Source: Blastocatellia bacterium
Lineage (GTDB): Bacteria; Acidobacteriota; Blastocatellia; UBA7656
Direction of reading: 5' to 3'
Assembly: GCA_036277095.1 (NCBI GenBank)
Contig: DASUNP010000096.1
Location: 46,655 to 110,654 of the forward strand
Length of the DNA stretch: 64,000 bases
Below are positions 1 to 64,000 of the stretch, piece after piece; within the stretch, counting starts at the first letter, position 1; each line of letters starts with the position of its first letter. Below the pieces are notes generated by a model. The model was not told the origin of the DNA. It saw only the letters and a list, made by a program, of their open reading frames with translations, and ran no database searches. Both the position numbers and the translations under genes were made by a program.

Positions 1-1157
1 GGAGCGACCAAAGCGTCATACCTGGCGTAGAGCTTATCAAGCTCTCGCTTCATCGGCCCGCGTATCCGCATCGCTTGAAGATAATCTACGGCCAGTATCA
101 TCGATGACGCGTACCCGCCCCAGCGGTCGTTCGCCTGGCGAAGCATCGCGGCGCGCCCCGTTTCGAGCAGGTCGCGAAAGGCGCTGGCGCCCTCGGCCCC
201 GACTATCGTGCCGACGACGGGGCCGAACGGCATGTCCGGGAATTCGACCGAGTCGTCTACGTCGGCAAATCGGCGCAGGAGTTTCACGGACTCTTCAAAA
301 TTCTTTTTCACTTCCGGCTGCACGCGGTCGGCGGAGCCTTTGATCACCCCCACGCGAAACCTCCTGGCGGCTCGCCCGGCGGGTTCGGGGTAAACAAATT
401 GTCGAGCAGCAGCAGTCGGGTCCCTCGCGTCGCGGCCCGCAATCGCGGCGAGCACCAGCCCGCAATCGTCGGCGGTCCGGCACATGGGGCCGAGCTTATC
501 GAGCGTCCAGCTCAAGGCCATCGCCCCGTGGCGGCTCACGCGGCCGTAGGTGGGCCTGAGCCCCGACACCCCGCAAAAGGCCGAAGGCGTGATGATCGAC
601 CCGGAAGTCTCCGATCCTATCGAGAAAGGCACCAGAGCCGCCGCTGTAGCCGCTCCCGGCCCGCTCGACGATCCGCCAGACCAGTAATCCATGTTCCAGG
701 GCGTGCGCCCAGGTCCCGTGAAAGAAGCATCGGCGTTGTTGTAGCCGAACCCGCCCGCAAGCTCCACCATCGCGAGCTTCGCGACAAGCACCGCGCCCGC
801 CGCCCGCAGCCGTTTGATCACCGTAGCGTCGTAATCGAATACCTGATCCTTATACGGCTCTGCGCCCCAGGTCGTCGGGATGCCGCGCGTCGCGGCAAGG
901 TCTTTGACGCCGTAAGGGACGCCGTGCAGCGGCCCACGCCACCGGCCCGCGCGTATCTCGCGGTCGGCCTCGCGCGCCTCTTTCAAGGCGAGGTCGCGCG
1001 TAATCGTGGCGACCGCGCCGAGCCTCTTGCCCAGGCGGTTGAGCCGGTTGAGGTAGCCTTCGGCGAGCGCGACAGACGTGATGCGGCGCGCGCGCAGCAG
1101 TTCAGACAACTCGCGCACGGACGAGTAGAGCACCTCTTCTGTAATCTCTCTTTGCAT
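1..1157 (-). CDS. Amidase-signature (GatA-like) amidase, 3' end cut by window edge; absent from supplied ORF track
   Basis: Own translation of the minus strand from ATG (cat 1155-1157): MQREITEEVLYSSVRELSELLRARRITSVALAEGYL..GPLHGVPYGVKDL..DYWSGGSSSGPGAATAA..GSETSGSIITPSAFCGVSGLRPTYGRVSRHG. This is the Gly/Ser-rich amidase signature. The listed +ORF 399..1187 is its Arg-rich antisense shadow. No signal peptide. Confidence 0.85.
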   Translation of the reverse strand, partial: MQREITEEVLYSSVRELSELLRARRITSVALAEGYLNRLNRLGKRLGAVATITRDLALKEAREADREIRAGRWRGPLHGVPYGVKDLAATRGIPTTWGAEPYKDQVFDYDATVIKRLRAAGAVLVAKLAMVELAGGFGYNNADASFTGPGRTPWNMDYWSGGSSSGPGAATAAALVPFSIGSETSGSIITPSAFCGVSGLRPTYGRVSRHGAMALSWTLDKLGPMCRTADDCGLVLAAIAGRDARDPTAAARQFVYPEPAGRAARRFRVGVIKGSADRVQPEVKKNFEESVKLLRRFADVDDSVEFPDMPFGPVVGTIVGAEGASAFRDLLETGRAAMLRQANDRWGGYASSMILAVDYLQAMRIRGPMKRELDKLYARYDALVA

Positions 1158-1170
1158 ATCTTCCTCAGCA

Positions 1171-1515
1171 CTAAATATCCGCCGTGAAGGCGAAGGCCGG
1201 TTCGTCGCTGTTTACGAGTTTAAACTGTTTCATCCTATCAGCGTTGCGCTGGCTGCGGTCGATACTCCGTTTGACCAGATTCAATTGCTCTTCGCTGAGG
1301 TGCTTGCCGTGGCGCAGACGCACGACTTCGGTCAGGCTTTCGGCGACGGGCGACGGCTGGTCTGCCGGCGGCGTCTGCTGGAGCGGACTCGCGGGCGTCG
1401 CGTTCGCTTCGCCGGCGCGCGACACGACAGGCGCGGCGACGATGACGGCAAGCGACTTCGCAAACTCGCGGCGGCTGCTGCTGGTGATCAGTTTCTCGAT
1501 TTTAAGCTTGCTCAA
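1171..1515 (-). CDS. Small Tat-signal protein with GatC/AtzG-like C-terminal half, 13 nt upstream of the amidase
   Basis: 114 aa with TTG start and GAGAGGGGG RBS. Twin-arginine motif SRREFAKSLAVIVAAPVV with ANA cleavage site. C-terminus LSEEQLNLVKRSIDRSQRNADRMKQFKLVNSDEPAFAF resembles the GatC pattern (..EE..L......I......L.EV.T..VEP). Confidence 0.65.
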   Translation of the reverse strand: MSKLKIEKLITSSSRREFAKSLAVIVAAPVVSRAGEANATPASPLQQTPPADQPSPVAESLTEVVRLRHGKHLSEEQLNLVKRSIDRSQRNADRMKQFKLVNSDEPAFAFTADI

Positions 1516-1547
1516 TTGTTTCGCCCCCTCTCTTTTGCAGTCGGCAA

Positions 1548-1575
1548 TTTATAGATTACAGCCGGGCTTTGTCAA
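1548..1575 (-). promoter_or_regulatory. Sigma70-like promoter for the Tat-protein/amidase pair
   Basis: On the minus strand: TTGACA (1570-1575), 16 nt spacer, TATAAA (1548-1553), about 30 nt upstream of the TTG start. Confidence 0.45.
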
Positions 1576-1652
1576 ATCCCGCCGTGATAAGTATCATAAC
1601 TGCGATTCAATTCAGGTTTTGTGTAACGATGAAACCGTAAGGCTGCTCTGTC

Positions 1653-1872
1653 CTGCCGCGTAGCGGCAGATTGAATTTAGCCGTGTGCTTAATCGCCGCG
1701 TAGCGGCGGCATGAATTTAGCCGTGTGCTTCAGCGCACGGATCAAGAGTTGTTAATTCATCACGTCGCGCTAGCGACGTATGAAATCAGCCGTCGCTGAC
1801 GCGACGCGGACGGGTTCCGCCGTCCCCGGCTTTGAAAAGCCGGGCTAACATCATCTTGCCGCTACGCGGCAA
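1653..1872. repeat. REP/BIME-like cluster of eight short GC-rich hairpins, including a 36-nt direct duplication
   Basis: Hairpins: 1653-1669 CTGCCGC-gta-GCGGCAG; 1695-1707; 1721-1740; 1762-1779 ACGTCGC-gcta-GCGACGT; 1791-1806; 1808-1825; 1825-1844 CCCGGCTT-tgaa-AAGCCGGG; 1856-1872 TTGCCGC-tac-GCGGCAA (inverted copy of the first). Direct repeat 1655-1690 vs 1695-1730, 33/36 identical. Confidence 0.6.
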
Positions 1873-1919
1873 AGTGGTTGTAGCGTTCTTCCACCCCGAT
1901 TTAAGAAAAGAGGTGCGCC

Positions 1920-2759
1920 GTGACTAAAAGGCTTTTGCTCGCTCTGCTCATGATTTCGGTTCTATCGATTTCGGCATTCGCTCAAACAACCACTGAGCCG
2001 GAAGCCGTCTCGCCGGCGGGGACTAAGTTTTACGCGAACCCGGACGAGAAAGGCGCGGTCGCCGAAGCGGAAAAAAACCTCGCAGCCGACCCAAAAAATA
2101 TCGAGCTGATTATAAAACTCGGCCAGGCTCAAGCCTCTGTCTGGCGCTACCGCGACGCCATCCGGACTTACTCGCGCGGGATCGAGATCGCTCCACAAAA
2201 CGCCTTGCTTTATCGCCATCGCGGCCACCGCTACATCTCTACGCGACAGCTAGATAAAGCCATCGTCGATCTTGAGCGCGGCGCAAAACTCGACGATAAG
2301 AATTATGACATCTGGTATCACCTTGGGCTTGCTTACTACCTGAAAGGCGATTTCGCTCGTGCCGCCTCGGCTTACGAAAAATGCCGCGAAGTGGCCGTGA
2401 AAGACGATTCGCTGATAGCCGTTTCAGACTGGCTCTACATGACTTACCGGCGGCATAAGAAAGAGGCCGAAGCCGCCCGTGTGCTGGAAAGGATCAAGCC
2501 CGATATGCAACCGGGAGAGAACAAGTCTTACTTCGACCGGCTGCTGTTTTACAAAGGCTTGAAGAAAGAGTCGGACATTATTAACGACAAGATGACCGAT
2601 CTTGAGGTGGCGACCGTAGGGTACGGCATTGCGAACTGGCATCTCTACAACGGCAACCCGGAGAAAGCGAAAGAATATTTTCAAAGAATCGTGTCGGGAA
2701 AATACTGGCCCGCGTTCGGGTTCATCGCAGCCGAGACGGAATTGACTCGTATGCGCTGA
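1920..2759 (+). CDS. Secreted TPR-repeat protein
   Basis: 279 aa, GTG start after AAGAGGTG. Signal peptide [21 protein letters not shown]-like repeats ([60 protein letters not shown]). Confidence 0.7.
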
Positions 2760-2809
2760 AATGAAGAAGCCTCGCGTGGGCTTCCGCCCGTCATCCTCGA
2801 TAGACGTTT

Positions 2810-4795
2810 ATGACAGGAAACCTGCGGCCCTCGCTTCACAAATTACCGCTCCACAAAATACGCGACTGGGTGTCCGGGCAACTCGCGCCGCCGCCTGATC
2901 GCTCGTCCAGGCGCGCGACCGTTGTCATCTGCGTTACCATCTTTTTCGTTGCGCTCGCAGTCAGGCTGTTGCACTGGCAAGACTCCGGCGTCGAGCTTGC
3001 GCTCAAGAATTCCATCATGCACACGATGGGCTCAAGCTATGAGGACGAGGCGCGCAGGATAGTAAACGAAGGCGGCGTGCTGGTCCCGAACGCGCCCGTC
3101 CAACAGGGCAACGCGTGGATGATAGTTCACCCGCCCGGTTATTCGATCTTGATGGCCGCGCTCTTCAGCCTGTTCGGCGAATCTGAATGGCTGATGCGTC
3201 TCGTGCGGGTCATCCTCACTTCAGCCGGTGCGGTGATAATAGTGCTTATCGCGGCAGAGCTTTTTCCGCGCGGCGTGGCGGTCCTGTCAGGGTTGCTTGC
3301 GGCAATCTCTCCGCATCTCGCTTACTATTCGATCTGGCACTCGCCCGACTCTCTGGCTCCGCTCCCAATTCTTCTTGCGATCTTCTTCTTGATAAGGGCA
3401 TGGAAGCGGCCGCGCCTCAGAACCCTGCTTGCCGCAGGAGCGATGGTGGGCCTTTCGTGCTGGTTGCGGTCAAACGCTCTGCTGCTGGCTCCGTTTCTCG
3501 GCCTTGCGGCGTTGATGCTCGTCGAGCGAGGCAAGCGGCTTAAATACTCGGCGGCGATCTTGCTCGCGACCGTCGCGGTGATCGCCCCGATAACGATACG
3601 CAACTGGATTCTGTATGGCAGCTTCATCCCGCTGTCGCTAGGCGCGGGAATAACCCTGGTCGAAGGCATAGCCGAGTATGATTACGATAATCGTTTCAAC
3701 CTGCCGGTCATGGACAACGATGTGCAGTTGGAAGAGGCGCGAAGGTTGAACCGCCCCGACTACCGCCATAACCCGTTCTCGCCAGACGGCGTCGAGCGCG
3801 ACCGCGCCCGGTTCAAACGCGCCGCCGGGATCATTCGTGACAACCCCAGCTGGTTCTCTACGGTCCTCTTGCGCCGCATGAGGTTCATGCTCAGGTACAA
3901 CGACTTCGACCCGCAAGACCGCCCTTTCAACACGACGATCGCGCCGACCGTAGCCGCCAGGCCAAATTTCGGACACAGGTTGGCAGACGCCGATGGGCTT
4001 GGGCCTGTCTGGTCGGCGACTCCCCCCGAGATGATTGTCACCGGAGAACTCTTATCGGACGAGGCGAATGCGAAGCTCGCAGCGGGCGGCGCGCTACTCG
4101 ACATTGAAGCGGATAACACAGAGCAGAGCGATCAGTTCGCGTCTCAGCTCATACAAGTGCGCGACGAGACAGATTACCTGCTGAGGATTCCTGTGAGACG
4201 CGGCGCGCGGCGGGCCGCCCTGAAGGTGAAGGGCGTGGACCCGCGCATCACCCTCGCGTGGGTGGGCTTTGCCGTCCCGCAGAAGAACAAGAAGACTGCT
4301 CGCGCAGCAGAGGGCGACCTCGACGAACAACAGCCCCTCAGCGTTTTGCAGGTGCCTTTCGCGAGCGGTGATTTGAACGAAGTGCGAATCGTGATAAGCA
4401 GCGACGGCCCGATCGTAGACAAGCATCTTGCCGAGATGGGCGAGGCCCGGTTATTTGAGCTTGGCCCGACCCCTTACGGCTGGACTCGCGCGCCGCGCGC
4501 AATCATTCGCGGGTTGCAAAAGAACATCTTCCGGACGAATCGAATGTGGTGGCTGATAATCATAGGCGTCGTCGCGCTCGCGGTTGCGCGCCGCCGTAGT
4601 GAGCTTTTGATACTGCTCGTAGTCCCCGTTTATTACCTTCTGGCGCAATCGTTTTTCCACACCGAGTATCGATACATTCTTACAATCCACTATTTCCTTT
4701 TCGTGATCGCCGCCGCGACTTTGTACCTTGCAGGCAAGGCCCTCTGGCATGGCGCGCTGCTAGCCAGGGCGCGCTACTTGAGGCGAGCGCGTTAA
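2810..4795 (+). CDS. ArnT/PMT-like (GT39/GT83-type) integral membrane glycosyltransferase with a large non-membrane insert
   Basis: 661 aa with many TM helices. HPPGYSILMAALF loop motif typical of the family. Paralogous to 4792..6444 (IRNWILYGSFIPLSLGAGITLVEGIAEYD, SPDGVERDRARFKRAAGIIRDNPSWF, FHTEYRYILTIHYFLFVIAA). Confidence 0.7.
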   Translation: MTGNLRPSLHKLPLHKIRDWVSGQLAPPPDRSSRRATVVICVTIFFVALAVRLLHWQDSGVELALKNSIMHTMGSSYEDEARRIVNEGGVLVPNAPVQQGNAWMIVHPPGYSILMAALFSLFGESEWLMRLVRVILTSAGAVIIVLIAAELFPRGVAVLSGLLAAISPHLAYYSIWHSPDSLAPLPILLAIFFLIRAWKRPRLRTLLAAGAMVGLSCWLRSNALLLAPFLGLAALMLVERGKRLKYSAAILLATVAVIAPITIRNWILYGSFIPLSLGAGITLVEGIAEYDYDNRFNLPVMDNDVQLEEARRLNRPDYRHNPFSPDGVERDRARFKRAAGIIRDNPSWFSTVLLRRMRFMLRYNDFDPQDRPFNTTIAPTVAARPNFGHRLADADGLGPVWSATPPEMIVTGELLSDEANAKLAAGGALLDIEADNTEQSDQFASQLIQVRDETDYLLRIPVRRGARRAALKVKGVDPRITLAWVGFAVPQKNKKTARAAEGDLDEQQPLSVLQVPFASGDLNEVRIVISSDGPIVDKHLAEMGEARLFELGPTPYGWTRAPRAIIRGLQKNIFRTNRMWWLIIIGVVALAVARRRSELLILLVVPVYYLLAQSFFHTEYRYILTIHYFLFVIAAATLYLAGKALWHGALLARARYLRRAR

Positions 4796-6444
4796 GCGGT
4801 TTTTCTGTTACGCGCTCTTGTAAGAATGCGCTTCACGCCGTTCCGGATAGCCACGCCGAGCAATACCCAGACGACTGCGGCGAAGACGAAGAGGAAATAG
4901 TGCATAGGCAGAGTGTATCGAAACTCCGTGTGCATGAAGCATTGAAAGAGCCAGTAGTAGATCGGCACCGTCAGCAAAAAGAGGCTCCGCCTGCGGCTGG
5001 CGATAAGCATCAGCGCCGCACCCAGGATTACGAAAGCAAGCATACTCTCCTTCGTCACTCTCTGAACGGCCCTCACGGCAGGCCGCGACCACGAGAAGCT
5101 CTCTCCTACCTTGAGTGAAGACGAGCCGTCCGTAATCAACGGCTCCCACGCCCTCCTCACTTCGCCGGTCCTTTCGTAAGGGTTGACCTCCGAGTTTCTG
5201 TAAACGAGCGGCGCGTGCGCGGAGTATTTGAGCGTCCCCGCCATGCGTTTTATCATCACGCCCGAGTACCAGACCGGATGGCCGACGATTATGCCCAGAC
5301 TTCTTTTCACCCGATCGCGATCGCGCATGATGCCGTCGGGCGTAGACCACGAACCGGCGTAGCGCGGCTTGCCGTAAATCTCCGCATCCTGGATCGCGAC
5401 CTCTTCATCGCGCGCGACGGCCCCGAACTCTTTGCCTCGCCCGGTCTCGCCTATGCCTTCCCACAGGACTATTCCAAGGCCGATGTTTACCGGGACGAAC
5501 TCGCCGTAGACGATGTAGTTCTTGATCGTCACAGGGGCTATCGCGAGCAGCGAGACCGCCGCCAGCACCGCTGCCCGTTTTATTATTGCCAGTCGCCGGC
5601 CGTAGATTATCGTCAGCATCACGATCAGGAATAAGCCGAACAACATCGTCTGCGATCTGACCCAGGCCGACAGCCCTACCATCAGCCCCGCCCCCGCGTA
5701 GAGCAGGTAAGAGTAACGGCGGTGCGCGCGCTCAAGCACCAGAAGGTAGATCGCCGCAAGCAGCGGGAGCGCCGAAAGCGAATCGGGAAGAATGAAATTA
5801 GATATGTAAGATAGATGATGAGACAACGCCGCAAGAAACCCGGCGACCGCGCCGACTCGCCAGCTCACAACCGTCCCCGCGATCAAAAATATCAGTATGG
5901 GCGAAAGCGAATTGACGCCGTTTTGAACCACCTGCACTTTGAAGAAATCTCTACCGAACAGGGTGTAGACTGCGCTGAGGAAGATTGAATAAGCGGGCGC
6001 TTGCGCGATCCAGACCGTGTTTCGCGGGCTCACGTCGTAAGGCCCCAACAGCCCTTTGCCTTCCGTAATCAAGGCCGCGCGCGCGTCGTAGGTTTCGGTA
6101 AGCCCGCCGAAGTCCTGCTCGATCGTGTACATCTTGGGCGCGAAATCTACGGCGTGAAGCGACTTTGTGACATACGAGACGACGAACAGTGATAAGGCGA
6201 TGAGCAGCTTTGTTCTCGTGCGCAGGCGCTCGCGCGTGGCGAGCGACGCAATCAGCCAGCGGCGCAACGCGATTACTTTAACCGGCAGTTTCAATCTCTT
6301 CGTCCAGCGACTCTTCGTTGAATTAGCCATAACTGAATGCGCGAGGATATTATAGCGACCGGTCAAGTCGAGCAAGCAATCGCGCTCGCCCGCACAATCG
6401 TCAGCCGTTCTGGATTCATAATTATATTCTCCATTTCCAATCAC
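4792..6444 (-). CDS. ArnT/PMT-like integral membrane glycosyltransferase, paralog of 2810..4795
   Basis: 550 aa ORF; the true start may be MANSTKSR at 6330. Multi-TM. Shared blocks IKNYIVYGEFVPVNIGLGIVLWEGIGETG, TPDGIMRDRDRVKRSLGIIVGHPVWY, MHTEFRYTLPMHYFLFVFAA. Confidence 0.7.
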   Translation of the reverse strand: MIGNGEYNYESRTADDCAGERDCLLDLTGRYNILAHSVMANSTKSRWTKRLKLPVKVIALRRWLIASLATRERLRTRTKLLIALSLFVVSYVTKSLHAVDFAPKMYTIEQDFGGLTETYDARAALITEGKGLLGPYDVSPRNTVWIAQAPAYSIFLSAVYTLFGRDFFKVQVVQNGVNSLSPILIFLIAGTVVSWRVGAVAGFLAALSHHLSYISNFILPDSLSALPLLAAIYLLVLERAHRRYSYLLYAGAGLMVGLSAWVRSQTMLFGLFLIVMLTIIYGRRLAIIKRAAVLAAVSLLAIAPVTIKNYIVYGEFVPVNIGLGIVLWEGIGETGRGKEFGAVARDEEVAIQDAEIYGKPRYAGSWSTPDGIMRDRDRVKRSLGIIVGHPVWYSGVMIKRMAGTLKYSAHAPLVYRNSEVNPYERTGEVRRAWEPLITDGSSSLKVGESFSWSRPAVRAVQRVTKESMLAFVILGAALMLIASRRRSLFLLTVPIYYWLFQCFMHTEFRYTLPMHYFLFVFAAVVWVLLGVAIRNGVKRILTRARNRKTA

Positions 6445-6540
6445 AGAGGTTAAAACCTTGCCGAAAGGCTCGCTCGCGTTACCCTTTCGGGTGAGGTTTC
6501 AAAAACTCGCTTTGTCAATCCACCCCGGGGAACTCTTTTA

Positions 6541-7947
6541 ATGCGCCTTTTGAAATCATTGATCCTTTCAGCAGCGATTATAGTGACGGCAGGGCTTACG
6601 CTCGCGTCGCGCGGTTCCGCAGATGACCATATCACGGTTTCGGAAGAAAGCCCTCTCGACATTCAGTTGGATAGCGCGCTCAAGCTGCAGGATTTTACCG
6701 GCAACGTCGAAGCCACGCTTGAGCAGCGGCTCGGTCGCAAGATAAACAAGAAGCTCGCCGACATCGGGCGATTGCTATTCTTCGATCCGATACTCAGCCT
6801 AAGCAATGACAGCAGCTGCGCGAGCTGCCACTCGCCGACCTCGGCTATGAGCGATACGCAATCGATCGCCATAGGCGTCGGTAACAACGGAGTGGTCGGC
6901 CCCGGTCGCCAGGGGCCGCGCAACCAGCGGCGCGCGCCCTCGGTAATTAACACTGCTTTTTATCCGAACCTGATGTGGAACTCGCGCTTCTCATCGGTCA
7001 CGGGCGACCCGTTCAACAACAGCCAGGGGTTCAGCTTTCCCGCGCCCGAAGGCATGACGCTGTCGCACCTGCCGCACTTACTCGCGGCCCAGGCTTTCAT
7101 CCCCGTGACGGTGCGCGTCGAGATGGCCTGCTTCGAATTCGAGGGCGACAGCTTCCGTATGCGGTCCGAGATATTGAACCGGCTCAATGGTAACAAGAAA
7201 TACAGAAAGCTTTTCGGGAAGGTCTTTCGCGAAGTCAAGCGCGGCGCTCCGATTAGTTTTGAGATGGTAGGCCGCGCGGTAGCCGAGTTCGAGTTCACGC
7301 TTGTGTTTGCGAACTCGCCGCTCGATCGCTTCGCGCGCGGCGAGCGCAAGGCGATGACCGACGATCAAAAGCGGGGGGCGCTATTGTTTTTCGGCAAGGC
7401 GAATTGCGTGCTGTGTCACGCAGTCTCGGGCACGTCGAACGAGATGTTCAGCGATTTCACCCAGCGCGTGATAGGCGTCCCGCAGATAGTTCCTCAGAAT
7501 ACGAACGTCACTTTTGACGGCGACGCGAAGAACGAAGATTTCGGATTGGAGCAGGTTACCGGCAACCCCGCAGACCGCTACAAGTTCCGCACGGCCCCGC
7601 TGCGCAACGTAGGCGCGCAAGCGGCCTTCTTCCACAACGGGGCTTTCACCTCGCTTGAAGACGCGATAAATCATTACCGCGAGGTCAAGAAATCTGCGCG
7701 AAACCTCGAAGCAATAAAGTGGAAGCTGTCTGAAGATTTGCGCGGCCCCGTCGGGCCGGACGACCCCGTGCTTGCGCGGGTCAACCCGTTTTTAATCCAG
7801 GGAATACTTTTGAACGAAGAAGAGTTTCGCCAGGTAGTAGAGTTCGTGCGCAACGGGTTGCTCGACCCGCGCGCCAAGCCTGAGAACCTTCGAAAGCTTA
7901 TACCGGAATCGGTTCCGAGCGGAATGCCGCTTCCCCAATTCCAATGA
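6541..7947 (+). CDS. Di-haem cytochrome c peroxidase (CCP/MauG family)
   Basis: 468 aa with signal peptide. Two CxxCH haem sites (SSCASCHSP, NCVLCHAV). Family blocks RNQRRAPSVINTAF, FRTAPLRNV, FFHNGAF. Confidence 0.85.
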   Translation: MRLLKSLILSAAIIVTAGLTLASRGSADDHITVSEESPLDIQLDSALKLQDFTGNVEATLEQRLGRKINKKLADIGRLLFFDPILSLSNDSSCASCHSPTSAMSDTQSIAIGVGNNGVVGPGRQGPRNQRRAPSVINTAFYPNLMWNSRFSSVTGDPFNNSQGFSFPAPEGMTLSHLPHLLAAQAFIPVTVRVEMACFEFEGDSFRMRSEILNRLNGNKKYRKLFGKVFREVKRGAPISFEMVGRAVAEFEFTLVFANSPLDRFARGERKAMTDDQKRGALLFFGKANCVLCHAVSGTSNEMFSDFTQRVIGVPQIVPQNTNVTFDGDAKNEDFGLEQVTGNPADRYKFRTAPLRNVGAQAAFFHNGAFTSLEDAINHYREVKKSARNLEAIKWKLSEDLRGPVGPDDPVLARVNPFLIQGILLNEEEFRQVVEFVRNGLLDPRAKPENLRKLIPESVPSGMPLPQFQ

Positions 7948-7949
7948 GA

Positions 7950-7973
7950 AAGTCCTGTCAGCACTCAGGACTT
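7950..7973. repeat. Hairpin (ctgagtcctgag family) between convergent genes, overlapping the HD-gene stop codon
   Basis: AAGTCCTG-tcagcact-CAGGACTT. The string tcagcactcaggactt recurs at 56245-56262 and 56816-56833. Confidence 0.6.
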
Positions 7974-8504
7974 CGAAAAGACGCGCTCGATCATCGGCTC
8001 GAAGTAAGCTAGCGGCAGCGTGGCGTATTCGGGGTCGAAAGAGGTCTGGTCCCACCCGTCCGTAAACAGGCAAGCCATCTCATACCAGGGCTCATTCTCG
8101 TACTGGCGGCGCGCTTCGGGGTCTTTGTCCATCAGCGCGTAATAGTGGCGGCCCTGGAAGTCTTGATGAGTGCGAATGATCTCGTACGTTTCGCGAGAGA
8201 CGTAGGGCTTGAGTATCTCCGCCGCGATAGCCGGGTGGTTTTCGACCGAGATTACTTTGCCTATGTCGTGGCATAGCGCGGCGACTATCATCTCTTCGCT
8301 CGCCCCGTCGCGCGCTGCCCGCGTGGCGGTCTGTAAGGCGTGCTGTAGCTGGTCCACGGCAAACCCGTCGACCTGCTCTTCGAGCCGCAAAAGCATATCT
8401 TTTATGATGGCGGGCATGTGGGCCTGGCGCTGGTCCACGGCCTGGCGTATCACCATCCAATCTTCGGTCTTTCCTTCGTCCATTCTTGTAAATGGCATGC
8501 TCAA
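7965..8504 (-). CDS. HD-domain protein (PhnZ/MIOX-like small HD family, tentative)
   Basis: 179 aa. LQHALQTATRAARDGASEEMIVAALCHDIGK has the H..HD metal-ligand arrangement. Soluble, no signal peptide. Confidence 0.6.
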   Translation of the reverse strand: MSMPFTRMDEGKTEDWMVIRQAVDQRQAHMPAIIKDMLLRLEEQVDGFAVDQLQHALQTATRAARDGASEEMIVAALCHDIGKVISVENHPAIAAEILKPYVSRETYEIIRTHQDFQGRHYYALMDKDPEARRQYENEPWYEMACLFTDGWDQTSFDPEYATLPLAYFEPMIERVFSKS

Positions 8505-8563
8505 TCCCTCACAATCGGAAAATGTTTAGCCCATGCTAAAACAAATTCGCCCCTCTTCTCAAC

Positions 8564-9838
8564 TCATCTGATAAACCCTACGTTTTCGTATCGCGAGCCG
8601 AGCACCACTTCGGAATCGCCGCCTAACCAGCCGTCAATCACAGTGGCGTAGACCGAGCGGAAGTCTACTGTGAATTTCAGGTTGCCGGCTTCGTCTAACG
8701 CCGTCGCTTCGAGCGAAGGCTGCTCGCCATAAAGTCCGCCCGCGACCGGGTTGCCTATAAGGAACAACGACGAAGCCGTCCCGTGGTCGGTGCCGAGCGA
8801 GTTATTCTGATTAGGCCGCCGTCCGAACTCCGACCACTGAAAGATCAAAACCTTGTCGGCAAGCTCGTGCTCGATCATGTCGTCATAAAACGCTTTGACG
8901 CCGTCAGAAAAATACTCCAGCAGCGTGGCGTGCTGGCCCGTCAGCTTGCTCGTAGGGCCGCCTATCTGATTCGCGTGGTGGTCGAAAAAGCCGAACTGGA
9001 CGTATAGCAGGCTCGCCTCGGGTATCGCAGTGATTATCTGCGCGAGCATCTTAAGCCCTGCGGCCAACGGGTTGTTCACGGGGTAGACGACCGTCGAGCG
9101 ATAGTTGACCGGGGCAGTGCTTAGGCGGCTCGCGCCCGTCACGGCGTCCAGCCCTATATTCGATACGGCGCTCGCAAATTCATTCTCGGGAAAGCTGCGC
9201 CCATAAAGCGCGTTGAACGCGTCGAGCTTTCGCGAGCGATTGCCCGCGTATTTCTGATCGGTTTGAAAACTGTATAGATCAAAGCTGAAGATGTTCGGCA
9301 CTACTACTTTGCTTGAAGTGAACGTCTTCGGCGGGCGCGGGCCTATCGATACGGCGCTCAGTCCCGGCTGACCCTGTAGCGCCGCCTCGGCGTAGCGGCC
9401 AAGCCAGCCGTCGCCCTTGCCCGTCGGGTTAGTCGTGTGCCAGATGTCTGCCGACATAAAGTGCGAAAGGCTCGGCTCCGGGTAGCCTACGCCCTGGACT
9501 ATTGCGACGTGGCCCGCGTCGTAAAGCTCTTTCATGCGCCCCATCGAAGGGTGCAGACCGAAGCGGTCCGAGATGATCGTCGTCCGCCCCTGTGCGTCTT
9601 TAAGCTCCGTCTCCTTGATGCCGAGCGTGGGCCGAAAGCCGTAGTAGCGCGAATCCGTGTAGGGCACGACCGTGTTCAACCCGTCGTTGCCGCCAAGCAT
9701 TTCAATCACGACTAGGATCTTTCGGGCGGGGTCGCCTGCTTGAGCGCGAGCGCCGCCGAGCCACACCTGCGGGAGCGCCACGCTTACGGTCACCATCCCC
9801 AGGCCACGCTTTATAAACTGTCTTCTGGTCGTTGCCAT
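8564..9838 (-). CDS. DUF1501-family (sulfatase/alkaline-phosphatase-like) Tat-exported protein
   Basis: 424 aa. Tat signal TRRQFIKRGLG. Motifs GGNDGLNTVVPY, FFDHHANQ, LGTDHGTAS typical of DUF1501. Confidence 0.8.
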   Translation of the reverse strand: MATTRRQFIKRGLGMVTVSVALPQVWLGGARAQAGDPARKILVVIEMLGGNDGLNTVVPYTDSRYYGFRPTLGIKETELKDAQGRTTIISDRFGLHPSMGRMKELYDAGHVAIVQGVGYPEPSLSHFMSADIWHTTNPTGKGDGWLGRYAEAALQGQPGLSAVSIGPRPPKTFTSSKVVVPNIFSFDLYSFQTDQKYAGNRSRKLDAFNALYGRSFPENEFASAVSNIGLDAVTGASRLSTAPVNYRSTVVYPVNNPLAAGLKMLAQIITAIPEASLLYVQFGFFDHHANQIGGPTSKLTGQHATLLEYFSDGVKAFYDDMIEHELADKVLIFQWSEFGRRPNQNNSLGTDHGTASSLFLIGNPVAGGLYGEQPSLEATALDEAGNLKFTVDFRSVYATVIDGWLGGDSEVVLGSRYENVGFIR

Positions 9839-9873
9839 AATGAGTGCGCCTCGCTTCTAATTCACACTTACTT

Positions 9874-11289
9874 CTAATTCAGATGAAACTCTTGCAGGCA
9901 TAGCATCAAATGGATGAGCCCGCGCACCGATTTGTCGAGCGTCGCGTCGTTAACCGTAAAGCCAACGCGATTCCCCTGGTCATCGGTTTCAAGATAATTC
10001 GTCAGCACGGCCACGGTCTGGGCGTCCGTCTTTAGCGGCCCGAGCATCGTTAACAGCTTTCTTACAGTCGCTTCAGCCGTGGGTTCGGTCAGCCTTCTGA
10101 GCTGGTCGTTCGTAAGCCAGGCGCCCGCCGCGTCGGGGTTGGTCTCGCGGTTGCTCGCAAAATAGTTGGCGAAGTTGTATCGCTCTAGCATGTTCGACGT
10201 GTTGAGCCAACCTAAATTGAGGTCCCAGCCGTTCACGTCGCGCGGGTTCAACAGCTCAAGCCCCATCTGCCGGGCGCGCGTGATGAGCGTGAAATCGGGG
10301 CGCGTGTCGGTGCCCACGTTATAAGTCGCGCCCAGGCAGCGTATCGCGCTCACGATATACTCCAGCGGGTTTTTGATGAGCGCGAATCGCGCCCGCCCGC
10401 TGAAGAATTCATCCGAGACGAAGATTGCCCGCACGAGCGACTTGATCGAATGGTTGCTGCTGATGTAAATGTCCGAGAACTTCTCTATGGTGGCGGTGTC
10501 TTCGGCGCTTGAGGTGAGCGGGTAGACGAAGAACTCGAACAGCTTCTTGACCAGAAAGCGCGGGGTCGCGCGCCGCGCCGCGATTAGCGTGACGATGTCT
10601 TCGCCCGTAAAGTTTGCGGTCTGGCCGTAGACTTCTTTCGCGGTGTTATCGTGCTGCGCGGGGTCGAAGCGGAACTTCGATTTGTAAATCTTTTTCCGCT
10701 TCACTTTGATCGTATAACCCGTAAAGCAACGCGCGATCTCTTTGACATCCTTTTCGGTGTAATTGGCCTCGCCCGTCACCATGTCCGTGATGCCCATCGT
10801 GAATAGCTCTTGAAGCTCGCGCGCGAAATTCTCGTTAGGGCTGACCTTTAAGTTCAGCACGCCGTCGAGCCAGATCAACATCGCGGGGTCTTCGGCGACT
10901 TTCACAAGCAGCGTGTCGAAGCGGTCGAGCGCGTGACGGCGCAGCGTCTTATTCTGTATTGCCATATACGGATAAAAGGCTTTGAAGTAAGACGTGGCAA
11001 AGTGGTTATGCCAAAAGAAGGTCATCTTCTCTTCGAACGGGCGGCGCGTGTGGATCATGCGAGTGAGCCACCACCGCTGGATGTCACTGGGCAGTCTGAA
11101 GTTTTCGTTACCGAACGATTTGAAGAGCAGCGCGTCGAGCGCAGAATTGTCTATCGATTCGTAATTGACAAGAAAATCTACAGCGCCCTCGCGCCCGCGC
11201 GCGACGAGGCCGTTAATATCTTCGGGGCTTCCGCCAAAGCCCGCCCGCCTGAGCAAGTGAGCGGCTTCCTCATAATTGATGCTTGCCAT
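9874..11289 (-). CDS. DUF1800-family protein (usual partner of DUF1501)
   Basis: Start moved to MASINYEE (cat 11287-11289), preceded by AGGAGG. Motifs HLLRRAGFG, FWHNHFATS. Confidence 0.8.
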   Translation of the reverse strand: MASINYEEAAHLLRRAGFGGSPEDINGLVARGREGAVDFLVNYESIDNSALDALLFKSFGNENFRLPSDIQRWWLTRMIHTRRPFEEKMTFFWHNHFATSYFKAFYPYMAIQNKTLRRHALDRFDTLLVKVAEDPAMLIWLDGVLNLKVSPNENFARELQELFTMGITDMVTGEANYTEKDVKEIARCFTGYTIKVKRKKIYKSKFRFDPAQHDNTAKEVYGQTANFTGEDIVTLIAARRATPRFLVKKLFEFFVYPLTSSAEDTATIEKFSDIYISSNHSIKSLVRAIFVSDEFFSGRARFALIKNPLEYIVSAIRCLGATYNVGTDTRPDFTLITRARQMGLELLNPRDVNGWDLNLGWLNTSNMLERYNFANYFASNRETNPDAAGAWLTNDQLRRLTEPTAEATVRKLLTMLGPLKTDAQTVAVLTNYLETDDQGNRVGFTVNDATLDKSVRGLIHLMLCLQEFHLN

Positions 11290-11395
11290 TGACGGTTTAC
11301 CTCCTGAGCCTCTCAACCGGCGACGTTATATGGAATTCCGAAATTAAGCTTTGTATGAGAACGTCGCGTTCATGCTTTTTTGCGAAGAAATCAAA

Positions 11396-11457
11396 ATCCA
11401 CTAAGAACACGAAGTAACACTAATAATCTTTTCGTGCTCTTCGTGTTCTTAGTGGAT
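11396..11457. repeat. Long hairpin abutting the HerA stop codon
   Basis: ATCCACTAAGAACACGAAG (11396-11414) pairs with CTTCGTGTTCTTAGTGGAT (11439-11457): a 19-bp perfect stem with a 24-nt AT-rich loop. Confidence 0.7.
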
Positions 11458-13145
11458 CAAATCTCTATCCCGCCGACGCGCCCGCCCGATTTAGGCTGCG
11501 GCTTTGCGAGCACCGACGATTGCTCGTCGCGGCGCGCGCGGCTGCGGTCTGTGTGCCATTCGGCCCAGGCCTCTGGTGCGTCTATCGTCTCGCCGCCGTG
11601 GCGCGTCAGGCGTTTTCGCACCTGGCACATCACGGGCGTATTCACCGCGACTCCCGAGACTATCAATTGCCCCTTGGTGAGCGCGGGCAGCTCGTCCAAC
11701 ATCCTGCGCCCCGCGCCCTCGACCGTCTTTGCGATCGTGTCCTGGTCTATCGGGTTCACTATGCGCATGATGAATTGCGTCATGCACTGCGACAGCACGT
11801 CCGAGTCGAGCTTGCCGGGCCGCTGGGTTATGAGCCCGACGCCCACACCGAACTTTCGCCCTTCCGATAGAATCTGCTTCAAAACGTTAGTCGAGACGAC
11901 CGACTGGCCCGCGGGCGCGAAGCGGTGCGCCTCTTCGAGCAGCGCGAATATCGGGTAAGGCAAAAACCGCTCGCTCGTCGGGTCAGTCACCTCATTCTTG
12001 TGCGTAGCCATGCGGGCGAGTATCGCGCGGCGCAGCAGGGTCGCCACGATCACCTGCTGCTCGTTTTCCGCTATGTCTACGAGTTGCAGCACAGTGCACT
12101 GGCCTGGCATGAAGAGGTCTGTCAGCAGGTTGTGCTCGCTGTCGGAAAAGATTTGATTCTTTGAGTGAGCGCGGAAGCGATTCTCAAGCCTCCATTCGAG
12201 CGCGTCGATCGTCGAGGCGTTGCCCGCGCGGTCGCCTTCCTGGTCGCCGTAGCGTTGCTCGGCCACGGCCTCCATCAAATCTTGAAATCCGTAATGGCCG
12301 CGCGCGCCCGCGCGATTCTTTACCGTGCGGTAGGCCGTGCCGAGAAAATGCTTCATCTTCTCCGAAAGGTCTTGAAGCAGGTAACAGATGTCTGAGAACT
12401 CAAGCGAATCGAACCGCACTTTTACTTTTTCGGGCCGAAGAATTCTGACTTCCGGCTCGTAGCCGTTTGAAGAGAATTGCTTTTTGAACTCCGGTTGCTT
12501 GATCTCTTGAATCGTATCGTACTCGCCGTGAGGGTCTACGACGAGGACCGCCGAGCGGTTTTCGGGTCGCATCAACTCTTCGACCAGAACAGACGCGGTG
12601 TAGCTTTTGCCCGCGCCCGTCGATGCGAGAATCGCCAGGTGAGTCGACACCAGGTCTTTGACCGAAAGCACCACGGGCACGTCGTCCGCTTCGCGCGTGA
12701 GCAGGCTGCCGATGTGCGCCGATCCGCGCTCGCCGCTCTTTTTGGGCGAGAGCACCCGCGCCAGCATCCTTGACGGCGCGAGATAGACGGCCTGCCCCGG
12801 CATAGGCGGTATGCGAGGGTTGACGAAATCATTTAGCGCTTCGTCAAAAAAACCGATCGTCGAAACAGTTATCTCGAAAAGCTCCGCGCCCTGATCTTCG
12901 AGCCCTATCATCAATGCCACCATCGCGGGCGGCGTCGCGGGGTCTGCCAGAAAGCTGTCCGGCAGCGAGCGGACTAATCGGCGCTCTGTGATGTTGCCTA
13001 TGATCTCGCGCTCGCGGCGGTCGGTCGGAGCCTGGTAATAGATGAACTCGCCGACGCGCGTGTTTTGGTTGTCGGTCGTGACAAAGAGATATTCGCCGGG
13101 CTTTTCACCGGGCCCCTTGACTGTTCCTACCAGTGTGTCGGACAT
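11457..13145 (-). CDS. HerA-like (DUF87) P-loop ATPase/helicase
   Basis: Start taken at MSDTLVGT (13145). N-terminal barrel-like region, then Walker A HLAILASTGAGKSYT and Walker B AVLVVDPHGEY. Later blocks LLEEAHRFAP, EGRKFGVGVGLITQRP. Confidence 0.8.
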   Translation of the reverse strand: MSDTLVGTVKGPGEKPGEYLFVTTDNQNTRVGEFIYYQAPTDRREREIIGNITERRLVRSLPDSFLADPATPPAMVALMIGLEDQGAELFEITVSTIGFFDEALNDFVNPRIPPMPGQAVYLAPSRMLARVLSPKKSGERGSAHIGSLLTREADDVPVVLSVKDLVSTHLAILASTGAGKSYTASVLVEELMRPENRSAVLVVDPHGEYDTIQEIKQPEFKKQFSSNGYEPEVRILRPEKVKVRFDSLEFSDICYLLQDLSEKMKHFLGTAYRTVKNRAGARGHYGFQDLMEAVAEQRYGDQEGDRAGNASTIDALEWRLENRFRAHSKNQIFSDSEHNLLTDLFMPGQCTVLQLVDIAENEQQVIVATLLRRAILARMATHKNEVTDPTSERFLPYPIFALLEEAHRFAPAGQSVVSTNVLKQILSEGRKFGVGVGLITQRPGKLDSDVLSQCMTQFIMRIVNPIDQDTIAKTVEGAGRRMLDELPALTKGQLIVSGVAVNTPVMCQVRKRLTRHGGETIDAPEAWAEWHTDRSRARRDEQSSVLAKPQPKSGGRVGGIEI

Positions 13146-13237
13146 TAGCTTTGCCTTCGGACCTGGGCTCAGGCGCACAATATAACACAATGTCTATTCC
13201 GATTGTAGAGTAGTCAAAAAGGTAAGGATTAAGACAT

Positions 13238-13305
13238 GCCACAGAGACACGGAGACCCAGAGAGAAGAATAATAAAAAGACTCTGTGTCTCTGTGTCTCT
13301 GTGGC
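13238..13305. repeat. Hairpin of the cacagag-octamer family in a divergent intergenic region
   Basis: Left arm gccacagagacacggagacccagagag, loop aagaataataaaaaga, right arm ctctgtgtctctgtgtctctgtggc. Two mismatches, one of which is G:U-compatible. Confidence 0.7.
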
Positions 13306-13315
13306 AATAATATTT

Positions 13316-14605
13316 ATGCAAGATGAACTGTTGATAACCGGCGCAAGTCAGCTTGTGACTCTCGCGGGACCCGCGCGGGCGCGGATCGGCAAGGAGATGC
13401 GCGACCTTCAGGTCATAGAAGACGGAGCGGTCCTCGTTCGCGGCGAACAAATCGCGATTGTAGGAAGCTCCGAGGATGTCGAGCGACAGGCGAGCAACGA
13501 AGCGCGGCGCATCGAGGCACTCGGGCGTGTCGTAATGCCGGGCTTCGTCGACGCGCACACTCATCCGGTGTGGGCGGGCACGCGCGCGGACGAATACGAG
13601 ATGCGCGCCGAAGGGCTCACTTACCAGCAGATCGCTGAGGCGGGCGGCGGCATAAGATCAAGCGTGCGAAAGACGCGCGCCGCAAGCGAAGACGAACTCT
13701 ACGAGATGGCCTTGCCGCGCGTCCGATGGTTTTTAGAGCACGGCACGACCACCATCGAGGCCAAGAGCGGGTACGGGCTTACGGTCGATGACGAATTGAA
13801 AATCCTGCGAGTGATACGCAGGCTCGACCGCGAAACCCCGCTTGAGATGGTCCCGACATTTTTGGGCGCGCACGAGATACCGGACGAGTATCGAAGCGCC
13901 GCCGACCCTCAGACGGCGCGCGAAAGATACATTCGCCTCGTCATCGACGAGATGCTCCCGCGAGTGGCCGCCGAAGGGCTGGCCGAATACTCGGACATAT
14001 TTTGTGAATCGCATGTCTTCACCGTCGAAGAGTCGCGCCGCGTGCTTGAGCGCGCTCGCGAGCTTGGCCTTGGGGTTCGCTTTCACGCAGACCAGCTTTC
14101 GCTCGGAGGCGGCGGGCGATTGGCCGCGGAGCTTAAAGCCGCGACCGCAGATCATCTTGAATGGATAGACGACGAAGGCATAGAGATGCTCCGCGCCGCA
14201 CGTGTCGCAGCAGTCCTGCTGCCCGGAGCAGTATTCAACCTGGGGCTTACGCGCTACGCCCCCGCGCGGCGCTTGATAGAGGCGGGCGTCGCAGTAGTGC
14301 TTGCTACAGACTTCAACCCCGGCAGCTCTCCCACGCCTTCGATGCAGATGATACTGTCGATAGCTTGCACTCAAATGCGAATGACCCCCGCCGAGGCCCT
14401 CACCGCCGCGACCGTCAACGCCGCTTACAGCCTGAACAGGGGCGCGCGCATAGGGACGATTGAGTCGGGCAAGCAGGCCGACATAGTTGTTTTCGATTGC
14501 CCCGATTACCGCCAGATACCTTATTTTTTCGGCATCAATCATGCCTCGACCGTCATCAAACGGGGGCGCGTCGTCGCAGAGAACCGGATTGATCGGAGAG
14601 ATTAG
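13316..14605 (+). CDS. hutI: Imidazolonepropionase
   Basis: ATG at 13316 chosen because the listed start 13301 lies inside the hairpin arm. Motifs PGFVDAHTHPVWAG, TTIEAKSGYGL, HADQLS, ATDFNPGSSP. Confidence 0.85.
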   Translation: MQDELLITGASQLVTLAGPARARIGKEMRDLQVIEDGAVLVRGEQIAIVGSSEDVERQASNEARRIEALGRVVMPGFVDAHTHPVWAGTRADEYEMRAEGLTYQQIAEAGGGIRSSVRKTRAASEDELYEMALPRVRWFLEHGTTTIEAKSGYGLTVDDELKILRVIRRLDRETPLEMVPTFLGAHEIPDEYRSAADPQTARERYIRLVIDEMLPRVAAEGLAEYSDIFCESHVFTVEESRRVLERARELGLGVRFHADQLSLGGGGRLAAELKAATADHLEWIDDEGIEMLRAARVAAVLLPGAVFNLGLTRYAPARRLIEAGVAVVLATDFNPGSSPTPSMQMILSIACTQMRMTPAEALTAATVNAAYSLNRGARIGTIESGKQADIVVFDCPDYRQIPYFFGINHASTVIKRGRVVAENRIDRRD

Positions 14606-14607
14606 TT

Positions 14608-15600
14608 ATGTCACATAAAGTTTTTCGCGCGTGTAAAGTCGCGATCTTATCAACGCTCCTATTTATGTTTTGCGATGGCTTTGGCTTTTCCGAAGCGGCG
14701 CATCAATCGAGGATTAGGATTACAACTGCCTCAGGAGTCCGTTTGCGCACAGGCCCTCAGGTCGCGGCTGAAGAGATAATGCGGCTTCCGATCGGGTCGG
14801 TCGTCGGGGAGGTGGAAGCCTCTGCTAACACAGAGAAGATCGCGGGCATCGAAGACCACTGGTACCGAGTAGTGACGCTGCCGGCTGGAAAACAACAAGG
14901 ATGGGTCTTTGGCGGTTTCACTATGGTGTTCGATCCTGCGAAAGCTGCCGAGAGCTATCAACAAATCGCAAACAACCGTTTGAAGGTCGAGCAGCCGACT
15001 TTCACAGATTCCGTCGACCTTGTGAATTTTCTCGCGCGCGTAATCCCGGAAGTAACGCGCAAGGACGCGGCGGCTGAGCTTGAGCTTGCGCGGCTGCTTG
15101 CTATCTCAAAGGCCGGAGCGGCGATCCCTAGCGATAAGCAGGAAGAGCCTCTGTACCAGTCGTGGTTAAAAGCTCAGGGCAATAGCCTCGTTTACAGCGA
15201 GCCCGCCGGGCAGTGGTTCGTAGACTCCGACCTTTTCTGGAAGCTCCAACAAAAATACAGCTCGCTTCCCGTTGCAGAACGAATCGCATGGGAGGCCGCT
15301 AATAACTCTCTGCCCGGCGAGTGCGAAGGTTTTCTCGAATGCAACTTGTACGCTTACAACCGGACCCTGGGCAGGTATTTAAACCTTTACCCGCGCGGCG
15401 CTCATGCGGAAGAGGCTCTTAACAATCTGGCTGAGTATTTCGGAGAGGTCCTTAAGACCGAGGGCACGTATTCGGTCGACGAAAAGGCAGATCTGCACAA
15501 GGCACTGGCCGAGCTTCGCGCGACGGTCGGGAAGAGTTCCAGCGCGAAAAGGGCCGCCTTGCTCAAGCAGATCGATCAAGTCGCCGCGCAGTATCGTTAA
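14608..15600 (+). CDS. Secreted protein with N-terminal SH3b-like domain, function unknown
   Basis: 330 aa, starting 2 nt after the hutI stop. Signal peptide. ASGVRLRTGPQVAAEEIMRLPIGSVVGEVE...HWYRVVTLPAGKQQGWVFGGF resembles bacterial SH3. Confidence 0.55.
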   Translation: MSHKVFRACKVAILSTLLFMFCDGFGFSEAAHQSRIRITTASGVRLRTGPQVAAEEIMRLPIGSVVGEVEASANTEKIAGIEDHWYRVVTLPAGKQQGWVFGGFTMVFDPAKAAESYQQIANNRLKVEQPTFTDSVDLVNFLARVIPEVTRKDAAAELELARLLAISKAGAAIPSDKQEEPLYQSWLKAQGNSLVYSEPAGQWFVDSDLFWKLQQKYSSLPVAERIAWEAANNSLPGECEGFLECNLYAYNRTLGRYLNLYPRGAHAEEALNNLAEYFGEVLKTEGTYSVDEKADLHKALAELRATVGKSSSAKRAALLKQIDQVAAQYR

Positions 15601-15669
15601 GCAGCTTGCGAAACAACAATCCCGCGTCGAAGGTCTGGCGAATAGCGGTCCCACGTCGATAGAAAAAAG

Positions 15670-15697
15670 TTGCATCGAGTAGTTCCGGTGATATAAT
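15670..15697 (+). promoter_or_regulatory. Sigma70-like promoter
   Basis: TTGCAT (15670-15675), 16 nt spacer, TATAAT (15692-15697). Followed by hairpin ATGCCGC-ccgc-TGCGGCAT and about 170 nt of leader before the ATG at 15875. Confidence 0.45.
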
Positions 15698-15874
15698 GCC
15701 GCCCGCTGCGGCATCTACGCTCAACCCTCTCGCCACAGCCGACTTTTTCACCTGTCATTCCCCGCTTTCTAGCTCTAGCGAGGATCACAAGCATCGATTG
15801 AAAAAGATGGCTTTCATAAGCCGTTTTTCCGAATATTTTTTACAACACTGGAGTTACCCCAAAGGAGAACAATC

Positions 15875-16777
15875 ATGAAAAAACCCCTGATCACCTTCTT
15901 AACAACGTGCCTGTTTCTAGCGGTCGGTTCGCAGCTTGCGGCGCAGACTACACAGCAAGCCCCGCCGGGGCCGCCGCCGGTCCTTTTCATCTTTCGTGAA
16001 GAGGTGAAAGCGAGCAGAGGCGGCGCGCATGAAAAACTTGAGGCAGGTTATGTTCGCGCTCTTCAAAAAGCCAATTGGCCTACTCACTCTTTAGCCATCT
16101 CATCGATCTCCGGCCCGCACGACGCATGGTTTATGACAGGCTATGAATCATATGCGGCTATGGAGAAAGACCACATGGCGATGGAAAAGAACGCCGAGCT
16201 GATGAGCGAGTTCGAGCGCCTCGATGCGGCTGACGCGGAGTTTCGCACCAACCAGCGAGGCATAATCGGCACCTACCGCCCGAATCTCAGCCATAACGTC
16301 GGTGCTGCCAATATCCCGCAGATGCGATATTTTCAGATCAACACGGTTCGCGTGCGTCCGGGCCACGAAGAAGAATGGATCGAGGCGAGAAGGATTCTCG
16401 TCGATGCTTTGAAAAAAGCGAACATCCCCACGCCCAGCATAGTTTATGGCATAACGGTGGGGATGCCGGGCGGGACCTTCCTTGTCTTCACGCCAAGAAA
16501 GTCGCTCGCCGAAATGGACCCGAACCCCGATCGCATGCGCGCTGTTCAGGAGGCGCTGGGCGAAGAGAAGATCAAGAAAAGACAGAAGCTAATAAGCGAC
16601 TCGGTCATGAGCACCGAAATGAGCCTCTACGCTTTCAGCCCGCGAATGAGCTATGTATCGAAGGAGTGGATAGCGGCGGCCCCGGATTTCTGGGCGCCCA
16701 AAGAGATGGTGGCAATGAAGTCCTCGCCGAAAACTAAAAAGAGCAGCGCGACTGCAACGGTTAAGAAACAACCCTGA
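15875..16777 (+). CDS. Secreted hypothetical protein with two internally similar alpha/beta domains
   Basis: 300 aa, RBS AAAGGAG. Signal peptide LFLAVGSQLAAQ. Halves VLFIFREEVKASRGG.. and RYFQINTVRVRPGHEEEW.. look like a duplicated ferredoxin-like fold (tentative). Confidence 0.5.
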   Translation: MKKPLITFLTTCLFLAVGSQLAAQTTQQAPPGPPPVLFIFREEVKASRGGAHEKLEAGYVRALQKANWPTHSLAISSISGPHDAWFMTGYESYAAMEKDHMAMEKNAELMSEFERLDAADAEFRTNQRGIIGTYRPNLSHNVGAANIPQMRYFQINTVRVRPGHEEEWIEARRILVDALKKANIPTPSIVYGITVGMPGGTFLVFTPRKSLAEMDPNPDRMRAVQEALGEEKIKKRQKLISDSVMSTEMSLYAFSPRMSYVSKEWIAAAPDFWAPKEMVAMKSSPKTKKSSATATVKKQP

Positions 16778-16806
16778 TCCGTTAGTTTCACTACACGCGT
16801 AAAAAA

Positions 16807-16848
16807 GCGGGCCGTCATTATTCCAACGATGACGGCCCGCATTATTTA
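16807..16848 (+). terminator. Intrinsic terminator-like hairpin
   Basis: GCGGGCCGTCAT-(10 nt)-ATGACGGCCCGC: a 12-bp perfect stem flanked by AAAAAA upstream and ATTATTTAT downstream. Confidence 0.6.
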
Positions 16849-16932
16849 TGAGCGAGGTTTTGGAACTTTTTGGGGAGTTGGGGCGAATCATTAATGGCAG
16901 CAAGGCGTCGGGCCGCTTACGTAAGCCGATTT

Positions 16933-17556
16933 ATGGAATTAACCACGACTATCAGCGATCATGACCTGTTGAGGCGCGTTTTGGCAGGCGACGAAGACGC
17001 CTTCACGTCGCTTTACCGCCGGCGACAGGGCGGCATATATCGCTTCGCCTTGCAGATGAGCGGGTCGCGAACTATCGCCGAAGATGTCACGCAAGAAGTA
17101 TTCATGACGATTGTGCGCGACGGCACAGGTTATGACCCGGCGCGGGGGTCGCTTTCGGCTTACCTGTACGGCATAGCGCGCAATCACGTCTTGCGCCGGT
17201 TGGAGCGCGAGCGATTGTTCGTCCCCTTCGCCGACGCCGAAGATGAGCAAGAGGCCCAGGCTACGGTCCGATTGATAGCCGAAACGGACCCGCTCGCGGA
17301 TTTGACTCGCAACGAGATGATAGAGGCTGTGCGCGGGGCGGTGCTCGCCCTGCCAGCGCACTACCGCGAAGCGGTCGTCTTGTGCGACCTTCACGAGATG
17401 AGCTACGCCGAGGCGGCGGAAGTGGTTGGCTGCGCAGTGGGGACTATCAGATCGCGCCTTCACAGGGCGCGCGCCCTGCTGGTTGAAAAGCTCCGGGCTA
17501 CAGGCAATCGCGGCCCGGCATCACAGACGGCCAATCCTGTGAGGTGCTTTGCATGA
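16933..17556 (+). CDS. ECF-type RNA polymerase sigma-70 factor
   Basis: Start at MELTTTISDHDLL (16933). Region 2 is DVTQEVFMTIV. Region 4 HTH is SYAEAAEVVGCAVGTIRSRLHRAR. Confidence 0.85.
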   Translation: MELTTTISDHDLLRRVLAGDEDAFTSLYRRRQGGIYRFALQMSGSRTIAEDVTQEVFMTIVRDGTGYDPARGSLSAYLYGIARNHVLRRLERERLFVPFADAEDEQEAQATVRLIAETDPLADLTRNEMIEAVRGAVLALPAHYREAVVLCDLHEMSYAEAAEVVGCAVGTIRSRLHRARALLVEKLRATGNRGPASQTANPVRCFA

Positions 17557-18332
17557 ACTGTCAAGAATTTGAAGCAAGTATAAACGATCTGGCGCGCGAT
17601 CAAATTATGGACGCAGCCTCGCGCGCAAGCGCGCTCGCTCATAGCGAAGGATGCGCGGAGTGCGCGGCCCGTCTTGCAGACGAGCGAATGTTGAGCGCGG
17701 GGCTGCGCTATCTTGCGGAGAGCGCAAACAATGAGCAGGCTCCTGCAAGAATCGAATCCGCGCTGCTGGCGGCGCTTCGCGAGCGCAACGCTGCGCAGGC
17801 GACCCCGGCCGTCACGCCGATCAACCGGCGACGGCTTTCGCGATGGGCTATTGCTGCCGCCGCCGCGATCTTGATATTGATCGCGCTGGTCGCGCTTCGC
17901 GCCAATCAATCCATGCCAGAACCGCCTCAGCAGGCAATAGAGACTCAAACTGCTCCCGTCGTGGCTCCCTCTGCGCCCGAGCAAGAGAGTCCGCAGAAAA
18001 AGGACTCTGTCGCGCCCGTCACCCCCAGGCGGAGTGTTCAAAATTACAAGGCCGCTAACAAGGCTCGTCGCGACGCGCAACAGCCGGAGACAGTTAACGC
18101 CAAAGACGCGGCGGCGGGCGATTACGAGATTACGACGGACTTCATGCCGCTCCCGCATCGCGGGAGCATAGCTGAGCTAGAAGGCGGGCAGGTGTTGCGC
18201 GTGGAGCTGCCTCGCTCGTCGCTGGCAAGCTTCGGGCTGCCCGTCAACCTGGAGCGGGCCGGGGAGCGCATAAAGGCGGACGTAGTCGTGGGGAACGACG
18301 GGATGGCGCGGGCTATTCGCTTCGTGCGTTGA
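17553..18332 (+). CDS. Anti-sigma factor (zf-HC2 type) with one TM helix
   Basis: ATGA start/stop overlap with the sigma gene. MNCQEFEASINDL..HSEGCAECA is the H-x3-C-x2-C motif. TM helix WAIAAAAAILILIALVAL. Confidence 0.75.
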   Translation: MNCQEFEASINDLARDQIMDAASRASALAHSEGCAECAARLADERMLSAGLRYLAESANNEQAPARIESALLAALRERNAAQATPAVTPINRRRLSRWAIAAAAAILILIALVALRANQSMPEPPQQAIETQTAPVVAPSAPEQESPQKKDSVAPVTPRRSVQNYKAANKARRDAQQPETVNAKDAAAGDYEITTDFMPLPHRGSIAELEGGQVLRVELPRSSLASFGLPVNLERAGERIKADVVVGNDGMARAIRFVR

Positions 18333-18378
18333 AGCGCTGAAAACATAATTACCAATTATCTACGAAGGAGATGAACGT

Positions 18379-19446
18379 ATGAGAATTCAGAGACGATGGA
18401 TGATAACGGCTATCTGCGCGCTCGCAGTGCTTGCGAACGTCGCGGGCGTCATCGCGCAAAGTGGTAAGCCCAAGGACCGCGACGTTATGATCGAGCGCAG
18501 GGGCGGGGCGGTGATTGCCGGTGGCGGGCAGGCAGAGCACTGGAGCTTCATGGATCAGGACGGAGACGGCAACACGTTCGTCTTCATTTCGGGCGAGATG
18601 AGCTTCGACGGCAAGCTGGTCAAAGGCGCGCCCTATTCGGCGCAGGCGATCTCGGAAAGCATTCAGACGCTCGCAGACGGCAACCGCATCGTTCACAAGT
18701 CTACGGCTTCGGTCTACCGCGACGGCGAAGGGCGCACGCGCCGGGAGCAGACGCTCAGGGCCATCGGCCCGTACGCTTCGGCGGGGGACCCGCCGCAGAC
18801 CACGTTTATCAACGACCCCGTGGCCGGCGTCAATTACATTCTCGACTCGCGAACCCGCACGGCGCGCAAGGTTGCGCTCCCGGCATTTAAGCGAAGGTCG
18901 GGCGAGGGGGGAGTTGTCACGGTCGAAGCCGGGCCCAAGCGACCTCCTAAAGAGGGTGATGTTAGAGACGCCGAGATTAAAGAGCGCAAGCTTAGAGAGC
19001 GCGAAGAGGTGTTCATAACGCCTGCTCCGGGTATGGCTCCGCGTCCGGGCCCAGCGTTTGAGTACCATCGGGCAAAGCTTGATCCTAAGGATGCGAAGAA
19101 GGAATCGCTCGGCAAGCAGACTATCGAAGGCGTCGAGGCCGAAGGCACACGCATGACGATCACCATCCCGGCGGGCGAGATCGGTAACGAGCAGCCGATG
19201 CAGATCGTCTCCGAGAGCTGGTACTCGCACGAGTTGCAGACGATCATCATGAGCAAGCACACGGACCCGCGCATGGGCGAGCACACCTACAGACTTACGA
19301 ACATCACGCTCGGCGAGCCCGCCAGGTCGCTTTTTGAAGTGCCCTCGGATTACACGATCAAGGAATCGATTCCGGGAAATCTGAAGATGAAGATAGAGCG
19401 AGAGATGCAGGAATCGAAGCGCAAGCATGAAGAAAAAGATTTCTAA
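18379..19446 (+). CDS. Secreted hypothetical protein downstream of the sigma/anti-sigma pair
   Basis: 355 aa. Signal peptide ITAICALAVLANVAGVIAQ. Normal composition, whereas the antisense ORF 18349..19428 is Arg-rich. Confidence 0.6.
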   Translation: MRIQRRWMITAICALAVLANVAGVIAQSGKPKDRDVMIERRGGAVIAGGGQAEHWSFMDQDGDGNTFVFISGEMSFDGKLVKGAPYSAQAISESIQTLADGNRIVHKSTASVYRDGEGRTRREQTLRAIGPYASAGDPPQTTFINDPVAGVNYILDSRTRTARKVALPAFKRRSGEGGVVTVEAGPKRPPKEGDVRDAEIKERKLREREEVFITPAPGMAPRPGPAFEYHRAKLDPKDAKKESLGKQTIEGVEAEGTRMTITIPAGEIGNEQPMQIVSESWYSHELQTIIMSKHTDPRMGEHTYRLTNITLGEPARSLFEVPSDYTIKESIPGNLKMKIEREMQESKRKHEEKDF

Positions 19447-19481
19447 TTTTACGGCTTGAAATCATCGAGCAAGCTGTGTGA

Positions 19482-19523
19482 CGCCGGGAGTAGAAGATTC
19501 TTTACTCCCGGCGTTTTTATTTT
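19482..19523 (+). terminator. Rho-independent terminator
   Basis: CGCCGGGAGTA-(10 nt)-TACTCCCGGCG followed by TTTTTATTTT. Confidence 0.8.
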
Positions 19524-19593
19524 GGCCGAGCCTCGCCCGCGCTCTTTTCTCTGGCTAAACTAGGAGTGAGAGCAGTCGAGGGCGATAGCTGGC

Positions 19594-19636
19594 GGCGATA
19601 AAGCAACATCACGTCTTTATCGCCGCGTAGAGGCGG
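19594..19636. repeat. Hairpin plus a REP-like GCCGCGTAG-GCGG variant
   Basis: GGCGATAAAG-(11 nt)-CTTTATCGCC, then gccgcgtagaggcgg, which resembles the gccgcgtagcggc unit at 1655 and 1695. Confidence 0.35.
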
Positions 19637-19694
19637 AAACGACAGCTTTGAATTTGCGCTAAATTGGGCTGTCCTTGACACTTTTTAGAACCGT

Positions 19695-19723
19695 ATGTTA
19701 ATTTTCGTGGCTTGAACTTGCGG
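19695..19723 (+). promoter_or_regulatory. Candidate promoter of the atp gene cluster
   Basis: TTGACA (19695-19700), 17 nt spacer, TTAATT (19718-19723). Confidence 0.3.
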
Positions 19724-19740
19724 TAAAATCCTTATAGGGA

Positions 19741-20235
19741 GTGCATGCTTTGGTTTCGATGACAGCGCTCGCTTTCGCAGAGGGCGAGGGCAACATCATA
19801 CAGCCGGACGGCTCGCTTATCTTCGTACTCGTCCTCTTCATCATATTCGTCTTCGTGCTGAACCGAATCTTGTTCAGGCCCATCGGACGTGTGCTGGACG
19901 AGCGAGAGACTTTGACCGAAGGCGCGAAGACCGAAGCGCGCGCGGCCACGCGCCGCTACCAGGCCGAGCTTGCCGATTACGAAGCGCGCATACGGCAAGC
20001 GCGCGCCGAAAGCTACAAGCGGCTGGAGCAGCAACGCGCAGCCGCGCTCGAACAGCGCCGCCAGTTGATCGAGCAGGCCAAAGCGGACGCGAACAATCAG
20101 ATCGAGCAGGCCAAACAGGAGATCGCCGAGCAGGCCGCGGGCGCGCGCACGGCGCTTGAAGTCGAATCTCGTCAGATAGCCGCTCAAATCTCGCGCTCGG
20201 TGCTCGGTCGCACAGTGGGAGGAGGGGCCGATTGA
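19741..20235 (+). CDS. F-type ATP synthase subunit b/b'-type (first of two)
   Basis: 164 aa; the start is uncertain (GTG 19741 or ATG 19759). One TM helix LIFVLVLFIIFVFVLNRILFRPIGRVLDERE, then a long charged helix. Confidence 0.75.
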   Translation: MHALVSMTALAFAEGEGNIIQPDGSLIFVLVLFIIFVFVLNRILFRPIGRVLDERETLTEGAKTEARAATRRYQAELADYEARIRQARAESYKRLEQQRAAALEQRRQLIEQAKADANNQIEQAKQEIAEQAAGARTALEVESRQIAAQISRSVLGRTVGGGAD

Positions 20236-20786
20236 TAATTGAATCGCTTATCGAGCCGGCTCTGTTGCTGGCAGAGGGCGCGGAAAGCTCAGGCGGGTTG
20301 CTCAAGAACCCCATGCTCTGGAGGGTGATTAACCTTTTAGTATTTGTTCTCGTCCTAGTCTACCTCCTCCGCAACAAGATCGGGATCGGCAAGGTTTTCG
20401 ACGACCGCGCCGCCACGATAACCAGAGAGCTTGAAGAAGCCCGCAAAGAGAAGAAGGAAGCCTTAGAGCGACTCTCCGAGGTCGAAGCGCGCTTGAGCCG
20501 CCTGGACCAGGAGGTCAGCGAGATCGGTCACGAGGCCGAGCGCGAAGCCGCCCGCGAGGCCGAGCGAGTGCGGCAGGCCGCCCAGGCTGACGCCGAGAAG
20601 ATCCGCCAGATGGCCGGGCGCGAGATCGAAGGCGCGATGAAGGCTGCGCGAACCGAGCTTCGCGCCTTCGTCGCCGACCACGCAGTCGATATGGCTGAGT
20701 CGATTATACGCCGCGAGATACGGCCCGATGACAACTCCCGCCTGCTTAACAAGTACCTTGACGAGTTGCGCGAGGTGAACAGATGA
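20232..20786 (+). CDS. atpF: F-type ATP synthase subunit b
   Basis: 184 aa with 4-nt overlaps on both sides. TM helix WRVINLLVFVLVLVYLL, then a coiled coil (DDRAATITRELEEARKEKKEALERL). Confidence 0.8.
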   Translation: MIIESLIEPALLLAEGAESSGGLLKNPMLWRVINLLVFVLVLVYLLRNKIGIGKVFDDRAATITRELEEARKEKKEALERLSEVEARLSRLDQEVSEIGHEAEREAAREAERVRQAAQADAEKIRQMAGREIEGAMKAARTELRAFVADHAVDMAESIIRREIRPDDNSRLLNKYLDELREVNR

Positions 20787-21340
20787 GCGTGATCGCAGTC
20801 GCCCGCCGCTACGCAGAGGCGCTCGCCGATGTCGCCCTCGCGCACAACCAGGTCGACCAGATCGACGCGGAAGTAGGCGCGTTCGCGCGATTGATGGCCG
20901 ATAGCCGCGAGCTTCACGATCTGTTCGCCAGCCCCATCGTCTCGCAGACGGATAAGGGCCGGGTGTTGGATTCGATTATCGAACGAGCGCGGCCCGGGCA
21001 GATGACGGCGAACCTGCTCAGGACGCTGTTGCGCCATTACCGGTTGCATCACCTTGCGGCCGTCTACGAACAGTTCCAGCGCGAGATAAACGAGCGTCGC
21101 GGGATGGTGCTGGCCGAGGTCACAACCGCCTCGCCTGTCGGACGCGCCGAACAGGACGCGCTCTCGACCCGATTGCGCGAGATGACCGGCAAGCAAGTCC
21201 AGTTGGAATTCAAGACCGATCCCGAGCTGATAGGCGGCATAGTCACGCGCATCGGCTCGGTCATTTACGACGGCTCGATACGCACACAGCTTCAAGCGGT
21301 GAAGCAGAGGTTGAAGCAAGAGGCGCCCATCGGCAAGTGA
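20783..21340 (+). CDS. atpH: F-type ATP synthase subunit delta (OSCP)
   Basis: 185 aa. VARRYAEALADVA.. at the N-terminus and LIGGIVTRIGSVIYDGSIRTQL at the C-terminus are typical of delta/OSCP. Confidence 0.85.
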   Translation: MSVIAVARRYAEALADVALAHNQVDQIDAEVGAFARLMADSRELHDLFASPIVSQTDKGRVLDSIIERARPGQMTANLLRTLLRHYRLHHLAAVYEQFQREINERRGMVLAEVTTASPVGRAEQDALSTRLREMTGKQVQLEFKTDPELIGGIVTRIGSVIYDGSIRTQLQAVKQRLKQEAPIGK

Positions 21341-21409
21341 CAGGCTTGCGGCCGGTGGTTAGAGTACTTATAGAGCTTATAAAACATAGAACATGGGTTG
21401 GAGACAAGT

Positions 21410-22960
21410 ATGCAAGGAATCAGAGCAGACGAGATAAGCAAGATCATACGCCAGCAGATCGAAGGCTTTGACACGAACGTCGAGGTGACAGAGGTGGGCA
21501 CGGTCATCCAGGCGGGCGACGGCATCGCGGAGATATATGGGCTGGAGCGCGTCATGGCGGGCGAGCTGCTCGACCTGCCTCATGAGGTCGCGGGAATCGC
21601 GCTCAACCTTGAAGAGGATAAAGTCGGCGCCGTTTTGTTCGGCAATTACGAAAAGATTAAAGAGGGCGACGAGGTCCGCCGCACGAAGCGAATCATGTCG
21701 GTCCCTGTTGGAGACGAGATCATTGGCCGAGTCGTCGACCCATTAGGCCGCCCGCTCGACGGTCGCGGCCCCATAGAGACGGGCGGCAAATTCGGCCCGC
21801 TTGAGCGCATAGCCCCGGGCGTGATGGATCGCCAGCCCGTGCGCGAGCCAGTGCAGACGGGTCTGAAAGCTATCGATTCGATGGTGCCCATCGGTCGCGG
21901 CCAGCGCGAGCTTATAATCGGCGACCGGCAGACGGGCAAGACCGCCATCGCCGTCGACACGATCATCAACTCGAAGGGCAAGGACCTGATCTGTATTTAC
22001 GTCGCGATAGGGCAGAAAGAATCTACGGTCGCGCAGGTGAAAAAGACGCTCGATGATTACGATGCCATGAGCTACACGATCATCGTCGACGCGTCGGCCT
22101 CGAAGCCAGCGGCCATGCAGTACGTCGCGCCGTACGCGGGATGCACGATGGGCGAATACTTCCGCGACAAGGGCCAGCACGTCTTATGCATCTACGACGA
22201 CCTTTCAAAACACGCCTGGGCATATCGCTCGATCTCGCTTCTGCTGCGCCGCCCGCCGGGACGCGAAGCCTACCCCGGCGACGTATTCTACCTGCACTCC
22301 CGGTTGCTTGAGCGCGCGGCGAAGCTGTCGGACGGCTTAGGCGGGGGGAGCCTTACGGCGCTGCCCGTGATCGAGACGCAGGCGGGCGACATCTCGGCTT
22401 ACATTCCTACGAACGTCATTTCGATCACCGACGGGCAAATATTCCTCGAATCCGATCTGTTTCACTCGGGCGTGCGGCCCGCGATCAACGTCGGGAACTC
22501 GGTCAGCCGCGTGGGCGGGGCCGCGCAGATCAAGGCTATGAAACAGGTAGCGGGCACGCTCCGCCTGGACCTCGCGCAATACCGCGACCTCGCGGCGTTC
22601 GCCATGTTCGCTTCGGACCTGGACAAGGCGACGCAGGCGCAGCTCAATCGCGGCCAGCGGCTCACGGAATTGCTCAAACAGCCGCAATACTCGCCCATGC
22701 CCGTCGAGCAGCAGGTGCTCGGGATATGGGCGGGCACGAAGGGATTCCTCGACGACATCCCGCTTGAAGACATCAAGAAATTCGAGCAAGGGTTGATTTC
22801 ATTCGTCGAGAACACTCGCAGCAGCTTGTTGGAAAAGATACGCGAGCGTAAGACTATCGACAAAGAGATAGAAGAAGAGATGCGCGCAGCCCTGACGGAA
22901 TTCAAGGAACGCTTCACGGCGGAGCAGGGCGGGGCCGCCTCTTCCAAGGCAGCAGACTAA
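21410..22960 (+). CDS. atpA: F-type ATP synthase subunit alpha
   Basis: ATG 21410 after GGAG. Walker [16 protein letters not shown]. Family blocks [26 protein letters not shown]. Confidence 0.97.
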
Positions 22961-22961
22961 A

Positions 22962-23069
22962 GCAGGGGTCAGGGATCGGGGGCCAGGGATCAGGGCATTG
23001 TAATTTCAAATTTCAGATTTGATATTTCAAATCCTCTTATCCCTGACCCCCGGCCCCTGACTCCCGACC
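22962..23069. repeat. Composite hairpin element filling the atpA-atpG spacer (G-rich heptamer arm / AT-rich core / C-rich arm)
   Basis: Left arm gcaggggtcagggatcgggggccagggatcaggg, core cattgtaatttcaaatttcagatttgatatttcaaatcctcttat, right arm ccctgacccccggcccctgactcccgacc. The arms pair except for A:C mismatches. Confidence 0.7.
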
Positions 23070-23077
23070 ACTAACTT

Positions 23078-23968
23078 ATGGCAAACCTTCAAGACCTTCG
23101 CAGACGGGTTCGCGCCGTCCGTAACATGCAGAAGATTACTCGCGCGATGAAGATGGTCGCGGCTGCGCGATTGCGCCGCGCGCAGGAGCGAGTCGCTTCC
23201 GCGCGCCCTTACGCAAACACGATGATGCGCGTGCTCGGGCGATTGGCCTCGCGCGCGGGCGAGTACCGCCACCCGCTGCTAGAGCGGCGCGGCGATGAGC
23301 ATTACATACTGGCGCTGGTCACGGCAGACAAGGGGCTGTGCGGCCCGTTCAACACTAACCTGATCAAGGCCGCTCAGCAGTTCATTCGCGAGCACAAGGA
23401 CAAAAAAGTCGAGATAGTGGCCGTGGGCCGCAAGGGGCGCGATTTCTTTCGCCGGCGCGAGGTGACGGTCCTGAACGATTACATAAACATCACCGCGCGC
23501 ACGGTAAATCACGAGGATGCAGCCGAGATCGCGCGCGAGCTGATGGACCGTTACACGGCTGAAGGGTCTACGATCGACCGAATATATCTTCTCTACAACG
23601 AATTCAAATCCGTCATCTTGCAGCGCGTGGTTATCAAGGAGCTTCTCCCGATCGGCACCGAAGAGCTGGAGACGGAGACGGCCGACGCGAAAAAATCGGA
23701 CGTCTTGATCGATTACATCTACGAGCAGCCGCCAGCCGATATTTTCGGAAAGCTATTGCCGCGCTACGTCGAGACGCAGGTCTTTTACGCGCTATTGGAG
23801 TCGGTCGCAAGTGAGCACGGCGCTCGAATGACGGCTATGGACGCTGCCACGAAGAACGCGGGCGAGGTGATCGACTTGCTCACGCTCAACATGAACCGCG
23901 TGCGCCAGGCCTCGATCACGCGCGAGATCATCGAAGTTGTGTCGGGCGCGCAGGCGCTCTCGGGATAG
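23078..23968 (+). CDS. atpG: F-type ATP synthase subunit gamma
   Basis: 296 aa. N-terminus LQDLRRRVRAVRNMQKITRAMKMVAAARLRRAQ and C-terminus ASEHGARMTAMDAATKNA..NRVRQASITREIIEVVSGA. Confidence 0.95.
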   Translation: MANLQDLRRRVRAVRNMQKITRAMKMVAAARLRRAQERVASARPYANTMMRVLGRLASRAGEYRHPLLERRGDEHYILALVTADKGLCGPFNTNLIKAAQQFIREHKDKKVEIVAVGRKGRDFFRRREVTVLNDYINITARTVNHEDAAEIARELMDRYTAEGSTIDRIYLLYNEFKSVILQRVVIKELLPIGTEELETETADAKKSDVLIDYIYEQPPADIFGKLLPRYVETQVFYALLESVASEHGARMTAMDAATKNAGEVIDLLTLNMNRVRQASITREIIEVVSGAQALSG

Positions 23969-24049
23969 AGAAGACAAAAGCAAGAGGCAAAAGGCAAGAG
24001 GCAAAAGTAACGGACCAAAACCGTTTTCACTTTTGCCTTTTGCTTTTAC
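23969..24049. repeat. Hairpin of the caaaagg/caagagg heptamer family, filling the atpG-vanZ spacer
   Basis: Left arm agaagacaaaagcaagaggcaaaaggcaagaggcaaaagt; loop with mini-hairpin aacgg-accaaaa-ccgtt; right arm acttttgccttttgcttttac. Confidence 0.65.
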
Positions 24050-24052
24050 ACG

Positions 24053-24523
24053 ATGGCAGAAAGCTTCACAAAGAGAAACACGTTCGCCATACAAGCGGTC
24101 AAATACTGGCTGCCGGTCCTCGTGATGCTCGGGGCAATGTACTACTTCTCTACCGACGCGCTTTCGGGCGACAACACCGCGAGCATAATTGAAAAGCTTC
24201 TTCGATGGTTTACCGACGAGCCGAGCGAGCGCCTCATCAGAGGGCTTAATTACGGGCTGCGCAAGTTCATGCACTTTTTCGAGTACGCGGTTTTAGCCGC
24301 GTTGTTATTCCGGGCATTCCGCGCCGACAGTCCCGCGCGCTGGCATTGGAGGTGGGCCGCCTACTCGCTGGCAGTCATTTCGATATGGGCAAGCCTTGAC
24401 GAGTATCACCAGACGACGACGAGCGACCGCACGGGCTCTGTGCGTGACGTGCTGATAGATGTGTCAGGCGGCCTTTTTATGTTAGGCGTGATAGCTTACT
24501 TCTATAAGAAAAAGCGGCGGTAG
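24053..24523 (+). CDS. VanZ-family membrane protein
   Basis: 156 aa, four TM segments. HFFEYAVLAALLFRAF and SLDEYHQ motifs. Confidence 0.7.
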   Translation: MAESFTKRNTFAIQAVKYWLPVLVMLGAMYYFSTDALSGDNTASIIEKLLRWFTDEPSERLIRGLNYGLRKFMHFFEYAVLAALLFRAFRADSPARWHWRWAAYSLAVISIWASLDEYHQTTTSDRTGSVRDVLIDVSGGLFMLGVIAYFYKKKRR

Positions 24524-24530
24524 TTTATCG

Positions 24531-26678
24531 CTACATCTTTACGACGCCGATCTTTTCAAGCAGTCGCAAATAATCGGCCACATCTTCAACGGGCACGGGG
24601 CCGTAAGCGGCGGCGATGTAGTCGCGTATCTCCTGGACCGAACGCTTGCCGTCGACGAGGTTCAATATCTCGTACATCAATATGTCGCCGCCCTCGCGCG
24701 CGCTCAAACGCTCGACTATGCGCAGGTCGTCGGCGCTTGCGCGGTCGGCCACGTAATCGTAATAGTAAACATTCATCGGGCCCGTGACTCTCCGCGCCGG
24801 GACGCGCGCATAATCGGGCGACGCGGTGCGCGGGCGCGAGGCTTCTTTCGGGTTCGGCCTTCGTGACTTATCTTTCGACGGGTCTTTAGGCTCGAAGGTG
24901 AAGATGATCTTGTTGCCCTTGCGCTGCTCTATGAACTGGCCCGTCAAAAGCAGCCACGCGCCGCTCAGTTGATCGATCAAGCCTTCAACCTTTTCGGTCA
25001 ACTCGTCATTGCCGGGCGCGAACATGAGCACGCTTGATAGCGCCTCTACGTCTCTCTCAAGCGAGCGGGCGATCAGATTGCGCGACTCCTCCGCCCCTTC
25101 CGCGCCAAGGGATTCAAGCGCTCGCGCTCGCTCTCGCTGCTTAGGCAGCCGCGCAAGCGCGCGGGCAAAGACCTCATCAGCCAGCCGCGCAGCGTCGCGC
25201 GCCGTCGCGCGGGCCATGAAATATCCTGACGCGGCGGCTATGAAAGTCGAGCGCTTCATCTTCGTAGGGTCAATGTTGGCCGGCGTGTCATTGTTCGTGT
25301 GAATAAAGACGTCGGGCCAGTCGCGCAGGTAGATGGTCGGCACGCGAAACGACCCTTCCTGATAAACGTCGTGGTCCGAGCCCATCTCGAACGGGGTTAT
25401 GTCGGCCACGAGGCTGTCTTTGCTCCCTTCGGGGGAAACAAGCGCGTCCTCGAAACCGGCTCCTGTAGCCGCTTTCAGGCTTCCGGCCATAGCGTGCTCG
25501 GCGAAGATGCCGGCCACCGTGTTCACGGAGCTAGGCAACGACGCGGGCGTGTGGGTGACGTGGAGCACAGATTTCGTAACACTGTAGTTGCCGCCGACCA
25601 TGTCGCAGTGGACCGCCGCCTTCATCCGGCGGACTATCTCCGGGTGCTCGGCGAAGAAGGCGAGCGTGCCGTTGATCTCGGGCGGCCAGATGAATCTTAT
25701 AGTGCGGCTCGGGCGGGCTATCTCGCCACGGCGTATGAGGGCCATCAGCGCGCGCGCCGTTTCGAGTATCGCGGCCGCGCCCGAAGCGTTGTCGTTCGCC
25801 CCGGGTTTTTGGTGGCAGAGGTGGCACGAGTAGACTATCTCTTCGCCCGCGCGGTCGCTGCCGGGAATCACTGCGGTCACAACGTCGTAGTGTGCGGCGC
25901 GCATCTCGGCTTTCACCGCCGCGCGCAAAGTGATCTGCTCGCCCCGCGCCAACCGCTCGCGGTACTGGCGAGCGACGCGGAGCGAAATCATGAAAGCGAA
26001 TTTGTTATTCGGGTTGTAAGGCGACAGATGCCCCCACCTGACGTTATCCAGATAATCGCCCGACCAGCCCGTCACCTGGTTCTGCTGATAGCTTAAGATG
26101 CCCGCCGCGCCGCGCTCATCGCAGGCCATCTTGTGCGCGACGGCGACGTTGCCGCCTGCAAGCACTATGCGCCCTTTAACCTCTTTGCCCTCGTAGTCGC
26201 GGGCATCTGTCCCCGCGCCGACATCGATTAAAGGCGCGGTCACGTCCGCGCTTTGCGAATAATCGGCAAGCGCGACGCGCATCTCGTCGTAATCGGCGAT
26301 CTTTGTTTTCCGAGGCTCAACCTCCCACATCTGGCCGCGCTCGGCGTCCCAGCCCGGCGTAGATTTCAGCGTGTAATAAGTCTTTTCGCCGTCGGCAGGG
26401 TATCGCTCGATTGCTACCTGTTCGAGCCCGTATTCCTTCGCCTTCGAGGCGATGAACTGGGCCGCGTGTGAAAACCCGCTGGACGCCTGCACGCGGTGGT
26501 GGCGCGAAAGCTCGATGATCGTGTCTTTAGCGACCAGCCCGCTGATCTCCGAGGCCAACGCCCTTATCTCGGCGTCTGAGAGCAGCGGCGTTTTTGTGTG
26601 TTGAGCTTCGGCCGCCCGATCGAGCGGCCACGGGCAGAGGAGTATCAGCAGAATAATGAGCGAGACGATTATTCTCAT
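24531..26678 (-). CDS. Exported M28-family metallopeptidase with PA domain and a C-terminal small helical domain
   Basis: Start at MRIIVSLIILLILL (26678). LCHQKPGANDNASGAAAILE and AAVHCDMVGG are zinc-ligand blocks. PA-like insert GKEVKGRIVLAGGN. Confidence 0.75.
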   Translation of the reverse strand: MRIIVSLIILLILLCPWPLDRAAEAQHTKTPLLSDAEIRALASEISGLVAKDTIIELSRHHRVQASSGFSHAAQFIASKAKEYGLEQVAIERYPADGEKTYYTLKSTPGWDAERGQMWEVEPRKTKIADYDEMRVALADYSQSADVTAPLIDVGAGTDARDYEGKEVKGRIVLAGGNVAVAHKMACDERGAAGILSYQQNQVTGWSGDYLDNVRWGHLSPYNPNNKFAFMISLRVARQYRERLARGEQITLRAAVKAEMRAAHYDVVTAVIPGSDRAGEEIVYSCHLCHQKPGANDNASGAAAILETARALMALIRRGEIARPSRTIRFIWPPEINGTLAFFAEHPEIVRRMKAAVHCDMVGGNYSVTKSVLHVTHTPASLPSSVNTVAGIFAEHAMAGSLKAATGAGFEDALVSPEGSKDSLVADITPFEMGSDHDVYQEGSFRVPTIYLRDWPDVFIHTNNDTPANIDPTKMKRSTFIAAASGYFMARATARDAARLADEVFARALARLPKQRERARALESLGAEGAEESRNLIARSLERDVEALSSVLMFAPGNDELTEKVEGLIDQLSGAWLLLTGQFIEQRKGNKIIFTFEPKDPSKDKSRRPNPKEASRPRTASPDYARVPARRVTGPMNVYYYDYVADRASADDLRIVERLSAREGGDILMYEILNLVDGKRSVQEIRDYIAAAYGPVPVEDVADYLRLLEKIGVVKM

Positions 26679-26700
26679 CGAGGGGCCTTCAGAATGAAAA

Positions 26701-26760
26701 GAATTTGAAATTTGCATGGCGGATGATGCGCTTTCGCGCGCCGCGATTTCAAATCTCAAA
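26701..26760. repeat. tttgaaat/tttcaaatctca motif pair (weak inverted repeat)
   Basis: atttgaaat (26703-26711) versus atttcaaat (26746-26754). Same motif family as 45408, 58111 and the cores of 22962 and 58996. Confidence 0.4.
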
Positions 26761-26766
26761 TATGAT

Positions 26767-28683
26767 TTACTTTCTTCTTATGCGTACGCGGCCCTGCGCT
26801 ATCGTCATCACGGCCGCGTAAGCGTAGCCGAAAAAGTATATGAACAGAAATGGCAGCGTGCCGAATATGCGGCTGCTAATCGCGTACCAGATCGTGAATA
26901 TGAAATAGATAGCAAACAGCGACTCAAGCACCGGAACTGTCAAACGCCGCCGCACGTAACGTTTCTTCATCCAGGTAGTATCGCCCGTTCCCTCTATTCG
27001 ATACTTGGGCGTGCGCACGAAGGGCGACTTCAAGCCGATCAACGCTTCTATGACAGCCCGCGCGTTTGAAAACGTGAGCGCTATTCCCATGCTCATCACA
27101 AAGGGCATGTACTTGAGCGAGCGCCGCCACGATTTACGGTCCAAGTACCACTGCGGCACTACGTAGTAAGCGACGACCGACAGCGTCGAAAAGGTCAGTA
27201 TCGGCACGTCGAGCACGAACAGGTGAAACAGCCCTTGATTGTACCGCACTATGATTATCGGCAGGTTGATGAGCGCGAGCACTATCACGAGGGGCGCGGC
27301 CAGGTTCCCCGTCAGTCGGAGGAACTGTTCGAGCTTCACCTGCATAGACAGTCGCGGGTCGCGCCACATTCTGCCCATCAACTTCAGCCCGACCTGGACT
27401 ACGCCTTTCGCCCACCGCCGCTGCTGCGATTTGAACGCGTTTATATCGACCGGAAGCTCGGCGGGCACGTCGTCGTCGACCAGGTAAACGAACCGCCAGC
27501 CCATCAGTTGCGCGCGGTAAGAGAGGTCCGTGTCTTCGGTGAGCGTGTCGTGCTGCCAGCCGCCTGACCATTCTATCGCCTCGCGCCGCCACATACCGGC
27601 CGTCCCGTTAAAATTGAAGAAGCTGCCCGAACGGTGGCGCGAGGTCTGCTCGATTACCAGATGGCCGTCGAGCATTATCGCCTGGACCTTCGTCAGCAGC
27701 GAGTAGTCGGCGTTGATGTGGCTCCAGCGCATCTGCACCATGCCTATGCGGTCGTCGGTAAAGTAATCGATCATGCGGCGCACGCAGTCCGGGCGCGGCG
27801 CAAAGTCCGCGTCGAAGATCAGAACCAGCTCGCCCGACGATTTCTTCAGCCCCGCTTCGAGCGCGCCAGCCTTGAAGCCCTCGCGGTTCGTCCGGTGGTG
27901 ATAGCTTATGTCGAAGCCCTCGTCGAAATACTTCTTGACGGCGCGGCTGGCAATCTCGCGCGTCTCGTCCGTCGAGTCGTCCAGGACTTGAATCTCAAGC
28001 AGCTCGCGCGGGTAATCGAGCTTCGTCACGGAATCGATTATCCGCTCGGCCACGTACATCTCGTTAAAGAGCGGTAGCTGGACCGTTATGCGCGGAAGCC
28101 TGCCGGGTTCAAAGCGCGATTTCGGCTGCGGGCGATGGTTGCGATAACGCAGGAAGAGGTAGACGAGCCTGTAGCGATAGATTCCGTATACGGAAAGCAA
28201 CGCGAGGATGGCGAAGTAAGCCGCCATGAAATAGATGTCGAGCGTGTCGTTGACATTCAGGTAACTAATATTCCCCGCCGGGTAGCTGCCGCCCTGCGCC
28301 TCTGACGAAGCGATGAATTTATCCAGGTCGTCCGTGCCCGTAGTCGGCTGCACGGGATAGCAGACAAGCTCCACTTGAGCCGTTTTGCCCGGCTCTATGT
28401 TGACTTCTCTCAGTATGCGCTCTGTGCCAGGCCGCGAAGTGATAACGACGTAGCGGCCCGCTTCCAGCCCTTCAAACGCGAACGTCCCCTTCGCGTCAGC
28501 TGACTTGTTATGCTCGCGGCCCGTTTCGGTGTTCCGCACAGTTATGTACATCCACGCGGTGCTGTCGCCGCGTATGTCAACCACGTTGCCGCGCAAAGAG
28601 CCTGTCGCCTGGGCGTAGGCCGCGCTCGAAACCGCACACACAATCAGAATGAGTTTAAGAAACCTTGTCATAATCGCTTTCAC
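26767..28683 (-). CDS. Processive family-2 glycosyltransferase (cellulose/mannan-synthase-like) with an N-terminal exported CarboxypepD_reg-like domain
   Basis: 638 aa. Signal peptide, then GSLRGNVVDIRGD..YITVRNTETGREHNKSADAKGTFAFEGLEAGRYVV. GT2 motifs VLDDSTD, IFDADF, TEDTDLSYR, QQRRWAKG. C-terminal TM bundle. Confidence 0.8.
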   Translation of the reverse strand: MKAIMTRFLKLILIVCAVSSAAYAQATGSLRGNVVDIRGDSTAWMYITVRNTETGREHNKSADAKGTFAFEGLEAGRYVVITSRPGTERILREVNIEPGKTAQVELVCYPVQPTTGTDDLDKFIASSEAQGGSYPAGNISYLNVNDTLDIYFMAAYFAILALLSVYGIYRYRLVYLFLRYRNHRPQPKSRFEPGRLPRITVQLPLFNEMYVAERIIDSVTKLDYPRELLEIQVLDDSTDETREIASRAVKKYFDEGFDISYHHRTNREGFKAGALEAGLKKSSGELVLIFDADFAPRPDCVRRMIDYFTDDRIGMVQMRWSHINADYSLLTKVQAIMLDGHLVIEQTSRHRSGSFFNFNGTAGMWRREAIEWSGGWQHDTLTEDTDLSYRAQLMGWRFVYLVDDDVPAELPVDINAFKSQQRRWAKGVVQVGLKLMGRMWRDPRLSMQVKLEQFLRLTGNLAAPLVIVLALINLPIIIVRYNQGLFHLFVLDVPILTFSTLSVVAYYVVPQWYLDRKSWRRSLKYMPFVMSMGIALTFSNARAVIEALIGLKSPFVRTPKYRIEGTGDTTWMKKRYVRRRLTVPVLESLFAIYFIFTIWYAISSRIFGTLPFLFIYFFGYAYAAVMTIAQGRVRIRRK

Positions 28684-28795
28684 CCATGCCGGGCATTATG
28701 ATGCATCCGCGCGGGTCGAAGTTGGTATCAGAACTAAGCGGACAGTATAGGCATCGGTCGCTGCCATTTCAAGCGCCAAGACGGCAAATGAAAAA

Positions 28796-28861
28796 GCCAC
28801 AGAGGCACAGAGACACAGAGGAAATAAACAAATAATCTCTGTGTCTCTGTGCCTCTGTGGC
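28796..28861. repeat. Perfect hairpin of the cacagag-octamer family
   Basis: gccacagaggcacagagacacagag paired with ctctgtgtctctgtgcctctgtggc (25-bp perfect stem), loop gaaataaacaaataat. Confidence 0.8.
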
Positions 28862-28873
28862 TAATCTTTTCGC

Positions 28874-31054
28874 TTATTTCATGGCGACTGCCATGTTCAT
28901 GTCGAGCGCGCGGACGAGGAATCCCCAGCGGTCGGCAATCTCTTCGATCATCTTCGAGATGGGCTTGCCCGCGCCGTGACCGGCTTTCGTCTCGACGCGA
29001 ATCAGGACGGGGTTCGCGCAAGCTTGCGCCGCCTGCATCGCCGCGGCGAATTTGAAGCTGTGCCCCGGCACTACGCGATCGTCGTGGTCGGCGGTCGTGA
29101 CCATAGTCGGCGGGTAGCAAGTCCCCGGCTTGATGTTGTGATACGGCGAGTAAGCGTAAAGCGCTTTGAACTCCTCGGGATTTTCCGACGAGCCGTAATC
29201 GGAAACCCAGCCCCAGCCGATCGTGAACTTGTGGAAGCGCAGCATGTCCATCACTCCCACGGCAGGCAACGCCGCCCCGAAAAGATCGGGCCGCTGAGTC
29301 ATCGCCGCGCCCACAAGCAGCCCGCCGTTGGAGCCGCCGCCGATGGCGAGCTTCTTCGACGTGGTGTACTTGTTCTTTATGAGCCACTCGGCCGCCGCGA
29401 TGAAGTCGTCAAAGACGTTCTGCTTCTTCAGCTTCATGCCGGCCTGGTGCCAATCTTCGCCATACTCGCCGCCGCCGCGCAGGTTCGCCACGGCGTAGAC
29501 GCCGCCCATCTCCATCCACACGACGTTCGACACAGAAAAGCCCGGCATCATCGAGACGTTGAAGCCGCCGTAGCCGAACAAAAACGTCGGGTTCGTGCCG
29601 TCGAGCTTCAGCCCTTTCTTGTGCGTGATGAACATAGGCACGCGCGTGCCGTCCTTGCTCGTGTAAAAGACCTGCTTCGTCTCGTAGTCGCCGGGGTTGA
29701 AGTCGACCTTCGGCTGGCGGAAGACGCTGCTCTTGCCGCTCACCATGTCGTAACGGTAGATGGTCGCAGGCGTCGTGAAGCCCGTGAAGGAGTAGAAAGT
29801 CTCTTTATCTTCCCGCTCGCCGCCAAAGCCGACCGCCGTGCCTATGCCGGGCAGATCGACGTCGCGAACAAATTTTCCGTCCAGCCCATAAATCTTCACC
29901 TTCGTATGAGCGTCCTTAAGATAGGAGGCGATCATCGAGTTGTTTACGACCGAGACGCCCTGGAGAGTCTCAGCCGCCTGCGGTATGACATCTTTCCAGT
30001 TCTTGCGGTCGGGGTTACGCGTGTCGATAGCGACAACCTTGCTGCGCGAAGCATTGAGGTCCGTCTGGAACCAGAAGACAGGGCCATCGTTGCCTATGAA
30101 ACCGTATGCGGCGTCGAAATCGTCGAGCAGCTTGACGACCTGCGCGTCTTTCGACGAGAGGTCTTTGTAGTAGACGCGGTTGTTCTTCTCCGTGCCCTTC
30201 CAGACGTTGATTATCAGGTAGCGTCCGTCTTCGGTCACCTCGCCGCCGAACCCAAACTCTTTCACGTCGGGCCGCTCGTAAACCAGCACGTCTTCCGATT
30301 GATTTGTGCCTATGCGGTGGTAATAAAGCTTCTGGTAAAAATTCGTATCGGCGAGCTTCGTGGCCTCTTTCGGCTCATCGTAGCGGCTGTAGAAAAAGCC
30401 CTTGCCGTCGCGCGTCCAGGAAGCGCCGGAAAACTTCACCCACTTGATCGTGTCGGGCAAATCCTTGCCCGTCGCTATGTCTCGCACGCGCCACTCCTGC
30501 CAGTCCGACCCTGCAGTCGATAGTCCGTAAGCCATCAGTTTTCCGTCTTCGCTGATCGTCAGGCCGGAAAGCGCGACCGTGCCGTCCGTAGAAAGAGTGT
30601 TCGGATCGAGCAGCACGCGCGGCTCAGCAGCTAAAGTCTCGGCGGTGTAGAGCACACTCTGATTCTGCAATCCGTTGTTCTTCGAATAGAAGTAACGCCC
30701 GCCTTCGCTAAAAGGCGCCCCGTATCGCTCGTAATTCCAGAGCTTCGTAAGGCGCTGCTTAATCTGCTCGCGCGCGGGAATCTCGTTGAGGTATGCAAAG
30801 GTCACTTTGTTCTGAGCTTCGACCCAGGCTTTCGTATCCTCCGCGTCGGCGTTTTCAAGCCAGCGGTACGGGTCCGCGACTTTAATCCCATGATAATCGT
30901 CCACTTGATCCACTTTCTTCGATGCAGGATAGTCAATCTTGCGATTGTCCTGGGGCTTTGAACTCTGAGCTAAGACGGTTGCGCTCTGGCCGAAAGCGAC
31001 GGCCACGAGCGCAAAGTTCGCAGCAATAGAATAGAATTTCGCAAACAGTTTCAT
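28874..31054 (-). CDS. Prolyl oligopeptidase (S9A), exported
   Basis: Start at MKLFAKFYSIAANFALVAVAFGQ (31054). Catalytic Ser block GGSNGGLLVGA. Catalytic Asp/His regions TADHDDRV and GHGAGKP. N-terminal propeller. Confidence 0.9.
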   Translation of the reverse strand: MKLFAKFYSIAANFALVAVAFGQSATVLAQSSKPQDNRKIDYPASKKVDQVDDYHGIKVADPYRWLENADAEDTKAWVEAQNKVTFAYLNEIPAREQIKQRLTKLWNYERYGAPFSEGGRYFYSKNNGLQNQSVLYTAETLAAEPRVLLDPNTLSTDGTVALSGLTISEDGKLMAYGLSTAGSDWQEWRVRDIATGKDLPDTIKWVKFSGASWTRDGKGFFYSRYDEPKEATKLADTNFYQKLYYHRIGTNQSEDVLVYERPDVKEFGFGGEVTEDGRYLIINVWKGTEKNNRVYYKDLSSKDAQVVKLLDDFDAAYGFIGNDGPVFWFQTDLNASRSKVVAIDTRNPDRKNWKDVIPQAAETLQGVSVVNNSMIASYLKDAHTKVKIYGLDGKFVRDVDLPGIGTAVGFGGEREDKETFYSFTGFTTPATIYRYDMVSGKSSVFRQPKVDFNPGDYETKQVFYTSKDGTRVPMFITHKKGLKLDGTNPTFLFGYGGFNVSMMPGFSVSNVVWMEMGGVYAVANLRGGGEYGEDWHQAGMKLKKQNVFDDFIAAAEWLIKNKYTTSKKLAIGGGSNGGLLVGAAMTQRPDLFGAALPAVGVMDMLRFHKFTIGWGWVSDYGSSENPEEFKALYAYSPYHNIKPGTCYPPTMVTTADHDDRVVPGHSFKFAAAMQAAQACANPVLIRVETKAGHGAGKPISKMIEEIADRWGFLVRALDMNMAVAMK

Positions 31055-31156
31055 AACACTCCCCTTTGATAATGATTCTGGTGTTGACCAGGGAAGGAGT
31101 ATTTTAAACCGTATGAGCCCGCACGGTCTACACAGGTATGCGGATTCAAAAAGATT

Positions 31157-31235
31157 CACCGCAGAGGCGCAGAAGACGCAGAGCAGAATTATCTTCTCTC
31201 TGCGTCCCCTTTGCGTTCTCTGTGTCTCTGCGGTG
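31157..31235. repeat. Degenerate hairpin of the cacagag/cgcagag family
   Basis: caccgcagaggcgcagaagacgcagag ... ctctgcgt..tgcgttctctgtgtctctgcggtg. Outer 10 bp are perfect; the inner part is imperfect. Confidence 0.5.
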
Positions 31236-31272
31236 AGATTTCTCGACTACACGGCAAGGATTTGAAGGTTGA

Positions 31273-33471
31273 TTATTTCCCTTCAAGCAATCGCGTAGCC
31301 GATTCCACCTGCAAGCGCAGCGCGTCTATCGCAGCCGCCGCCGATTTCATTTGCGGCTCGACCTCTGCCCATTGCTTCTGCTCGATGGCTTCGCGCACGC
31401 CCGGAATAGTCTTTACGCCGTAGCCCGTGTAAAAGCCCGGCGCGTAAATCTGGTGTATGAACCAGGGACGGCGCGGGAGCCCTTGCTCATTTGTGAGCCG
31501 GCGCTCCGACTTATAAAGCAGCTCGTTGAGCGCGGCGGGCTGCTTGACTGTTGCGAAGCCTTTCGACTCTGCCCGCGCGAGGGCCTCTTCGTAACGGCGC
31601 GCGCTTTCGCCGAGCGCGCGGACTGAGGTCCGGAGCGGGGCGAGATCGATCTGCTTCGGCGGCGAGCCTCTTTTCGCGAGCTTTTCTATGTCGTCGATGT
31701 AGCGGCTGATGGTGTCGGTCATGTTGGTAAACTCGAATGGCAGCACGTCCGCGCCCGCCAGCCTCATGACGATAGTGCCGTTCACCTGCGAGAGCGCGCG
31801 GCCATATTCAAACGTGCCGTCCGAGAACTTCGTGTACCAGTGGAAGGTGTCATAAACCGAATGATAGATGCCGCCGCCGCCCGCGCCGCCAAAGCCCGTG
31901 TTGAGCGAAGCTATACCGAGATGCTGTATGAACGGCGTGTAGTCGGAGCCGGACCCTAGCGCGCTTATGCGCAGGTCTTTGCGCTCATGCAAATCCTTCT
32001 TGTCTTCGTCGGTCCTTGCCTGTTCGATGCGCCGCTCTTTGAGGGCCTCCCAGACCGATTTGTTCGTCTTCGGCTGCGCGACATCGCGCGCGACTTCGTT
32101 TACGAAGCGCTCCAGCGTGTGCGACCCGCCCACGCCCAGCCAGCCTTTGCCCGTGCTGTCGGAGTTGAGATAGACGACGGCCTTTTGCTTCAGCTCGTCG
32201 GCGTGCGTCTCAACCCATTCGGTCGAGCCTAAAAGCGCGGGCTCTTCGCCATCCCAGGCGCACAATATGATCGTGCGCTTCGGACGCCACCCCTGCTTGA
32301 GCAGTTCGCCGAGCGAGCGGCCCACCTCCATCACCGTAACCATGCCGCTCGTCGGGTCTTCGGCTCCGTTGACCCACGCGTCGTGGTGATTGCCGTAAAC
32401 TATCCACTCGTCGGGATAGGTGCTCCCGGGTATGCGCGCGATGACGTTGTAAAGCGTCTGGAGCGACCAGTCGAACGCGAGCTTCAGCCTGACGCGCGCG
32501 GGGCCCGGCCCCACGTGATAAGTGATAGGCAACGCCCCGCGCCACGATTCCGGCGCCGTGGGCCCGCGCAGGGCCTTTAGCAGCGGAAGCGCGTCCCCGT
32601 ACGAGATGGGGAGCACAGGAATCTTCATTATCACGTCCGCCTCTTCGCGCGGGAGGCGGCGCGCGCCTTTGACGGCGCCCCAGCCCGGCGTGAGCGGGTC
32701 GCCCGGATGAATCGGCATGTCCATTACAGAGCCGCGCTGCACGCCATGCTCGGGCCGGTATGGGCCTTCGGGGTAAACGTCGCCCTGAAAGTAACCGTCG
32801 TCGCGCGGGTCGGAATAGATCAAACAGCCTATCGCGCCATGCTCGTAGGCGACCTTGGGCTTGATGCCGCGCCAGCTCGCGCCGTAGCGCGCGATGACTA
32901 TCTTACCCTTCACCTCGACGCCCATCTTTTTTAGCTCGTCGTAATCTGCCGGCACGCCGTAGTTGACGTAGACCAGATGGCCCGTCACGTCGCCGTCTGC
33001 CGAGAAGGCGTTGTAGGTAGGGAGCTGATTGGCGTCATTTGAATCGGGGTCTTCGGCGAGCGCGGGCTCTTTCAACTGCGCGCGGAACCTGGCAGGCTCT
33101 ATCATCTCAAGCACCCGCTCCTTCGGCGTCGGGAACAGCACGTCGAACTCTTCTATCTTCGCGTCGAGCCCCCAGGAGCGGAACTTTTCGAGCATGTACT
33201 CGGCATTCTGCTTGTCGTAAGCCGAGCCTACGTGATGAGGCTCGGCCGAAAGCCGCTGCATGTACTCGCGCAAGAGCTCCGGCTTGGGTATGGCCCGCAT
33301 CCGCTCTTCCCAATCGATCTGCGCTTTGCGATTGGATTCCGAGTAGCCTCTGAGCGTGCGCGCGTGATTGTTTCCGTTAGACTGCGCTGCCGTCGATACT
33401 GCAAAGCAGTTGATCCCCGCTACGAGCGACAGCCAGATGCTTGCGATCTTCTTAAGCCTGTTATGGCGCAT
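31273..33471 (-). CDS. Exported M28 peptidase of the glutamate carboxypeptidase II / transferrin-receptor-like type
   Basis: Start at MRHNRLKKIASIW (33471). GNHHDAWVNGAEDPTSG and WDGEEPALLGSTEW metal-ligand blocks. PA domain GKIVIARYG. C-terminal helical dimerisation-like region. Confidence 0.85.
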   Translation of the reverse strand: MRHNRLKKIASIWLSLVAGINCFAVSTAAQSNGNNHARTLRGYSESNRKAQIDWEERMRAIPKPELLREYMQRLSAEPHHVGSAYDKQNAEYMLEKFRSWGLDAKIEEFDVLFPTPKERVLEMIEPARFRAQLKEPALAEDPDSNDANQLPTYNAFSADGDVTGHLVYVNYGVPADYDELKKMGVEVKGKIVIARYGASWRGIKPKVAYEHGAIGCLIYSDPRDDGYFQGDVYPEGPYRPEHGVQRGSVMDMPIHPGDPLTPGWGAVKGARRLPREEADVIMKIPVLPISYGDALPLLKALRGPTAPESWRGALPITYHVGPGPARVRLKLAFDWSLQTLYNVIARIPGSTYPDEWIVYGNHHDAWVNGAEDPTSGMVTVMEVGRSLGELLKQGWRPKRTIILCAWDGEEPALLGSTEWVETHADELKQKAVVYLNSDSTGKGWLGVGGSHTLERFVNEVARDVAQPKTNKSVWEALKERRIEQARTDEDKKDLHERKDLRISALGSGSDYTPFIQHLGIASLNTGFGGAGGGGIYHSVYDTFHWYTKFSDGTFEYGRALSQVNGTIVMRLAGADVLPFEFTNMTDTISRYIDDIEKLAKRGSPPKQIDLAPLRTSVRALGESARRYEEALARAESKGFATVKQPAALNELLYKSERRLTNEQGLPRRPWFIHQIYAPGFYTGYGVKTIPGVREAIEQKQWAEVEPQMKSAAAAIDALRLQVESATRLLEGK

Positions 33472-33517
33472 ACCAGGACCTCCTGAGTTGAAGGCCAAGT
33501 ATATCCAGCCGCCACGC

Positions 33518-33565
33518 TGGCGCACAACTCAAGAGGTGCACAACTTAAAGAGGCGCACAACTAAA
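33518..33565. promoter_or_regulatory. Three tandem ~15-nt direct repeats in a divergent intergenic region
   Basis: gcgcacaactcaagag / gtgcacaacttaaagag / gcgcacaactaaag. Confidence 0.35.
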
Positions 33566-33723
33566 GTATTGCCGAGCACCCTCTGTCTTGCGATAATAGC
33601 GACACGCTTCAATCAGCCCCTGTAAGAATGTCCCCAGGTTTTTATGGTTAATACTTTTGATGCTTTATAATCGGCGAACCCGCGCGAGTGCGCTCACAAG
33701 TTCGAGCACGGCAGGAGGCTGGA

Positions 33724-34128
33724 ATGTTCAATAACGGCTCACGAAATAAGAGCGAGCTGGCGAAAGCAGAATCTGCGTTGAAAGAAGCGGAGGCTGAACA
33801 AGAGCGCATGTTCGCGCTCATAGAAGAGCGCAAGAGTGAGAGGCAAAGTATTGGCGCCCGGATTGCGGAAGAGGGCACCGCAGGCAACGTCGACGGGCTG
33901 ATAGCCTTGCAGACCCGCCTGACTTCGCTCGATAAAGGCATAGCAGAGTTATGCGCATCCGCAGCGGAATGCGCGCAGCGTGTCGAATCTGCGCGCCGTT
34001 ACCTTTATAAGCTATACGTACACCTCGAAAGGCTTCGCCAGGAGGCTGCTTGCCTGATAGAAGAAGACCCCTCGCGTTTGACGCGCGTAAAAGTACAGAT
34101 CCATGCCATCGCAGGCGATGAGGGGTAA
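33724..34128 (+). CDS. Small coiled-coil protein, unknown function
   Basis: ATG 33724 after AGGAGG. MFNNGSRNKSELAKAESALKEAEAEQERMFALIEERK.. is heptad-like and charged. Confidence 0.5.
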   Translation: MFNNGSRNKSELAKAESALKEAEAEQERMFALIEERKSERQSIGARIAEEGTAGNVDGLIALQTRLTSLDKGIAELCASAAECAQRVESARRYLYKLYVHLERLRQEAACLIEEDPSRLTRVKVQIHAIAGDEG

Positions 34129-34213
34129 GAGAAAAAAGGTAAGAGAAAAAAGATGAAGGAGTCGCGGTCACCAGTAAGCAGCCGAGACTCCTTCAAATTG
34201 CGTTCAAACCCGC

Positions 34214-34996
34214 CTAGTCGAATATAGACTTAAACCATCCGCCGACTCTCTTGAAACCGCGACCGACCTTCTTGCCGAACGAAACGCTCTCTTTAGTAGT
34301 TTTATCCGCAACTTGTTCGGTCTTATCGGCCACATCCTCGCCGGCCTCTTTAGTCACCTTCACGCCTTTGACCACGACCTCGCCGGTCTTATCCACGACA
34401 TCTTCCGACTTGTCGGCTACCTCTTTGCCGACTTCTTTCGACTTGTCGATAGTCTTATCGGCTACGTCTTTGGTCTTCTCACCGACCTTCTTAGTAACGT
34501 CTACCGTCTCTTTAGCGACATCTTTGGTAACGTCTTTCGTCTTATCGACGGTCTCTTTTGTGACGTCCACAGTCTTGTCGACTACGTCTTCGGTCTTATC
34601 GGCGACTTCCTCGCCGACAGACTTGGTCACTTTTAAAGCCTTGTCCGCAGCCGCCAACATCACGTCTGCGGTGGCGTCCATCGCTTGCTCTATATCGTTC
34701 TCATCGGTCAGGTCTGCTTTGCGACCATCGCGATACTCGACCACGACCGAGCGCATGCCGTCGCTTTGGGTCGTGCGGGTTATGCGGGCGATGTCACCCG
34801 TCTCGAACGTCCTGATTTCCGTCTTTGTGCCGTCCGGCGCGACGACGATTTCAACCGTCGAGCCGTCGCTTTTCGTCACCTTCGACGGCGACTGGCTGCT
34901 TTGCGCGTGTTGGCTGTGCCCTTCGGTCTGCGCGAAAGCAACAGTCCCGAACGAAAGCGCGATTGTAAGTCCTAATACTGATAGTATCCGCTTCAT
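34214..34996 (-). CDS. Secreted protein with eleven consecutive 11-residue repeats (LEA group-3-like)
   Basis: Start at MKRILSVLGLTIALSFGTVAFAQ (34996) after GGAGG. Residues 118-238 parse as DKALKVTKSVG EEVADKTEDVV DKTVDVTKETV DKTKDVTKDVA KETVDVTKKVG EKTKDVADKTI DKSKEVGKEVA DKSEDVVDKTG EVVVKGVKVTK EAGEDVADKTE QVADKTTKESV. Confidence 0.7.
   Translation of the reverse strand: MKRILSVLGLTIALSFGTVAFAQTEGHSQHAQSSQSPSKVTKSDGSTVEIVVAPDGTKTEIRTFETGDIARITRTTQSDGMRSVVVEYRDGRKADLTDENDIEQAMDATADVMLAAADKALKVTKSVGEEVADKTEDVVDKTVDVTKETVDKTKDVTKDVAKETVDVTKKVGEKTKDVADKTIDKSKEVGKEVADKSEDVVDKTGEVVVKGVKVTKEAGEDVADKTEQVADKTTKESVSFGKKVGRGFKRVGGWFKSIFD
34283..34645 (-). repeat. In-frame 33-nt tandem repeat array encoding the 11-mers
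   Basis: Periodicity is read from the protein parse above. The DNA repeats are diverged (gacaag/gataag..acg..gac units). Confidence 0.65.
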
Positions 34997-35190
34997 AATA
35001 TGGTTCCTCCCCTGGCTCAACAAAATCTCAGTTCAGCTTCATTGGGGCAATGAGCGTGCCAGTCCCGCTAGTCGCGGTTCTCGCTCCTGGCCGCGCCAAG
35101 AGTGGCGAATCAACCGGTCAGCCTATTCATGAAGAAATGTAAGTACTTAAATACTACGGGGTTGTATGAAATAGGAACGTTCACTGGCGG

Positions 35191-35222
35191 GAAAAAAGAA
35201 GGCGGTCGCCAACCGACCGCCT
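35191..35222 (-). terminator. Rho-independent terminator of htrA
   Basis: Minus strand reads AGGCGGTCG-gttgg-CGACCGCCT followed by TCTTTTTTC. Confidence 0.75.
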
Positions 35223-35251
35223 CGCTTGCTGTTTGGACTGTTGATCGGGCG

Positions 35252-36706
35252 TTACTCCAGGTCAACGGTCACGAATCTGAGCTGCTCGCGACTCTCTATT
35301 TGAAGCACGATCTGTTTTTCGCCTTTGACCTGTTCGAGCGCGCGCGTGAGGCTTTGAGCGCTCGTCACATCAATGCGATTGATCTTATGAATCACGTCGC
35401 CCGTTCTTATGCCCGCTTCGGCTGCGGGGCTGGCGGGCTGTACGCTTTGAACGATCGCGCCCGTGCCGATCTTCAGCTTGAGTTCGCTGGCCATCTCGGG
35501 CGTCACGGTTTGAACGCTGATGCCGAGCTTGCCCATGTCCTGCTCCGGCGAGCCGTCGTTTTCAGGGCTCGTCTCGTTCGGCCTCGGACGCTCGCCGAGC
35601 GTTACGGTCGTAGTCTGGACGCGGCCGTCGCGCACGAATTTGACCTGGACCGGTTTGCCGACCGGAAGATCGGACACGATCTCCGTCAAGTGACGGGCCG
35701 TCTTGACCGCCTTGCCGTCGACCTCTGTGATTATGTCGCCGCTACGCAACCCGGCCTTGGCTGCGGGGGTATCTCTGCCCGAAACGTCGTTGACAAGCGC
35801 GCCCCCTTCGCCGTTAAACCCGATGTTTCGCGCGAGCGTCGGATCGACGTCACGCGGATAAAGACCGAGGTATCCCCGCGTCACGCGGCCACTCTTGATG
35901 AGCTGGGCATAGACCTTCGAGGAGAGGTTCGAGGGTATGGCGAAGCCTATGCCTTCGTTGCCGCCCGTGCGCGAAAATATCATCGTGTTTATGCCTATGA
36001 CTTCGCCCTCCATGTTGACGAGCGGGCCGCCGGAATTGCCGGGGTTGATCGAAGCGTCAGTCTGTATAAAGTTCGTGAACTGCCCGGCCCCTGGAAGGTC
36101 GCGGCCAGTGGCGGAGACTATGCCCGCCGTCATCGTCTGCGACAGCCCGAACGGGCTCCCGAGCGCTATGACCCACTCGCCCTGCTCGACCTTTCCAGAA
36201 TCGCCGAGCTTGGCAAAGGGCAATCCCTGAAGATCGACCTTGATGACTGCCAGGTCCGTCTCCGGGTCAGTGCCGACGCGGTTGGCTTTCAACTCGCGGC
36301 CATCGGCGAGCTTCACGTTTATCTCGACGGCCTCGCCAACCACGTGATTGTTAGTAAGAATGTAACCGTCCGGGCTGATTATGACGCCCGAGCCCGTGCC
36401 TCGCGCGCGGCGCGGAGGCTGGTTGCCGAACTCCGGCATGCCAGGTATCTGCGGAAAGCCTTCAGGAAGCCGCGACACGCGACGGGCTTTTTCGACAACG
36501 TCGATGTTGACCACGGCGGGCTTGACCTGCTTGGCAACATTAATAAAGACGCGCGACAAATCAGAAGGCGAGGGCAACTGCGCTCGATTCTGCTGCGCGA
36601 AGACCGGGGCGCTCATTGCGACCGCAAGCGCCAGAGAAAAGACCATCGCGCGAGCGCGAATAAAACTCTTTCTGAAGCTTTTCATTTTCACATCCATTTT
36701 ATTCAT
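35252..36706 (-). CDS. htrA: Periplasmic serine endoprotease DegP/HtrA type with two PDZ domains
   Basis: 484 aa, RBS GGGAGG, signal peptide. Catalytic triad contexts TNNHVV, DLAVIKV, GNSGGPLVN. Two PDZ-like segments (LGLYPRDV.., LGISVQTV..). Confidence 0.9.
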   Translation of the reverse strand: MNKMDVKMKSFRKSFIRARAMVFSLALAVAMSAPVFAQQNRAQLPSPSDLSRVFINVAKQVKPAVVNIDVVEKARRVSRLPEGFPQIPGMPEFGNQPPRRARGTGSGVIISPDGYILTNNHVVGEAVEINVKLADGRELKANRVGTDPETDLAVIKVDLQGLPFAKLGDSGKVEQGEWVIALGSPFGLSQTMTAGIVSATGRDLPGAGQFTNFIQTDASINPGNSGGPLVNMEGEVIGINTMIFSRTGGNEGIGFAIPSNLSSKVYAQLIKSGRVTRGYLGLYPRDVDPTLARNIGFNGEGGALVNDVSGRDTPAAKAGLRSGDIITEVDGKAVKTARHLTEIVSDLPVGKPVQVKFVRDGRVQTTTVTLGERPRPNETSPENDGSPEQDMGKLGISVQTVTPEMASELKLKIGTGAIVQSVQPASPAAEAGIRTGDVIHKINRIDVTSAQSLTRALEQVKGEKQIVLQIESREQLRFVTVDLE

Positions 36707-36867
36707 CTACCTCCCTAGAACATCTCACGACGAGAGAGCAATCAAGTTCCTCATTTTATAGCTTACACCCAATAGATTTGAATCTGAAAGAACCGTAAGG
36801 GACATTGCTCGCCGTCATAGGCGCGACCGGGCCGGGCGATTTCGATGACCGCCCGGCCCACGTCACA

Positions 36868-37437
36868 TCAGTTACCGCGCTCGACGCGCAGGTTGTTCGT
36901 CACAGAAAAGACTCCAGGCACGCCGTTGGCAGCCATGTAGGCGAGCTGGCTATCCATCTTGCTCGACACAACACCCTCAAGCGTCACGTGGCCTCGATTG
37001 ACGATTATGTGAATCGAAGGATTCGCGCCCATCGCGTAGCGGTAAAGGCTGCCCGAGCGGAACACCGCACGGTACGTGCGGGCGCGAATTCTGTCGTCAT
37101 TCGGGGAAACCGGCAACACTTGAATATTGTTAACCACGCGCTCCACGCCTTCTATCTTCGCCACGCGCCGCTCGGCGTCCTTGCGCGTCGACGGGCGCGT
37201 CACCTGACCGGACAGGACCACGGTCTCGCCGCTAATCTCATACGCGAGATTATCGAACACGCCGTAGTAAGGGAGCGTGACAAGCTCCTTGCGAACCTGC
37301 TTGGCAAGGCGAGCCTCATAGGTCGCCTGATTCGACGAGGCGGGAGCAGCCACCGCCGCTCCGGCAGCAAGTATGAACGCTGCGAGAAGGGCGATTACTC
37401 TGTTTTTTATCTTACTCATTCTCTTTTGCACCTCCAA
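36868..37437 (-). CDS. Secreted tandem BON-domain protein (OsmY-like)
   Basis: 189 aa with signal peptide. YGVFDNLAYEISGETVVLSGQVTRPSTRKDAERRVAKIEGVERVVNNIQV and IHIIVNRGHVTLEGVVSSKMDSQLAYMAANGVPGVFSVTNNLRV. Confidence 0.8.
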   Translation of the reverse strand: MEVQKRMSKIKNRVIALLAAFILAAGAAVAAPASSNQATYEARLAKQVRKELVTLPYYGVFDNLAYEISGETVVLSGQVTRPSTRKDAERRVAKIEGVERVVNNIQVLPVSPNDDRIRARTYRAVFRSGSLYRYAMGANPSIHIIVNRGHVTLEGVVSSKMDSQLAYMAANGVPGVFSVTNNLRVERGN

Positions 37438-37511
37438 AATCTCTCTACCTTTCTACTCTCAACTATACGTTTTTTGCGCTCGGTTCGATTTCACTATTCG
37501 TGCTAGTCCTC

Positions 37512-38033
37512 TTATCTATCCGCCCCGGAAGCGCGCTTGCGGATTCGGCTATTAGAATTAGATGCCCTGCGAGGCTCTAACGCTGTCTCCGAATCAAGCT
37601 TCTCAAGGGCCGCGACCATTTTAGAGAGCGCCAGCGTGACGCTCGTCTGGTCCTCGTTATCAAGCTCGGCCATCGCGCCGCCGAAAATCGTATTGCGCCG
37701 CTCGCGGAACCTGTCTACGGCGCGGCGGCCTCTGCCCGTAAGCGCGACCAGCACGCTCCGGCGGTCGCCGTCTACCGCGCGCCGCTCGATCAACTGCTTG
37801 CGAGTCAGCCTGTCGGTAAGCTGAGTCACGGCCGGGGCCGATATCCTCAGCCTTACGGCAAGGTCGCCCGTGCAAAGCGGCCCCAGGCGTAATATCTTTA
37901 ACGCCTGCGCCTGCGGCATCGTCAGGTCCAGCTCATCGGCCTGCCTCCGGTGATGGTCCAGCATCAGCTTAAACATTATCTCCATGAACCTGTCAAAGAC
38001 CGCCTCTGCTTCCGCGCCGGATGCTTTCACCAT
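37512..38033 (-). CDS. MarR-family transcriptional regulator
   Basis: 173 aa. LTMPQAQALKILRLGPLCTGDLAVRLRISAPAVTQLTDRLTRKQLIERR..DRRSVLVALT is a winged HTH. Confidence 0.85.
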   Translation of the reverse strand: MVKASGAEAEAVFDRFMEIMFKLMLDHHRRQADELDLTMPQAQALKILRLGPLCTGDLAVRLRISAPAVTQLTDRLTRKQLIERRAVDGDRRSVLVALTGRGRRAVDRFRERRNTIFGGAMAELDNEDQTSVTLALSKMVAALEKLDSETALEPRRASNSNSRIRKRASGADR

Positions 38034-38053
38034 CCACCCTCCAATTAAGCTGA

Positions 38054-38076
38054 ATTAATATTTAAGCAGTATTAAT
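38054..38076. promoter_or_regulatory. Candidate MarR operator (AT-rich inverted repeat) overlapping a -10-like TATAAT on the minus strand
   Basis: ATTAATA-(9 nt)-TATTAAT, 20-40 nt upstream of the marR start. The minus strand reads gatatataattaat. Confidence 0.35.
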
Positions 38077-38144
38077 TATATATCAATGGCCGGTTTCGGT
38101 CAAGCAGGCCATCCTTGCCGTAAGGCTGAGGATTCTTAGAAGTG

Positions 38145-38735
38145 TTAACCGCCGTTCTCTTCAATTGAGGCTTCCGGCCCTCGCGAGGCGATTCTCTGGC
38201 GGAGACTTCTGAGCCGGTCCCGCTCCTGCTCAAGGTCTGCGAGTGCAATTTCGCGCTCTCTGCGCTCCTCGCGCAGTTGCTCGACCTCGCGGCGAGTCGC
38301 CAGCTTCCGCTGCACCCTTTTTGCGCCCAACAGAACGACCGCCAGAAGCGCCAGGTAAAAGAGCCACTCTCCGAAAAGTGGGCGGGCGACGGTCATAAAG
38401 AATGCGATGACGAGCAGGGACAGTGTGAATACGCCGAACACGGCGCAACCCATTTGAAGCGGCGCGCCCTGCTCTTTGCTCCTTATCACCTCGACCTGCC
38501 CGCTCAGGTCTTCGATCACTTCGTCAAGCTCAACGAGCCTCGCTTCAAGCTCGCTGAACCCCGAGCGGAGCGAACGGCTGTCGTCGTCCGGCTTGATGGC
38601 GACAAGGTTGATCGCCCCCTTGTACTGGCGCACCTGGTAAGCCGCTCCGCACGCGGCGCAAATCACGTTGTCGAAATCTCGCGGGAATTCCAGCGCGCCG
38701 CCGCACTCTCCACAGGTTGTCTTTACGATTTCCAT
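38145..38735 (-). CDS. Zinc-ribbon / two-TM / coiled-coil protein, unknown function
   Basis: 196 aa. CGECGG..(15)..CAACG is a four-Cys ribbon. Hydrophobic MGCAVFGVFTLSLLVIAFFM and WLFYLALLAVVLLG. C-terminal EQLREERREREIALADLEQERDRLRSL. Confidence 0.55.
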   Translation of the reverse strand: MEIVKTTCGECGGALEFPRDFDNVICAACGAAYQVRQYKGAINLVAIKPDDDSRSLRSGFSELEARLVELDEVIEDLSGQVEVIRSKEQGAPLQMGCAVFGVFTLSLLVIAFFMTVARPLFGEWLFYLALLAVVLLGAKRVQRKLATRREVEQLREERREREIALADLEQERDRLRSLRQRIASRGPEASIEENGG

Positions 38736-38887
38736 CTCTTCTCAAAATACTATTGCCGGAATTTCGGTTTTCTTCAACTACCGGCTGCTGCTCGCCTAAC
38801 TTTTAATGTCTCCGGCGTTGTTGTATAGTTTTTCATTCAACCGATAAGCGATATTGAATTCATGCAGCCGGGGGACGAATCACGAGA

Positions 38888-40288
38888 ATGACCGACATCG
38901 ATACGATAACGAGCCTCGCCAAGCGGCGCGGCTTTGCTTTTCAATCGAGCGAAGTTTATGGCGGGCTCGGGAGCGTCTGGGACTACGGTCCGCTCGGCGT
39001 AGAGCTCGTCAACAACGTCAAGCGCGCGTGGTGGCGCGCCGTAGTCTACGAGCGCGACGATATGGTGGGGCTCGACGCAGGGATACTGATGAACAGGTTG
39101 GTGTGGAAGTATTCGGGCCACGAAGAGACTTTCTCCGACCCGCTAGTCGATTGCCGCAAATGTAAATCCCGGCTGCGCGCCGACAAGATTGAAGGCGACA
39201 AATGCCCCGCGTGCGGCTCGACTGACCTAACCGAGCCGCGCCAGTTCAACCTGATGTTTCGCACGACGGTCGGCCCTGTCGAAGACGAGTCGGGGCTGGC
39301 CTACCTGCGGCCCGAGACGGCGCAGGGCATCTTCGTCAATTTCAAGAATGTGCTCGACACTACGAATCGAAAGCTGCCGTTCGGCATCGCGCAGGTAGGC
39401 AAGGCGTTTCGCAACGAGATCACCCCGGGCAACTTCATCTTCCGCACGCGCGAGTTCGAGCAGATGGAGATCGAATACTTCGTAAAGCCGCCCCACATAC
39501 TCAAGCCGGGCGAGACGAACGACGAAGAGTGGCACGAGCGGTGGATCGAGGATCGCTTTAGCTGGTACACGTCGCTCGGCATACGCGCCGAGAATCTGCG
39601 AAAGTACGAACAGCCGCGCGCTGAACTCGCGCACTACGCCAAGCGCACGGTCGATATTCAATACCGCTTCTTCCCCGAGCGCGAGGACGAAGAGAAGCAG
39701 TGGGACGAGCTTGAGGGCATAGCGAACCGGACAGACTTTGATCTGAAGTCTCATTCGAAGAAACCCACGAACGAAGAGGGCAAGCGATTAAACGCGGATT
39801 CGACGACCGACCTTACTTATTTCGATCACGAATCGAATCAGCATGTCTACCCTTACGTCATAGAGCCTTCGGCGGGCGTGGCGCGCTCGGTCCTGGCCTT
39901 CTTGATGGACGCCTACGCGGAAGAGGAGGTCGGCGCGGAAAAGCGCGTGGTCTTGAAGCTCCACCGCGACCTTGCGCCGATCAAAGTGGCCGTGCTTCCG
40001 CTTGCGAAGAACAAAGAGGGAATCGTGCGGCTCGCCAAAGATATCAAATCCCGCTTGCAGCGCACGGGCGCTATGCGCGCCGTCTACGACGACACGGCGG
40101 GCATAGGCAAGCTCTACCGCCGTCAGGACGAGGTCGGAACTCCGCTGTGCATAACCGTAGACCACCAGTCGCTTGAAGACAATCAAGTGACTATACGCGA
40201 CCGCGACACCATGCAGCAGGAGCGCGTCGCGATTGACACGATCGAGAAGACGATCGGCGGTAAGCTGGGGCTGACCGTTAGCCTGTAA
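38888..40288 (+). CDS. glyQS: Glycine--tRNA ligase (alpha2 dimeric type)
   Basis: 466 aa. [68 protein letters not shown]. Confidence 0.95.
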
Positions 40289-40365
40289 CAGATAACCGTG
40301 AAACAGGCTGCTGGAGCCCGTTTCAGCCATCATGCCATCAGACTAATCGAAAGGAGATTTTGTGA

Positions 40366-40836
40366 ATGAAAGCTCTGAAGACAGGGTTGGTAATTGCAGT
40401 AACAGTTTTATTCTATATCGCCTGTAGCTCTCCTGAGACCACGAACCAGAATGCGAGCCAGCCCGCGCCGGTTCAACCCTCGACCGCTAACGCAAACTCA
40501 ACCGCTGCGCCCGCTCCGGACGGGGCGAACCCGTATCAGGGGAATGCGAATACCGCGTCCAAGCCTATCAATAAAGCCGACCCGGTCGTGGGAGTTGATG
40601 CGGTCGCTTTGTTCGATAAGCACAAGTGCGCCCTCTGCCACGGCGCAGACGGCAAAGGCAAGGCCAAAGGGTCGCCCGACTTTACGAACGCCGAATGGCA
40701 GGCCAAAGAGAGCAATGACGAGTTGATCAAACAGATCAAAGAAGGCGAGCCGCCGAAGATGCCCGCCTATAAGGATAAACTTAGCGACATCGAGATCAAG
40801 GCCCTCGTCGGCCACATCCGCTCTTTTGCGAAATAA
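40366..40836 (+). CDS. Small c-type cytochrome, probable lipoprotein
   Basis: 156 aa. Signal ending FYIAC. Low-complexity linker, then single haem site KCALCHG and a downstream Met region (PKMPAY). Confidence 0.75.
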   Translation: MKALKTGLVIAVTVLFYIACSSPETTNQNASQPAPVQPSTANANSTAAPAPDGANPYQGNANTASKPINKADPVVGVDAVALFDKHKCALCHGADGKGKAKGSPDFTNAEWQAKESNDELIKQIKEGEPPKMPAYKDKLSDIEIKALVGHIRSFAK

Positions 40837-40840
40837 CAAA

Positions 40841-40949
40841 GGCAGGGATCGGGGGTCAGGGGCCAGGGGTCAGGGATGTGTAATCTCAGATATCAGATTC
40901 TATACTTCAACTTATCTTTTTCCCCGACCCCCGGCCCCTGACCCCCGAC
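40841..40949. repeat. Composite hairpin element (G-rich heptamer arm / AT core / C-rich arm) ending 6 nt before the next ATG
   Basis: ggcagggatcgggggtcaggggccaggggtcaggga ... tccccgacccccggcccctgacccccgac. 27 of 30 positions pair, including a 16-bp perfect run. The 3 mismatches are all A (left arm) against C (right arm). Confidence 0.75.
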
Positions 40950-40955
40950 ACCTGT

Positions 40956-42284
40956 ATGAACCGGGCAGCGTTGACGATTTGCGAAGCAGTACGCGCGGCA
41001 GGCGGCAGGGCGATGCTCGTCGGCGGGTGGGTGCGCGATTACTTGTTCAGCATAGAGTCGAAAGACTTTGACATAGAGGTCTACGGCATCGAGCCCGAAA
41101 GGCTTCGCGCGCTGCTTGAAGAGATCGGCCCCGTCAACGCCGTAGGCGGGCAATTCGCGGTTTACAAGCTCGCATTTTACGACCCCACTTCAGATCGGGT
41201 TGAGATAGACGTTTCAATCCCGAGGCGCGAGTCGAAATCCGGGCGCGGCCATCGCGGGTTCACGATAGAAGGCGACCCGCAAATGTCGTTTGAAGAGGCG
41301 GCGCGCCGACGCGACTTCACCGTTAATGCCATTCTCTTCGACCCGCTGACCGACGAGATAATAGACCCGTTCGGCGGCGCAGCCGACTTGAGGGCGCGGC
41401 TTCTGCGAGCCGTTGCCGACGACACGTTCGTCGAAGACAGCCTGCGTGTGTTGCGCGCAGTTCAACTCGCAGCCCGTTTCGAGATGTCGGTCGAGCCGCG
41501 CACGGCAGAACTGTGCAGGTCCATAGACCTGGCGGACCTTCCCTACGAGCGCATCTGGGGCGAGATAGAAAAACTCTTAACAATGGCCGCGCGCCCCTCG
41601 ATCGGTCTTCAAGTCGCGCTCGAACTGGGCGTGCTCGATAAGCTCTTTCCCGAAATCGCAGCTCTCGCGGGCCGCCCGCAGGACCCTGAATGGCACCCCG
41701 AAGGCAACGTCTTCATTCATATGAAACTCGCTATGGACGAAGCCGTCCGCCTGGTAGACGACCTGCCGAAAGAGCAGCGCATAACGGTTATGCTCGCCGT
41801 CTTGTGTCACGACCTGGGGATTGAGCCTGCGCGAGAGGTATTGAGACGGCTAGGGCTTTACACGCTTTCGGGTTACGACGTTCGGTCGCAGGTGCTCTCA
41901 ATTGTGCGCGAGCACTTGAGGCCCGCGCAGTTTTATGATGACCGCGAGCGCGTCACGGACGGGACATTTCGAAGGATCGCGCGCAAAGTCGATCTGGACT
42001 TGCTCTATCGCGCGGCTAAGGCCGACGCTCTCGGGCGCGGCCCCGCGTCGTCTTCAGTAAAGCAAGACTGGTTCATCGAAAAGGCGCAGGCCCTGGGCGT
42101 CGAGCACGGCGCGCCCGAACCTATACTTAAAGGCCGCCACCTGATCGAAGCGGGCTTCACGCCGGGCCCTCGGATGGGCGAGATACTCCGTAAGGTTTAT
42201 GAACTGCAATTAGACGACGAGGTTGCTGACCTCGAACAGGCCCTGGCTGCCGCGCGCCGTCTCGCCTCGATCCTGCGCGAGTGA
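40956..42284 (+). CDS. CCA-adding enzyme / tRNA nucleotidyltransferase family with HD-type C-terminal domain
   Basis: 442 aa. GGRAMLVGGWVRD head motif, DFDIEVYG, RRDFTVNA. Later an HD-like LCHDLG. Confidence 0.8.
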   Translation: MNRAALTICEAVRAAGGRAMLVGGWVRDYLFSIESKDFDIEVYGIEPERLRALLEEIGPVNAVGGQFAVYKLAFYDPTSDRVEIDVSIPRRESKSGRGHRGFTIEGDPQMSFEEAARRRDFTVNAILFDPLTDEIIDPFGGAADLRARLLRAVADDTFVEDSLRVLRAVQLAARFEMSVEPRTAELCRSIDLADLPYERIWGEIEKLLTMAARPSIGLQVALELGVLDKLFPEIAALAGRPQDPEWHPEGNVFIHMKLAMDEAVRLVDDLPKEQRITVMLAVLCHDLGIEPAREVLRRLGLYTLSGYDVRSQVLSIVREHLRPAQFYDDRERVTDGTFRRIARKVDLDLLYRAAKADALGRGPASSSVKQDWFIEKAQALGVEHGAPEPILKGRHLIEAGFTPGPRMGEILRKVYELQLDDEVADLEQALAAARRLASILRE

Positions 42285-42309
42285 ATCCCGCGCAACTCGA
42301 TCTTTATCG

Positions 42310-42337
42310 TTGACAACCACCCTCTTTAAACTATATT
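42310..42337 (+). promoter_or_regulatory. Sigma70-like promoter of feoAB
   Basis: TTGACA (42310-42315), 16 nt spacer, TATATT (42332-42337). Confidence 0.55.
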
Positions 42338-42343
42338 CTTCGG

Positions 42344-42380
42344 TCAAGGCAAATTGAAAGTCGTTTTCAATTTGCCTTGA
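42344..42380. promoter_or_regulatory. Perfect 16-bp inverted repeat immediately downstream of the -10; candidate metalloregulator operator
   Basis: TCAAGGCAAATTGAAA-gtcgt-TTTCAATTTGCCTTGA. Confidence 0.5.
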
Positions 42381-42415
42381 TCTTGTCTGACAGGTTTATG
42401 TTTAAGAGGTAGCGT

Positions 42416-42634
42416 ATGAGTCTGCTGGATGCGCCGATGAACGAGTGGCGTCGAATCGACCGGCTCGAAGGGCCTGCGGAAGAATGTCGTCGTCTGCTCG
42501 ACCTGGGGCTGACGCCGGGCGAAGAGATGGCCGTCGTGCAATCGGTCCCGTTGGGCGACCCGCTCGTGGTCGTAGTGCGCGGGATGCGCCTCGCCCTCAG
42601 GCGGCGCGAAGCCGCCTGGATACAGGTTCAATAA
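42416..42634 (+). CDS. feoA: Ferrous iron transport protein A
   Basis: 72 aa. LLDLGLTPGEEMAVVQSVPLGDPLVVVVRGMRLALRRREAAWIQV is the FeoA SH3-like pattern. Confidence 0.85.
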   Translation: MSLLDAPMNEWRRIDRLEGPAEECRRLLDLGLTPGEEMAVVQSVPLGDPLVVVVRGMRLALRRREAAWIQVQ

Positions 42635-44632
42635 GTGGACATAGGTTCTGTAAAGGTGGCCCCTCCCGAAGCAATCTCCGCGCCGGAAAAAGAACCGGAA
42701 CATCAGAACGAATCGCGCGCTTTAACGGTCTGTCTGGCGGGCGTCCCGAATGCCGGGAAGACTGCGCTGATGAACGCGCTGACGGGCGGCAGTTTTCACA
42801 CGGCCAATTATCCCGGCGTCACCGTGACGCTTTCGCGCGGCAAGAGTCGTGCGGAGTTTGGCCCCACACTTACGCTCGTAGATTTGCCCGGCGTACACAG
42901 CCCCGTCGCGCCTTCGCCCGAAGAGGAGCTTTCCTGCCGCGTCCTCGAAGGCCATCACCCGTCAATCCAACCCGACGCGATAATAGTCGTAGTCGACGCG
43001 ACTCAACTGGAACGCCATCTGAAGTTCGCCTCTTTCGTGGCACGCTGCGGCAAGCCCGTAGTCATTGCGCTGACCATGATCGATCTGCTCGCGCGCACGA
43101 ACCAATCGGTCAACGCCCGCCGTCTGGCCGACGTGCTGAAAGTCCCGGTCGTGCCCGTAGACGGGCGGACTTCGTGGGGCGTGGCGGAGTTGATCCAACA
43201 GCTCCGCCTTCGTGTTGAACGGCCAGCGGCCGTGTACAATGTTCTCGCCGACCTGCCCGAAGATCCGGTCGAGGCTTATCGCAGCATACGCGTTCTTTTA
43301 GACAAAGGCGGCGTCGTAAAGCAAACGAAGCCGCTGCTTGTGGCAACAGATTCCCGCACGGCGCGCATCGACCGCCTGGTCTTGCACCGCTACCTGGGCT
43401 TTCCGATCTTTTTCGCCATACTCGGAGGGCTGTTCGCAGCCATATTCTGGGCCGCCCAGCCGTTCATGGATTTAATTGACTGGGGTTTTACTCAGGCAGG
43501 CGCGGGCGCGCTCAAGGTGCTGCCCGAAGGCGTGCTGTCGCGCTTTGTCGCGGAAGGCATCATCGGCGGGGTCGGGTCGGTAGCGGTATTCTTTCCTCAA
43601 ATCGTCATACTATTTTTTCTCATGACGCTGCTCGAAGATTCGGGCTACCTCGCGCGCGGCGCGGCGCTCGTCGATAAACCACTCTCGCACCTCGGGCTGC
43701 ATGGCCGATCATTCGTCCCAATGCTTTCGGGCTACGCCTGCGCCATCCCCGCTGTGCTGGCCGCCCGCACGATCCCGCAAAAGCGAGAGCGGCTGCTTAC
43801 GATCTGGATCATCCCGCTTATGAGTTGCAGCGCGCGATTGCCGGTCTACGCGCTGCTGCTGGCCGCGCTGCTGCCGGGCGCGCCCGGCAAGGCGGGCCTA
43901 GCGCTTGCGGCCATCTACGTCGCGAGTTTGCTTGCGGGCGCGCTTACGGCGGGGCTGATAAGCCGGTTCATGCTCGGCAAGCGGTCAAGCTCTATGCTCG
44001 CGATGGAGATGCCCGTCTACCGCACGCCGCTGATTAAACCTACGCTTAGGATGACCTGGACACGGTCGGCGGCGTATCTGAAGAAAGCTGCCGCGCCCAT
44101 CATAATAATCTCGGCCTGTTTGTGGCTGCTCTCAAATTTCGGCCTGGGAGCGTGGCAGCCTGCGGCGGTTGAAGGTCAGTCTGCTCCTTTGATTGCCCAG
44201 AGCGAGCTTGATCACTCGTTCGCGGCAGAGCTCGGGCAGACGATGGAGCCCGCGCTCAAGCCTATGGGCGTAGACTGGCGCGTGGGCGTAGGGCTCATCG
44301 CGGCCTTCGCGGCGCGGGAAGTATTCGTTAGCACGATGGCGATCGTTTTTCACGTGGCCGATGACGAAGAGACCAGACAAGAAGGGCTGCTCGAAAGCAT
44401 GCGCGCCGCCACGTTTGAAGACAGCGCCCAGAAGGTCTTTACCACATCGAGCGTCATCGGGTTGATGGTCTTCTTCTTCTTTTCGCTGCAATGCCTTTCG
44501 ACCGTCTCGGTCGTCCGCAGCGAGACCGGCTCCTGGCGCATGGCAGGGCTCCAACTTCTTTTCTACACAGGTCTCGGATACCTCCTCTCCACGGCCACTG
44601 TACAGGGCTTGCGCCTGTTAGGCGTCGACTGA
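42635..44632 (+). CDS. feoB: Ferrous iron transporter B
   Basis: GTG start directly after the feoA stop. G1 GVPNAGKTALMNALTG, G3 DLPG, then a multi-TM permease domain. Confidence 0.92.
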   Translation: MDIGSVKVAPPEAISAPEKEPEHQNESRALTVCLAGVPNAGKTALMNALTGGSFHTANYPGVTVTLSRGKSRAEFGPTLTLVDLPGVHSPVAPSPEEELSCRVLEGHHPSIQPDAIIVVVDATQLERHLKFASFVARCGKPVVIALTMIDLLARTNQSVNARRLADVLKVPVVPVDGRTSWGVAELIQQLRLRVERPAAVYNVLADLPEDPVEAYRSIRVLLDKGGVVKQTKPLLVATDSRTARIDRLVLHRYLGFPIFFAILGGLFAAIFWAAQPFMDLIDWGFTQAGAGALKVLPEGVLSRFVAEGIIGGVGSVAVFFPQIVILFFLMTLLEDSGYLARGAALVDKPLSHLGLHGRSFVPMLSGYACAIPAVLAARTIPQKRERLLTIWIIPLMSCSARLPVYALLLAALLPGAPGKAGLALAAIYVASLLAGALTAGLISRFMLGKRSSSMLAMEMPVYRTPLIKPTLRMTWTRSAAYLKKAAAPIIIISACLWLLSNFGLGAWQPAAVEGQSAPLIAQSELDHSFAAELGQTMEPALKPMGVDWRVGVGLIAAFAAREVFVSTMAIVFHVADDEETRQEGLLESMRAATFEDSAQKVFTTSSVIGLMVFFFFSLQCLSTVSVVRSETGSWRMAGLQLLFYTGLGYLLSTATVQGLRLLGVD

Positions 44633-44642
44633 GAGCGCGCCT

Positions 44643-44671
44643 TTGACACCCGCCCCGTCAAGGTCTAACAT
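44643..44671 (+). promoter_or_regulatory. Sigma70-like promoter
   Basis: TTGACA (44643-44648), 17 nt spacer, TAACAT (44666-44671). Confidence 0.4.
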
Positions 44672-44697
44672 TGCTCCAAACAGGGGATTAAACGACT

Positions 44698-45408
44698 GTG
44701 CAGAAGATGGCGGATACCGATTCGTACTTGCTTGAGCGCCGACCGGGAGGCGAGATGAGGGACCGTGTCAAATGGGTTCTAGTCGGGATCGGTTCCACTT
44801 TCGGGCTCCACGTAATAATCTCGCTCATCTTCGCCGCCATCACTCAATCCGCAGCCAGCTCAACAATGTCTGTCATAGTATTCGGGATGGGACTGGGGGC
44901 ATTTCTCATCGGCGGATTTATCGTAGGCTGGATGAGTGAAGCGCTGCGCTTAATCGACGCGCTGGTCGTAGTAATCACGACGCTCGTGCTGACGACGATT
45001 GTTCTGCTCGTGCTGCCTGAAACGAGCAGAGATCAGTTTGTTACGGTTCTCCCGCTTGGCGACCTGACGGGCCATCCGGCTGAAAGCCTCATGTTCATCT
45101 CGCTGGCGGGCGTAGCGGCGGTTGCGGGAACCTACATAGGCTGGCATGTGACGGTCCCCCAGGAAGGCATTGTCGATCGCGTGGCGCTTGTCGTAGGACT
45201 TCTGGGGGCGATAGTCGGCCCTTTCTTATTGCTGGCCGTAGGCGGGCGCGAGCCGGGATCGAACCAGCCCGCGCTGCCTTGGTACTTCCTCGGAATCGTC
45301 CTCGTCCTGGTCTTAATAATTATGGGCGTCGGGTTCTTTATGTTCACGCGCGAGTCGCATCACGATGAAGAGATCTCGATCAGCCCCGAACACCACAAAG
45401 AGAATTGA
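44698..45408 (+). CDS. Integral membrane protein, unknown function
   Basis: 236 aa (GTG 44698 or ATG 44707). About six hydrophobic helices, with a C-terminal charged tail. Confidence 0.6.
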   Translation: MQKMADTDSYLLERRPGGEMRDRVKWVLVGIGSTFGLHVIISLIFAAITQSAASSTMSVIVFGMGLGAFLIGGFIVGWMSEALRLIDALVVVITTLVLTTIVLLVLPETSRDQFVTVLPLGDLTGHPAESLMFISLAGVAAVAGTYIGWHVTVPQEGIVDRVALVVGLLGAIVGPFLLLAVGGREPGSNQPALPWYFLGIVLVLVLIIMGVGFFMFTRESHHDEEISISPEHHKEN

Positions 45409-45449
45409 AATCTCAAATCTCAGATTTCAATTCCCAGATTTCAAATTCA
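45408..45449. repeat. Six tandem heptamers (aaatctc family) spanning the stops of two convergent genes
   Basis: aaatctc aaatctc agatttc aattccc agatttc aaattca. The plus-gene stop is at 45406-45408 and the minus-gene stop at 45427-45429. Confidence 0.7.
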
Positions 45450-47388
45450 CTTCTCGCAGGTCTTTCGCCACTTCGGCGGCCGTCTGGTAACGCTCCGCCG
45501 GGTTCTTCTTCAGTAATCTCTCTATTATCTTAATGAGCGAGTCGGGGGCGTCTTTGCGATGCTTCTTTACGGCGGACGGGCCGCGCTTGCTTATCGATTC
45601 GATCGTTTGGAAATATGTATCGCCTTCGAATGGGAGCCTGCCCGTAGTCACCTCATAAAGCACAACGCCGAGCGAGAAGAGGTCTGACAGGTGAGTGACC
45701 TCGCCGCGCCCCGTCGCCTGCTCGGGCGACATGTAGTTTACGGTCCCTAACAGCACACCTGATTCGGTCAAACGGCTTTTGCCCGACCCGCGCTCGGCGA
45801 GCGGCGAGGGCTTTGCAAGCCCGAAGTCGAGCACCTTCACTTTGCCACGGTCGGTAATCATTATGTTGGAAGACTTGATGTCGCGGTGGATCACCCCGCG
45901 CTCGTGGGCTTCAAACAGCGCTTCGGCGCTTTGAATGCCGATCTCTACGACCGAGATTAAATCTACGGGCCCGTAAGAGAGCCGGTCCGAAAGCGTCTCG
46001 CCTTCGACGTACTCCATAACAATGAAAGGATTGCCCGCCGCTTCGCCTATCTCATAAATGGTAGCGATATTCGGGTGGTTGAGTTGCGAAGCCATTCGCG
46101 CCTCTCTCAAGAAGCGCTGCTTCATCGTGTCGTCTTCTACATATTTTGAGGCCAGCACCTTTATCGCCACGGTGCGCTGAAGGTCCGTGTCGTATGCCTC
46201 GAATATCTCGCCCATGCCGCCCGCGCCGAGCGACCGCCGTATGTCGAACCTGCCTATGTGGCCTTCGGGTTCGATGAGCGGCGGCGCTATGACCTTCTCC
46301 GTCTGGCCGTCGTGCACGGCCATCACCGCGCGGTCCGTGTCGCGAAGCTCTGTGGTTATGACGCGCGGGCGCGAGATGACGGACGAAAAGAGTTTAGAGA
46401 ATAGTCGCGGCCCCCTGTCGTCTTCAATGAAATAGCCTGCGCGCTTGAGGTCCTGGTAAATGTGGTCCTGCTCTTTTTCGACTCGGCCATCCTCGTTGAA
46501 CGAGCGTATCGCGCGCCGCTGGCCTTCGCCCATGTGGTCCCAGATGAATCGGAACTGCCCCTTGGCTTCGTCCAGGAAAGTGGCTTCGACCTCTTCGCGA
46601 TCGAGCTTTCCTTCATTCTCCAACAGGTGATCGAAGTAGGCCGAGCAGGCTATTTGTAAAAAGTATGGGAAATACCCGGCGGTCTCCGTGATTCGCCGCG
46701 CGTAGCCTTCCAGCGACAGCCCCGCTTCCGCGGAAGGCTTGACGATCAAATCCATCGCCTCTTTGCGGGTGAAGGCTCGCAGAAAGACGTTCGTGAAGAT
46801 ATTGAAGAAGGGCGAGTCGGCTATCAACTGGGTGTGGCAAAGCTCCTGCAAATCCCTGGCCGAGCTTGTCACGTATGCTACATCGTAGTTGTTGGCGATT
46901 GACCGCAAGAAAGAGTAGAACTCAAGATCGAAGGCGCGGTTCGTCGTGATCGCGTCGAACTCGTCGAACAGCACTATCAGCTTGCGCGACTCGCGGCGAA
47001 AATTCTCAAGCACGTTTCGAACTGAATCGAACGTGGGGTCTAAACTGTTCAGGGAATCGTCGCCGATCTCTTTTGCGAGCAAAGCGAAAAGCTCTTTAAA
47101 AAACTCCGTGAGCGTAAGCCGCCGTTTTTGCTGAAGATCTATAAATGCGAAAGCGTAAGACGCGGGGCGGTCGAGAAAGCGTGCGCGGACCTCCGGGTGG
47201 TCGATGTAGTAAAGCAACGACGATTTGCCGATGCGCCGCTCGCCGACCACGGATATCGATTGCGGCCGCGACGCCCCTATGCGCGAGAATATTTTTGATA
47301 CTTCGCGCGTGCGCCCGAAAAACTGTTTCGGGTCTTTGATCGCGACCCGGTTCAGATACGGGTTGCGGACGTGATCGATTGCTGACAT
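45427..47388 (-). CDS. P-loop NTPase (STAND/ORC-like AAA) fused to a C-terminal Hanks-type Ser/Thr protein kinase
   Basis: 653 aa. Walker A VVGERRIGKSSLLYYI and Walker B LIVLFDEFD. Kinase motifs GAGGMGEIF, VAIKVL, HRDIKSSNIM, DFGLAK, GTVNYMSPEQ. Confidence 0.85.
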   Translation of the reverse strand: MSAIDHVRNPYLNRVAIKDPKQFFGRTREVSKIFSRIGASRPQSISVVGERRIGKSSLLYYIDHPEVRARFLDRPASYAFAFIDLQQKRRLTLTEFFKELFALLAKEIGDDSLNSLDPTFDSVRNVLENFRRESRKLIVLFDEFDAITTNRAFDLEFYSFLRSIANNYDVAYVTSSARDLQELCHTQLIADSPFFNIFTNVFLRAFTRKEAMDLIVKPSAEAGLSLEGYARRITETAGYFPYFLQIACSAYFDHLLENEGKLDREEVEATFLDEAKGQFRFIWDHMGEGQRRAIRSFNEDGRVEKEQDHIYQDLKRAGYFIEDDRGPRLFSKLFSSVISRPRVITTELRDTDRAVMAVHDGQTEKVIAPPLIEPEGHIGRFDIRRSLGAGGMGEIFEAYDTDLQRTVAIKVLASKYVEDDTMKQRFLREARMASQLNHPNIATIYEIGEAAGNPFIVMEYVEGETLSDRLSYGPVDLISVVEIGIQSAEALFEAHERGVIHRDIKSSNIMITDRGKVKVLDFGLAKPSPLAERGSGKSRLTESGVLLGTVNYMSPEQATGRGEVTHLSDLFSLGVVLYEVTTGRLPFEGDTYFQTIESISKRGPSAVKKHRKDAPDSLIKIIERLLKKNPAERYQTAAEVAKDLREVNLKSGN

Positions 47389-47401
47389 ATCAACTTTGAT
47401 T

Positions 47402-50400
47402 CTAAAGCGTTCTCACCTCTTTAACCACCTGCCAGATAGAGTGAGAGCGGCGAATCCACAAGCGTAGCAGGTCTATCTTAAACCTAAACCCATCGGACGA
47501 ATCCTTGTCTAAAAGCTCGCGGCGGAACATCTCTTCCAGGGTCAATCGAATGGAGTTCTCCGACAGATGCACAGGGTAATCATTGGCCTTCACCGAAGTG
47601 CGCAGCTCGCGGGCCGTGGCAAAAGCATTTCCGTCCGGGAGAATGTCGGCCAAAAGCGACAGCGAGAGCTTCTCGTCGTCCGACAACACGTCCCAGGTGT
47701 AGATCATTTGCGGCAACGGGTTGTCAACAACGTCGGCGATGACATCGCCAAGCTCGGCGACCGTGACCCAGTTTTGCTCGTGCTCGTTCATGTAATCGAC
47801 CAGATTCTGGCAGATGACCTGCGTGTAGAAGGGTTGGCCCGCCGTCAAACGGCAGACCGCTTCTATCACGCCGCGCCCGTAGACTACGCGCCCCTCCACG
47901 GGTTCGGTGATCAAACGATATGCGTCTTTATCCGACAGAAAGCCGACCTTGCGAAAGAGCGACCGTCGCAACAGCTCGCGCCAGTATTTCTTGTCGCGCT
48001 CTTCCAAGCGGCGCGAGCCAGTGAAGATCAGCGCCAGCCGCTCCTTGTTGTCCATCAGCCCGGCCAGGAACGTGAACAACTCGGGCGAGAGCTTCCCCTC
48101 GTCGACCTTCCCTTCCATCAGCTCGTACTCATCCATCAAAATCAACAGCGTGCGGTCGCCGATCGCCGCCATAACCTCATCCAGGAAATCCAGAAAGATG
48201 GGATAAGGGTTGCGACCGTCGAACTGAGGCAGGCTCAATTCAACCCGCGCCGCCCCCGTCGCAACTCCAGCAGCGCCCGGCGTATGAGCGTGCGCAGCCT
48301 GGCTGCTTTTTGCTACGCCCGCGCGCGCGACGGCTTCGGCTATCAGGCGAGATATGCGCGCGAAGAATTCCGAGTCCGATGCGATGACCATCTCCTGCAT
48401 ATCGACGAAGACTGGGATGAAGCGATCGCCCAGCCGGCCGTTAAGCACCTGGTAGAGAATCGAGCTTTTGCCCACTCGCCGGTCGCCGCAAAATACTATG
48501 ACAACGCCCTGGCTCACGCCTTCGAGCTTTGTGCGGACGTAGCGAAAATCGTCTTCGCGCCCGTAAAACATCTGCTCTGTGCGAATGGGGTTTCCGACTA
48601 TGTAAGGGTTAGGCTCTATCGGGACGTAGTTGCGCAGCTCTTTCGGCAGCACGTATTCGCGGTCGCGCGCTCTGCGCGCAGCGATCATGAGGCCGACCGT
48701 CAGCCCGATGAGCGCGATTGCGAGCGCATGAAACCACCAGCGTTTCCAAAAAGGCGAGCCGACTCGGAGTGCGAGCGCGGCTGCGGGCGCTTCGATGCCG
48801 TAAAGGTCGCGGTTGAGCGCGATGATCTCAAACCGGTGCGTCCCTTCGCTCAAATCGAGCAGCGAGACTTCGCGCTCGGCTACGGGCTGGACCGGCAGCA
48901 GTTGCCAGCGGGCGTCCGCTCCATCCGACAAGAGGCGATAAAGATAGATGACCTGCCCGCTCAAGGTCACGGCAGTGAAGCGGAAAGACAGGCGGTGGCG
49001 GCCATAAGATAGCTCGTGCGTCTCCGAAGCCGGAACCGAAGCTTGCCCGTCTACCTGTAACGAAGCTTCCACGACAGGAGCCGCACGCACAGGCACGTGA
49101 CGCACAGCGCCTTTGTCTGTCGCAATCCAGATTCGCCCTTCACCATCTTCGGATATAGAGTTGACGCGGCTGGCAGTGAGAGCCTGGGCTTCGCCCGAAT
49201 AGACGGCTGAGAGGATGTGGCCGCCGAATAGAACAAACTTCTTGGCCCGCCCGTCGTCGGTCCCCGCCCAAAGATAACGGCCCGCGCGGTCGACGTAGAG
49301 CGTGCTCGTAGGCTCGCCGTCGAAGGTCGTGAACTTTGACGCGGCAGGCGTAGCCTCGACGTAGACCTGTATTCCCGCGCGCGTAGCGACGAGCAGTTTA
49401 TCGTCATACCGCGTGATCCAGCGCGCGTCATTATCGGCAAGCCCCCGCGCGCTATCGATGAGATCGGCCCCGCCCGACTGCGGATCGAATGCTACTATCC
49501 CGCGCGAGGTGGCAAACCACAACCGCCCGTCTCGGTCTTCGAACGCGTGGCGCACGTCATAGCCGGAAAGCTGCTCAAGACTTATCATGCGGTCGTCTTT
49601 GTAAATGTCTACGCCCCTGGCGGACGCAAAAAGCACTGCCGAATTGTTAGCGATGCTCGCGACCCAGTGAACGTTTTTCGACGACAGCCCGTTGCCTTCG
49701 TTGAACTGAGTCAGGGTCTGGCCGCTCAAGCGGAGCACGCCCTGGTCTGTCGCAAACCACGCCGCGCCCGTCCGGTCAAAAGCGACGGCTCTGCCGCCAA
49801 TGCTTGCGCGAAAGCGCTCGACCGGCACGAACCGCTCGTCGACCATTCGCGACACGCCCGCAGCCGTGACAAACCAGAGGCGACCCGAAGCGACGGCGCC
49901 CGCAGGGGCAGGCTCTTCGACTACCATGCGCACGTCGTTATCCGAAAGGCCACGGCTCGTGCTGAAATTGACGAAGCTGTAGAAGTCCGCCCGCACCGCG
50001 CCGTTGTCGGTCGCGCACCACGTGATGCCCTCGCGGCTTGTGAAGATCGCGGCTACGCGGTCGCGCTCGACCGATGCGATTCTCTGGGATTCGCTCCTCG
50101 CAGGGTCGTAAAGCAACGCGCCGCCCGTAGCAATCGCAAGCCATATGCGACCACTCCGGTCCTGGCTTATCGTGCGAACGGTGGAAGGCGCAGCCGCTCT
50201 AGTCGAATCCGCGCGAGCCGTCGCAATCGGCGACGGGATGTTTACGCGGGTGCCGTCGAAGAAAAAAGCGCCTTTCGCGGTCGCGAGCCAGATTGTCCCG
50301 CCCCAATCTACGAAGACGGATTGGGCGTCAGTAAGGTCGATTGCGCGATTGGCTTGCTCAAGCGGAGTCGCCGTCTGGCCGTCTATCGTGGCAAACCCGC

Positions 50401-51502
50401 TTGAAGTCGCAACCCAAATCTTTCCGCTCTTGTCTTCGGCCAGCGCCCTGGCGTCGTTTGACTGAAGGCCGCGAGATTGGTCGAACAAAACGAACTCTCC
50501 GCCGTCAAACTTGAAGACGCCCGACGAGGTCGCCACCCACACGTCGCCGCGCGAGTCTGTAATGACGCTGCGCGCGTCGCGGCCGCTGAGCGCGGTCCCC
50601 TGGTCCGCCCCATCTTTTGCGATTCGGCGGATGCCGCGCGGCGTAGCCAGCCATATCACACCGGTCCGGTCTTCGGCGATGGAGCGCACGTCTTCGCCAG
50701 CGAGCTGCTCGTAGGCCGACCCCGCCACAGCCGACGAGCGGAACTCCGAGCCGTTGTAACGCGCAATACCTTTATCCGTGCCGAACCACATCCAGCCCGC
50801 GCTGTCTTGAAAAACTGCCTGCACATTCTTTGAAGGCAGGTTAGGGACGCTCACGCGCACGACGGCCTTTTCGTTGATGGGGATCGTGGGCGCGACCAGA
50901 AGCTGTAAGGGGAACTCTGTCGTGATGCCCGATGAGATGAATACTTCGTTGCGGTACTCGTCATACCCGCGCAGCACCGCCGTCAACTGGTAAGAGCCCG
51001 GCGCGAGACGGCCGAAATACGCGTCGCCACTCTCGTCTGTAGTCGTCCGCGCGGGCGGGCGATCCTGGCTCGAGAGAGTTACGGCGACGCCTCCGAGCGG
51101 CTGGTTCCCCGCGTCAAGCACGGCCACGTGCAGAGACGACGGTGTCAGCTTTATTAAAGGATCGGGCGTTTCATCGACACGGGTTATGGTTAGGCTAAGT
51201 CTCTCTTTGCGAAAACGGGTTGCCTCGGCGGTTATAGTGTACTGGCGCGGCGCAAGGTTTCGGAACTCGAACTTCCCGTCGGCGCTCGTGAGCGTCGATT
51301 GCGAGAATCCTTCAGACGTTATAGTGACTTTGACATCGGCCACGGGCAGTCCTCTGTCGTCCTGCACCGTGCCAGTGATAGTAGCGCCTTCGACCTGGGC
51401 CGCCGTTCTTTGCAAAAACGTCTGCCCGGTCGCGATAAGAAGCGACAGGATCAAGGCTGCGCCAGCGGCTCGGAAGCGATCTCTTGAGATGCGTGTAGAC
51501 AC
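47402..51502 (-). CDS. Exported 2x CarboxypepD_reg + double beta-propeller (Reg_prop repeats) + Y_Y_Y sensor, one TM helix, cytoplasmic STAND/ORC-like P-loop NTPase
   Basis: 1366 aa with signal peptide. Repeated D..G.iW.AT..G blades (DRTGVIWLATPRGI, DSRGDVWVATSSGV, DKSGKIWVATSSGF, DGEGRIWIATDKGA...). Y_Y_Y-like VIYLYRLLSDGADARWQ. TM helix WWFHALAIALIGLTVGLMIAA. Walker A FCGDRRVGKSSILYQV and Walker B LLILMDEYE. Confidence 0.85.
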   Translation of the reverse strand: MSTRISRDRFRAAGAALILSLLIATGQTFLQRTAAQVEGATITGTVQDDRGLPVADVKVTITSEGFSQSTLTSADGKFEFRNLAPRQYTITAEATRFRKERLSLTITRVDETPDPLIKLTPSSLHVAVLDAGNQPLGGVAVTLSSQDRPPARTTTDESGDAYFGRLAPGSYQLTAVLRGYDEYRNEVFISSGITTEFPLQLLVAPTIPINEKAVVRVSVPNLPSKNVQAVFQDSAGWMWFGTDKGIARYNGSEFRSSAVAGSAYEQLAGEDVRSIAEDRTGVIWLATPRGIRRIAKDGADQGTALSGRDARSVITDSRGDVWVATSSGVFKFDGGEFVLFDQSRGLQSNDARALAEDKSGKIWVATSSGFATIDGQTATPLEQANRAIDLTDAQSVFVDWGGTIWLATAKGAFFFDGTRVNIPSPIATARADSTRAAAPSTVRTISQDRSGRIWLAIATGGALLYDPARSESQRIASVERDRVAAIFTSREGITWCATDNGAVRADFYSFVNFSTSRGLSDNDVRMVVEEPAPAGAVASGRLWFVTAAGVSRMVDERFVPVERFRASIGGRAVAFDRTGAAWFATDQGVLRLSGQTLTQFNEGNGLSSKNVHWVASIANNSAVLFASARGVDIYKDDRMISLEQLSGYDVRHAFEDRDGRLWFATSRGIVAFDPQSGGADLIDSARGLADNDARWITRYDDKLLVATRAGIQVYVEATPAASKFTTFDGEPTSTLYVDRAGRYLWAGTDDGRAKKFVLFGGHILSAVYSGEAQALTASRVNSISEDGEGRIWIATDKGAVRHVPVRAAPVVEASLQVDGQASVPASETHELSYGRHRLSFRFTAVTLSGQVIYLYRLLSDGADARWQLLPVQPVAEREVSLLDLSEGTHRFEIIALNRDLYGIEAPAAALALRVGSPFWKRWWFHALAIALIGLTVGLMIAARRARDREYVLPKELRNYVPIEPNPYIVGNPIRTEQMFYGREDDFRYVRTKLEGVSQGVVIVFCGDRRVGKSSILYQVLNGRLGDRFIPVFVDMQEMVIASDSEFFARISRLIAEAVARAGVAKSSQAAHAHTPGAAGVATGAARVELSLPQFDGRNPYPIFLDFLDEVMAAIGDRTLLILMDEYELMEGKVDEGKLSPELFTFLAGLMDNKERLALIFTGSRRLEERDKKYWRELLRRSLFRKVGFLSDKDAYRLITEPVEGRVVYGRGVIEAVCRLTAGQPFYTQVICQNLVDYMNEHEQNWVTVAELGDVIADVVDNPLPQMIYTWDVLSDDEKLSLSLLADILPDGNAFATARELRTSVKANDYPVHLSENSIRLTLEEMFRRELLDKDSSDGFRFKIDLLRLWIRRSHSIWQVVKEVRTL

Positions 51503-51550
51503 TTGCTTGCGATAGATATCGAGTATACACGGGCGGGTTGCGGGGCGGCA

Positions 51551-51641
51551 ATTCTAAGTGCTGAGTGCTGAGTCCTGAGTCCTGAGTGAGAAAACAGAAC
51601 CGTGCGCTTATAGTTTTACTCAGCACTCAGCACTTAGAATT
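51551..51641. repeat. Hairpin of the ctgagtg/ctgagtc heptamer family, 24-bp perfect stem
   Basis: aattctaagtgctgagtgctgagt (51551-51574) pairs with actcagcactcagcacttagaatt (51618-51641). The loop holds further heptamers cctgagt cctgagt gag. Confidence 0.8.
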
Positions 51642-51678
51642 CGTCTCCGCCCCAAGCGAGGGGCGCTCCTTCGATCCG

Positions 51679-53631
51679 TTAGCTGCCTTCGATGTAAGGG
51701 CGCGACTGGACTATGTAAAGCTGGCCGCGCGCGTAGAGCCATTCGATGTCCTGGTCGCGGCCTGCGAACAATCGCTTAATCTGGTAAGCGGCGCGCGCAA
51801 GCCGCCGCACCATCGGGTCCGTCAGAACCGCGCGGCTCTCGTCGATCTTGACCTCGCGAACGCCTCCGCTCTCATCAAACTTGAGCATAGTGTCTTCATC
51901 CGACCGCGTTAAAACCTGTATCGCGTTTGAGCGAGGGCTGTAGATTAACTGCTCGGGCACGCGACGCCCCTCGACCACTTTGATACCGAGCCCGCGCTTT
52001 GCGTTGACATAGACGGCCCCCCTGTTAGCCCGGTTGAACGGGTCTGTCGTAATTGCGACGCCCGCGCTTTCGGCGTCTATCCCCCTTTGAACCAGCACCG
52101 CAGGATATACGCCGAAATGGTTCATGCCGAAACTTTCGCGCGCCTCGTAAGCTTCGTAATTCCACACCGAAGCCCAGACGGTCTTGATTGCTTCCATCAA
52201 CTGGTCGTCCGCGCGAACGTTCGGAACGGTCGTGTAGAGGCCGGCCCCGCTGAAGTTCGGCAGGTCTTCGGCGTTCGTTGAACTTCGCGCGAAAAGCCCA
52301 ACGCCCCGATACTCGCGACGGACTTTGTCAACCACTGCCGCGCGAAAATCCGCGTCGTGCCGACCCTCTTGAATCCACCGGCGAATCTCCGCCAGCCGCG
52401 CTTTCCTGTAGACGGGGTCGTGTACGAAGCGATCCTCTTCGACCGCCGAGGCGATGCGCTCTTCCAGACCGTTCGAGCGAATGAACTCCTGATAATAATG
52501 GAAAGGAATCGTGAAACCCGAAGGCACGACTACGCCGGGCAGGCGCGCGTTAAGGATCTCTCCGAGGTTAGCGGACTTTGCGCCGAACCGCCGCGCGTCG
52601 CGCGCCCGCTGATCTTTGAGGTCCGCAAGCCCGTCGTAAACGAGATCGGCTTTGGGCGTGATCATGTCGGCGCGCTTCATCCATTGGCGCTGGCGCGCTT
52701 CGACCTCGCGCACGTCGGCGGGCGCAAGGCGGTACTGGCTTTCGCCGACTTCGAGCCGCACGTATTTGCCTTCGAGCTCTTTGAAAAGGCGGTCCGCGTT
52801 TTTGATGTGGGCGTTCGGTATAGACCATGACTTCGCCAGGAGGTTTGCGTGCGAGAGCGGCGAAGCGGGCTCGGTAGTGATTATGCCCGATAGCGGAGTC
52901 AGTTGTACCGGCACCTCTTTGAATATGATTATCTGATTACGGTCTATGACGATTTCGGGAGTCATTCGATCGATGATGCGGAGCTGGCCGATGCCTGCTC
53001 CGAGGTTGAGCGGCTGATACTTCTGATCGCGCGCAAGCTCGCTTGAGGTCAGGACGGAAAACGGGCGGGCCGACCCGGCCGCTTCTTGCGCAAGCTCGCT
53101 CGCGGCCTCTTCTTGAACGAGCGAATTGGGCTTGAACGAGAGGGGCGCAAAGAAGCTCTCGGCCAAAGCGGCGTGAGCTTCCCGAAGCAAATCTCGCGTG
53201 AGCCGGTCGCCCTCCCAGAACTCGAAGGTGAAGCGGTCGAGCGCGCTCTGGTAGGCGACGGTGCCGAGGAAGAACCGGCGGTCAGCCCTCAAATAATTGT
53301 TCTCATAAAATGCGCGCCCGCGTTCGAGCGAAAGGTAGGTCGAGTTGACAAAGTCTTTGTGAAACTGAAACCGCTTAGAGTCGACGTAATAGACTCGCGC
53401 GACCGCCGGGCCGCGCACCGCTCGGCGGTCGATGACAAACATTAGGTGCGGGAGCGCGTAAAACCGCCCGCGAAAATAGACACGGGCCAGGCGGTCGAAC
53501 TCGGCCCTCGTATTGATTCGCGCAAGCGAGTGTTTCTCAATCTTGCCGCTCACTTGTGCTAATGCCCAGGGGGCGGGAGGCGCGATTGCGATGCAGATTA
53601 ACAGTATCAGGATTGCTCGGTATTGTTTCAT
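51679..53631 (-). CDS. Signal-peptide-bearing dikinase-like protein: unknown N-domain + PEP-utilizer phosphohistidine (swivel) domain + C-terminal PPDK_N ATP-grasp domain
   Basis: Start at MKQYRAILILLICIAIAPPAPWALAQ (53631). Swivel IIIFKEVPVQLTPLSGIITTEPASPLSHANLLAKSWSIPNA. ATP-grasp FGAKSANLGEI..VVPSGFTIP, ARSSTNAEDLPNFSGAGLY, GLGIKVVEG, DQDIEWLYARGQLYIVQSRP. Confidence 0.75.
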   Translation of the reverse strand: MKQYRAILILLICIAIAPPAPWALAQVSGKIEKHSLARINTRAEFDRLARVYFRGRFYALPHLMFVIDRRAVRGPAVARVYYVDSKRFQFHKDFVNSTYLSLERGRAFYENNYLRADRRFFLGTVAYQSALDRFTFEFWEGDRLTRDLLREAHAALAESFFAPLSFKPNSLVQEEAASELAQEAAGSARPFSVLTSSELARDQKYQPLNLGAGIGQLRIIDRMTPEIVIDRNQIIIFKEVPVQLTPLSGIITTEPASPLSHANLLAKSWSIPNAHIKNADRLFKELEGKYVRLEVGESQYRLAPADVREVEARQRQWMKRADMITPKADLVYDGLADLKDQRARDARRFGAKSANLGEILNARLPGVVVPSGFTIPFHYYQEFIRSNGLEERIASAVEEDRFVHDPVYRKARLAEIRRWIQEGRHDADFRAAVVDKVRREYRGVGLFARSSTNAEDLPNFSGAGLYTTVPNVRADDQLMEAIKTVWASVWNYEAYEARESFGMNHFGVYPAVLVQRGIDAESAGVAITTDPFNRANRGAVYVNAKRGLGIKVVEGRRVPEQLIYSPRSNAIQVLTRSDEDTMLKFDESGGVREVKIDESRAVLTDPMVRRLARAAYQIKRLFAGRDQDIEWLYARGQLYIVQSRPYIEGS

Positions 53632-53835
53632 ACACCTATCCGGTTTCGGCTCGTCCAAATACTTATTGCAGTTCCGACAGCGCTATTGATTTTGCACCAA
53701 GACGGCTCGGCGCGCCACACCGGAAATGCGGATTGTTGAAGTTGAAAAGAGCGCGGCTTCGAGGGTATGATCGGGATGCATCCACAATCGGACCCGCATG
53801 GTTATAAAGCCTTCCCGCCAGGGACGGCTACTTGG

Positions 53836-53880
53836 AGGCCCGGACGGCCAGGGACACCGTCCGGGCCTTGAACTTTTATC
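53836..53880 (+). terminator. Orphan plus-strand intrinsic-terminator-like hairpin
   Basis: AGGCCCGGACGG-ccagggaca-CCGTCCGGGCCT, then tgaacTTTTATc. No annotated plus-strand gene lies upstream of it. Confidence 0.4.
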
Positions 53881-53914
53881 GCCAATCGTAAGAATAATGC
53901 AAATTGAGACATAA

Positions 53915-53943
53915 TTGACATTCAATAAGCGCAGTCTTAAAAT
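53915..53943 (+). promoter_or_regulatory. Sigma70-like promoter of the ogg gene
   Basis: TTGACA (53915-53920), 17 nt spacer, TAAAAT (53938-53943), 36 nt before the TTG start. Confidence 0.55.
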
Positions 53944-53978
53944 CCCTACAGCATCGAATTGCCGAAAGGGCAGCCGCT

Positions 53979-54620
53979 TTGACCGTCGAAGAGCTAAAGC
54001 AAATCTACCTGGAGAAGCGTCGAGAGATCCGATCAAGGCTGGCTGAGTTTGATGAAGTAGGGCGCACAGCCTCTGACGAAAAGCTATTTGAAGAACTCGT
54101 CTTTTGCATATACACAGCGGGCGCGAGCGCGCGAATGGGTTTGCGCTCGGTCGAAGCCGTCCGGCCTGTTTTGATGACCGGGGGGCTGCGAGATATTCAG
54201 CGCGCGCTCGACCACAGGCACCGCTGGCCCGAAGCGCGCGGCGCTTACACGTTTGAAACGCGCGAATACTTGCGCGAACACTCAGGTCTGCGCATGCGAG
54301 ATTTGCTTTCTAGCTTTGGGACGCCTGAAGAGCGCCGCGATTTTTTTGCCGCCAATCCGGGCGTGCGCGGGCTCGGGTATAAAGAGGCGAGCCACTTCTT
54401 GCGCAACGTAGGCTTTCGCGGTTACGCGATTCTTGACAAACACATACTGGGAAGGCTTGCGGAATTCGGGGTCATCGAAAGCCCCAAACCGCCGTCCACA
54501 AAAAAGAGGTACTTGGACCTTGAGCAAAAGCTGAAACATTTCTCCGAGCGCATCGATATAGATTTTGATGAGCTTGATTTGCTCTTGTGGTACACGAAGA
54601 CCGGGGAGATATTGAAATGA
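53979..54620 (+). CDS. Ogg2-type (archaeal-like) 8-oxoguanine DNA glycosylase / AP lyase
   Basis: 213 aa with TTG start. LFEELVFCIYTAGASA and the HhH block GLGYKEASHFLRNVGFRGYAILDKHIL, including the catalytic-Lys context. Confidence 0.75.
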   Translation: MTVEELKQIYLEKRREIRSRLAEFDEVGRTASDEKLFEELVFCIYTAGASARMGLRSVEAVRPVLMTGGLRDIQRALDHRHRWPEARGAYTFETREYLREHSGLRMRDLLSSFGTPEERRDFFAANPGVRGLGYKEASHFLRNVGFRGYAILDKHILGRLAEFGVIESPKPPSTKKRYLDLEQKLKHFSERIDIDFDELDLLLWYTKTGEILK

Positions 54621-56215
54621 AGGTCAAAGGTATCGAGAGCGCACGCTTCAGTTTCCGGTTCTCTTTTTACACCATAGTTCTCGTCATAGGGCTCGCGCTT
54701 ACACCCGCCGCGCCGCGCACCTCAGCCGAAAGCGGCGACCGCAAGCAGAAGGACCCGAACGAGAAGCATTATCGCGAAGCCAAGAAGAACATACGCGAAG
54801 GCAAGTACGACAAGGCTGTAATCGTCTACACAGATATTCTCAATAAAGACGAACGCGCCATACATGCGCACCTCGGCATGGCGCTCGCCTACGCCAAGAA
54901 GTTAAATTTTCAGGGCTGTTACGATCATGCAATCAAAGCTATTGAGATAGAACCGAACAACGCGCGGGCGCACGCCCTGGCGGGCCTCGCGCTGCTCAGG
55001 TCCGGGTATGTCCCAAGCGCCGTCGAGCGACTTGTTCAATCCGTCACCATCAACCCGAAAGAGGCGCTGGCGTTCGGGGCCGCCGCAGAGATCGATTACT
55101 ACGAAGGCCGTGCCAGGGATGCTCACGCAAAAGCCATCCACGCATATAACCTCGACCCGGAAGAGCCCGATTATCTGGTGACGCTCGCCCGCGCCTCGTC
55201 CCGGCTTGAAAGGTTTGGCGACGCCGCAGACGCCTACGAGATGTTCCTGCGGATAGCGCCGCAGACAGACCGTGAGCGCCGCGAGCGTATACAGGGGCTG
55301 ATTAATTTCTACCGCGAGTTGGCAGGCATAGAGGTGCATCAGGTCGGCGGCGCGAATTCGACGAACGTGCCGTTCGAGCTGGGCACGGACCGCCGCCCGT
55401 ATGTGAAGCTGAAGATCAACGGGCGGGACGCTACTTTCGTTATCGACACGGGCTCGGGTTTCACGGTGATCTCGAAAGACGCGGCCAAGCGGTTCGGCGT
55501 GTCAGAGATCGCGCGAGGCGGCAAGTCGCAGGGCGTAGGCGGGGACGGTAAATTCCAGATAATTTATGGGCTGATAAAATCGCTACAGCTCGGAGAGGCG
55601 CGTCTGCGCTCGGTGCCGTGTTTCATCCGCCCGTTTCACGGGACCAAAGAGCGACCCGGAGAGAGCCGCTCGGACGGCTTCATAGGCCTGTCGGTGCTTG
55701 CGCACTTTTTGACCGAGCTTGATTACAAAGACAGCGTCATGCGGCTCAACCGCCAGATCGGCCAGCAGCCCGTCCCCTTGCCGGCTTCCGTCGACGAGAC
55801 GGTCATCCCGTTCCGCACTACGCAAAACGGTTTGATAAGCGTAGAGACGGAGCTGGACGGCAATCACCGCATCAACGCGATACTCGATTCCGGCGCGAGC
55901 TCTACGGTGATCTCGACCGCGGCGGTCGAGCGGCTAAAGATGCGCGACCAGATAATCAAAGGTCAGACGGCTCGCGTGATTGGCGCGGCGGGGGTGAGCG
56001 ACAACGTCGAGCTCCTATTCATACGCAACTGCCGCGTGGCCGGCATTTCGCAAAACAACCTGCGGGCGCTGGTGCTTGATTTCGGCGCCATCAACGAGAC
56101 TTCCGGGTTCGAGCAAAGCGGCATACTGGGAGGCGACTTTCTCCGCCACTACCGCGTGACCATAGACTTCTCGCGCGCGCAGGTCACGCTCAAGCCGCAC
56201 ACCTCCCCCAAATAA
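54617..56215 (+). CDS. Exported or membrane-anchored TPR protein with two retropepsin-like aspartyl protease domains
   Basis: ATGA overlap with the ogg stop. Anchor FYTIVLVIGLALTPAAP. TPR repeats. Two active-site blocks FVIDTGSGFTVIS and AILDSGASSTVIS. Confidence 0.7.
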   Translation: MKVKGIESARFSFRFSFYTIVLVIGLALTPAAPRTSAESGDRKQKDPNEKHYREAKKNIREGKYDKAVIVYTDILNKDERAIHAHLGMALAYAKKLNFQGCYDHAIKAIEIEPNNARAHALAGLALLRSGYVPSAVERLVQSVTINPKEALAFGAAAEIDYYEGRARDAHAKAIHAYNLDPEEPDYLVTLARASSRLERFGDAADAYEMFLRIAPQTDRERRERIQGLINFYRELAGIEVHQVGGANSTNVPFELGTDRRPYVKLKINGRDATFVIDTGSGFTVISKDAAKRFGVSEIARGGKSQGVGGDGKFQIIYGLIKSLQLGEARLRSVPCFIRPFHGTKERPGESRSDGFIGLSVLAHFLTELDYKDSVMRLNRQIGQQPVPLPASVDETVIPFRTTQNGLISVETELDGNHRINAILDSGASSTVISTAAVERLKMRDQIIKGQTARVIGAAGVSDNVELLFIRNCRVAGISQNNLRALVLDFGAINETSGFEQSGILGGDFLRHYRVTIDFSRAQVTLKPHTSPK

Positions 56216-56253
56216 GTGCTGAGTGCTGTGTGAAGGACAAATACTCAGCACTC
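56216..56253. repeat. Hairpin, ctgagtg family
   Basis: AGTGCTGAG-(20 nt)-CTCAGCACT, starting 1 nt after the protease stop. Confidence 0.55.
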
Positions 56254-56299
56254 AGGACTTCTTCTCCGGGCCTGTGATAAAATCATTCTCGCGGCTATC

Positions 56300-56764
56300 A
56301 TGAAAAAGAGCATCTACCTTGAGACAAGCGTGATCGGCGCATACCTGGACAACGGCGAGCCATTTCGCCGCGACCTGACTATCAGGTGGTGGGAGCACGA
56401 GATGGCCGACTACGCGCCATACATCTCGCCGCTCGTGGTGCGCGAGCTTGAGCGTATGGACGAGCCTCGGCGGTCCGCTTATTTGAATCTGGTGCGCAAC
56501 GTGCCGCAGTTTGAAGTGACGGACGAAGCGGCCATACTGGCCGAAGGGTATGTCTCGCGCGGGATATTCCACCGCAAGTACATAGCCAACGCGCTTCACG
56601 TGGCTTTGGCTTCGGTCAACAAAGCCGACCTGATCGTGACGTGGGACTTCGGCTACATCGCGAACGTCCATCGCCAATCGCGCATAAAGTTGTTCAACAC
56701 CGTGGCGGGGTTCTTCGTGCCGATGATCGTGACGCCGGAGTTCTTGATTAACGCAGAGTTCTAA
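56300..56764 (+). CDS. PIN-like domain protein (VapC-type toxin family)
   Basis: 154 aa. N-terminal IYLETSVIGAYL, central VVRELERMDE, C-terminal ALHVALASVNKADLIVTWDFGYIAN: acidic-residue spacing of PIN folds. Confidence 0.6.
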   Translation: MKKSIYLETSVIGAYLDNGEPFRRDLTIRWWEHEMADYAPYISPLVVRELERMDEPRRSAYLNLVRNVPQFEVTDEAAILAEGYVSRGIFHRKYIANALHVALASVNKADLIVTWDFGYIANVHRQSRIKLFNTVAGFFVPMIVTPEFLINAEF

Positions 56765-56766
56765 GT

Positions 56767-56825
56767 AGTGCTGAGTACTGAGTCCTGAGTGAAAGATAAT
56801 TACTCAGGACTCAGTACTCAGCACT
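56767..56825. repeat. Hairpin, ctgagt heptamer family, 24-bp perfect stem
   Basis: agtgctgagtactgagtcctgagt (56767-56790), loop gaaagataatt, actcaggactcagtactcagcact (56802-56825). Confidence 0.8.
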
Positions 56826-56840
56826 CAGGACTTAGAAAAG

Positions 56841-57056
56841 ATGTATAGGAAGCCGAGATTTCTCGAAGAGCTGCACGCAATCCGCGAAGAGATGTCGCGC
56901 GAGTGCGACTATGACGTCGACCTGTTTGCGGAGATGGTGCGCAGGGGAGAGCGGCCTGATTATGGCCGGGCCAGAAATATTCGCGGCCTTCGCACTAACG
57001 CTCCCGCGCCTCCATTTGGCGACGAACAGACCCATTCAGAGCATACAAATGATTAA
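56841..57056 (+). CDS. Small protein, possible partner (antitoxin-like) of the PIN protein
   Basis: 71 aa. FLEELHAIREEMSRECDYDVDLFAEMVRRGER is helical, followed by a disordered tail. Third-position GC is high in the first ~35 codons. No clear SD. The stop overlaps the next gene's start by 8 nt. Confidence 0.4.
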   Translation: MYRKPRFLEELHAIREEMSRECDYDVDLFAEMVRRGERPDYGRARNIRGLRTNAPAPPFGDEQTHSEHTND

Positions 57057-58110
57057 AAAGTTTTATCTAATCTCTCTCTCAATTCTTTTACTACTGGCCT
57101 CTTTCGGCGCGATCTACGGGCAGAGCGCGCAGCGCCAGCCCGGCGCCTCGCCGCAAGTGACGCTCGACATCCCTTCAATCGCCGAGCGGGTCAATCAAGT
57201 TGTCGTCAACGTGCGGTCGAATTCCGAAGGCGGTGAGAACATCGGCAGCGGCTTCATAGTTGATCAGCGCGGGTTGATAGTCACGAACTTCCATCTGATC
57301 TCAAGCAGCGACCAGCGGCGCACGCCTCGCGGGCCGTCCCCAATAGGTCTGCCTAAGCTTGCCAACAGCGTCTCGGTCATACTGCACGACGGCCGCCAGT
57401 TTTCCGCCTCCGTCAAAGGGTACGATGAGGCTACCGACATCGCGCTTCTTGAGATAGTCCCTACAGGGTCGCCGCTCCCCGTGGCCGAGCTTGGCGACTC
57501 GGACGCGCTGAAAGTGGGCGAATGGGTCATAGCCATAGGCAATCCGCTGGGGCTGGATCACACGGTGACGCTCGGGATTGTGAGCGCGAAAGGGCGCACG
57601 GGGTTCGGCGGGAAGTTCGATGATTTTCTTCAGACTGACGCCGCGATCAACCCGGGCAATTCGGGCGGGCCGCTCGTAAACACTCAAGGCAAGATCGTCG
57701 GGATCAACACGCTCGTGCTTGAGCGGACACAGGGGCTGAGCTTCTCTATCCCGATAAATGCCATGAAAGCCATACTGCCTCAGCTCGTAGAGCGCGGCCG
57801 CGTGGCGCGCGGATTCCTGGGCGTCGAGACGCGCGATTTGAATGCCGACCTCCGAGGGTTGTTAAAACTACCGCCCACCGCGCGGGGCGTTCTCGTCATC
57901 CGCGCCGAGCGTGGCACGCCAGCCGCCCGCGCCGGCCTCAGAAGGGACGACCTGATCACCTCTGTCGACCGCGAGCCTGTCACCTCTTACGTGCAGTTCA
58001 ACCGCCTGATCGCAAGCAAGTCTCCGGGCACAAAGGTCGCGATACAGATCTTAAGAGACGGCCGCGAGTACAACTTATCCGCGGAGATAGCCGAAGAGGA
58101 GAGAAAATAG
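57049..58110 (+). CDS. HtrA-family serine protease with one PDZ domain
   Basis: Start at MIKKFYLISLSILLLLASFGAIYGQ (57049). Triad contexts TNFHLI, DIALLEI, GNSGGPLVN. PDZ segment LGVETRDL..GVLVIRAERGTPAARAGL. Confidence 0.85.
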   Translation: MIKKFYLISLSILLLLASFGAIYGQSAQRQPGASPQVTLDIPSIAERVNQVVVNVRSNSEGGENIGSGFIVDQRGLIVTNFHLISSSDQRRTPRGPSPIGLPKLANSVSVILHDGRQFSASVKGYDEATDIALLEIVPTGSPLPVAELGDSDALKVGEWVIAIGNPLGLDHTVTLGIVSAKGRTGFGGKFDDFLQTDAAINPGNSGGPLVNTQGKIVGINTLVLERTQGLSFSIPINAMKAILPQLVERGRVARGFLGVETRDLNADLRGLLKLPPTARGVLVIRAERGTPAARAGLRRDDLITSVDREPVTSYVQFNRLIASKSPGTKVAIQILRDGREYNLSAEIAEEERK

Positions 58111-58145
58111 GAATCTCAGATTTGAAATCTCAAATTTCAAATCCG
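58111..58145. repeat. Five tandem heptamers (aaatctc family)
   Basis: gaatctc agatttg aaatctc aaatttc aaatccg, starting 1 nt after the htrA-like stop. Contains small palindromes GATTTgAAATC and TGAAAT..ATTTCA. Confidence 0.65.
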
Positions 58146-58156
58146 CTGCCCTTGCT

Positions 58157-58996
58157 ATGAATGAACGGCCTTTTGACTCCGAACTTCCAGGCGATGGGGT
58201 GATGGTCGAGCTGTTCGCGAGCATAGGATTTGAGGTCGCCGACGAAGACTCCTATAATCTCCTCGCCGAGTATGCCGAAAACAGCGGCGAGCGCAGCCGC
58301 GTGCATCGCGGCGACGTGACCCTGCACGGGCGATGCTGGAAGCTTTCGGATGGGCTCGAAGTCTGGTCGATACTCTACGAGCGCGCGGCGGAGATTTACT
58401 ACGCCGACTGCCGCCCCGCCTTTCGCAGCCGCTACGTCCATCACGTGCAGCCCTGGGAGCTGATCGAGTACGACGAAGACGGCGAGGCGATAGTCAGGGG
58501 GCTGCTGCCCAGCGGCACAGAGGTGATCTTCGAGCTACAGAACCTGACCGAGCTGAACCCTTGCGTCTTCCGCGAAGGGTTTCTGCACATCGCGCTGGCG
58601 GGCCTGGCTTACAGCGCGCAGGTGCAGGCGGTCGGCGAAGGCGAGTTCACTTCGACACGGTTCGAGCTGGCCGAGCGGCTGCCGGGGCTGGCCGAGGAGG
58701 CTTGCGAAAACGATTATTTCATACGCGGTCGCGTGCTGGCCTGGCGCGACATACAAAACCCCGTGACTCAAAGCGAACTGGTCTGGCTTTACGTCGACTG
58801 CGGGAAGGTCCGGCTTGAAATCCTGGCGAACCGGCGCACCATGCGCGGGCGGCTGAATATAGGAGCCTCTATCGCCGCAAGCGTTTGGCTGCAGGGGCAC
58901 GTTTTGGAAGAGACGGAGATAGAAGCCCGCTACGAAGGCGTCGATCGCGATTTCGAGCCGAGCGATTTCTGGGCCCGCCTCCGCCGGGACAATTAG
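58157..58996 (+). CDS. Cytoplasmic hypothetical protein
   Basis: 279 aa, acidic, with no signal peptide or TM helix and no motif I recognise. Coding-like composition, whereas the overlapping ORFs 58333..58818 and 58535..58900 are Arg-rich. Confidence 0.55.
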   Translation: MNERPFDSELPGDGVMVELFASIGFEVADEDSYNLLAEYAENSGERSRVHRGDVTLHGRCWKLSDGLEVWSILYERAAEIYYADCRPAFRSRYVHHVQPWELIEYDEDGEAIVRGLLPSGTEVIFELQNLTELNPCVFREGFLHIALAGLAYSAQVQAVGEGEFTSTRFELAERLPGLAEEACENDYFIRGRVLAWRDIQNPVTQSELVWLYVDCGKVRLEILANRRTMRGRLNIGASIAASVWLQGHVLEETEIEARYEGVDRDFEPSDFWARLRRDN

Positions 58997-59053
58997 CAGG
59001 GGTCAGGGATCAGGAATTTGAAATCTCAGATGCCCTGCCCCCCGGCCCCCGAC
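58996..59053. repeat. Degenerate short copy of the G-arm / AT-core / C-arm composite element
   Basis: gcaggggtcagggatcagg - aatttgaaatctcagat - gccctgccccccggcccccgac. The arms pair only weakly. It ends 5 nt before the ATG at 59059. Confidence 0.5.
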
Positions 59054-59058
59054 AGAAT

Positions 59059-59673
59059 ATGCGCAAGAGAATAACGATTCTCCTTATCATTGTGCTGCTC
59101 GGGATGGCGGTGGGCTTCGGCGCCTGGTATTACTGGACACACAGGTATGACAAGCTCATCGTGCAGATCGCCGCGCAGTACGACCTGGACCCGGAGTTGG
59201 TTAAGGCCATAGTTTACGAAGAATCTTTCTTTAACCCGCGCGCGCACAGCCCGCAAAATGCGGTCGGGCTGATGCAAGTCACCCCGATTGCTGCGCAGGA
59301 ATGGGTCGCGGCAAAGCGCTCGCGCTCGCTTGCGGAAGCCGTAGCCCCGTTGTTGAGCAACCCGCCGGCTGGGCGCGAGATCAGCTTTGAAGAGGCGCTG
59401 AGCAACCCCGTCGTGAGCCTCCACGTGGGCTGCTGGTATCTCCAGAATCTGCTCGCGCGTTACGCGGACGAACCGCACCCGCTCGCGGTCTCTTTAGCCG
59501 CCTATAACGCCGGCCCAACGAACGTAGAGCGATGGGCTTCCAGCTCGGACCGCTTGACGCTATCGCGCGATGAATTCATTGGGCGGATACAGTTTCCCGT
59601 CACCCGCGATTACGTGGAAAGCATCCTTGAGCGCTACGATTACTACAAGCGCGACCGCGATATAAGACAGTAA
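59059..59673 (+). CDS. Membrane-anchored lytic transglycosylase (SLT domain)
   Basis: Start at MRKRITILLIIVLLGMAVGF (59059). AIVYEESFFNPRAHSPQNAVGLMQVTP and AYNAGPTNV are SLT motifs. Confidence 0.8.
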   Translation: MRKRITILLIIVLLGMAVGFGAWYYWTHRYDKLIVQIAAQYDLDPELVKAIVYEESFFNPRAHSPQNAVGLMQVTPIAAQEWVAAKRSRSLAEAVAPLLSNPPAGREISFEEALSNPVVSLHVGCWYLQNLLARYADEPHPLAVSLAAYNAGPTNVERWASSSDRLTLSRDEFIGRIQFPVTRDYVESILERYDYYKRDRDIRQ

Positions 59674-59894
59674 ATAACCCTCTCAATTCATTCACGCCTT
59701 TCGCCTTTACGGTCAAAGTGAACGATCCCGTTTGTCGGCGACAGCCAGTTTGACCGTAGCCTATCTCCACACGCCGAACTGGGGACGGCTTACCGGATCT
59801 AAACTCTAGATATAAAGCCTTTAAAAATAGCACAGGCGCGCCCACCGGGCGGCACGGGCGTTGAATAGATGTGTAGTGTGATTGGCCTCGGAGA

Positions 59895-62351
59895 TTGATC
59901 TTGAAACGAGCAGTGCATCTATTCTCAAGAATATTCTTAAACGTACTGCCTGTTGCGGGCGCGGCAGCGCTCGGTTATTCGATCTACCGGCTGTGGCTAG
60001 AGCCCGTGCGGGCCGATTGGATGCTGACGCTCACGTTCCTGTTGCTGCTCGCCTCTCAGATAGACGTGCGCCTGCCCGGTGTGCGCAGCAAGATGACGCT
60101 TACGGATATTTTTATTTACGTCGGCGTCTTCACGCTGAACCCGTGGGCCGCGACGATTCTTGGCTCGATAGACGGGCTGGCGACCTCGCTGCGCAACGTC
60201 AAGCGGCTTGCGACTGCGATGATAAACATGGCCGCGATGAACCTGGCCGTGCTGGGCGCGTCGCTGATCGCGTCGAAACTGTTCGGGCCGATAGACCTTC
60301 TGGTCTTCGACGCAGGCAGGCTCGATCATTTTGCCCTGGCGCTGGCCGTGCTGGCGCTTGTAATCTATCTCATCAACACGGGCCTGATCGCCGCGACGCT
60401 CGCCTTCAAGCGCAATCAGCCGTTCGTCAAGACCTGGCTTGAGAATTATCTCTGGACCTCCGTGGCCTATTTCGTGGGGATGCTGGCTGCGGGGGCAATC
60501 GCAAAATCGATCACGGTCTTCGGCTTCTACTCGCTCTTTTTGTCAGGCCCGGTGCTGGGCTTCACATACTTCACTTACTACACGTACCTGAGAAAGGTCG
60601 AGAGGTCGAACCACCGCATCGATATGCTCACGAAGCTGCACCTGGCGACCATCGAATCTTTGACTATGGCGATAGACGCTAAAGACCCCGCGACGCGCGG
60701 CCACATACAGCGCGTCCGCGTGCTGGCCGAGGGACTGGGCCGCGCGGTCGGCTACCCCGAAGACCAGATGGAAGGGCTGAAGGCGGCGGCGCTGCTGCAC
60801 GACATAGGCAAACTCGCCGTGCCCGAGCACATACTGAGCAAGCCGGGCAAGCTCTCAAGCGCAGAGTACTCGAAGGTGATGATCCACCCCGTGGTGGCCG
60901 CAGACATCTTGAGCAACGTCGAGTTCCCTTATGAAGTGGTTCCGATAGTCAAACACCACCACGAGAAGTTTGACGGCACGGGCTACCCGGCGGGGCTGCG
61001 CGGCGAAGACATACCGCTCGGCGCGCGAATACTCACGGTAGTCGACTGCTACGACGCGCTGACGACGAGCCGGCCCTACCGGCCCCGCTTCAACCGCGAG
61101 CAGGCGATTGAGCTCATGCGCCGCGAATCGAGCCGCACTTTTGATCCCGAGCTGCTCGATAAATTCATCGCAATAATCGAATCAATCGAAGGGGCGCTGC
61201 CTGCCGTGAACTCGCCTAAGGTATCGCTGATCGACATAGAGCCTATGCCCACGGGGCGAATGCTTGAGCCTTCGTTCGCGGTCGGCGCAAGGACGCGGAC
61301 CGAAAAGGCGCTCAGGGACATCTCTGCCGCGCAGAGAGAGGTGCTTTCGCTTTACGAGATTTCGCAGACGCTGGGCTCGACTCTGAAGCTCTCCGAAGTT
61401 TTGCCGATCGTGGCGACGAAGCTTGAGAACATCGCCAACTTTACGACGCTTGTAATCTACCTCGCCGAAGGCAACGAGCTGCGCGCGGCGCACGTCATCG
61501 GCAAGAACGCCGAGGCGCTGAAGTTTGCGGAGATGAACATAGGCGAAGGCGGAGCCGGGTGGGTGGCGCAGCACCGCCAGGTGCTGATCGGCGGGAGCCC
61601 GCTCGCCGACCTTGAGCGTGTCATCGGCCCGGCGGCTACGACTTACAGGTCCACGGCCATATTCCCGCTCGTGCGCGAAGAGACGCTCGTAGGGACTCTC
61701 GCCCTCTACTCGGAAGAAGACCGGGGTTACTCGGCTGACGAGGTGAGGCTGCTTGAGACGATCACAAATCATGCTGCGGCTGCGGTCCACAACGCGCTGG
61801 CCTTCGAGCGCACGCAGGAGTCCGCCCTGACCGACAACCTGACGGGGCTGCCGAACTCGCGTTATATGTACAGCTTCTTCGACCAGGAGCAGAGCCGAGC
61901 CGAGCGCCACGGCTACCCGCTCGTCCTGATGATGATGGACCTGGACGGGTTCAAGAGGATCAATGACACGTACGGCCATCACGTCGGCGACGAGATACTG
62001 CGCCGCGTGGCTCACATCGCGCGCAACCAGTTGCGCACGGGGGATACGCTTATACGCTACGCCGGCGACGAGTTCGTGGCGGTCCTGCACCGCGCCACGC
62101 CCGACATGGTCCTGGACCTGAAGATGCGCATGCAGTCGGCCGTAGACAACTACGCCCACGAAGTCCGCCTGGGCCGCATAGCGCGCGTGGGCCTCTCGAT
62201 AGGCTATGCGACTTTCGGCCTCGATGGGATGGCGATAGATGAGCTGATGGAAGTGGCCGATCAGCGCATGTATGAGGACAAGATAGACCGCAAGCGCAAC
62301 GCCTCGGCCTTGCGCGTAGCGGCATTTCCGGGCAAAGCGCCCGCAGTTTAA
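59895..62351 (+). CDS. Multi-TM sensor with HD-GYP phosphodiesterase, GAF and GGDEF (AGDEF) domains
   Basis: 818 aa with about 7 N-terminal TM helices. HD-GYP motifs HDIGKLAVPE and HHEKFDGTGYPAGL. GAF-like region 61330-61800. GGDEF motifs DLDGFKRINDTYGHHVGD and RTGDTLIRYAGDEF (RxxD I-site 5 residues before AGDEF). Confidence 0.85.
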   Translation: MILKRAVHLFSRIFLNVLPVAGAAALGYSIYRLWLEPVRADWMLTLTFLLLLASQIDVRLPGVRSKMTLTDIFIYVGVFTLNPWAATILGSIDGLATSLRNVKRLATAMINMAAMNLAVLGASLIASKLFGPIDLLVFDAGRLDHFALALAVLALVIYLINTGLIAATLAFKRNQPFVKTWLENYLWTSVAYFVGMLAAGAIAKSITVFGFYSLFLSGPVLGFTYFTYYTYLRKVERSNHRIDMLTKLHLATIESLTMAIDAKDPATRGHIQRVRVLAEGLGRAVGYPEDQMEGLKAAALLHDIGKLAVPEHILSKPGKLSSAEYSKVMIHPVVAADILSNVEFPYEVVPIVKHHHEKFDGTGYPAGLRGEDIPLGARILTVVDCYDALTTSRPYRPRFNREQAIELMRRESSRTFDPELLDKFIAIIESIEGALPAVNSPKVSLIDIEPMPTGRMLEPSFAVGARTRTEKALRDISAAQREVLSLYEISQTLGSTLKLSEVLPIVATKLENIANFTTLVIYLAEGNELRAAHVIGKNAEALKFAEMNIGEGGAGWVAQHRQVLIGGSPLADLERVIGPAATTYRSTAIFPLVREETLVGTLALYSEEDRGYSADEVRLLETITNHAAAAVHNALAFERTQESALTDNLTGLPNSRYMYSFFDQEQSRAERHGYPLVLMMMDLDGFKRINDTYGHHVGDEILRRVAHIARNQLRTGDTLIRYAGDEFVAVLHRATPDMVLDLKMRMQSAVDNYAHEVRLGRIARVGLSIGYATFGLDGMAIDELMEVADQRMYEDKIDRKRNASALRVAAFPGKAPAV

Positions 62352-62367
62352 GAAGAAGGGTATTAGC

Positions 62368-62787
62368 ATGATGAACCAGGATGGTCTTGAAGCAACAAGT
62401 CGCGCCATCGCGCCCCACGTCAGGATGAAGATGCTCTTGCAGATGGCAGAAGCGTTAGAAGACGAGGCCGGGGGACTCTACCGCCGCGCCGAGGCTTTCG
62501 AGGAAGAGGAGTTCATGCTCAACCGTGAGATAGAGGAGCGCCAGACCGAAATCAGCCGCCTCCAACTCAAGCTCGAAGCGCTGCGCTCAACCCGCAACGC
62601 GCTACTCGAAAAGATCGAATCGCTCCGCTCTGAAGCAGAGACGATGCGCGAAGAGGTCTTTAACAACGAAGAAGTGATGGCCCTGGCCCTGGCAAGCGAC
62701 CGGGCGGCGGAAGGCTGGAACGGTCCAGCCCGCGACGACGATCGCCGCGATTCGGTCTTCTTCCAGCGGATGAGCCTTCAAGGCTAA
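62368..62787 (+). CDS. Coiled-coil protein, unknown function
   Basis: 139 aa, starting 16 nt after the GGDEF gene stop. EEEFMLNREIEERQTEISRLQLKLEALRSTRNALLEKIESLRSEAETMREE. Confidence 0.5.
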   Translation: MMNQDGLEATSRAIAPHVRMKMLLQMAEALEDEAGGLYRRAEAFEEEEFMLNREIEERQTEISRLQLKLEALRSTRNALLEKIESLRSEAETMREEVFNNEEVMALALASDRAAEGWNGPARDDDRRDSVFFQRMSLQG

Positions 62788-62935
62788 GGCTGGGCTTCAC
62801 CCAACCGGGGAATTCGCGCCCTGTGAGAAAAATGCTTTATAGCTGAAAGCTGACCGCCAATAGCTATTTTAGTATCACAAGGGCTCTGACGATAATCAAC
62901 TGACCCCCGTACCAGAGACGTAAGAGCGAGGTTGT

Positions 62936-63148
62936 ATGTTTTCATGGAATGGGATTGAGCGGCGCCGAACCGACGAGCGGCGCAAGCAGGAGCGTCGCCA
63001 CTCGATGCGCTACACGGCTGACACGCTGATAGTGATCGACGGCGTCACCTGGATCGATAACGAAGGGACGGACCGCCGCCGCAAAGTTCGCCGCCGTGAC
63101 GACCGCGAGCGCATCGCCAGAAGAATAATCGAGGGGCTGGCAGATTAA
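62936..63148 (+). CDS. Arg-rich 70-aa protein, unknown function
   Basis: MFSWNGIERRRTDERRKQERRHSMRYTADTLIVIDGVTWIDNEGTDRRRKVRRRDDRERIARRIIEGLAD. Weak GAGG RBS. A central hydrophobic beta-like segment is flanked by (E/D)RR runs. Confidence 0.4.
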   Translation: MFSWNGIERRRTDERRKQERRHSMRYTADTLIVIDGVTWIDNEGTDRRRKVRRRDDRERIARRIIEGLAD

Positions 63149-63382
63149 AGAGTCATTTATGTTTTAGTTGATCGTCCGTCACGGTCATAGCAAGAAACGG
63201 ATAGCCCTAATCCGCATCCGTATCCACACACTCCCGCATCACGGCCACTAAGCTCACACACTCATACTAAAATAGCCACAGATGTGTCTGCGGTGGCTTT
63301 CATAAACTGCGCTCACATTGACAACCGGCAACCAAAGTCAGAAACTGGCCTGAGAGCCATCTCATTTCGCGAGGAGGGACCG

Positions 63383-64000
63383 ATGAAGACATTACCCGTT
63401 TTGATCTCAATCACAACGGCGGTTGCCGTCTTAATGACTTCCGCAATCGCGCCGGAAGCGGATACGTTTCGCCCCGTCGTAAGAGGCAAGCGCGGCGTCG
63501 TCACCGCAGGCCACCCGCTGTCGGCGGAGGCGGGCCTGAGACTGCTTCAACAGGGCGGCAACGCTACGGACGCGGGCTGCGCCGCGATACTGGCCGCATC
63601 GGTCATAGAGTTCTCGCATTTCTCTTTCGGCGGCGAAGTGCCGATCATCATCAAAACCGGCAATGGCTCTCCCGCCGTCATCACCGGCCAGGGTCAAGCT
63701 CCGCGACTGGCAAACCGCAAGTTCTTCCTCGACCGCGCCGAGAAGCGCGAGCAGGCCGGTGAGTTTGTTTACAGAGGCGCTCCCGAATACGTCTCGATCT
63801 CTGCGGGCGGCGCACGTCCGGGCACTATCCCGTCGTCGGGCATACTGCCCGCCACCGTTCCCGCAGTGCTCGACGCCGTCGTCGTCGCGCTCGACCGGTT
63901 CGGGACAAAGACGCTGGCCGAAGTGATGCAGCCCGCCATAGAGCTTGCCGACGGTTTTCCTATCGATGAGCTGCGCGTGACCTACATCAAGAACACCCGG
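63383..64000 (+). CDS. Gamma-glutamyltransferase family protein, 3' end beyond window; absent from ORF track
   Basis: Own translation from ATG 63383 after GAGGAGG: MKTLPVLISITTAVAVLMTSAIA..RGKRGVVTAGHPLSAEAGLRLLQQGGNATDAGCAAILA, the typical GGT N-terminal block. Confidence 0.75.
   Translation, partial: MKTLPVLISITTAVAVLMTSAIAPEADTFRPVVRGKRGVVTAGHPLSAEAGLRLLQQGGNATDAGCAAILAASVIEFSHFSFGGEVPIIIKTGNGSPAVITGQGQAPRLANRKFFLDRAEKREQAGEFVYRGAPEYVSISAGGARPGTIPSSGILPATVPAVLDAVVVALDRFGTKTLAEVMQPAIELADGFPIDELRVTYIKNTR

Follow-up and report, generated by a model that had tools for sequence, protein, structure and literature searches.

The stretch of DNA analysed here (the window, 64,000 nucleotides) comes from a soil acidobacterium of the Blastocatellia and carries a conserved two-gene unit on its minus strand (Table 1), with the coordinates and lengths of the two open reading frames, and the gap between them, exactly as an earlier, sequence-only reading had given them. 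A scan found no terminator-like site between the genes. The promoter-like site, a candidate promoter by its consensus match, lies downstream of a perfect 24-nt inverted repeat at 51550-51641. The neighbours of the pair are housekeeping genes (tRNA synthetase, cytochrome c, CCA/polyA polymerase, FeoB, OGG and HtrA), and no substrate, phosphatase or transcription factor conserved near the pair was found. The locus is best explained as one operon for a two-protein transmembrane signalling unit.

Table 1. Features of the two-gene unit, listed in the direction of transcription; positions are those of the window
Feature	Position	Strand	Basis or remark
Promoter-like site TTGCCG-18-TATACT	51522..51551	-	just 5' of gene 1 start; consensus scan
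Gene 1	47402-51502	-	1366 aa, GTG start
Predicted signal peptide or N-terminal anchor, gene 1 residues 1-36	51395..51502	-	translation, hydropathy
Two CarboxypepD_reg (transthyretin-like) beta-sandwiches, gene 1 residues ~38-200	50903..51391	-	Pfam PF13620
~14 Reg_prop blades (two 7-bladed beta-propellers), gene 1 residues ~221-812	49067..50842	-	Pfam PF07494
Y_Y_Y-like membrane-proximal Ig-like domain, gene 1 residues ~815-915	48758..49060	-	motif and homologues
Single TM helix, gene 1 residues 922-945	48668..48739	-	hydropathy peak 2.21
Cytoplasmic NTPase, gene 1 residues 948-1366	47405..48661	-	419 aa; motifs, AF2, Foldseek
Spacer, gene 1 stop to gene 2 ATG	47389..47401	-	13 nt, operon junction, from sequence
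Gene 2	45427-47388	-	653 aa, ATG start, 3' of gene 1
nSTAND2 NTPase module, gene 2 residues 1-341	46366..47388	-	Pfam PF20702, AF2
Disordered linker, gene 2 residues 342-375	46264..46365	-	AF2 pLDDT <50 for 342-368
Hanks-type Ser/Thr kinase, gene 2 residues 376-653	45430..46263	-	Pfam Pkinase, NCBIfam PknB-like
Terminator-like hairpin	45400..45435	-	14-bp stem and T-run, at gene 2 stop, between convergent genes

The N-terminus of gene 1, with its GTG start, Arg-rich n-region, hydrophobic core at residues 12-30 and AAQ-V site, is predicted from translation and hydropathy to be a signal peptide or N-terminal anchor. The CarboxypepD_reg match reaches 93.3 bits over two stretches and the Reg_prop match 114.9 bits; a motif count gives nine strict and about five degenerate blades at ~42-aa spacing over residues ~225-810, and the propeller region also matches a PorZ-like NCBIfam model. 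Pfam, hydropathy and the motif count confirm the sensor anatomy proposed from the sequence, namely a signal peptide (or N-terminal anchor), two CarboxypepD_reg domains, ~14 Reg_prop blades and one TM helix. The Y_Y_Y domain proposed at the same time stands in part: the translation shows the motif IYLYRLLSDGADARWQLL and PF07495 is detected in four gene 1 homologues (P0034, P0038, P0069 and P0074), but not by Pfam in the gene 1 protein itself, and the domain is called Y_Y_Y-like from its YxYxL...W motif and these homologues only.

The cytoplasmic part of gene 1 comprises a P-loop domain, a lid and a C-terminal winged helix. It carries an NPYIVGNPI lead-in, an FYGREDDF (hhGRExE-type) motif, FTGSRR and a GQP in the lid, with Walker A (GDRRVGKSS) starting at residue 1006 (K1012) and Walker B (LMDEYE) at 1122 (D1124/E1125). 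All of these are invariant in 78 homologues, and the intact motifs predict a catalytically competent STAND/Orc-Cdc6-like module. Its AF2 model has a pLDDT of 91.8 and a pTM of 0.86, and Foldseek retrieves 2qen, Orc1/Cdc6 and the NRC3 NB-ARC at E~1e-10. Against Pfam the module yields only generic sub-threshold matches, among them PF01637 at 19-23 bits (cutoff 33.2); no HisKA, HATPase, GGDEF or REC domain was found by Pfam in gene 1, in keeping with the earlier view of its output as a STAND-like NTPase and not a histidine kinase or GGDEF domain. The best solved-structure matches, by structure and by sequence, are the archaeal "ATPase_2" Walker-type ATPases (PF01637; PDB 2qen, 2fna), which differ in being soluble single-domain-set proteins of unknown function. 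NTPases of the gene 1 type form a large family, in every case joined to a TM segment and to an extracytoplasmic domain that varies, for which neither Pfam nor NCBIfam has a dedicated model. A Ser/Thr/Ala-rich insert, modelled with low confidence (pLDDT ~60 at construct residues ~121-150), is lineage-specific and found only in close Blastocatellia homologues.

The nSTAND2 match in gene 2 spans residues 39-293 and scores 221.5 bits (cutoff 24). This module carries NPYLNRVAI, FFGRTRE, YVTSS, DSPFFNIF and a GYFPYF lid followed by a winged helix; the Lys of Walker A (GERRIGKSS, K55) and the Asp-Glu of Walker B (LFDEFD, D142/E143) are invariant in 23 gene-2-type sequences, and the AF2 model is confident over residues 10-340. 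In the C-terminal half, Pkinase scores 166 bits over residues 383-636 and the NCBIfam PknB-like model 297 bits, with all catalytic motifs present: GxGxxG, VAIK (K410), HRD (501), DFG (521) and SPE (554). The fusion of an NTPase to a complete Hanks kinase, as first read from the sequence, is thereby upheld. Hydropathy indicates no TM helix, and gene 2 is best explained as a soluble adaptor-effector in which nSTAND2 is tethered via a flexible linker to a predicted-active Hanks kinase.

The two NTPases share 23% identity in BLASTP (E=2e-14), and hhalign aligns their profiles over the whole length of the modules (329 columns, probability 99.6%, E=1.3e-24, 20% identity). They had been called clearly paralogous; homology holds, but "clearly" is too strong for 20-23% identity, and the two are old sister subfamilies, distant homologues and not the products of a recent duplication. 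No arginine finger or interface was identified.

The two genes are neighbours at ~80% of informative loci, counted in both directions and across phyla, so the possibility, raised with the sequence-only reading, that their pairing is not conserved is not borne out. Among 62 gene 1 loci of species-representative genomes with at least 2.5 kb downstream, 52 keep a gene 2 homologue: an nSTAND2-kinase gene lies on the same strand within 200 nt in 35 and further off but within 6 kb in 17, while ten have none. Counted from the other side, 42 of 52 informative kinase-type gene 2 homologues on metagenome contigs have a gene-1-type neighbour (36, plus six truncated) and ten do not. Some 16-20% of orthologues are thus non-adjacent and adjacency is not obligatory; some receptors (L001/L077) have no kinase gene nearby. 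Overlapping genes or very short spacers are frequent among pairs. In several genomes inserted R-M, toxin-antitoxin or IS elements split the two genes, so strict translational coupling is unnecessary.

Within the Blastocatellia the pair is inherited with conserved flanks at 74-95% identity, and in 43 orthologous pairs the ectodomain has a median identity of 56%, as against 78%, 83% and 78% for the three cytoplasmic modules. Across phyla it persists at 42-47% identity between unrelated flanks (L003, L004, L079, L080, L082 and L083); in such divergent pairs the ectodomain is either PEGA/CarboxypepD_reg, with an ATPase-TM-PEGA topology, or an unannotated N-terminal domain. The latter is possibly dCache-like, and PF14827 was found for it in a few relatives.

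Relatives of gene 2 bear kinase, cyclase, PP2C or, in one close relative (P0186), TIR outputs. PP2C- and cyclase-type nSTAND2 proteins mostly lack a receptor partner (none at the three informative loci, nor at L084), so the nSTAND2 module is evidently able to work alone. At L085 the parts occur unfused, as a receptor-ATPase, an nSTAND2 protein, a free Hanks kinase and a cyclase-nSTAND2 protein. On an Acinetobacter plasmid a distantly related tandem, one NTPase of the gene 1 type and one like that of gene 2, is fused to a methylase of a type I R-M system, which suggests that the two NTPases function together irrespective of the input.

The sensor half resembles the Bacteroides hybrid two-component sensors (such as BT4663) and the one-component regulator BguR, which also have an exported tandem beta-propeller with a membrane-proximal Y_Y_Y domain and one TM helix, a module able to serve various outputs in the cytoplasm. 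Gene 1 differs from them in its STAND-like NTPase output, as opposed to HisKA/HATPase/REC/AraC or GerE, in two extra N-terminal CarboxypepD_reg domains, in its acidobacterial host and in the absence of a PUL context around the pair. Archaeal Orc1/Cdc6 heterodimers, NAIP-NLRC4 and plant NRC proteins have the same P-loop, lid and winged helix (Foldseek 2qby, 1w5t, 9ria) and share the logic of a sensing member with a paralogue as executor. However, they have no membrane receptor and only 10-15% identity to the present modules, and the resemblance may point to a possible way of working, not to family membership. Mycobacterium tuberculosis has PknK, a kinase with a MalT-like ATPase, as well as cyclase-ATPase-TPR proteins. 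In proteins of this type, as in gene 2 and its relatives, a STAND-type NTPase is covalently linked to a Hanks kinase or a class III cyclase. Their NTPase modules, however, are of the AAA_16/MalT type and come with TPR or LuxR parts; each acts as a single protein, and no dedicated membrane receptor partner with a sister NTPase is known for them. STAND modules on bacterial signalling outputs are reportedly treated in the STAND survey of Leipe et al. (2004).

A literature search found no paper describing a receptor-NTPase/nSTAND2-kinase wiring, in line with the sequence-only reading, whose author knew of none. The closest is an operon of Kaur, Iyer, Burroughs & Aravind (2021, eLife 10:e70394, PMC8195603), likewise of two adjacent same-strand genes that each encode a STAND NTPase with a winged helix, with a predicted hetero-multimer, a variable N-terminal part on one protein and the effector on the other; one row of that study resembles L085. 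There, however, the NTP-binding motifs are eroded in the NTPase that bears the effector, and this protein carries wHTH, TPRs and HEPN or GT4, whereas the present pair has two intact NTPases, a Hanks kinase as effector and no TPRs; that operon is described as mobile, whereas the present pair is syntenic among housekeeping genes. Its nSTAND2 representative matches neither Pfam PF20702 nor the gene 2 family profile (probability 0.7%), and the text of the paper discusses no membrane receptor versions. Since a paired-STAND two-gene operon with a predicted hetero-multimer precedes it (PMC8195603), the idea is a variant, not unprecedented; the pair looks like an undescribed bacterial way of passing a signal across the membrane.

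We infer ligand-driven, NTP-dependent hetero-oligomerisation and kinase activation, and rate at about an even chance a relay from receptor-NTPase to nSTAND2-kinase with a putative ligand, physical interaction and signal direction. Gene 1 would be the receptor, its ligand-binding ectodomain joined via one TM helix to the NTPase module. In a dimeric or oligomeric receptor, ligand would shift the TM helices and the domains next to the membrane, much as the propeller/Y_Y_Y sensor BT4663 reportedly moves in a scissor-like way (PMC8534201), and the receptor NTPase would go to an NTP-bound, assembly-competent state. Once activated, it would recruit or nucleate the NTPase modules of gene 2 through heterotypic contacts between the two kinds of NTPase, on the model of Orc/Cdc6 heteromers or sensor/helper NLR pairs; the clustered kinases would autophosphorylate in trans, on their disordered activation loops, before phosphorylating substrates, and NTP hydrolysis would reset the system. 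STAND proteins usually homo-oligomerise, which counts against heterotypic assembly of the two proteins. The earlier phrase that the pair would replace His-Asp phosphotransfer is a functional analogy.

The pair might instead, though we think it rather unlikely, be an envelope-triggered conflict system (anti-phage or anti-competitor), whose ectodomain would detect envelope damage or an invader component, whose paired STANDs would assemble in NLR fashion and whose kinase (cyclase or TIR in relatives) would be a growth-arresting effector. Class III-type cyclases are effectors in the Pycsar defence system, and the TIR on P0186, the R-M (type I) fusion of the distant NTPase tandem on the Acinetobacter plasmid, the fast evolution of the ectodomain and the recurrent use of the spacer in relatives as a landing site (EcoRV-type R-M, BrnT toxin, IS200) point the same way. 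The gene 2 kinase domain matches the PADLOC PD-T4-6 and mad6 kinase models, but as a generic Hanks domain, and neither NTPase matches a PADLOC model. Predicted counter-invader systems, the paired-STAND two-gene operon (PMC8195603) among them, are where the nSTAND families were defined, whereas both NTPases here have intact motifs and no TPR/HEPN/GT4 part. The setting amid housekeeping genes, the flanks conserved across the Blastocatellia, unlike patchy defence islands, and the essential absence of the pair from 72,556 plasmids also argue against such a system, and kinase, cyclase and PP2C are classical signalling outputs as well.

We regard it as improbable that the receptor-NTPase is itself the output, for example through a DNA-binding winged helix (compare Orc1/Cdc6 and the membrane-tethered one-component regulators BguR and ToxR) or as an envelope scaffold, with the kinase modulating it by phosphorylation instead of being switched on by it. 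The closest folds are indeed those of Orc1/Cdc6 with DNA-binding winged helices, but the winged helix of STAND proteins is normally an intramolecular regulatory element. BguR is a propeller/Y_Y_Y sensor with a direct DNA-binding output (bioRxiv 10.64898/2026.01.10.698779), and the L001/L077 receptors would fit such an arrangement, but neither a conserved target operon nor a conserved binding motif adjoins the pair. The Ser/Thr/Ala-rich insert could be a phospho-acceptor, but its confinement to close homologues speaks against this, and the kinase's own sister NTPase module is left unexplained. Very improbable, finally, is that the two proteins are functionally independent, their adjacency being no more than the outcome of an ancient tandem duplication or of common regulation. 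Adjacency is missing at about one-fifth of loci and nSTAND2 proteins bearing a different output are found on their own, but same-strand adjacency has been kept over several phyla despite ectodomain replacement, topology inversion and unrelated flanks; with subfamilies only ~20% identical the linkage has been kept very long, and at L085 the parts travel together even unfused.

Two minus-strand ORFs, separated by 13 nt and lying exactly where the sequence-only reading had placed them, form the gene pair (coordinates are collected in the table). A promoter-like site is located immediately upstream of gene 1, the gene 2 stop carries a terminator-like hairpin, and nothing resembling a terminator was found between the two genes, a layout consistent with a two-gene operon. 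Hydropathy analysis assigns gene 1 an N-terminal signal or anchor (residues 12-30) and a single TM helix, and gene 2 no TM helix. In gene 1, Pfam matched Reg_prop repeats with 114.9 bits and a pair of CarboxypepD_reg domains with 93 bits, and a motif count gave 9 strict and ~5 degenerate blades with a ~42-aa spacing across residues 225-810; the total of ~14 amounts to two 7-bladed propellers. These assignments confirm the ectodomain and the TM helix as originally described. The proposed Y_Y_Y domain is only partly borne out: its YxYxL...W signature is readable in gene 1 and PF07495 is matched in homologues, but Pfam does not detect the domain in gene 1 itself. No match to HisKA, HATPase_c, REC or GGDEF was found in gene 1 by the Pfam scan. 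Gene 2 encodes an nSTAND2 module (221.5 bits, residues 39-293, 269 of 279 model positions, gathering cutoff 24) and, as had been claimed, a complete Hanks kinase (Pkinase, 166 bits, residues 383-636) with all catalytic motifs in place: GAGGMG at 388, K410, HRD at 501, DFG at 521 and SPE at 554.

Coordinates of the gene pair, of neighbouring features in the window and of features in related loci (L-numbers denote loci of relatives carrying homologues of gene 1 or gene 2)
Feature	Sequence	Position	Strand	Details
Gene 1	window	47402-51502	-	1366 aa, GTG start
Single TM helix of gene 1	window	48668-48739	-	residues 922-945, hydropathy
Ala/Ser/Thr/Gly-rich insert in gene 1	window	48212-48301		residues ~1068-1097
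Gene 2	window	45427-47388	-	653 aa, ATG start
PPDK_N gene	window	51679-53658	-	659 aa
Convergent ORF	window	44698-45408	+	236 aa
Intergenic palindrome	window	51550-51641		perfect 24-nt inverted repeat, 44-nt spacer
Intergenic palindrome	window	56215-56259
Intergenic palindrome	window	56767-56832
Broken gene 1 orthologue	L002	5294-9404		~5 ORFs
Five-gene operon	L085	188-7731		gene-1-type receptor ATPase, 775 aa; Phenol_MetA_deg-like outer-membrane barrel, 446 aa; bare nSTAND2, 377 aa; free Hanks kinase, 344 aa; cyclase-nSTAND2, 592 aa
R-M fusion and gene-2-like NTPase	L167	196986-202512		1323 aa and 520 aa
Spacer insert	L013	8044-9833
Spacer insert	L035	6663-8551
Spacer insert	L008	7407-8877
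Spacer insert	L017	7248-8192
Spacer insert	L034	7371-7947		also L024, L038 and L039
Spacer insert	L019	7530-7862

The cytoplasmic part of gene 1 (419 aa) yields only sub-threshold, generic Pfam matches (AAA_14, ATPase_2, AAA_22, AAA_16 and nSTAND2, the last, PF20702, at 20.7 to 21.2 bits over model positions 111-237, below the cutoff of 24), and neither NCBIfam nor PADLOC returned anything specific for it. An AlphaFold2 model based on 78 homologues is confident (pLDDT 91.8, pTM 0.86) and consists of an alpha/beta P-loop core, a lid of helices and, at the C-terminus, a winged helix. A Foldseek search of the PDB with this model matched archaeal Orc1/Cdc6, the NB-ARC domain of the plant NLR NRC3 and 2qen, a Walker-type ATPase (PF01637) from P. 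abyssi, with E-values of ~1e-10 and TM-scores of 0.4-0.5. In its own AlphaFold2 model, gene 2 has the same three-part module over residues 10-340, joined by a disordered linker (342-368) to the kinase, whose activation loop is disordered, and the models of both genes contain lid helices and a C-terminal helix-strand-strand-helix unit. Inside the P-loop domain of gene 1, between the helix that follows strand 2 and the next helix, lies a low-confidence insert rich in Ala, Ser, Thr and Gly that is seen in close Blastocatellia homologues only and might serve as a flexible loop with a regulatory or phospho-acceptor role.

STAND NTPases, as reportedly defined by Leipe, Koonin and Aravind in 2004, combine a Walker A GK[ST], a Walker B hhhhD[DE] and an hhGRExE-type motif N-terminal to the P-loop with a helical lid that carries a GxP motif and is followed by a winged helix; a nucleotide-dependent oligomerisation switch also belongs to the definition. 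The Walker A motifs of the pair read GDRRVGKSS (gene 1) and GERRIGKSS (gene 2) and the Walker B motifs, each with two acidic residues, LMDEYE and LFDEFD; both are invariant among the 78 gene 1 homologues and 23 gene 2 homologues. For the hhGRExE-type motif, gene 1 has MFYGREDDF and gene 2 has FFGRTREV, F-G-R being invariant in both alignments, and the lid GxP-type motif is AGQPFYTQ and, less exactly (G..P), AGYFPYF. Within each family these hallmarks are invariant or nearly so. BLASTP aligns the two NTPases at 23% identity (E=2e-14), and hhalign does so with a probability of 99.6% (E=1.3e-24, 329 columns, 20% identity), and the alignments mark the modules as old sisters, homologous over their whole length. 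The earlier description of them as clearly paralogous is right as to homology (hhalign 99.6%), but at 20-23% identity it is true only in a deep sense. The shared hallmarks, fold and homology therefore justify the label STAND-like, and Pfam, AlphaFold2, Foldseek and the motifs agree with the initial view that the output of gene 1 is such an NTPase and not a histidine kinase or GGDEF domain. A PDB sequence search with the gene 1 profile and the gene 2 NTPase gave weak matches only (2fna, 2qen and Cdc6) and revealed no characterised relative.

Hundreds of proteins were returned by the search with the gene 1 NTPase, and the family is marked by the motifs PNPYIVGNPI..MFFGR, GERRSGKTS, DEYE, FTGS, GQPFYTQ..CQ, NPLPQMIY.W and W.RR.HS.WQV. 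Three arrangements were found: that of the window, with a propeller/Y_Y_Y ectodomain, TM helix and ATPase in this order; an inverted one, ATPase-TM-PEGA/CarboxypepD_reg, whose ATPase is still expected on the cytoplasmic side; and one with an N-terminal hydrophobic stretch, an unannotated domain, a second hydrophobic stretch and the ATPase. A few members of the last type match PF14827, which we take to be a dCache-type sensor domain. A single pattern scan of GTDB species, each represented by one genome, found relatives of gene 1 in 260 of them, mostly Blastocatellia, with Vicinamibacterales, Calditrichota, Eisenbacteria, KSB1 and Poribacteria also present; the window itself is 95% identical to a Blastocatellia MAG. 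An exhaustive profile search at E<=1e-30 gave 3007 clusters (50% identity), a count to be read as an upper bound only, since it is inflated by PEGA columns in the query profile. This NTPase family lacks a Pfam or NCBIfam model of its own, and source annotations of its members go no further than 'hypothetical', 'PEGA domain-containing' or 'AAA+ ATPase superfamily predicted ATPase'. Gene 1 is a member of a large, membrane-anchored, unnamed family. On a 92%-identical contig (L002), the gene 1 orthologue is broken into ~5 ORFs while the kinase gene downstream is intact, which reflects either a frameshifted assembly, with long-read errors the likely source, or a pseudogene. Module-bearing MAG records titled 'uncultured Clostridia bacterium' (L008, L010, L015, L022, L042, L049-L051, L058 and L060) are 57-81% identical to the module of the window and have the same architecture; their titles look like taxonomic mislabels.

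Conservation of the two genes as neighbours had been set beforehand as a test of the pair. All ORFs in the fetched loci were scored with the modules of the window and with HMMs of both families. Viewed from gene 1, in 62 genome loci with >=2.5 kb of downstream flank, the neighbour is kept in 52: a same-strand nSTAND2-kinase gene lies <=200 nt away in 35 loci, several of them with overlapping genes, and at up to 6 kb in a further 17, and it is absent from the flank in 10. On metagenome contigs, 36 kinase-type gene 2 homologues and another 6 cut by the contig end have a gene-1-type neighbour, nearly always directly upstream, and 10 with >=3 kb of upstream sequence have none. Adjacency persists at 42-47% identity, in another phylum and amid unrelated flanks, in six loci (L003, L004, L079, L080, L082 and L083), whose ectodomain is either PEGA or without annotation; L003 and related proteins place the kinase before the nSTAND2 module, on its N-terminal side. 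Across 43 orthologous pairs, the ectodomain has diverged far more, with a median identity of 56%, than the receptor NTPase (78%), the gene 2 NTPase (83%) and the kinase (78%). No third component (phosphatase, FHA or transcription factor) is conserved across 21 distant loci, in which the recurrent neighbour clusters proved to be antisense shadow ORFs or lineage-local FG-GAP/PEGA neighbours. In Blastocatellia loci that have the two genes apart, selfish elements lie between them, and the spacer is a recurrent insertion hotspot in several genomes of this class; the inserts comprise an EcoRV-like endonuclease accompanied by a D12 adenine methyltransferase, a BrnT-toxin pair, an IS200-like Y1 transposase and an uncharacterised 110-aa ORF.

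Among proteins 40-50% identical to the gene 2 NTPase, the extra domain may sit at either end of the module. It is a Hanks kinase, a PP2C/SpoIIE phosphatase, a class III cyclase, which is either PF00211 or divergent and cyclase-like, or, in one case, TIR, and some relatives carry nothing. A receptor partner accompanies the kinase types and also the cyclase-like type in L076; none is nearby in the three informative PP2C/cyclase loci of the metagenome scan or in L084, nor upstream of the TIR-bearing relative on its short contig. The nSTAND2 adaptor is therefore able to occur without a receptor, and it is the kinase type that is most strongly linked to one. Near its pair, L003 also has a PP2C gene and a Phenol_MetA_deg barrel.

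The closest description that we found is the two-gene nSTAND2 operon of Kaur et al. (2021; PMC8195603), in which both proteins have STAND modules, the arginine finger is conserved and assembly into a toroidal hetero-multimer is predicted; one NTPase has eroded NTP-binding motifs, the effectors are HEPN or GT4, and the operon is described as mobile. Both systems consist of two adjacent genes, each with a STAND NTPase and a wHTH. However, one NTPase of the Kaur operon is inactive and bears the wHTH, TPRs and HEPN or GT4, whereas in the window pair Walker A and B are intact in both proteins and invariant family-wide, the kinase is on an active module, and the Pfam scan detected no TPR, HEPN or GT4. 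The window pair also differs in having a membrane-spanning receptor with an extracytoplasmic sensor, and it is syntenic in Blastocatellia. WP_094198012, the one representative taken from the Kaur alignment, reached an hhalign probability of 0.7% against the gene-2 family; it has no Pfam match, PF20702 included, none of the 72,556 plasmids carries it, and its single database relative is on a contig too short to include the partner gene. The operon of L085 resembles one Calditrichaeota row in the supplement of the same paper, which is not discussed there. The iSTAND ternary systems with MoxR and vWA (Kaur et al. 2020) were rejected as a match, since they have TM and PEGA on the vWA component and require MoxR and vWA genes, which are absent here.

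Bacteroides HTCS such as BT4663, for which a scissor-like movement has been reported (PMC8534201), share with gene 1 the periplasmic tandem Reg_prop propellers and, going by its motif and by homologues, Y_Y_Y, but their cytoplasmic HisKA, HATPase_c, REC and AraC-type HTH families were all missing from gene 1 and gene 2 in the Pfam scan. The anti-phage defence models of PADLOC-DB 2.0 gave 0 matches for gene 1 and matched gene 2 only through residues ~375-650, the kinase domain. In the freely accessible literature, no paper joining a STAND NTPase, a transmembrane or extracytoplasmic sensor and a kinase was found, and nothing relevant emerged on STAND kinases with PEGA/Reg_prop or on a bacterial kinome atlas. 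The earlier statement that no described system with this wiring was known agrees with this literature, but the paired-STAND idea is already in Kaur et al. (2021). The pair is a variant of paired-STAND systems, not a wholly new kind, set apart by its transmembrane sensing partner, swappable extracytoplasmic domains and large unnamed family.

The neighbours of the pair in the window (class II tRNA synthetase, cytochrome c, CCA/polyA polymerase, FeoB, OGG, TPR-aspartyl protease and HtrA) are housekeeping genes. Against 72,556 plasmids, the gene 1 and gene 2 NTPases gave 4 and 1 matches, respectively, at 22-25% identity; the pair is syntenic in Blastocatellia and near-absent from plasmids, yet scattered over several phyla. 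The Acinetobacter ursingii plasmid NZ_MH220285 (L167) encodes a type I R-M HsdM/HsdS fusion that ends in a gene-1-type NTPase (134 bits to the gene-1 HMM), and the next gene, for an ATP-binding protein, scores 65 bits with the gene-2 HMM versus 20 bits with the gene-1 HMM and has a ~180-aa C-terminal domain without assignment. This locus resembles a paired-STAND cassette attached to an R-M system and shows that the NTPase clade has roots in conflict systems. The gene-1-type/gene-2-type tandem thus looks like an old two-gene cassette with various inputs, and its occurrence in L167 supports the two NTPases acting together.

The best-supported reading, to which we give roughly an even chance, is a receptor/adaptor-kinase pair in which heterotypic contacts between the receptor NTPase of gene 1 and the NTPase of gene 2 would couple receptor to kinase. 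The analysis establishes the anatomy and topology of the pair, the homology of its NTPases, their intact catalytic sites and the conserved linkage. The two proteins would interact, a ligand would presumably be recognised by the ectodomain, and the signal would flow from receptor to kinase. The relay from sensor to STAND to STK proposed in the sequence-only reading is reasonable but unproven; the description that came with it is accurate and the finding real. The main rival, an envelope-triggered conflict system, differs on role rather than mechanism: such a role is favoured by the origins of the clade, by the TIR-bearing variant and the relative linked to R-M, and by the use of the spacer as a landing site for R-M and toxin-antitoxin elements, but it is opposed by the housekeeping synteny, the lack of PADLOC matches to the NTPases and the near-absence from plasmids, and we regard it as doubtful. 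Less probable again is a reversed wiring, with the receptor NTPase and its winged helix as the output and the kinase as modulator, and that the two proteins function independently is very unlikely.

If the receptor/adaptor-kinase reading is true, an NTP-driven assembly switch between receptor and adaptor-kinase would add a new principle to bacterial transmembrane signalling. A prokaryotic NLR-like NTPase would then read an extracellular signal through the membrane, which would bear on the recruitment of STAND/NLR proteins for sensing. Tentatively, the pair may stand for a widespread, so far unrecognised bacterial receptor class, in which a variable extracytoplasmic sensor (beta-propeller/Y_Y_Y, PEGA, possibly dCache-like) is joined to a STAND-type NTPase that nucleates a hetero-oligomer with a soluble sister-NTPase adaptor carrying the output enzyme, a Hanks kinase or sometimes a cyclase. 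Such receptors would act as membrane-anchored counterparts of a 'sensor/helper NLR pair', on a signalling principle separate from those of two-component systems, receptor kinases, ECF sigma/anti-sigma pairs and chemoreceptors. The modular swapping of sensors and outputs could serve engineering, and the module is directly testable, as it consists of two genes with clear Walker A and kinase mutants.

An exported PPDK_N gene upstream of gene 1 and the 236-aa gene downstream of gene 2 were considered as further components and set aside as local synteny of close Blastocatellia, outside the module. The former, co-directional with gene 1, 176 nt upstream of it and kept there in a subset of Blastocatellia only, has a signal-peptide-like N-terminus and a C-terminal PPDK_N (190 bits) as its sole domain; PPDK_N is PEP/pyruvate-binding and ATP-grasp, and an apparently exported ATP-utilising domain is odd. 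The latter is convergent with gene 2, matches no Pfam family and occupies this position in most of the close relatives within Blastocatellia. Three intergenic palindromes are built of heptamer units (GTGCTGA/GTCCTGA), and a 17-mer from them has 11 matches in the window versus 0 expected; the first palindrome lies between the PPDK_N gene and gene 1. The palindromes look like a REP-like element family, and IS200/Y1-type (possibly RAYT) transposases are present at the same locus in relatives.
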